A model generated the notes under the pieces. The model searched no databases. It worked only from the letters and a program-made list of their open reading frames with translations, and was not told the origin of the DNA. From NCBI GenBank assembly GCA_038046805.1, contig JBBSVO010000008.1, positions 1 through 28,731 on the forward strand: 28,731 bases of DNA, in the 5' to 3' direction. Positions 1-28,731 of the stretch are shown piece by piece. Position 1 is the first letter of the stretch. Every line of letters begins with the position of its first letter. Source of the DNA: Candidatus Micrarchaeota archaeon. Its GTDB lineage: Archaea; Micrarchaeota; Micrarchaeia; Anstonellales; Bilamarchaeaceae. The position numbers were made by a program, and so were the translations under genes.

Positions 1-112
1 CTTCGAGAGAAGTGAACGAAACGTCGTTCACTCGGATTGAGAAGATTAGGAAATAATCTTCGAGAGAAGTGAACGAAACGTCGTTCACTCGGATTGAGAA
101 GATTAGGAAATA
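1..112. repeat. 57-bp-period tandem direct repeat with internal hairpin, overlapping the stop codon of the adjacent gene
   Basis: 1-55 is identical to 58-112. Each unit has a 9-bp stem AGTGAACGA/TCGTTCACT (11-19/24-32). The repeat may continue beyond the window edge. Confidence 0.9.
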
Positions 113-1215
113 GTATCCTTATGTCTTAGGCACCAGCTTATTGCATTGGCCCCTACGCGATTCCGGATATGGGAAGGAATGCAAAGCAGGACTGCATCAG
201 CAATGTCGTTTCTCAATGAATAACCAAGTTCTGTTGTTTCCGAGACTGCTCTTAAAAATTCGCGTGGAATGTCAGAATGTTTTCTTATTTTTCTCCCATC
301 TAAAAAAAGCATATTCGCCCCGGGAACATATTCGCATGCAAACCCTCCAGCATTACTCGTATATATGATTCGACCATTCTCAAGAATGCTGAATACACCT
401 TCAGATGCAGTTAACAGCCTTCTGCCATCAACTCCAGCCTGCTCCTTGGCAGGTCCTTTTTTCCTTAGCCCATTATAGTCTTCTATGAATCTTTCGGCAA
501 TTTCACGTGTCGCACTGGTTCTTTGCCGCATCGCACTTATTGCGGAAACAAACGCATTCGGAACATCTTCGCGATATACTATCGGTTTTCTGGAAACAAG
601 AATTTGCCGGTCCTGAGATGAGTAGCTGCAGATTGCCCCGTTCTGCGCTCTGAAAACTGTTGTTTTTGTCTGCAGATTTACATTTACCACCCCAACAGAA
701 GTTAAAATAGACAGCCATGGAATACGTGCCCTATTGTCTTCCGTCTGTTGATAGCCAGTACCAGGTACAGTTTCTCTGAGAGACTCTTCCAGCGGCTTGC
801 GCGTGGAAAATTGTGCAAACGGCAATAGTTCATGTGTGAAGAAATCCGCGTTCCACTTATTCGCGGCAAACAATACCAAAACAGATTCTCCCTTGGAAGC
901 ATTATTCGGATTCAGGAGAAGCTGGACTTCGTCACCATCATAACCCTTAATACTCTTGTGTTCTACCCTTACCCCTACAACCAAGAACCCGTTGTTTCCA
1001 GTATTTCTAAGATACATCTCTGCAATATTGACCATTTCGTCTGCGGCCCGGGTGCGCTCCTCCCTGATTCCTATGAATATGAAGTTGGTTTTATCCCGCA
1101 ATTCCGCTGCGCTGAGACGCACGAATCCTGCAGCATTCCACATGCTAACTGTATGATGCTGTAAATGTCGTGCTATTTTTTCGATTTCGCGGTGCCGCGC
1201 TGCTTTTTGGGCCAT
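103..1215 (-). CDS. Hypothetical protein (~370 aa) with an apparent internal duplication in the C-terminal half
   Basis: Long ORF. ATG at 1215 (MAQKAAR) lies ~25 nt from the TTTTAAAA box at 1240-1247. No family recognised. Confidence 0.7.
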   Translation of the reverse strand: MAQKAARHREIEKIARHLQHHTVSMWNAAGFVRLSAAELRDKTNFIFIGIREERTRAADEMVNIAEMYLRNTGNNGFLVVGVRVEHKSIKGYDGDEVQLLLNPNNASKGESVLVLFAANKWNADFFTHELLPFAQFSTRKPLEESLRETVPGTGYQQTEDNRARIPWLSILTSVGVVNVNLQTKTTVFRAQNGAICSYSSQDRQILVSRKPIVYREDVPNAFVSAISAMRQRTSATREIAERFIEDYNGLRKKGPAKEQAGVDGRRLLTASEGVFSILENGRIIYTSNAGGFACEYVPGANMLFLDGRKIRKHSDIPREFLRAVSETTELGYSLRNDIADAVLLCIPSHIRNRVGANAISWCLRHKDTIS

Positions 1216-1239
1216 CGTGTCTTTTATGCTTGGCAAGCA

Positions 1240-1248
1240 TTTTAAAAA
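1240..1248. promoter_or_regulatory. Probable bidirectional TATA box
   Basis: Palindromic TTTTAAAA centred between divergent ATGs at 1215 (-) and 1272 (+), each ~24-25 nt away, as expected for leaderless archaeal transcripts. Confidence 0.55.
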
Positions 1249-1271
1249 CATTATCATAAAAGAATTATAAC

Positions 1272-1832
1272 ATGTACAAACGATTACTTGGTTTTACCAT
1301 ACTAACCGCGGTCGCATGCGGACCTGCAAGGCACGAGATATCCCAGACAGGTGTTTTGACTGAAGGAACCGCTAAACAGGCAAACCCACCGCAATTTGTC
1401 TACAACTCCACGCTAATCACCGGAAAGGGCGGGGTGTATGTAATCGCGACACCGAACCGCATAGCGGTCAGAACCGTAGGTGAGCATCCCTGGACCGAAT
1501 GGAACAACGATGACGGACGCGGCTTCATCAAAGGAGAAACAAAGCGCATACTGGAAACAGGAAATCGGGTTTACCTTCTCACAACTGCCGGATTTTTGTA
1601 TTCCTTTACGCCAGGCAAACATACATTGCGTAGGATTAATGTTTTTCCAGAACCAACCGGAGAAATGGAATTGATGAACTATACCGGGAACGATGGCAGA
1701 TATGACGTCACAGTAGTTGATGGCAAGAACGTTGCATTCGTGAAATGCCCTGATGGTGAAATAGATTGCAGGATAAGACAGATGGATGGGGATAAACTCG
1801 AAGATGCAGTAGCAACACCAGATAGATGGTAA
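1272..1832 (+). CDS. Putative lipoprotein, beta-rich
   Basis: MYKR + hydrophobic stretch + AVAC lipobox-like signal. The mature part is rich in predicted beta-strands. Confidence 0.65.
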   Translation: MYKRLLGFTILTAVACGPARHEISQTGVLTEGTAKQANPPQFVYNSTLITGKGGVYVIATPNRIAVRTVGEHPWTEWNNDDGRGFIKGETKRILETGNRVYLLTTAGFLYSFTPGKHTLRRINVFPEPTGEMELMNYTGNDGRYDVTVVDGKNVAFVKCPDGEIDCRIRQMDGDKLEDAVATPDRW

Positions 1833-1905
1833 TGAAAATAGAACCGAAAAAACAAGACCCGAAACAGAAAACAGGAAACTGAAAACGGTCAGTTGAACAG
1901 CTTAC

Positions 1906-1978
1906 GGTTGCACCCATTCAATCGAGAAAATTCAGAAATTTTCGAGAGCATGGGTGCTAAGGTTGCACCCATTCAATC
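1906..1978. repeat. Duplication of the endA 3' end with intervening inverted repeat
   Basis: GGTTGCACCCATTCAATC at both 1906-1923 and 1961-1978. An inverted partial copy ATGGGTGC sits at 1950-1957. Confidence 0.85.
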
Positions 1979-3138
1979 TCGAAATATTCATACTCGCTTC
2001 CTGGCAAATCAAGCCTTTTGATTGCATAATACGTCACAGAGCTTTCCCTGTCTGAAATTGCCATCAGCATATCCAATTCAAAGTGCTTGCATTCAAATAA
2101 TGCCTTTGCCAATTCCTCTCCGCCGATATATTCATCCTCTGTGAGCGATAACATGAGATATTTGGGCGAATTCTCCTTTGGGTTTTCTATCCCGTCCTTT
2201 TTGCGATGATAGAGAAGGAAGTCCAAGCGCGGATGCTTTGGATTTACCTTTATGTCCAGTTTCTTTCCCGGAATAGCAAGAATAAATGTCTTTTTCACAG
2301 AATGCGCAACCCGGATTGCACGCGCCCATTCCGAGATAATCAGCTTGCTCTTTCGGGGAAATACATGAATAACATGACGGGAATGCATCCATTCATCGCC
2401 CTCGCGAATTGGAGATGCGCCTGGAAAATAAATCCTGAAATGAGTTCCGAACTTGAATCCTGTTTTGACTACATAACCACGTTTACGCCAGTCCTCATAA
2501 ACAGAGTACATATCATCGAAATATTTTATGCGCTCATCTGCCGCGGAAACAACAGAATCTGGCTTCGCGTTTCTGAGGCTGAGTCCGCCATGCTTGGCAA
2601 GATAAATCGTTTCATAAACATCAAGTTTTGAAATTTTCCCCCGATGGGCTGCTTTATATGTTCCGAACTGACCAATCCAGTATTTTTCATAAAGGTCTTT
2701 TCCAACAAGCTCATCATCAACGATGGTAAGAAGGTCGTCAGGAAAAAAAAGGCCAGTGAATGAATACGAATCAAGCTTTAACTTCTCGGATTTGTACCGT
2801 TTTGCTCCGCCCCGACCATATTTCCCGTCACTTTTAATTTCAGTAGCATTGCGGAGAATAAGGCCTTTGTCACGCCAATCTTTATACGTAAGATAGCGAG
2901 CAAGTGCTTTTGGATTTTTTGCATAAAATTCGGCGACATCATTGAATGAGAAGGTGTTTCCGCTTTCGTCAAAGCATTTTCCATTGCGGATATCCATTAT
3001 GTACAGCACTTCTTCTGGCTCAAGATAAATAATGCCCTTGCGCATACGCCCATAAAAACCGTTTGAAAGGGAAGAAACGTCTTCTGCTTCCTTGACACAT
3101 ATCTCCCCGCTTTTCCGGTTAAGCTCTAACCTAATCAC
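1957..3138 (-). CDS. endA: tRNA-intron (splicing) endonuclease, three-unit epsilon2/ARMAN-like
   Basis: GYVVKTGFKFGTHFRIY, HS and RVAHSVKK motifs give the Tyr/His/Lys triad. Duplicated N-subdomain (EPEEVLY..YKDWRDKG and DVYETIY..YEDWRKRG). 393 aa. GTYK loop at residues ~159-162. Confidence 0.93.
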   Translation of the reverse strand: MIRLELNRKSGEICVKEAEDVSSLSNGFYGRMRKGIIYLEPEEVLYIMDIRNGKCFDESGNTFSFNDVAEFYAKNPKALARYLTYKDWRDKGLILRNATEIKSDGKYGRGGAKRYKSEKLKLDSYSFTGLFFPDDLLTIVDDELVGKDLYEKYWIGQFGTYKAAHRGKISKLDVYETIYLAKHGGLSLRNAKPDSVVSAADERIKYFDDMYSVYEDWRKRGYVVKTGFKFGTHFRIYFPGASPIREGDEWMHSRHVIHVFPRKSKLIISEWARAIRVAHSVKKTFILAIPGKKLDIKVNPKHPRLDFLLYHRKKDGIENPKENSPKYLMLSLTEDEYIGGEELAKALFECKHFELDMLMAISDRESSVTYYAIKRLDLPGSEYEYFEIEWVQP

Positions 3139-3213
3139 AAGTATGAATGTGGGACGACAGGATTAAAAAACGTTAGCGTGAGAACTTAGTGAAGATGCAT
3201 GGTTGGTGTTATT

Positions 3214-3945
3214 ATGAATAATGGAAAACTGCTTATAGCGATTTTGCTTGTTTTTGGAATTTTATTGGCCGGTTGTATAAATTTAGGTGGACCGCAGGAT
3301 ACTGCGAAAACCACGGATAAAACAGGAAAGACTGGTGGAAGCGAAAGCGTTCCGACTGCAAAAAGACCAGTATTCACAATTATGTCTCCAAACGGCGGTG
3401 AAATAATTGAAACCGATGGAGAAACAGCAGACGTAAAAGTAACACTTGGTACCATAGGACTTGTTATAAAAAATCCCGGCGGAAAGGCAAAGGCAGGAGA
3501 AGGACATTTCCATATCTGGGTAGATGATGGAAAATCAATCGTGGTTTCAAGTAAAACATACACGCTTCAGAATGTTCCATTAGGAGAACACACACTTAAC
3601 GTGGAACTGATAAACAATGACCACACTTCTTATATCCCAAAAATAATGAAAACCGCTGCATTTACTGTTGAAAAGGCAAAACCAAAGGAAGGGGAAGTAT
3701 TCAAGGTAAAGGTGAATGAATTCAGCTATGAGCCAAAGGACATAACCATTGCAGTTGGAGACACAATCGTATGGGAGAATATTGGAAAGATGCCCCATAC
3801 CGCAACGAAGACTGGTAAGGATGGATTTGACACGGGTTCAATAAAAAGCGGGGAATCAAAAGCAGTAAAGATGACCACAGTTGGTTCATACGAATACAGC
3901 TGCACATTCCATCCAAATATGAAGGGAAGGATTGCAGTGAAGTAA
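3214..3945 (+). CDS. Lipoprotein with a His-rich beta domain and a C-terminal plastocyanin/azurin-type cupredoxin domain
   Basis: LLAGC lipobox. GEGHFHIWVDD and NNDH motifs. Type-1 Cu ligands in MPHTAT and YSCTFHPNM. Start is 3214 (after GGTG) or 3199. Confidence 0.85.
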   Translation: MNNGKLLIAILLVFGILLAGCINLGGPQDTAKTTDKTGKTGGSESVPTAKRPVFTIMSPNGGEIIETDGETADVKVTLGTIGLVIKNPGGKAKAGEGHFHIWVDDGKSIVVSSKTYTLQNVPLGEHTLNVELINNDHTSYIPKIMKTAAFTVEKAKPKEGEVFKVKVNEFSYEPKDITIAVGDTIVWENIGKMPHTATKTGKDGFDTGSIKSGESKAVKMTTVGSYEYSCTFHPNMKGRIAVK

Positions 3946-3954
3946 CACATCCTG

Positions 3955-3985
3955 CTATTTTCTTTATTTTGTTTTTAATTTTTCA
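3955..3985 (+). terminator. T-rich archaeal-type terminator tract
   Basis: Multiple T runs directly after the cupredoxin stop codon. Confidence 0.5.
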
Positions 3986-3987
3986 AT

Positions 3988-4638
3988 CTAACTACTTTGA
4001 CCGCTCTTCAACTGCGCAGTTCGTATATTTTTAGTTATGGATGATTCGAATTGGCATGCTGAAAGTAGCGCTGCGATCGCGCATACTACGGCAATTACTC
4101 CGTTTACGATTTGACGTTTCTGGTCAGGAGGATTAGGAACTATAAATGATGTTAAAAACGCTGTTGAACCGAAGCCTGCAACAATAGTATGATTAAATTG
4201 AATAGTTTTCCACGCACCATCTATGAATTTTAGTATTTTCGGCAGTAAACTAATATGAAGAGTGAAAAGACCAATAATTGATGCATTACTCGAGAATTGA
4301 GGAAGATTGCCCAACGCAGACTGGCTGGTTATGACTGCAAAGACAATTCCACCAACCGCAGCTCCTGCCAGTGAACGTCTAAAGAATTGCCTGGCTCCCA
4401 GTGCTTTTTCTTGCAGATTTTCTCTTTTTCTAAGGACATCACTTATATTTACTTCTTCAAATATGCAGCCAGCCTTGCGCTCACAACCCACTACAGGAGA
4501 TGCTTCAGGTAGCCGAGCCTTGAGATCAGAAAGGCCAACCCCTTGCGGACCTTCGTGTATTGGAGGTTTTATAGTACAGATGCGCGCTAGGAATATGCTT
4601 GGACACTGATTTAATTTCGGTTTTTCAACTACATTCAT
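3988..4638 (-). CDS. Hypothetical membrane protein (about 4 hydrophobic segments)
   Basis: ATG at 4638 (MNVVEK) lies ~23 nt after a TTTAAAAA box. Hydrophobic helices in the C-terminal half. Confidence 0.65.
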   Translation of the reverse strand: MNVVEKPKLNQCPSIFLARICTIKPPIHEGPQGVGLSDLKARLPEASPVVGCERKAGCIFEEVNISDVLRKRENLQEKALGARQFFRRSLAGAAVGGIVFAVITSQSALGNLPQFSSNASIIGLFTLHISLLPKILKFIDGAWKTIQFNHTIVAGFGSTAFLTSFIVPNPPDQKRQIVNGVIAVVCAIAALLSACQFESSITKNIRTAQLKSGQSS

Positions 4639-4679
4639 TATGGGATTATGTGGTAAAAGATTTTTAAATGTATGAGAGA

Positions 4680-4964
4680 TCAGTACTCGATCTCCACATC
4701 CCCTTTTATTACTCTCAACTGGCATGCGAGCCTCTGGTTAGGATTCGCATTCTTTTTGGAAAGAAGATTTATTTCATCCTGATTTTTTGGGACGATATTT
4801 TCCGAACCACGCGTGATTGAACACAGACAGATTCCGCATTTTCCCTGCCCGCAACCGAACATCAATGAAGAATTCTTTTGCAGGGATTCCTTCAGTGCTG
4901 AACCATCGGAAATTTCGAACGAAACACCTTCATTTTTCACAGTAATCCTGGCTATATAAATCAA
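4680..4964 (-). CDS. [2Fe-2S] ferredoxin
   Basis: CGQGKCGIC (Cx4Cx2C) plus RLACQ. Start codon uncertain (TTG at 4964 or ATA at 4955). Confidence 0.9.
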   Translation of the reverse strand: MIYIARITVKNEGVSFEISDGSALKESLQKNSSLMFGCGQGKCGICLCSITRGSENIVPKNQDEINLLSKKNANPNQRLACQLRVIKGDVEIEY

Positions 4965-4979
4965 CTCCCGCCATCGCGA

Positions 4980-6455
4980 TTATTTTTTAGCCGCAAGCCT
5001 TTCAAGTGCAGAGACAACTAGACGAACGCCAATTCCACTCGCACCTTTTTCCATATATGGATGCGCGGATTTTATGTTATCTACTCCTGCAATGTCAAGA
5101 TGCGCCCATTTGCATTCTCCGACAAATTCCTGGAGGAATTTAGCCGCGGTTATTGGCCCAGCCTCTCCACTTTCACTTCCTACGTTCTTTATGTCAGCAA
5201 AATCGCCTTTTATCATTTCAGCATAGTCTTTCCATAAGGGCATTCTCCAAACGCGTTCGTGGGTTTTCTCTCCTGCACTGATCAGTGCTGAGGCAACTTC
5301 ATCATCATTGCTGAATAACCCTGCCGCGTATGGTCCGAGGGCCATGATAATGGCACCAGTAAGCGTTGCCAGATCAATTATTGCGTCCGGCTTCTTCTCA
5401 GCTGCAAATGCAAGCGCATCACCAAGAATCAGGCGACCTTCAGCATCTGTATTCAGAACTTCCACAGTTTTTCCGTTATACATTGTGATTATGTCTCCAG
5501 GTTTTTGCGCACTTCCAGATGGCATATTTTCAGTTGCTGGCATTAAACCAGTAAGGCGAATTGGAAGCCCAAGCTCTGCTGCAGCCTTGACTATTCCGAG
5601 CGTGCAGACCGCGCCGGTCTTGTCATATTTCATCTCTTGCATTCCTTTGCTCGGCTTGATTGAAATTCCGCCAGAATCAAAGGTTATCCCTTTTCCAACA
5701 ACACAATAGTGCGGGAGCTTCTTGTCTTTATTGTATTCTAGCATTATTAGAACTGGCGGCAGGTCACTTCCCTGATTTACTGCAAGGATTCCGTTCATTC
5801 CCGCTTTTTTCAAAGCATCCTTTTCATAAATTGTGCATGAAATATTTGGATTTTTGGACAATTCTTTTGCAAATTCAGCGAGTTTTTGAGGAGTAACGAT
5901 ATTTGCCGGGTTTTCATTTATGTCCCGCACGTAATTTTGTGCACCGGCGAGAATGGAACCCCGATTTACTGCTGCTTCAACTCCTTTTATATCTGCAGAA
6001 ACAATAGAAAATTCCTTTGGTTCAAATTCCGGCTCTGTATCCGCACCTTTTTTTGACTTGAATTTCGTGCATTTGTAGTTGGAAAGCAATGCACCTTCGG
6101 CAATTGCCTGTGCAATTTCTGTTTTCTGGAAGGTTTTGATTTCCGGAACAATTGCACAAACAATAGCAGATTGGGTTGATTTTGAAGCCCTGACTGCGGA
6201 ACCTGCGAATGCGCGGAACCCGTCAAGCACCAGCTCTTTTTCTTCTCCAAGCCCGAACAAAAGCAGGTATTTCCATTTTCCTTTTCCTAAAGTATCCAGA
6301 AGAAGGATCTGTTTTTCTTTTCCATCAAAAACTTCCTTGCGGATTGACTTCGTAAACTCAGCAAGCTCCTTGGGAAGCTGCGCTCCCTGAAACACCGAAA
6401 CCGCGAGCAAATCGCACGGAATATCAAAATTTCCTTTTTTCACTGTAACCTGCAT
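4980..6455 (-). CDS. pepA: Leucyl aminopeptidase (M17 family)
   Basis: VGKGITFDSGG, MKYDK, NTDAEGRL, DLATLTGA and WAHLDIAG motifs. AAGGTGA RBS precedes the ATG at 6455. Confidence 0.96.
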   Translation of the reverse strand: MQVTVKKGNFDIPCDLLAVSVFQGAQLPKELAEFTKSIRKEVFDGKEKQILLLDTLGKGKWKYLLLFGLGEEKELVLDGFRAFAGSAVRASKSTQSAIVCAIVPEIKTFQKTEIAQAIAEGALLSNYKCTKFKSKKGADTEPEFEPKEFSIVSADIKGVEAAVNRGSILAGAQNYVRDINENPANIVTPQKLAEFAKELSKNPNISCTIYEKDALKKAGMNGILAVNQGSDLPPVLIMLEYNKDKKLPHYCVVGKGITFDSGGISIKPSKGMQEMKYDKTGAVCTLGIVKAAAELGLPIRLTGLMPATENMPSGSAQKPGDIITMYNGKTVEVLNTDAEGRLILGDALAFAAEKKPDAIIDLATLTGAIIMALGPYAAGLFSNDDEVASALISAGEKTHERVWRMPLWKDYAEMIKGDFADIKNVGSESGEAGPITAAKFLQEFVGECKWAHLDIAGVDNIKSAHPYMEKGASGIGVRLVVSALERLAAKK

Positions 6456-6534
6456 TGTAATCACCTTACGGATTGAATAGGAAAAGAAGGAATAAAAACG
6501 AAACTGGGAACGCGAAACTCGGAACAATAATAAA

Positions 6535-6722
6535 TGCGACCGCCGGGGTTCGAACCCGGGTCACGAGATTTTTGATCCCCAGCCCTTGTTTTTCAGTTCT
6601 GGGATGGCAATCTCGAATCCTACCAATGTCCAAACCGAGTGACTTATGCAACCTCATGGCTTTTCGATGAAACGTTTTGCCATATGGCTTCTGAGGTCAA
6701 AAGGTTCCTAGACTACAGTCGC
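6535..6722 (-). tRNA. tRNA-Gly(GCC) with two introns: 82 nt at position 15/16 (6626-6707) and 35 nt at 37/38 (6570-6604)
   Basis: The spliced product GCGACTG TA GTCT AGTGGTA GGAT T CGAGA TTGCCAA TCTCG TGAC CCGGG TTCGAAC CCCGG CGGTCGC A (71 nt) forms a full cloverleaf. Anticodon at 6608-6606. CCA is not encoded. Confidence 0.92.
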
Positions 6723-6798
6723 AAGTTCTATTGAGTATGATAAGAAAAAGATAAAAAGGGCATATTTTCGCTGCAAAAGGCTGTAGCGCGGGTTTGTC

Positions 6799-7101
6799 TT
6801 AGCGAATTCCTTTAACAAAACACATCCACGCAGCTGCAACGTAAATATCTTCTGTGTCGTTGCTGTTCCCGAAATAACGTCTTGCATTTCCCATGCTGGA
6901 AAGCTCTCCGCCACTTGTGCTCAGGACGCTTCCTTTTTCAACCGTGGCTATGACCGTACCATACTGATTGCATACCGAATTCCCTTTTATCCAAATAAGC
7001 TCTCCGCCGGTTGCATCGCAGATTGCATTTGATTCAATTTTCCCAAGGTATTCCCCGCCACTTTTGTGGATAGAACGCCCATCAAAGTAAAAGTCTTCCA
7101 T
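6799..7101 (-). CDS. Small beta-hairpin-repeat protein, possibly beta-flower-like
   Basis: GGTGA RBS. Four ~16-aa repeats of type (I/V)xxxxGxx(L/I)xx(I/V) followed by a hydrophobic C-terminal helix. Confidence 0.7.
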   Translation of the reverse strand: MEDFYFDGRSIHKSGGEYLGKIESNAICDATGGELIWIKGNSVCNQYGTVIATVEKGSVLSTSGGELSSMGNARRYFGNSNDTEDIYVAAAWMCFVKGIR

Positions 7102-7188
7102 TTAATCACCACAAATAAATATTTTGAGAAAGGATATACAGATTATCTTTAAATAGATTGATGCGGAAAAAGAATGTGCGCGATTTTT

Positions 7189-7728
7189 ATGATAAAAACA
7201 AAAAAGGCACTTATTGTGATTGATGTCCAGAACTATTTCATAAACGAGCATACGGAGCAAATACCTGGTAAAATCGCCGAGTATATCCGCACTAATAAAA
7301 GCGAATATGAGATAGTTTTGTTCACTAAATTCGTGAATAGTGATAAATCAAATTTTTTCCGCTCGCATGGATGGGATAAATGCGCAGAATCTCCTGAAAC
7401 AGATATACACCATACACTTACCAGGATTGTAGACAACGGAAATTCGCACGTATTTGTAAAGGACACTTTTTCTGCATTTAAGAATGAAAAGCTGGTCGGG
7501 TTGCTCCGCGAAAACGGGATAACTGAAATCCATTTATGCGGAACTGATACTGAGGCATGTGTTCTTTCTTCTGCCTATGATGCATTTGATCTTGGCTTTA
7601 AAGTGAAGGTACTAACCGATTTATGTGGAACAATGAATGGAGCAGAATTCCACGAATCCGCGAAAAAGATAATTGAATGGACTTTTGAACGGCCAACTGC
7701 AAATAATGCACGAAAAACTATGCCCTGA
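7189..7728 (+). CDS. Isochorismatase/nicotinamidase-family cysteine hydrolase
   Basis: ALIVIDVQ (Asp), FVKDTFSAF (Lys) and GTDTEACV (Cys) form the triad. Start is 7189 or 7174. Confidence 0.92.
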   Translation: MIKTKKALIVIDVQNYFINEHTEQIPGKIAEYIRTNKSEYEIVLFTKFVNSDKSNFFRSHGWDKCAESPETDIHHTLTRIVDNGNSHVFVKDTFSAFKNEKLVGLLRENGITEIHLCGTDTEACVLSSAYDAFDLGFKVKVLTDLCGTMNGAEFHESAKKIIEWTFERPTANNARKTMP

Positions 7729-7729
7729 C

Positions 7730-8350
7730 TCAAAGGTCCTTGACCCTAAGGTCCCTAACCCTGAAATTATCCATGTCTGAAAAGCAAATGGAATGAGGAG
7801 TTCCATCTGTACTTCTTCTAATTGCAAGTGCTGAAAAGAAATTTACTGTATTTAAATCAAAAACATGATCTATAGTACTCGCATCGTCATGGAAATTTTT
7901 TGTAAGTAAGGATACTGGAACAGAACTGGAAATAGTCACATCTTCAAGCGTATATAAACCACCCTCTGTAAGGTCTGTTTTTATCAGACCCCAATCCCTT
8001 CCAGGTTCGCCGATTCTTTGGTCACCTATCATATAAAGAACGTCTGGAACAACAATTGTGCCTAGATCAAGCCATCTGAGTGTACTAAGGTCGTCTTTTA
8101 TCTTACTGACCTCGGTTTCCAACATAAACTCCTTGCCTATCTTTAAGGCCGCGGTTCTGGTAGGTGTTTCATCGAATGCAATTCGAAAAACATATCGTAT
8201 GGAACCTTCTCCAATAAAGTAAACCGTTCCGCTTGAAAATTCAGGAACAAGAACTTTGTCCTGGGCAGGAAGTTTGCTTCTGAAGGCATTGTATCTGTCA
8301 ATTACAACCTTTGGCGGTGCTGCCCTGAGATGTGCCGGAGTCATTGGCAT
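7730..8350 (-). CDS. Hypothetical protein with protein-kinase-like motifs
   Basis: IGEGSIRYVF, AALK, DLNTVN and FSDMD occur in kinase order. TTTTAAAT box ~23 nt upstream. Confidence 0.6.
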   Translation of the reverse strand: MPMTPAHLRAAPPKVVIDRYNAFRSKLPAQDKVLVPEFSSGTVYFIGEGSIRYVFRIAFDETPTRTAALKIGKEFMLETEVSKIKDDLSTLRWLDLGTIVVPDVLYMIGDQRIGEPGRDWGLIKTDLTEGGLYTLEDVTISSSVPVSLLTKNFHDDASTIDHVFDLNTVNFFSALAIRRSTDGTPHSICFSDMDNFRVRDLRVKDL

Positions 8351-8404
8351 GACGTAAATAAGTGGCAGGGAGAATTTAAAAAGATTGGGAAAAACATTAA
8401 GTTT

Positions 8405-8497
8405 ATAGCGAACCTCAAAAATAATTCGGTTCGCTATCTATCCAACCAACCTAGATAAGAACAGAGTCAAACTCCGAAAAACTTTGTTGGTTGGATA
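8405..8497. repeat. Two adjacent perfect inverted repeats downstream of nreA
   Basis: ATAGCGAACC (8405-8414) / GGTTCGCTAT (8428-8437), and TATCCAACCAAC (8439-8450) / GTTGGTTGGATA (8486-8497). Confidence 0.8.
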
Positions 8498-8502
8498 TCA
8501 GA

Positions 8503-9726
8503 TTAGAAAAAATCTCTCAATCTCGTCTGGCGCATTATTTTGCTCATAGACTGATAGCGAGAAAGCGGAACCCGAACATAAGATGAAAGCGTGGTGAAAA
8601 GCTCTTGCAATGAACCGAACCTCTCTGGCACTGACAAAAGAGCATGGCGGACATTCTCTCTTACTTCCCACACCCCGACAGGAATTATGTAACCCTCGCC
8701 AATCTCGCGGATAACCACTGCCCTGGCCTGCCTTCGCATCTTTTGAAGGTGTTCTGCAATCGCAAGGCGCACTGCATAATACGCCCCGACCTGTTTGTCT
8801 GCGTAGGTTGTCCTGCCTTCGTGCGGCTCATATTCTTCTGTTGTAATCGTATCCTTCGCGCCTTTTGCCCAAACAGATTCAGGTGCCCAGGATTCAAAAT
8901 TCTCAAATTCCCATGCCCCGGGCATAAGGATTACGAAAAAGCGATTATACAGAAACTCGTTGCGGAATAATAAAAATTCGCCAATCTCCGGGAAATCACG
9001 CACCTCTTCCAGCATTTGCTTTCCGAGCATGTCATCGGTCGCAGTTATCCCCCAGCGCGTTGGAACGAGTTTTCGGTTTTCCTTTTTCCCTAATGCACCG
9101 GATGAAAGAATGTGGGAAAGATAATAATTGTCAAATCCTGCGCGGGATAATTCCTCAACCGCATGAACTGCCTTTAGCCCCTCGGATATTACCGAATCCA
9201 CCTTTTTCGGAATTTTCGGATTTTCCGCCTGATGAAATTCTTTTAGCGGAGCGCTTGCGCCCATAGGCTGAAGAACGGACGAGAATTGCATGTCGAATTT
9301 TGGAATTTTGGAGAATTTTACTTCCACATCAACCGCACGAATGCTGATTGAGACCTCCTGCATTTCATCAGAAACGCGTGCGGAAACGTTTGTTTTCTTT
9401 TTTCCGCGAAGGAACGAAGAAAAATTCCGGATTATTTCATCATAGCTTTTTCCGTAAAGGTCGCGGGGACTTTCTGCCAGTATCTGGCTTGAGGGTTTCG
9501 TCTCGGCGTCCATCTGCGATTCCGCGGAAACAAGCGGTCCTGCATAAACATCAGGATAAAACGCGCTTCCGACAAATAATTCGTTTGAAGGACCGAAAAC
9601 ATCCATCCCTATGGATTTCGACATCGAAGACTGGACATTGAGCTTGCTGAGAAGAGGACAGAATGAAAGTCCGCAGAGGCGTTTGGTTGCCTTGCATCGG
9701 ACGCATAAATCAGCCGTGGGTTTCAT
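8503..9726 (-). CDS. nreA: Nre-family DNA repair protein
   Basis: N-terminal CxxC..LCG...CP, RKLVPTRWGITATDD, YYAVRLA, PVGVWEVRE, and C-terminal PIP box QTRLRDFF. Confidence 0.92.
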   Translation of the reverse strand: MKPTADLCVRCKATKRLCGLSFCPLLSKLNVQSSMSKSIGMDVFGPSNELFVGSAFYPDVYAGPLVSAESQMDAETKPSSQILAESPRDLYGKSYDEIIRNFSSFLRGKKKTNVSARVSDEMQEVSISIRAVDVEVKFSKIPKFDMQFSSVLQPMGASAPLKEFHQAENPKIPKKVDSVISEGLKAVHAVEELSRAGFDNYYLSHILSSGALGKKENRKLVPTRWGITATDDMLGKQMLEEVRDFPEIGEFLLFRNEFLYNRFFVILMPGAWEFENFESWAPESVWAKGAKDTITTEEYEPHEGRTTYADKQVGAYYAVRLAIAEHLQKMRRQARAVVIREIGEGYIIPVGVWEVRENVRHALLSVPERFGSLQELFTTLSSYVRVPLSRYQSMSKIMRQTRLRDFF

Positions 9727-9824
9727 GAGAATCAAAATCAGAACGCAGTTGAGAAATTAAAAGGTTGGGGTAAATTTACCAATTGCGAGTATGTTTTTAA
9801 ACCCATTTGAATATATTAACTACC

Positions 9825-10223
9825 ATGAACTCATTCAAAACAACGGTTGCAAATCTTTCTCCGGTCAGACTATTCTCAAGATTAAGGGAATGGAGAACCG
9901 CATGCAGGGAAGAGCGGATAAGAGAATGGACGAAAAAAGAGAACACGAGGATGGAAGCTGAAAGATACGCCATAGATCATGAAACTAACGCAGGCACAAA
10001 CGTGCAAAATAAGCGTTGGAAAACGGCCTCAGAGGAATACAATTCTGCAGAATACTGTTGGAGAAACGCGTATCATGATATTAATCCGCTTACACCAGAT
10101 ATAAGACAAACAAAAAGGACGTATGAGAACAATGTTTTTAGATGCAACTTAAGATACCGGGAGTGCGTAGAAGAAGAAAAGAAGCAGACACAACATTCGA
10201 AGCCAAAGTCAGCTACTGGCTAA
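9825..10223 (+). CDS. Hypothetical helical protein
   Basis: ATG ~24 nt after TTTTTAAA (9794-9801). The stop overlaps the pyrE stop convergently. Confidence 0.6.
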   Translation: MNSFKTTVANLSPVRLFSRLREWRTACREERIREWTKKENTRMEAERYAIDHETNAGTNVQNKRWKTASEEYNSAEYCWRNAYHDINPLTPDIRQTKRTYENNVFRCNLRYRECVEEEKKQTQHSKPKSATG

Positions 10224-10876
10224 ACCCCGTACTTCTCCCTGTATTTTATAAAATTCTGGTACATGCGGTCGGTAACATAAACCTTTCCGCCAACGTTCCT
10301 GTTTCTCAGATAATCAAAAATCTCCTTTACGTTTGTTATGGGATAAACAGGAACACCGCATTTGTTCGTGAATTCTTCGATCGCATTTAACCTGATTCCT
10401 TTTTCCATTCTGTCAACTGCAATTACGATGCCGATGACCTTGGCGCCATAGGATTTGATTTTATCTATTGCCTCAAATTTTGTTTCCCCGGTAGTCATTA
10501 CGTCATCAACAAGAATAACACGGGCATCCTTGTCCAGTTCGCAACCTACAAAAACCCCTGCATCCCCGTGGATTTTCTTTTCCTTGCGGTCAAAAAGCCA
10601 GGGCTTGTTTAACCCGAATTCCTTTTGAAGTGCGATTGAAACTGAAACCGCGAGCGGGATTCCCTTATATGCCGGACCAAAGAGGATATCAAAATCATTG
10701 TTAAATTTTTCGCTGATTTTTGCCGCATATGCCTTTCCAAGCTCATAGCTGGTCAAACCATCGCATAGAACTCCGGTTGAAATAAAGAACGGGCTCTGCC
10801 TTCCACTCTTGAGTGTAAAGTCTCCGAATTTTATTGCACCGCTGGTAGCTAGAAATTCTATAAACTGCTCGTTCAT
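10220..10876 (-). CDS. pyrE: Orotate phosphoribosyltransferase
   Basis: FGDFTLKSGRQSPFF, FGPAYKGIPL, DRKEKK and the PRPP-binding VILVDDVMTTG motif. Confidence 0.97.
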   Translation of the reverse strand: MNEQFIEFLATSGAIKFGDFTLKSGRQSPFFISTGVLCDGLTSYELGKAYAAKISEKFNNDFDILFGPAYKGIPLAVSVSIALQKEFGLNKPWLFDRKEKKIHGDAGVFVGCELDKDARVILVDDVMTTGETKFEAIDKIKSYGAKVIGIVIAVDRMEKGIRLNAIEEFTNKCGVPVYPITNVKEIFDYLRNRNVGGKVYVTDRMYQNFIKYREKYGV

Positions 10877-10912
10877 GGATACGCCCTCGCACGAAAACGG
10901 GATTTTTATCGT

Positions 10913-11164
10913 TTACTTCCCGCCAATCTGGCTCTGAATCTGTTTTAGTCTGATTATACTCTGAAGGTCTTCCTTGCATTTCTTTATGTGTGCTGAAATC
11001 TTTCGGAGCTTTTTCTGAAGTCTTGCAACATGGAGATTCTCTCCTCCAGACTTTTGTTTTGACTTTTGCTTCGCTGATTTTGGTTTTAACTTCGACTTCG
11101 CATTTGGTTTTCGGTCAATTGCCTTTTTTCCAGACTTCGATTTAGCCATTTTCCTTTTTGCCAT
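10913..11164 (-). CDS. Small Lys-rich protein with C-terminal coiled coil (~83 aa)
   Basis: MAKRKMAKSKSGKK... very basic N-terminus, then a heptad-like helix. The start was shortened from the ORF track. Confidence 0.55.
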   Translation of the reverse strand: MAKRKMAKSKSGKKAIDRKPNAKSKLKPKSAKQKSKQKSGGENLHVARLQKKLRKISAHIKKCKEDLQSIIRLKQIQSQIGGK

Positions 11165-11217
11165 GTTCTGGAATAAAACACTGAGAATTAAATTTGTATC
11201 GGAAGATGGGCGCTGAG

Positions 11218-11332
11218 CCCGCGCGGGACAATCGGGCAGTGCACTTCGCTTACGCTCGCGCGGATCACTGTTACAAAGCGCTTCGCGCGGATCAACACGG
11301 CAAAGCGCATCACTTCGTTCGCGCGGATCAAC
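11218..11332. repeat. GC-rich degenerate direct-repeat cluster (core TCGCGCGGATCA x3)
   Basis: Exact 12-mer at 11256-11267, 11283-11294 and 11319-11330. Degenerate copy near 11219-11230. Confidence 0.85.
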
Positions 11333-11367
11333 GCGTATTTTAAGCATATAGCGCCATTAATTAATAC

Positions 11368-12324
11368 ATGGGCGCAATCTCCAAAGACCCGAATACTGCG
11401 CGCACGGCACACAATGATATAGAACAACGCATGGCTCACACATTGGCCGGATGGCACGGACCACATGAACTATCCTCGAGATGCGCGAGGGCGGTTTGGG
11501 AAAAGAACCACAGCGCACACAACCCAAAGGATCTTAGTATTGGTTTGGGCTCGGTCGGTCCATCTCCTCGCACCACGGGTTCAAACCTGCGGATTTCAGA
11601 ATTCAGCTGGGAGGCAAAGGATTTTGCGCATGGAAACCTCTCGCTATCCATTGCCAGCGAAACATATAGTGTCGAACTTGATAGGCATGGTGCGGTGCTG
11701 CATTGCATCTTTGATGGTAAGGCAGTTTGCCAATACCCGGAAAATGTCTGGGTGCGGATTTCTGAATCTGCGGCACGGACATATTACGAAATTGCTGATG
11801 TTGCTGACATCATCGTGGTCAGGCGGTCGTTTGAAGGGCAGCGAATCGAGCAATCAGGACGCACGATATATGATCGCTTCGGCGCAAGCAGATACATCCC
11901 TGATGAAAAAACCATTAACACATCACTTAGGGTCATAGAGCGGAAAGATACGTTTGTTCCGGGGGCAGGCTATTTCCTCCCTTTATTCATACCCGAAGAC
12001 TCGGCGCAGTTCCCAAAAGTGTTTTTTGCACATACTCCTGTGATTAGAATAAATGGAATCGGCGCCAGTGAGGCCGCCGCACAAATTTCTTTAGATACGG
12101 ACTATAGCGCAGTATTCGGCCTTAGCGGGTTCATAGAAAAAGGCCAATCGTTCTCGCTTATTCGAGGAATGTATACCAATACCATAATTGATCCCCGTAC
12201 AGGTATTCCTGAAATCAGATATTTTGAGGTTGTGCTGCCACTAGACCGCATATCAAAGGGCTTCAGGCTAAAGATGGAATATCTCGCACATATCGAAAAT
12301 GACGGATTATTGAATATACAATAG
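11368..12324 (+). CDS. Hypothetical protein, possibly galactose-mutarotase-like beta-sandwich
   Basis: Long ORF with a TATA-like TTTTAAG ~24 nt upstream. YSVELDRHGAVLHCIFDG resembles the aldose-1-epimerase N-terminus (weak). Confidence 0.6.
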   Translation: MGAISKDPNTARTAHNDIEQRMAHTLAGWHGPHELSSRCARAVWEKNHSAHNPKDLSIGLGSVGPSPRTTGSNLRISEFSWEAKDFAHGNLSLSIASETYSVELDRHGAVLHCIFDGKAVCQYPENVWVRISESAARTYYEIADVADIIVVRRSFEGQRIEQSGRTIYDRFGASRYIPDEKTINTSLRVIERKDTFVPGAGYFLPLFIPEDSAQFPKVFFAHTPVIRINGIGASEAAAQISLDTDYSAVFGLSGFIEKGQSFSLIRGMYTNTIIDPRTGIPEIRYFEVVLPLDRISKGFRLKMEYLAHIENDGLLNIQ

Positions 12325-12331
12325 AATTCGA

Positions 12332-13120
12332 TTAGCAAGGCTTTTGTTTTCCCGCTTCCCTCACCGCCTTCACCATTTTCCTTATATTCTCAACCGAGCC
12401 TTTTCCCTGCTCAAAGGCGGCTCCGACCTGAACCGCGTCCGCACCGGCCTTGATTATGCTTGCAGCCTGTTCCGGGGTTTTTATTCCGCCCGCAACTACG
12501 TACGGAATTGAATCATCAAGCACTGACGACACGGCCTTAATCATCTCAAGTGGTATATGTCCTTCCTTTGGCTTGCTTCCCGCGTCGGTAACAATCATTC
12601 TGAAACCCATGTACTGTGCCGCGAGCGCTGCCATAGCCGCGGCCTGAGGTTCACTTCTTTTCAACAAATCAACTTCCGCAACCTTTCCGACAGTTCCGCC
12701 AGGCTCCACAACCAAATACGCAACAGAAATCGGCTCAAGCCCGAGCTTCTTCACTATTGGCGCACCCTTAATCTGTGCACCGCTTATCCAATATGGTTTC
12801 GTTGAATTGAGAAGGCTCATAAAATAAACCGCATCCGCGTATTTTGTAAGCCATGTGACATTTCCCGGAAACAAAACAACCGGAATATTCACGTTTTCCT
12901 TGATCTGCTTTACTACAGAATCGAGAAAATCCTGGGAGCTAAGCGTGCTTCCGCCAATCAGAATAAGATCGCTGCCGGCCTCGTTCGCATTCTTTGCAGT
13001 ACGTGCAGCATTCTCCGCGGTTTTATGGTCATCCGGATCAATTACAGTAAACAATAATCCGCCTTTTCGGCCGATTTCGTCATTGATATATTTTTCTACT
13101 TTGCCTAGTGCTATTGTCAT
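12332..13120 (-). CDS. Geranylgeranylglyceryl phosphate synthase (GGGPS/PcrB family)
   Basis: IDPD, ILIGGS, PVVLFPGN, ADAVYFMSLLNS, YLVVEPGGTVG, DAGS, GGIKT and GAD motifs. GAGGT RBS. Confidence 0.95.
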   Translation of the reverse strand: MTIALGKVEKYINDEIGRKGGLLFTVIDPDDHKTAENAARTAKNANEAGSDLILIGGSTLSSQDFLDSVVKQIKENVNIPVVLFPGNVTWLTKYADAVYFMSLLNSTKPYWISGAQIKGAPIVKKLGLEPISVAYLVVEPGGTVGKVAEVDLLKRSEPQAAAMAALAAQYMGFRMIVTDAGSKPKEGHIPLEMIKAVSSVLDDSIPYVVAGGIKTPEQAASIIKAGADAVQVGAAFEQGKGSVENIRKMVKAVREAGKQKPC

Positions 13121-13186
13121 AAACATACCTCACAAAAGCAGATTTTAAACCTATCGTGAAACCAAGGTTATTCAAGCCAGCAAAAA

Positions 13187-14122
13187 TCAGTAAAATCTTG
13201 AATGAGCCTTGCATTGGCAATGCTTGTCATCCGGCTTCGGGCATTTCTTTATTGAATCTATTGCAGATTTTGCAACGTCCGGTTCAACTTCATAAAATGA
13301 TTCGTCAGAATCGTCACTGCCAAACCTATCGTGAAGTTGCGAAACAAAATATTTCCCGTCATTCTCACATCTGAAATATCTGAAATCCATTTCGTCTCCG
13401 GCATTGTCAAGAATAGTTATACCGCTTAAGTATGGAACGTCCCATCCGCAACTCGGGCATAGTTTGCCCATCCGAAACGGTTCAAGCAAATTCGAAATGT
13501 GATTTTTATTTAGTTCAGCGATAATCTTTGGCATTCTTTTCAGGTCTTCGCTTTTCGGGGCAGCTCCAAGAATCAGCTTGAACTCTCCATGGGATTTTGC
13601 CGCATTTTGCATGCTGACATCCCAAATCATAATCAGTTTGGAATCGTTCGAAACAATTTTTTCAATATCCGAACGTAATTTTTCCTCGCTCGTATAGCCT
13701 TGCTTTATGTCTTCGTTGAGTAGTTTTTCCGCCTCGGATATCGGATAATCCGGGAATTTATCTGAATCCAATGCCATTATAGGGTCGTCTCCGCTTGAAA
13801 GGGAATCCCCGAATCCGGGTTTATACCCCGAATGCGCCCCATCAGCAGTCCGCTCAACACCCAAGATGCAGGCACATGCATGAATCATTATGAAATGCGC
13901 GAGGATATCCTGGCTTAATGGAACCTGCACCTGCCCAAGCGCCTTCGCAGGAACGTATTTGAATACAAGAAGGGAATAATGCTCGGCTAAGGTATCCAAA
14001 ACCCATTGGTTGCGTTTTCCCGAATCCAAATCAGATGAGAATTTGGTTTGGGTAAGGATTCGCGGTCCCGTTTCCTTTTTCTCGGTTTTCCGAGTATCTT
14101 TGGATTTCTTTGTTCCTGCCAT
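13187..14122 (-). CDS. Hypothetical protein with C-terminal Cys/His clusters (putative Zn binding)
   Basis: GGTGA RBS. CPSCG...RC and CPKPDDKHCQCKAH. Confidence 0.7.
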   Translation of the reverse strand: MAGTKKSKDTRKTEKKETGPRILTQTKFSSDLDSGKRNQWVLDTLAEHYSLLVFKYVPAKALGQVQVPLSQDILAHFIMIHACACILGVERTADGAHSGYKPGFGDSLSSGDDPIMALDSDKFPDYPISEAEKLLNEDIKQGYTSEEKLRSDIEKIVSNDSKLIMIWDVSMQNAAKSHGEFKLILGAAPKSEDLKRMPKIIAELNKNHISNLLEPFRMGKLCPSCGWDVPYLSGITILDNAGDEMDFRYFRCENDGKYFVSQLHDRFGSDDSDESFYEVEPDVAKSAIDSIKKCPKPDDKHCQCKAHSRFY

Positions 14123-14250
14123 AATCTCATCTCACCCGAACTCGGATATATCCGTCTGCGTCTTATTTATCAATTCGCTGTTTCCCTTTTTTTACATTCC
14201 GTTCCGGTGCCATGGAAATGATTAAATATTCTTTTAACACTAATAATAAC

Positions 14251-14547
14251 ATGCAAAAGGGAGGATTAATAGTGATTGCGGCATTAACTGCTTCATTCGG
14301 CAGCGCATGTACTTCTCCAAGAGAGCGGATGCGCGAAAGGCCACCGATGGTCGATGCAATGACGGATGGAAAACTTAAGGGAGCAGTACCGAGAAAAGTT
14401 GATGAATCGCAAAGGAAGAGTGTGCCAGAAGAGCCATGGAGGATAGGCGACGTGATAATCCCGCCCGCGAGTCCGGGTAAAGGAGTTACAATTCCAGAAC
14501 CAGAACCATTCAATACGCCAAGAACGCCAATTAAACCAAGACTTTAG
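14251..14547 (+). CDS. Small Pro-rich putative lipoprotein
   Basis: ATG ~23 nt after ATTAAATA. Signal-like GLIVIAALTASFGSAC. Confidence 0.55.
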   Translation: MQKGGLIVIAALTASFGSACTSPRERMRERPPMVDAMTDGKLKGAVPRKVDESQRKSVPEEPWRIGDVIIPPASPGKGVTIPEPEPFNTPRTPIKPRL

Positions 14548-14554
14548 ATTCCAT

Positions 14555-15952
14555 TCATTTTTTGATTGCATTTGATGCATCCAAGGCACTTTTTCGGGTA
14601 GATGTCAACGCAATAAATTCTTCGCTTCCTTCAGGGGCGTATTTCAAACCGTTGTCGGCACTATTTATTGAGAGCCTCAGAAGTCTGGCAACTTCACCAT
14701 AATCTCCGCTTTCTTCAGCTTTTTTCCTTGCATGCCCAGCCAACTTGAAATAGGAGTAGCTTTCTTTTACGAATATTGCCGGGTCCATAGGAACAAGATT
14801 CTCCCATGTAGTGCAAATGTTGATTGTTTTGATTAGATTTTGAGGGTCTCCGGAAGAGTTATATAAGAATGTAAGTTCGAGAAAGATATCGGGAGATTTT
14901 ATACCGAAGGCCACTGCAGATTCCAAAATTTTAATTGCCTGATCTGTTTGTCCACTTTTTCTAAGGAGTTCTGATTTATATGCATAAGCACTCCCATTTT
15001 TTGGTTCAATTGAAATTATTTTATCAAATGCATCTATTGCTTCATCAGATTTACCAAGCGTGCTTAATGTCTTGCCAAGCCTCATTAAGTATTCTGGACG
15101 ATTATCATCGTACTGAAGCATTTTTCTTACGTACATCTCCGCAGTTCTAAAGTCTTTGACCTTAGTGCTCTCATCGAATAAACCACGAAGCCCCTCAATC
15201 ATCAATTTTTTATCTTCCTCTGCCTTGCCCAGCAAATACGCAGTCTCAAATGCTTCCGCGGCCGTCTGCCCGTTCTTTCCGTTTATCTGATGATACACGC
15301 CGAGGTCGTGGTAATAAAGCGAGGCGATTTGCTTCTCATCCGTCAGTTCAGCCGGTGTGTTTTTCCTGTCAACCCCTACGATGGTGTAAGAGCCATCCAA
15401 AACCTTCTGTCCTTTATAGACTGCATCCAATGTCTCGGGTGTCTTGTCCTTTAATGGAATCCCCTTAAATCCGAAAGCAGGGTCAAACAGGAACATGCCT
15501 TCATTCAGGGTAATCGCCACCGCATGCCCCATTGTCATTTGTGTTACCCCATCTTTGAATTTCGCGGTGATGTCAAAATCAAGAACGCTTATGTCCTTCA
15601 TATCCACCCCGTAAGCCCTGGCAGCTGCGACAATGGCCAGAATCATCTCATCACAGTCCGCCCTGAGCGGCTTTCCCTGAAAAAAATCTGCCGGTCGGTG
15701 TGGAACGTGCTTTGTTGAAAGCTCATAGGACGTTCCGAGCGTTCCGCCTATGCGGACAAATTCATACGCCGCCCGGATTACTTCCTTCGTCTTTTTCTGC
15801 CGCGTCTCCGGCAAGTCAATGGGGGTTATTGGATGAAGGTCCTTTGGCATGGAAGGGCGTATTTTTTCCAATGGAACCGTGAGTATGAGTTCTGGTTGGA
15901 CCGGTCTTCTTTCTTTTTGTTGCGGAGATTCGGGCGTGAATCTTTCCGGCAT
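14555..15952 (-). CDS. Transglutaminase-like (Cys-His-Asp) domain plus TPR repeats
   Basis: ADCDE, GHAVA and LFDPA triad motifs. TPRs such as YLMRLGKTLSTLGKSDEAIDAFDKIISIEP. The start overlaps the EndoQ stop (TAATG). Confidence 0.8.
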   Translation of the reverse strand: MPERFTPESPQQKERRPVQPELILTVPLEKIRPSMPKDLHPITPIDLPETRQKKTKEVIRAAYEFVRIGGTLGTSYELSTKHVPHRPADFFQGKPLRADCDEMILAIVAAARAYGVDMKDISVLDFDITAKFKDGVTQMTMGHAVAITLNEGMFLFDPAFGFKGIPLKDKTPETLDAVYKGQKVLDGSYTIVGVDRKNTPAELTDEKQIASLYYHDLGVYHQINGKNGQTAAEAFETAYLLGKAEEDKKLMIEGLRGLFDESTKVKDFRTAEMYVRKMLQYDDNRPEYLMRLGKTLSTLGKSDEAIDAFDKIISIEPKNGSAYAYKSELLRKSGQTDQAIKILESAVAFGIKSPDIFLELTFLYNSSGDPQNLIKTINICTTWENLVPMDPAIFVKESYSYFKLAGHARKKAEESGDYGEVARLLRLSINSADNGLKYAPEGSEEFIALTSTRKSALDASNAIKK

Positions 15953-17214
15953 TAAAATTCACCCAGATTCGTCTGCTTCTTATCAACCGATTCCGTTTTT
16001 TTTCCTTTTGGCTTTGCATCTAGGACCAATTCCCCGAACACCCCATCATGTCCCGGAATCCAGCGAATTTCTCCTTTATTGACCCGAATAATCGCATTTG
16101 AAATTTCGATCGATGTGGCAAGCCGTAACTGCTCGTTCTTTGCCTCGTAAACTGAGAATTCATTTCCAAAATAGCGAATCAGTTTATCATACTCTTCCCA
16201 AACTGCTTTAGCTGCTTCGCTTTTCTTCAATGCCTTTGCGATTACTGTCGAAAGCGGAACGATATGCTGGAATGGAACCGCGCGCTCTGGTTTAAATCCC
16301 AGCTTACGGTCCGCTAGGTCTGCAACGCGGTGCATAACTCCAATCGTCAGCTTCTTGCGGCAAACCGGACATAGATTGTTGTATTCCTTTGCCTGCCACG
16401 GAGTGATATTTACTTTGCAGTCACGATGTCCGTCATAATGGTATTTTCCTTCCTCCGGATAGAATTCGTATGTTTTTACAAAACCGCGCCTTGTTCTTAT
16501 TGCATTGATCAGTGAGTCGTACGAAACTCCGTTCGGTTCCCCAAATTCAAATACATTCGCTTCTCTTCCGAGCTTTTGCTTCGAATGTGCATCACTGTTT
16601 GAGACCAAAGTATATTTGTCAAGTGCGCTTATCATCCAGTTCATTTCAGGGTCCGAGGACAAACCTGTTTCCAATGCGAAAATCCTGTCTGCCTTGTCTT
16701 CAAACGCCTCGGTTATGGAGTCTACGCCGGAATTACTTCCAAAAACCGAAAAATGAGGAGTCCAGATATGCGCCGGAATTATCGCAATCTCACGTGAGAT
16801 TTGCATCAATTCCTCGACCAATCCTGCCGATGAGATATGCAGCATAGGCCTTCCATCCACGCCAATATCTCCGAATTTTCGCGTTCTTTCATTGATTTGT
16901 TCCGCAATTTCAAGATTAGGTGCGAGAATCACGTGATGCATCTTTTTTGTTTTCCCATTAAGTTCATATATGACGCTAACTTCTGTTGAAAGAATGAACC
17001 GCACTCCGGCGTGAGTTGCAAGCCCGCAGCCGTCGCCCCAATCCTTAAGAGTCGCCTTGATTTCCTCGAAATAGGTCGGATGGGTGAAATCCCCTGTTGC
17101 AACAACATCTATGCCTTTCAGTTTCGCACCTTCCGCAATTCCGTCCAAATCAAACGTCGGACTGGTTGCTCTGGCATACTTAGAATGAACATGAAGGTCT
17201 GCTATGACACGCAT
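15952..17214 (-). CDS. Endonuclease Q family protein (PHP domain + Zn ribbon)
   Basis: DLHVHSKY, TGDFTHP, PAHIWTP, ETGLSSD, SNSDAHS, GKYH, CPVC, PGHDGVFG and PIP box QTNLGEF. Confidence 0.92.
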   Translation of the reverse strand: MRVIADLHVHSKYARATSPTFDLDGIAEGAKLKGIDVVATGDFTHPTYFEEIKATLKDWGDGCGLATHAGVRFILSTEVSVIYELNGKTKKMHHVILAPNLEIAEQINERTRKFGDIGVDGRPMLHISSAGLVEELMQISREIAIIPAHIWTPHFSVFGSNSGVDSITEAFEDKADRIFALETGLSSDPEMNWMISALDKYTLVSNSDAHSKQKLGREANVFEFGEPNGVSYDSLINAIRTRRGFVKTYEFYPEEGKYHYDGHRDCKVNITPWQAKEYNNLCPVCRKKLTIGVMHRVADLADRKLGFKPERAVPFQHIVPLSTVIAKALKKSEAAKAVWEEYDKLIRYFGNEFSVYEAKNEQLRLATSIEISNAIIRVNKGEIRWIPGHDGVFGELVLDAKPKGKKTESVDKKQTNLGEF

Positions 17215-17297
17215 AAAACAAGCTCCAGACCAGATTCTCGAGTTATAGTTATATTTTTATGTATTGTCTTCGCAATGATACATACGTGGTGATGTTG

Positions 17298-18407
17298 ATG
17301 AGTGGACATGCGTTGAAAAGACCAGAATATTTGGAACCGGTTTTTAAGAGGGTTTTTGATAAGGTTGACGATAAAATGGATAATGACATTGTTGCAAAAT
17401 TAAGTCGGGATTATGCACTAATAATAAAAAAAGAAAGTGATGGCAGTTATACCCTAACAGGGCTAAACAGAAGTAGCACAAAGGAAAACCCAGTATATGT
17501 GGAGATTCACATTGACAGTAAAACTTCTAATGAAGCATTAAAGGCATTTTCAAAGTTAACAGGAAAGTACCATCCCACCGGCGCAACCGAAATAATGCGG
17601 TCACTTTATGCAAAATTTGACAGATATAATGGAATTGATGCCGAAGAGGCAAAGCTGATAACTAGAGCATTTCTTGCAGTAAGTCAAACGACAAATGAGG
17701 GAGAATGGAGAGTCGCATACCAGCGAACCTATTTCAAAAAACCAACAGAAAAAAAAGAGAAGGACTGGGAATTGCCATTAAAAATAGTCAAAAGAGGCAG
17801 GGAAAAGGAATTAAACGCAGAGCAGCAAACTCTGAAAAGTAATGTTGATAAATTCCTGAATGATTATCGTCTGGCATCAAAATCTGAAAGATCAACATCA
17901 CAGGTACTTTCTGAGAGCTATAATAATTCCGGACTTTTGAGGATAGTTATTGATGATCTCAACCGCGCAAAAACCGAATTGCCTGGGGTTTACAAACCAA
18001 AGGAATTGAATGATGCCATAAAAATGTATGGATATGCTCTTGTGATCGTGCAGGGATTGGAATTACAGGAACCTGATAGTAAACCTCAAACAAAAAACGA
18101 AAAACATGAGTCGGGAACGGTTGTTCCAGTTCTGCTCAAGGGGGAAAAGAAAAAACCGGATGATGGACAGGATGCGATTATAGGTAAGGTACACGATTAT
18201 TTTGATCAGATGGGTTTGGAACGCGGAGGCAAGTTTACCTCGGAAAACGCTAAAGGATTAGATAGTAACGTTATTTCCATAATGCTCAAAAATCTGAAAG
18301 CAGTTAACAAAATGTTTGATGAATATAAACTACCTGCCTCTTTGAGCAAACGAGAGATAGAACGAGTAATTGGACTATTGGAAGATGAACTCAATAGCAG
18401 GAAATAA
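17298..18407 (+). CDS. Hypothetical protein, charged and helical
   Basis: Long ORF. GGTGA RBS at 17288-17292 precedes the ATG at 17298. Confidence 0.7.
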   Translation: MSGHALKRPEYLEPVFKRVFDKVDDKMDNDIVAKLSRDYALIIKKESDGSYTLTGLNRSSTKENPVYVEIHIDSKTSNEALKAFSKLTGKYHPTGATEIMRSLYAKFDRYNGIDAEEAKLITRAFLAVSQTTNEGEWRVAYQRTYFKKPTEKKEKDWELPLKIVKRGREKELNAEQQTLKSNVDKFLNDYRLASKSERSTSQVLSESYNNSGLLRIVIDDLNRAKTELPGVYKPKELNDAIKMYGYALVIVQGLELQEPDSKPQTKNEKHESGTVVPVLLKGEKKKPDDGQDAIIGKVHDYFDQMGLERGGKFTSENAKGLDSNVISIMLKNLKAVNKMFDEYKLPASLSKREIERVIGLLEDELNSRK

Positions 18408-18430
18408 CAATAGACTCAATCGGTGTAAAT

Positions 18431-19390
18431 ATGCCTTTTTCCCCAGAAAAATTTATCCAGAATTCCGTTGCGGAGATAAAGAAGACGATTGGTGATGGGA
18501 AAGCGATTATCGGGCTGTCCGGCGGGGTGGATTCATTCACCGCGGCAATCCTTGCGAGCAAGGCGCTTGGGAAAGGGCAGCTGTTCGCGATTCTTGTTGA
18601 TACCGGACTGTTGCGAAAGGGCGAAGTCGAATCCGTAAAGAATGCGGCAAAAGAAACCGGAGTTCCGCTAAAGGTCATCGAAGCAGGCGAGAGATTTTTT
18701 TCCGCACTCGCTGGTGTAACCGATCCCGAAGACAAACGGAAGAAAATCGGCGAACTATTCATCCGAATTTTCGAGGAAGAGGCAAAAAAAGATAAAGTGA
18801 CATTTCTTATCCAGGGGACCATCGCTCCAGATTGGATTGAAAGCGGTGGCGGCGGACGGGACAAAATCAAATCGCATCACAATGTCGGCGGGCTTCCTGA
18901 GAAAATGGGGTTAAAACTGTGTGAACCACTACGCGAGATTTACAAACACGAGGTGCGTGCAGTAGCGCGTGCGGTTGGTCTTCCGCCGAGCATTTCAGAA
19001 AGGCAGCCATTTCCGGGCCCGGCACTCGCAGTGCGCATTGTCGGTGAAGTAATTCCTGAAAAAGTCAGGATCGTTCAGGAGGCATGCGCAATCGTTGAGG
19101 AAGAACTTGAAAGCGCAGCAAAACAGAAAAAAATGGAATTGCCCTGGCAGTATTTTGCAGCCCTGTTGCCATCAAAAACCGTCGGAGTTCGCGGAGACGA
19201 GCGTGCCTATCAATACACCGTGATAGTCAGGGCCGTCCGTAGTTTGGATGGAATGACAGCAAATTTTTCAAATGTTCCGTTTGAGGTCCTTGAAAAAATA
19301 TCCACGCGGATCACAAACGAAATAAGAAGCGTTGGGCGTGTGACTTATGATATAACGAATAAGCCGCCAGGAACGATTGAGATGGAGTGA
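18431..19390 (+). CDS. guaAB: GMP synthase subunit B (ATP pyrophosphatase)
   Basis: PP-loop SGGVDS, DPEDKRK, QGTIAPD, IKSHHNVGG, PFPGPALAVR and YDITNKPPGTIE. No glutaminase domain. Confidence 0.97.
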   Translation: MPFSPEKFIQNSVAEIKKTIGDGKAIIGLSGGVDSFTAAILASKALGKGQLFAILVDTGLLRKGEVESVKNAAKETGVPLKVIEAGERFFSALAGVTDPEDKRKKIGELFIRIFEEEAKKDKVTFLIQGTIAPDWIESGGGGRDKIKSHHNVGGLPEKMGLKLCEPLREIYKHEVRAVARAVGLPPSISERQPFPGPALAVRIVGEVIPEKVRIVQEACAIVEEELESAAKQKKMELPWQYFAALLPSKTVGVRGDERAYQYTVIVRAVRSLDGMTANFSNVPFEVLEKISTRITNEIRSVGRVTYDITNKPPGTIEME

Positions 19391-19435
19391 CTGCGGTCAC
19401 TTATCTCAACTCGCAAGCTCGTTGAGATGGAATGA
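19377..19435. repeat. Duplication of the guaAB 3' end with intervening inverted copy
   Basis: TTGAGATGGAGTGA (19377-19390), GTCACTTATCTCAA (19396-19409), TTGAGATGGAATGA (19422-19435). Confidence 0.8.
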
Positions 19436-19460
19436 ATGTGTGCAATACAAAATTCGAAAG

Positions 19461-19736
19461 CTATTTCTTCCCAGTCAATTTAATTAGATGATACCCAAAC
19501 TGTGTTTTTATTGGACTTGAAACCTGCCCAACATCAAGCGAAAATGCGGCATCCTCGAATTCCTTGACCATTTGCCCCTTTCCAAAGAATCCCAAATTTC
19601 CGCCCTCTCTTCCACTTGGACAGGAAGAATATTTCTTTGCCAGATCCTCGAAACTCTTTCCACCATGTAATTCAGATAGAACACTATTAGCTTCGTTCAG
19701 CGATGAAACCAAAATATGACTTGCCCTTACCTGCAT
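19461..19736 (-). CDS. ppiC: Parvulin-type peptidyl-prolyl cis-trans isomerase
   Basis: VRASHILV, FEDLAKKYSSCPS, GGNLGFF, MVKEFEDAAF and KTQFGYHLI motifs. ATG start at 19736 (or GTG at 19784). Confidence 0.95.
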   Translation of the reverse strand: MQVRASHILVSSLNEANSVLSELHGGKSFEDLAKKYSSCPSGREGGNLGFFGKGQMVKEFEDAAFSLDVGQVSSPIKTQFGYHLIKLTGKK

Positions 19737-19780
19737 AAAATCATCCTCTATATCCGCACTCTTTCTTTTTACGCTTACCC

Positions 19781-19936
19781 TCACTCTTCCTCTGCAAATT
19801 TCTTTATTTCATCAAAATTCTCCACGATCAGTTTTGCCTTTGTCTTACCAAAACTAAACGGGTATTTGCCTTCATCCCCATCTCTTTTAAGGATGATTAA
19901 TTTGTTTCCTTTATATTCGCCAAATTCTACTGCCAT
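19781..19936 (-). CDS. Small 51-aa protein missing from the ORF track (MAVEFGEYKGNKLIILKRDGDEGKYPFSFGKTKAKLIVENFDEIKKFAEEE)
   Basis: GAGGTG RBS 5 nt before the ATG. Fills the gap between two co-oriented genes. Protein-like composition. Confidence 0.8.
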   Translation of the reverse strand: MAVEFGEYKGNKLIILKRDGDEGKYPFSFGKTKAKLIVENFDEIKKFAEEE

Positions 19937-19967
19937 AAATACACCTCAAAATAGAATAATATAACGA

Positions 19968-20318
19968 TCAGGATTTATAGCGTGGTGCAGGACTCGGGTT
20001 TGATTCCGCTACATCTTTGGTAGATTTAATTCCTAAAAACTCGAGTGTATAAAGAAGAGCTGCCGGTGCGGGAGAAGGATTTGATTCCGCATGCAACTTC
20101 TCATTGTTGAAAGTCCTTTCCAATGCCTTTCCAGCTCTAATCGCAGTTGAATAGACCGGGCTTACTGGAGCTAAAAGTGCTGCACCCAAGACTGCAAAAA
20201 CTTCAGAATGAGGAAGTAAATTTTCTCCGATAATAGATATTTTTGATGGAAGAACTGCCTTTCGCTCGTCTTCAGCACTCTCTTCCCTTTTCTTAAACGC
20301 TGCTCCGATACCGGCCAT
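19968..20318 (-). CDS. Hypothetical ~116-aa protein with two AESNPSPAP repeats
   Basis: The two repeat copies differ only at synonymous positions, which supports this reading frame. Start is ATG 20318 or TTG 20336. Confidence 0.75.
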   Translation of the reverse strand: MAGIGAAFKKREESAEDERKAVLPSKISIIGENLLPHSEVFAVLGAALLAPVSPVYSTAIRAGKALERTFNNEKLHAESNPSPAPAALLYTLEFLGIKSTKDVAESNPSPAPRYKS

Positions 20319-20361
20319 ATAACCACAAATTGTCAATTATTACAATATACTTACAACGAAA

Positions 20362-20377
20362 GAATATTTAAATATTC
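20362..20377. promoter_or_regulatory. Perfect 16-bp palindrome containing a TATA box between divergent genes
   Basis: GAATATTTAAATATTC. Its TTTAAA core ends ~24 nt before the ATG at 20396. Confidence 0.6.
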
Positions 20378-20395
20378 CCTTTACGAACGGTCTAT

Positions 20396-20902
20396 ATGAA
20401 TGATAGTATAGGAGACGCGAGAAAGTTTATTTTAGATGGCAATTTGCGTGATGCAGCAAAATTACTGGATAGGATGATCGGCAAAAACAAGGAAGACGAT
20501 TATGCCTGGTATCTGCGCGGATTGGTTTCACTAAAACTAAACAATCATGATTATGCCCATGAATGTTTTGAACATGCCGTGGCAAACAAAAAAAAGGCGG
20601 AATATTTCAAGGCAGATGGAATCGCGCATATGGAAATGCTTGAACTGAAGCCTGCAATTGAGTCGTTTGAAAGAGCGGCACAACTCGACAGTAAGAACGC
20701 GGAAAATTATTTTTACATTGCCGCGTGTTATATTCTTCTTGACAATCCAGTAAGCAAGGAATATATGCAAAAGGCGTATCTGCGGGATAAAAAGAAAACA
20801 AAAGAAATGCTAATTGAATTTTATAAACATGTTTACAAGAATGGACAGAATGTTGGGAAAAAAGCGCATGATGAGATAATGAGAAGGATAGGGAGCATTT
20901 AG
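20396..20902 (+). CDS. Tetratricopeptide repeat protein
   Basis: AWYLRGLVSLKLNNHDYAHECFEHA, PAIESFERAAQLDSKN and YFYIAACY are TPR-type segments. Confidence 0.85.
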   Translation: MNDSIGDARKFILDGNLRDAAKLLDRMIGKNKEDDYAWYLRGLVSLKLNNHDYAHECFEHAVANKKKAEYFKADGIAHMEMLELKPAIESFERAAQLDSKNAENYFYIAACYILLDNPVSKEYMQKAYLRDKKKTKEMLIEFYKHVYKNGQNVGKKAHDEIMRRIGSI

Positions 20903-20940
20903 CCTGTGACTAGTAGCCAATTGCTAACAGCAGCAGATAT

Positions 20941-21837
20941 TTACGCACTCTCAATCCGTTTCCTTACTTCCTTTGCCAACTCATTTTGATTTACATCAAC
21001 TGAATTCAAACTTCCTAAAAACCCATTCATGAACTGGGCAATCGCCTTGTCACGCCAGAGCATCCCCTTTTTCTTGAAAGAACGCAAAAATTTCGGGTTT
21101 GCCATTAACAGATGCCTGCATTTCTTCTCTACGCGCATGCGTTTCTTCACAGCAGCATCAAGCTCTTGTTTTGCCTTGAATTCCTGGTAGGTTCCGTGGC
21201 CTTTCGCACGTTCTTGCGCATCTTTTTTTGCAGTTTCTTCCTTGATTGCATTTTTTAAGCGATTAAGGAAACGATGAATCTGATTGAGAATGGTTGGCTC
21301 GTTGACTAATACAAGCCATGCAGAACGTTTCAGTTCCTTTTGAATATCTGAGACAACTTGCAGTGTTTCTTCTTTTGACATTCCACTCTGGATGCGACCC
21401 TTAAGCACCGACCATGTTGCACCGATGGCCTTTTCATCAATCGCTCCGACCCATTTCTCAAGCTCGGATCTTGATTCTTCGAGTTGCTTCATTTTAGAGG
21501 AAAGATCTGCCAGGGCTTTCTGGATTTCATCCATTTTCATTTCTTTAAAACCAGCCAACCACGACTTTTTCGATACAAATTTGCCTATATTCTCATCATC
21601 AAGATAGACCTGAAATAAAGCAGGATATTGATTCTTTAGAACACGAAATTCATCCAGATTCTCATAAATCTTCTCGTAGATTTCCCGCTTTTTAGCAATC
21701 GCAGATTTTTTCAAGGCAGCCAACTCATCGCGAATTGTCCTGTCCATAGTCTGTTTGTATTTTGCGAAAAGCTCTTTTTGTTTTTCCTTCATTCCACCGA
21801 ATTCGCGTGCGGCTTCTTCAAGATAGTCAATTAGCAT
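20941..21837 (-). CDS. Hypothetical coiled-coil protein
   Basis: AGGTG RBS before MLIDYL. Overlaps the end of the endonuclease IV gene. K/E-rich helices. Confidence 0.75.
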   Translation of the reverse strand: MLIDYLEEAAREFGGMKEKQKELFAKYKQTMDRTIRDELAALKKSAIAKKREIYEKIYENLDEFRVLKNQYPALFQVYLDDENIGKFVSKKSWLAGFKEMKMDEIQKALADLSSKMKQLEESRSELEKWVGAIDEKAIGATWSVLKGRIQSGMSKEETLQVVSDIQKELKRSAWLVLVNEPTILNQIHRFLNRLKNAIKEETAKKDAQERAKGHGTYQEFKAKQELDAAVKKRMRVEKKCRHLLMANPKFLRSFKKKGMLWRDKAIAQFMNGFLGSLNSVDVNQNELAKEVRKRIESA

Positions 21838-22696
21838 GTGAACACCTTTTGTATTCTTTTTGCATAAGCAATGCATCATACTCCAGCTTTGGAGATTCGC
21901 AGATTATTGTTCCAGAATACCCATTCTCAGATAAAACTTTAATAAGTGGCTTAAACGGCGGTTCATTGTTCGTTCCGAGCGGAAGATGGTTTCTTTCTCC
22001 TTTTTCGGTGTAATTTATTTCCGAGAAATGGGAATGAAAATGGTGCACATAATCTCCGAGGCGGCTCTCTAGTTGTTTGAAAATTTCCACATACTCGCGT
22101 TCGCTGCGAATGTTGAAATCCCTCCTTGCATGCAGATGGGAGAAATCAAGAACTGGTTCTACGAATCCAAGCTCTTCTGACAGCCGAATGACTTCTTCAA
22201 AACCCCCGAACTGCGTTGGTTTCCCGACAGTTTCCGCACCAAGAATTATTTTTATTCCGTGAGAATCTATTTTTTCGTGGAGTTCCTCGAGATTCTTTTT
22301 CGCAATCCCATATGCCACGTCCTTTGAAAGCTTCTGATAAAAGCCAGGATGAAATACGGTAATGCGGCCACCAGCCCAAGAAGTTGCCTGTGCAGCTTCA
22401 AATATGTTTCTCCTGCTGTTGCGGATTTTCTCTTCTTCGGTTGAACACAGATTCACGAAATAAGGGGCATGCGATGAAAGCGAGACGTCCAGCGATTCCG
22501 CAATAGGCTTGATTGATTTTGCCTGTGCTTCTTTCATGCGCACACCCTGGACGAATTCCATTTCCATTGCACGAAGGCCAAGCTCTGCACAGCATTTTAC
22601 GCCTTCAAGCGTTCCTCCTTCGCACTGAATGGGAATGCCCGCAGGGCCAAAACGGATCGAATGAATTAACTGAGCGGATGAAGCCACGTTAGGCAA
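21827..22696 (-). CDS. nfo: Endonuclease IV (AP endonuclease family 2)
   Basis: RFGPAGIP, HAPYFVNL, VFHPG, ETVGK, DFSHLHAR, HSHFS, GERNH and ICESP metal-ligand motifs. Confidence 0.93.
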   Translation of the reverse strand: MPNVASSAQLIHSIRFGPAGIPIQCEGGTLEGVKCCAELGLRAMEMEFVQGVRMKEAQAKSIKPIAESLDVSLSSHAPYFVNLCSTEEEKIRNSRRNIFEAAQATSWAGGRITVFHPGFYQKLSKDVAYGIAKKNLEELHEKIDSHGIKIILGAETVGKPTQFGGFEEVIRLSEELGFVEPVLDFSHLHARRDFNIRSEREYVEIFKQLESRLGDYVHHFHSHFSEINYTEKGERNHLPLGTNNEPPFKPLIKVLSENGYSGTIICESPKLEYDALLMQKEYKRCSHAN

Positions 22697-22767
22697 TCAT
22701 ATCTAAGGAATAAATAGATTTGCAGGCAAAACGTATCAATAAAGAGGTAACCCAACGCAAAATAACC

Positions 22768-22926
22768 TTTATAAATTTTCCCAGACAATAGATATAACAC
22801 GAACAAACAGCAATTGTACTAATTAGTCCAGAACATGTAAATAATTGGACAGTATTTGTGAACAATTATCATTAGTGTTCTGTTTGTAAAATAATGAACA
22901 ATTGGAAAAGAAAAAACTTGAGGTGA
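22768..22926 (+). promoter_or_regulatory. Thermosome promoter (TTTATAAA at 22768-22775), long leader and GAGGTGA RBS (22920-22926)
   Basis: Consensus archaeal TATA and Shine-Dalgarno sequences. Confidence 0.65.
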
Positions 22927-22930
22927 ATTT

Positions 22931-24586
22931 ATGTCTAAACAAATGTCAGGAGAACAAGGTTATGTATTACCAGAAGGCGCACAGCGCATTCTTGGAAGAG
23001 ATGCAATGAGAATAAATATCGCAATAGGTTACGCAGTTGCTAACATAGTAAAAACAACTCTTGGACCAAAGGGAATGGACAAGATGCTTGTAAGCGACCT
23101 TGGAGACATCGTGATTACGAACGACGGTGCAACGATTCTTGAAGAAATGAACGTTGACCACCCTGCTGCAAAGCTCATGGTTGAGATTGCAAAAACACAG
23201 GATAAGGAAGTAGGTGATGGAACCACTACCAGCGTCGTTATTGCAGGAAACTTACTAAAAAAGGCTGGGGAATTATTGGACCAGGATGTCCATCCAACAA
23301 CCGTGATAAAGGGTTACGAACTCGCGGCAAAAAAGGCAGAGGAAACCCTTATGAGACTTTCTGAAAAGATTGACGAAAATGATGAAACGGCGCTCACGCA
23401 AATCGCACTTGTTGCAATGGGATCAAAAGGCGTTGGAACAGAAAGTGAAAAGGCAAAGCTTGCCGGCGTAATAGTGCGAGCAGTAAAGCTGGTTGCCGAA
23501 AAGAAAACAGAAAAAGGCGGAAAAACAGTGATTGATAACGAGCTAATTAAGATTGAAAAGAAGGCGGGCGGGGAAGTCGGGGACACTGAACTCATCGAAG
23601 GTGTTCTTATTGACAAGGAGATTGTGCATTCCGGCATGCCAAAGGCAGTGAAGGATGCAAGGATCCTGCTTCTTGACGCGGCGCTTGAAATAGAAAAAAC
23701 AGAGATTGACGCTAAAATAGAAATAACCTCTCCAGAGCAAATGGATGCATTCCTAAAGCAGGAAGAAAAAATGCTCAGAACAATGGTTGACAAGATTGCA
23801 AAATCCGGTGCCAATGTTTTGTTCTGCCAAAAAGGAATTGACGACTTGGCACAGCATTATCTTGCAAAAAGCGGAATTGTTGCTGTGAGAAGGGTAAAGA
23901 AAAGTGATATGGAAAAACTTTCACGAGCAACTGGTGGAAGAATTGCCTCAAGCCTTGAGGAATTAAAGCCAGAAGACCTTGGAAATGCTGGTCAGGTTCA
24001 GGAAAGGAAAATCTCGGGCGAATCCATGACATTCGTCGAAAGATGCAAGAACCCTAAAAGCGTGACAATATTTGTACGCGGCGGAACCGACCATGTTGTA
24101 AGCGAGGTTGAAAGGGCAGTTGTAGATTCCCGTGGAGCAGTATCAAGTGCACTTGAAAGCGGAAAATACGTAATTGGTGGCGGGAGCGTTGAAATGGAAC
24201 TCAGCAAGGTTCTCAACGACTATGCAACCGAAGTTGGCGGAAGAGAACAACTTGCAATTCAGGCATTTGCAGAGGCACTTGAAAGCATCCCGAAAACGCT
24301 TGCAGAAAATGCAGGCATGGATGTTATTGACACATTGGTAACCCTCAGGAACAAGCACAAACAGGCAGATGGAAAATTCTATGGTGTTGATGTCATAAAC
24401 GGAAAGGTTGCGGAGCTGAAAAGCACTGGAATTTTTGAACCTGAAAAGGTGAAAAAGCAGGCAATTTCATCTGCAACTGAAACCGCAAGACTCATACTGA
24501 GAATAGACGACATAATCAGCTCGAGGGGAAAGAGTGGTGCAGGCGGAATGCCACCTGGTGGAATGGGTGGCATGGGAGAGGAATAA
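22931..24586 (+). CDS. ths: Thermosome subunit (group II chaperonin)
   Basis: [31 protein letters not shown] and RIDD motifs, plus a GGM tail. Confidence 0.98.
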
Positions 24587-24594
24587 CTGATCCT

Positions 24595-24690
24595 CTGACC
24601 GTTTTCAGTTTTCGGATTCGCGCTCCGCTCTTGTTCTTCTTTTGTTTTTTTATTTTATTTCTTCCGGATTTTTATTCTTTGTTTTTCTAA
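24595..24690 (+). terminator. T-rich terminator region downstream of the thermosome gene
   Basis: Long series of T runs after the stop codon. Confidence 0.55.
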
Positions 24691-24737
24691 TTTAATATCC
24701 GTAATACCAAACAGCATTAGAAACAGGAGATTAGGTT

Positions 24738-26210
24738 ATGGGTTCGAAATTTGAGATGGTAAGGCAGGGAAGCACCGGGATTGCCCGCGCCCCATACCAA
24801 AAGGTTGCAAGGGCAAAACCTGCCGAGGAGGGATTAGAAAACGCTCCTTTCCTCCATCGCGCGGTGGAATATGCAAAAGAAACAGGCGATGTAATCCGTT
24901 TATGCTCAATGACGGGTTCTACCAGTGCCAGAGAAATTATCAAAACGTTGGTCAGCGGGTCTGTTGAAGAAATAATTGATATGGTACGTGAAGGGTTCGG
25001 GCCAGGCATATCCAATAAACAGATTGCGGCCATTATCAGGTTTGAAATCGGGCATTTGCTTTTCAATCCTAGCAGAAAAATGTGGCTATGGAAGGTTTGC
25101 GCGGGTTCTGATATATATGCCGGAAGCTCAACGCAATTCAATGTTCCGAAGATTCTGGAGACAAAGGCGCGCGCGATAGAATCCATGCCTGATAAGGCAG
25201 AGCACACGTATAGATTCGTGGTTGCATTGGAAAAGGCCGGGCATTGCAAGCCCCCAGTTCCAAAATCGTTTGCAGAAGAGGTGGGAATGTTAGTTGCCCT
25301 CAAATTTGACGGGTATCGTGAACAAGGAGAGGCAACGAGGATTTTAGATTCGATGCGCGAACTTATCTGTGAAGAGGATACGTTACGTGTTCTTCGCAAA
25401 ATTCATACTGTTCAGATACTGTACCGAGTTTTTGTACGCATCCGTAATCAGAAGTCGCTCGAGGATGCAATGGAATCCCCGGACGAACTTGAGGAAATGA
25501 TTCGGGACACTGTCCGGCCATCTGAAGTACCGAGAGCTCTTGTACCAGTTGAACCGAATGATCTGATTTTTCAAAGTGCGCCTTCACTTGCAAAGGGACC
25601 GCGCCCAAACAATAGAGCACCTGTAGTTAAGGAAACGCCCAGAGCAAAGAAAAAAGTTGCGGATCGGAAAAAACCTGCTGCCGGGAAAGAAGATAATCCA
25701 GCTACTGTTCAGCCAGACAAAGGTGACAGACTTGTAGCTGAAAAACCTGTGCAGGAAATGCACAAGCCCGCAGCTATTAAACCTACGACTGGACCTGCTC
25801 AAACTATATCTGGACCTGCCAGAATCGAATCCGCACCAGCACCACGCGTGCGGGGGGAACCCAGACCTGCGCAATACACGCACGTACGCTCAGGGGTAAT
25901 GCCTTTGGTGGACAGGCATTCCCAGCATTCCAAATGCGAAAAAGGACAGCCAGCTACCCAATCACCTGCAGACGATACCACTGCCAGAGTTAGTTTTGAA
26001 AAGGGAATGGGCGCATTGCAGGAATTCCTTGAAAAACCTGGAAGAATGAGAGCATATGGGGGAGAAGATGGGATATTTGATGCAAAAAGAATAATGGGCA
26101 ACGCATTGAATAGATTCTATGGGGATAATGAGATGCAGGAAATCGTACTTCGTATTGCCAGAGAAGCCATAAACCTGGATGACCTTCGGGACAGGCTCAA
26201 TGCGCTGTGA
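24738..26210 (+). CDS. Hypothetical protein with a long Pro/Ala/Lys-rich disordered linker
   Basis: 490-aa ORF with AGGAG upstream. Helical N-domain, low-complexity middle, small C-domain. Confidence 0.7.
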   Translation: MGSKFEMVRQGSTGIARAPYQKVARAKPAEEGLENAPFLHRAVEYAKETGDVIRLCSMTGSTSAREIIKTLVSGSVEEIIDMVREGFGPGISNKQIAAIIRFEIGHLLFNPSRKMWLWKVCAGSDIYAGSSTQFNVPKILETKARAIESMPDKAEHTYRFVVALEKAGHCKPPVPKSFAEEVGMLVALKFDGYREQGEATRILDSMRELICEEDTLRVLRKIHTVQILYRVFVRIRNQKSLEDAMESPDELEEMIRDTVRPSEVPRALVPVEPNDLIFQSAPSLAKGPRPNNRAPVVKETPRAKKKVADRKKPAAGKEDNPATVQPDKGDRLVAEKPVQEMHKPAAIKPTTGPAQTISGPARIESAPAPRVRGEPRPAQYTHVRSGVMPLVDRHSQHSKCEKGQPATQSPADDTTARVSFEKGMGALQEFLEKPGRMRAYGGEDGIFDAKRIMGNALNRFYGDNEMQEIVLRIAREAINLDDLRDRLNAL

Positions 26211-26250
26211 CGCTCCACGGCATGAAATCCCGGATGGCGCGAATGTAGTG

Positions 26251-27129
26251 CTACTGATGCGCGGATTCAAAAACATGATTTCCACGTGAATTGCAATATA
26301 AATTCGGTTGAACCAATTCTTCAAAAGTAGGTGGCCTTTCAAGTAATTGCATTATCAATCCGGCACCAAGAGCCGGTCCAGCTTCAATTAAAAATCGAAT
26401 CGCAATCAAATGCCTATTTTCGGTAAAGAAATTGGCAATTGTATAAAGATCATCACTCTTGATTTGTACCGGATTCGTTTCTTGTAGTTTTTGATCTACT
26501 TTATCATACGACTCCCTGAATCTATCAGACACACCTTCCAAAACACTATGCTCTTCTAAGACGAGCATAGTAGTGCCAATTGCCACTAATTCCTTAAGCG
26601 GAAGCTTCGCAATGCCATTTCGCGCAGCGCGCATTACTTCTTCGTCAAAATTTCCGGTTTCTATTTTTTTTAATAAGGAGATATTTTCGGATGTAAACCG
26701 TCTTGATTCTTCAATATGCCTTGCGTGCAACAGATGGACAAACTCGTGGATAGTGACTTTTTTCACAAATTTTATTACCATTTCAGTATGTTCCCGGACT
26801 AATTCGGAATCGGGCGTATGCCCGCCCAATCCATATTTTTCAATCTTGGTTTCAACGATTCTGCGAATTGGTAAATAGATTACTCTCCCCCATATAGCCC
26901 ACCCCATTGTGACGGGCTGCTTAAAACCGAAAGATTTGTCTTGGAGATAAAGATGCATATCATAACCAGGGATTCTTTTCAATACAATTAGTTTTTCTAT
27001 TTCTCCTTCTCTGATGCTTATGCCAGTAGCTTTTTCAATGCGTCTTTTCTGCTCACGCAAAAATGCTCTTGGATCAACTGCAGCATGTACTGCATCGAGC
27101 ATGTGCCTTCTTACTTCTCGCCTTGTCAT
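26251..27129 (-). CDS. Hypothetical protein with HExxH zinc-metallopeptidase motif
   Basis: VTIHEFVHLLH, with LKELVA downstream as a possible third ligand. TTTAAATA box ~23 nt upstream. Confidence 0.65.
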   Translation of the reverse strand: MTRREVRRHMLDAVHAAVDPRAFLREQKRRIEKATGISIREGEIEKLIVLKRIPGYDMHLYLQDKSFGFKQPVTMGWAIWGRVIYLPIRRIVETKIEKYGLGGHTPDSELVREHTEMVIKFVKKVTIHEFVHLLHARHIEESRRFTSENISLLKKIETGNFDEEVMRAARNGIAKLPLKELVAIGTTMLVLEEHSVLEGVSDRFRESYDKVDQKLQETNPVQIKSDDLYTIANFFTENRHLIAIRFLIEAGPALGAGLIMQLLERPPTFEELVQPNLYCNSRGNHVFESAHQ

Positions 27130-27236
27130 ATTATATGATTGTGGTAAGTAGTGTATTTAAAGATGCTCTTTGGGCAAGGAAAGCAAATAATCTTGGCGGG
27201 TTTTCTTTCCTTTTTTTATTTTTTATATTTTTAAGC

Positions 27237-27357
27237 GAAACGTTGAACTCAAAACTCGGAAATCTAAACGGGAAACTCCAGACCAGTGTCTCATTGCCCA
27301 ATGTCCATTGCTCACTGCTCAAAGCCAGCAAGACTCAAAACTCAAGACCCTAGACTC
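27237..27357. repeat. Degenerate heptamer tandem repeats downstream of the glnA-like gene
   Basis: GAACTCA AAACTCG GAAATCT AAACGGG AAACTCC; CATTGCC CAATGTC CATTGCT CACTGCT; AAGACTC AAAACTC AAGACCC TAGACTC. Confidence 0.7.
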
Positions 27358-28720
27358 CAAAGTATCTGTCCATCTCCCATCGGTTTATGGATTTCGCTGA
27401 ATTCCTGTGTTCCTCAAGCTTCATTTCAACATAATCTCCGAGAAGCTCTGCGGAAAATACGCCTTTTAGGAATTTGATATCGCTATTAAGGGATTCCACC
27501 GCGCCCTTTAGGGTTTCGGGAAGTGGTTTGTTAGGGCCGGATTTCTTTTTTCCACTATCTCCTTCCAGAGGATCGCCTGGCTCAATCTTGTTTTTTATTC
27601 CGTCTATTCCCGCGGAAACGACTGCACTGAAAGCAAGATATGGATTGATTGCAGGATCTGCAAGAGTAAATGCAATCCGCTTGCGTTCCCGGTCATTTTT
27701 CTTTAGGTAGGGAACCTGAATCAATGAATTACTTCCCTTTCCCCAACCATATTGCTTTGGATCTGAGGCAAGCCTGCGATAGGAATTCGAGGTAGGATTG
27801 GTAAAAAGGCAGAGCGCTGGCGCGTGCTCAAGCAATCCACCGATATAATAACGGGCTGCCTGACTCATTTGCGCGTATTCATCGCTGGCATCATAGAATA
27901 AACTTGTATCTGAACCTTTCCAAAGACTCTGGTGAATATTACAGCTGCTTCCTTTTTCCCCTTCAACCGGATAAGGCATGAAGGACGCGACGGCATTTCC
28001 AACAAGGGCTATGTTTTTTGCAACAAGGCGAAGAGTGGCAAATGCATCTGCAGCACCTTTCAATGATTTATGCGATATGTCAACGCATTGTTGGCCAGAT
28101 TGTCCTCTTCCGTGATGATGGGATTCTACCGGAATGCCAAACTGTTCTTCAAGCGTGTCACTCAATTGATTTCTCGCTGGATATAACGAATCTGTAGGTG
28201 GAGAAACAAATGAACCGCTTTTCCTGTACGCAAGAGGGGATGGACTCCAGGGAGATTCACGGGAATCAACCAACGTGCCTCCACCTCTGCCTACTGCTGT
28301 ACGCTCAGTTGTCGCATTCTCAAACATATAAAATTCAGTTTCTGTGCCAATACGACACTCTTTCATGCCGAGTGCCTCGAGATTTGTTTCGACACGCTCT
28401 ATAGTGTAACGCGAATCTTTTACAAAACGTTCTCCGGTTATTGCTACAACAACATCGCAAATAAGCCGTATTGAAGAATTTTCCCATGGAACCCTTGCCA
28501 ATGACTCTGGATCTGGAAGAAGAATTAATTCGCCCTGCTCGCTCTTTCCGAAAACCTCAGAAAGATCTGCGGCAGAGATTCCTTTTGTAAAGGATGACTC
28601 TTCCAAGTCGTTACGGGAGATTGAAACCCTGTGCATTGTTCCGAAAAGATCAAAGAACTGCAAGTCGATCCATTTGATTTCGTTTGTAGCGATATACTTC
28701 ATGACGTCTTCGATTGCCAT
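27350..28720 (-). CDS. glnA: Glutamine synthetase type I homologue with a degenerate active site
   Basis: IDLQFFDLFG, LLPD, GTETEFY, SFMPYP, IHQSLWK, YYIGGLLEHA, NSYRRL and DPAINPYLA give the GSI fold. Many catalytic residues are substituted. Confidence 0.9.
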   Translation of the reverse strand: MAIEDVMKYIATNEIKWIDLQFFDLFGTMHRVSISRNDLEESSFTKGISAADLSEVFGKSEQGELILLPDPESLARVPWENSSIRLICDVVVAITGERFVKDSRYTIERVETNLEALGMKECRIGTETEFYMFENATTERTAVGRGGGTLVDSRESPWSPSPLAYRKSGSFVSPPTDSLYPARNQLSDTLEEQFGIPVESHHHGRGQSGQQCVDISHKSLKGAADAFATLRLVAKNIALVGNAVASFMPYPVEGEKGSSCNIHQSLWKGSDTSLFYDASDEYAQMSQAARYYIGGLLEHAPALCLFTNPTSNSYRRLASDPKQYGWGKGSNSLIQVPYLKKNDRERKRIAFTLADPAINPYLAFSAVVSAGIDGIKNKIEPGDPLEGDSGKKKSGPNKPLPETLKGAVESLNSDIKFLKGVFSAELLGDYVEMKLEEHRNSAKSINRWEMDRYFGV

Positions 28721-28731
28721 TTTACCACCGA

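Follow-up and report, generated by a model that had tools for sequence, protein, structure and literature searches.

The window, the whole 28,731-nucleotide stretch analysed here (contig C8 of a 1.2-Mb genome that is 86% complete), carries on its minus strand a glutamine synthetase (GS)-like gene at positions 27350..28720, whose 456-aa product (P0001) is a catalytically degenerate type I-beta GS-like protein. We found that P0001 belongs to a clade of proteins retained under strong selection across much of its lineage after most of their active-site residues had been lost. The reading that we favour is that these proteins probably form a GS-derived, non-catalytic homo-oligomer that works as a binding platform, with the face of the N-terminal domain as the candidate surface, judging from conservation and structural models.

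P0001 combines a GS fold with a degenerate active site

The frame of P0001 opens with ATG and runs for 456 aa with no internal stop, 3 nt behind a Shine-Dalgarno-like GGTGGT (28724..28729, minus strand), which bears out an earlier reading of the DNA made from its letters alone (the sequence-only reading), in which frame and ribosome binding site (RBS) were described as intact. Both GS domains were matched by Pfam (PF03951 over residues 15-91 and PF00120 over residues 102-453), and the AlphaFold model (pLDDT 92.8, pTM 0.93) has the beta-grasp and catalytic domains of the GS fold; its top Foldseek matches were type I-beta GS, with a TM of 0.92 to 8v1y. P0001 groups with GSI-beta and shares with type I-beta GlnA (TIGR00653; E. 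coli 8v1y, Synechocystis 3ng0) the two-domain fold, the beta-type insertion, the C-terminal thong, a predicted two-fold interface and descent. It differs from active GlnA in the loss of 10 of 17 scored active-site positions and of the flap, in an adenylylation loop that is shortened relative to type I-beta GS, and in a TIGR00653 score of 326.3 bits, under the equivalog cut-off of 429.15, where the intact copy of the same genome (contig C9) scores 629.

We scored the active site at 17 positions under Salmonella residue labels, some of which follow the sequence-only reading. The roles of these positions agree with what the consulted parts of three structural and functional studies report (PMC10799026, PMC6076278, PMC8394153). 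P0001 was aligned to solved GSI-beta chains and to the intact GS of its own genome. In a degenerate metal-ligand motif at residues 201-212 (28085..28120), where H201 and H203 are invariant, the ligands E212 and E220 are replaced by G204 and C212; at residues 256-263 (27932..27955), the degenerate N264/H269/H271 motif, N264 and the metal ligand H269 are replaced by K256 and N261, and H263 is kept here only; at residues 330-352 (27665..27733), R339, R344, the metal ligand E357 and R359 are replaced by S330, Q335, A350 and T352; and Y179 is replaced by S170. Three residues are missing between D320 and P321 (27758..27763; all these features lie on the minus strand), and with them the catalytic E327 flap is gone. 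P0001 falls short of an active GS at the six metal ligands, of which only E129 and E131 are kept, and at the E327 flap, N264, Y179, R339, R344 and R359. The seven positions that it retains are D50 (by one alignment), E129, E131, G265, H271, S273 and R321.

The formal alignment restored none of the residues that the sequence-only reading had listed as substituted; it confirmed every one of those substitutions and added Y179 to S170. The same reading had called the FDGSS motif unrecognisable. The loss of GSS stood, and the loss of the whole region did not, since D52 of P0001 aligns with D50 in the alignment of fetched loci (50 of 75 dead-clade rows), although D50 itself is uncertain because its column is shifted in another alignment (0 of 121).

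The pattern is not peculiar to P0001. The best 120 matches, homologues with 52-94% identity, have the same degenerate pattern, and the degeneration of P0001 is therefore not chance or an assembly error. Every source organism that is named belongs to the Micrarchaeota (Ca. Bilamarchaeum dharawalense is one), and the titled records come from Bilamarchaeaceae and Anstonellales. The fetched loci yielded 168 distinct GS-family proteins of 350 aa or more: 75 kept 2-8 of the 17 positions, 5 kept 9-12 and 88 kept 15-17. We call the lower group dead and the upper group intact; the groups are defined by the residue count itself, and the evidence is the gap between the counts. E212, E220 and E327 occur in 0 of 75 dead-clade proteins and in 88 of 88 intact ones (E327 also in 0 of 121 in a second alignment), and H269 and E357 persist in 1 and 4 of the 75. 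E129 and E131 are each present in 47 of 75 and H271 in 9 of 75, so that the ligands retained by P0001 are not what the dead family conserves; the earlier statement that E129, E131, H271 and R321 remain is right for P0001 and does not extend to the family. Judged by these residues, P0001 and the dead clade as a whole would be without glutamine synthesis activity.

The dead gene is widespread and under purifying selection

In a 301-genome sample of the phylum, a strong match (E<1e-188) was present in 61 of 64 other genomes of its family (f1), with a weak match in one more and none in two; the residue check for f1 covers the fetched subset of genomes. All 14 genomes of family f9 have a match, and the 12 that were residue-checked are all dead. 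The dead gene was present in f1, f9 and f3 and was not found in f6, f8 and f12. Among 61 genomes, it was the sole GS-family gene seen in 11 of the 21 that carry it and are at least 90% complete, counts that rest on incomplete assemblies. The other 10 have another PF00120 match; they include G038, where the second gene is GSIII-sized, and G003, which was removed from the sole-copy count because an intact-type GS start, cut off by a contig end (L194:888-1064), lay hidden there. The latter genome also holds two dead-gene copies (L034 and L035) that are 99.8% identical, probably an assembly duplicate. In five f9 genomes of only 0.5-0.7 Mb (completeness 83-88%), just one GS-family match was seen, and it proved dead in all four that were checked. 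The consulted part of PMC12892359 describes an accelerated loss of genes in Anstonellales.

The dead gene is thus steadier across the lineage than the working GS, and it stands outside the known nitrogen circuits. P-II was found in 0 of 37 f1 genomes and in 1 of 61 overall, Amt as one weak fragment in the 37 and in 2 of 61 overall, and NrpR in 0 of 61; MerR_1 was not found in this genome (86% complete), and no NrpR-type operator was seen in 74 upstream regions. The sequence-only reading had suggested looking for glnK, amt and a second glnA, and of these only the last was found: an intact GSI-beta glnA lies at L001:10780-12222 (plus strand) on contig C9, unlinked to the dead gene. We observed side by side P-II, Amt and an intact GSI-alpha on contig C126 of G056 (L193, L071), the only such cluster among the 61 genomes. 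No conserved gene neighbour or operon was found at the dead-gene loci. Clustering places a phosphoglucosamine-mutase-like gene close to the dead gene at 22 of 68 loci (a second count was higher, with duplicates), mostly in divergent orientation and within one subclade. Because this genome has it on contigs other than that of the dead gene, we treat the association as synteny and rejected the gene as a partner.

We estimated selection by the Nei-Gojobori method. Thirteen between-genome comparisons of dead genes that were not saturated gave dN/dS values of 0.041-0.106, and five intact pairs gave 0.028-0.070; two further dead pairs were saturated, and the near-identical copies of G003 were set aside. 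Between this genome and a congener, the values were 0.054 for the dead gene and 0.028 for the intact GS. Selection on the dead genes is therefore strong, if somewhat relaxed. A BRE-TATA-like word occurs in 54 of 72 dead-clade upstream regions (mean 15.5 and maximum 28 in shuffles; 3 of 70 further upstream), which points to a promoter of the dead gene's own, and an RBS-like word occurs in 64 of 72. The promoter pattern was written after the sequences had been viewed, and it does not match this genome's own upstream region, which has a TTTTAAAT box. The same word was present in 21 of 87 intact genes, a low count that we do not interpret, as their starts are approximate. In an RNA run, 6% of the words were present; one low-depth contig spans 28582-28731 and others span neighbouring genes, and contigs of this kind cannot show transcription. 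The GC3 of the dead gene is mid-range (44th percentile) and uninformative.

A decaying pseudogene or an assembly artefact would fit the orthologue in G004 (L017), whose one in-frame TAG may be a real loss or a sequencing error, and would fit the fast evolution of the f9 and f3 copies. Against such a reading, dN/dS is about 0.04-0.11, the frames are open in nearly all genomes, promoter and RBS are conserved and the fold is predicted with confidence, and we regard decay as having next to no probability. The proposal in the sequence-only reading that the protein was repurposed as a non-catalytic one, rather than left to decay, is supported by the intact orthologues, by dN/dS near 0.05-0.1, by the single clade and by the clade-wide loss of residues.

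The dead clade derives from a native Micrarchaeota GS

The dead proteins formed one clade (support 88 and 100 in two trees, and 100/100 in an IQ-TREE LG+G4 tree). The trees were built with FastTree or LG+G4 and have long branches in f3 and f9; one kept 15 dead rows from f1 and titled records, and the IQ-TREE one 40 chosen rows. The clade is nested inside intact GSI-beta-like enzymes of other Micrarchaeota (100/99), its nearest intact relatives along with GSI-beta-like enzymes of Thermoproteota and Nitrososphaerota. The intact GS of f1 genomes sits elsewhere, in a separate GSI-beta clade (as in this genome) or in GSI-alpha. When the dead clade was forced together with the resident GSI-beta, the topology was rejected (p-AU 1.3e-5); the dead gene thus did not arise by duplication of the intact GS that contig C9 carries. 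These results identify the dead gene as the lineage's native glnA, with a single origin from an intact Micrarchaeota GSI-beta.

Sister rows of the dead clade have intermediate counts. L174 (G149) and L159 (G235) keep 11 and 12 of the 17 positions; E212, E220 and H269 are gone in both, and R339, R344, E357 and R359 are kept. Each of these genomes has a second strong GS, and G087 has an intact native copy together with a second strong GS match. Denser sampling brought further intermediates. P0132, P0135 and P0141 are half-degraded native GS with metal ligands lost and the ATP-side arginines mostly kept. The branch order of the intermediates is not firm, with unstarred support of 86/85 and 87/91 and an order that shifts in another tree. 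Catalysis probably went step by step at a time when glutamine synthesis was covered by a second GS, the metal ligands disappearing before the ATP arginines.

Loss of GS catalysis is not unique to this clade, since degenerate GS-like proteins also occur elsewhere, and on the more densely sampled tree the dead label has to change at least 10 times. P0270, P0243, P0223, P0221, P0269, P0187, P0229 and others (4-9 of 17 positions) are scattered outside the dead clade, near the other GSI-beta group. A distinct GS-like group in family f18 (L185, L186 and L188; 9 of 17 positions) sits next to the dead clade on a long branch; it keeps E212, E220, H269, E357 and R359, has lost the flap, N264 and R321, and may be a different ligase or a stage of loss. 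What sets the dead clade apart is its broad, vertical, sole-copy retention.

Predicted self-assembly and the candidate surface

A two-copy model of P0001 gave a homodimer score of 0.69 (best of three controls 0.00), with contacts agreeing to at least 97% and pLDDT of at least 86; 20 of 30 solved pairs attain the mark that this model passed, as does 1 of 23 single chains. The model's success may be a memory of solved GS structures, and it shows likeness only. The predicted interface comprises residues 136-158 and, as its main part, the C-terminal helical thong (residues 439-456; 27353..27406, minus strand), the elements that make the inter-ring contact of GS as described in the consulted parts of PMC9249791 and PMC6076278. 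In f1 the predicted inter-ring residues have a conservation of 0.63, against 0.67 for the rest of the protein and 0.77 in intact sisters; the interface is thus no better conserved than the remainder and relaxed relative to the sisters, which speaks against the reading that we favour.

We next compared conservation along the protein between 44 balanced f1 rows (51.6%) and 42 intact rows (54.6%), two sets of similar divergence. Conservation falls at every active-site loop, by 0.15 to 0.33; the falls cover the D50 loop, the E129 strand, residues 201-220, the N264 loop, the flap region, residues 381-400 and the thong (441-450, by 0.22). It rises by 0.15 to 0.25 at residues 1-20, 71-80, 111-120 and 181-190. 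In the Bilamarchaeaceae dead clade, the N-terminal helix and first strand (residues 4-20; 28661..28711) are more conserved than in intact relatives of similar divergence, by 0.22 to 0.29 in 10-residue windows. The largest gain is at helix 180-190 (28151..28183; both on the minus strand), where the invariant R183 maps to a pocket between the N-domain and the adjacent subunit of a methanogen GS (PMC10799026, consulted in part). This N-domain gain is seen in f1 and not in f9; it was found post hoc, with no significance test, and it may be structural, as helix 1 is similar in the active methanogen GS. W17, R85, R183 and H201 are invariant and map to the same pocket in the Methanothermococcus enzyme, which binds 2-oxoglutarate according to the consulted part of PMC10799026. 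In P0001, D19, N184 and H201 replace three of the pocket ligands, and intact relatives share the residues, for which reasons we read these positions as subunit glue. A proposed intra-ring salt-bridge set rests on a circular choice, having been drawn from invariant positions, and we discarded it as evidence.

If the favoured binding platform is correct, dead GS would still assemble with itself in the manner of GS, as stacked hexamers; a partner would dock on the outer N-terminal-domain face of the ring; and the selected function would sit at the junction of the N-domain and helix 180-190, not in the old funnel. Cells with only the dead copy would get glutamine from hosts, peptides or uptake. 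A more far-reaching version, which we put forward tentatively and do not expect to hold in full, is that once, early in Anstonellales-type Micrarchaeota, a GS became a near-universal structural ring or head-to-head filament whose N-domain face is indispensable even at 0.5 Mb. Head-to-head filaments of E. coli GS use the N-terminal helix, as stated in the consulted part of PMC11800386.

Alternative roles

Other roles for an inactive GS have to be weighed against the binding platform. The protein could be an inactive regulatory subunit that co-assembles with an active GS and tunes it, one of the options raised in the sequence-only reading. It has a GS-like fold and GS-like predicted interfaces, and a second strong GS match or fragment is present in this genome and in 23 of 36 other family genomes. 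The 11 of 21 carriers at least 90% complete in which no other PF00120 match was seen stand against a general role of this kind, as do the missing linkage between dead and intact genes and the lack of a constant partner, the intact copy being GSI-beta, GSI-alpha or, in one genome, GSIII-sized; we consider the tuning subunit very unlikely. A nitrogen-status sensor or transcription-factor chaperone, resembling GS-GlnR/TnrA or the 2-oxoglutarate-switched methanogen GS, has in its favour that such non-catalytic roles of GS exist (PMC9249791 and PMC10799026, in the parts consulted), that the strongest conservation gain adjoins the 2-oxoglutarate pocket and that an Lrp/AsnC-family gene (L001:10007-10489, minus strand, contig C9) stands head-to-head with the intact glnA. 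GlnR binding, however, requires the E flap and bound glutamine, as given in the consulted part of PMC9249791, and the flap is deleted in P0001; only R85 and R183 match among five 2-oxoglutarate ligands, with R20 replaced by D19, R175 by N184 and S191 by H201; and the searches for P-II, Amt, NrpR, MerR_1 and the NrpR-type operator gave the near-empty counts reported above. A regulator or sensor of the classical nitrogen type, also raised in the sequence-only reading, is consequently improbable. The sole-copy genomes and the missing P-II, Amt and NrpR together disfavour both options.

A re-tooled enzyme or small-molecule binder, in which the emptied funnel does other chemistry or binds a nucleotide or polyanion, could account for the partial retention of S273 (59 of 75), G265 (69 of 75) and R321 (55 of 75), for G204 and Q211, which are clade-specific at 96%, and for basic residues gained in the funnel (R205 at 80% and K256 at 74% in f1). 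Gamma-glutamyl ligases, however, still need metal and ATP ligands, and these are gone here. The funnel has not acquired a new set of invariant polar residues; its replaced positions vary freely, the mean top-residue share being 0.58 for f1 and 0.43 for f9, compared with 0.95-0.96 for intact proteins; and some relatives retain just 0-2 of the 17 positions. Archaeal GS-like proteins with a new ligase activity do exist, for example Haloferax GlnA-2 (PMC8394153, in the part consulted), and on balance we judge re-tooling unlikely. We also considered nucleic-acid binding, for which the shift in net charge (-6.7 against -13.8) is modest and too little to support a claim. A search of the ESM Atlas returned ordinary GS clusters only. 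The scaffold option of the sequence-only reading stands as the binding platform that we favour, by inference only, and the probability left over belongs to roles that we did not consider, such as bulk storage.

Comparison with known systems

Pseudo-GS is already a known kind of protein, represented by lengsin of the vertebrate lens, and further degenerate GS-like sequences turn up here and there in the databases. The dead clade resembles lengsin in being derived from GSI, inactive by its residues and retained, with catalytic residues lost and the fold under purifying selection, which supports lengsin as the functional precedent named in the sequence-only reading. Lengsin is described as dodecameric (PMC2667176, consulted in part). 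P0001 is without an N-terminal extension. The two would have separate origins, given that the dead clade nests among archaeal enzymes in trees that held no lengsin sequence. The GSI-gamma gamma-glutamyl-amine ligases (Haloferax GlnA-2, PuuA-type NF045547) also have a GS fold without GS activity, with E327 and Y179 replaced, and the consulted part of PMC8394153 describes Haloferax GlnA-2 as still an enzyme, which ligates putrescine with 10 of 18 residues retained. P0001 has lost the metal ligands and phosphate arginines as well, and its NF045547 score of 200 against a cut-off of 650 places it outside that group. In Bacillus GS-GlnR/TnrA, in human GS moonlighting and in E. coli filaments, GS rings act as binding platforms independently of their catalysis (PMC9249791 and PMC11800386, in the parts consulted). 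Those rings are active GS, whereas P0001 would be left with a non-catalytic role only, and our searches found no partner of the GlnR or P-II type. The pocket of the 2-oxoglutarate-switched archaeal GS (F18, R20, R88, R174, R175 and S191; PMC10799026, consulted in part) corresponds in P0001 to W17, D19, R85, R183, N184 and H201 and is not preserved. For the P-II/Amt/NrpR/GlnR circuits, partner genes were not found in the genomes, which are incomplete, or the neighbourhoods searched.

The sequence-only reading knew of no described archaeal equivalent, and in the literature searched we likewise saw no account of a dead GS from Micrarchaeota or any other archaeon, although supplementary tables and phylogenies or subscription journals could mention the clade. 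The main texts of PMC12892359 and PMC8561730 are without the word 'glutam', and the consulted part of PMC5864196 mentions GS only for Parvarchaeota. A specialist would not anticipate that, in reduced symbiont genomes, a dead 50-kDa enzyme is retained more faithfully than the working one. In the dead family, the contribution of GS beyond catalysis, whatever it may be, stands isolated, and the gradation from intact through metal-ligand-deficient to fully dead proteins makes the birth of a pseudoenzyme testable with few expressible proteins. Databases label the dead proteins 'glutamine synthetase', and reconstructions consequently credit many Bilamarchaeaceae and relatives with an ammonium assimilation that is probably absent. 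If the structural ring or filament were true, the clade would be the first prokaryotic equivalent of lengsin, one whose intermediates still exist, and it would reveal that archaeal GS has a non-enzymatic job hitherto hidden.

Neighbouring genes

Contig C12 (1.3 kb) overlaps the end of the window, and its sole content is a 338-aa open reading frame (ORF; L002:182-1195, plus strand) directly upstream of the P0001 gene, with no NCBIfam match. Just 3' of P0001 on the same strand, a 292-aa ORF (window 26251-27129, minus strand) has no Pfam match; an HExxH motif and a later glutamate suggest a zinc-peptidase-like protein, and the ORF is not conserved as a neighbour. Beyond the pair of intact glnA and Lrp/AsnC gene on contig C9 lie genes that resemble, by eye, a NiFe hydrogenase cluster. 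At window positions 1957-3138 (minus strand), a 393-aa tRNA splicing endonuclease-like protein is longer than a single unit, with one full catalytic-domain match and a weak N-terminal match.
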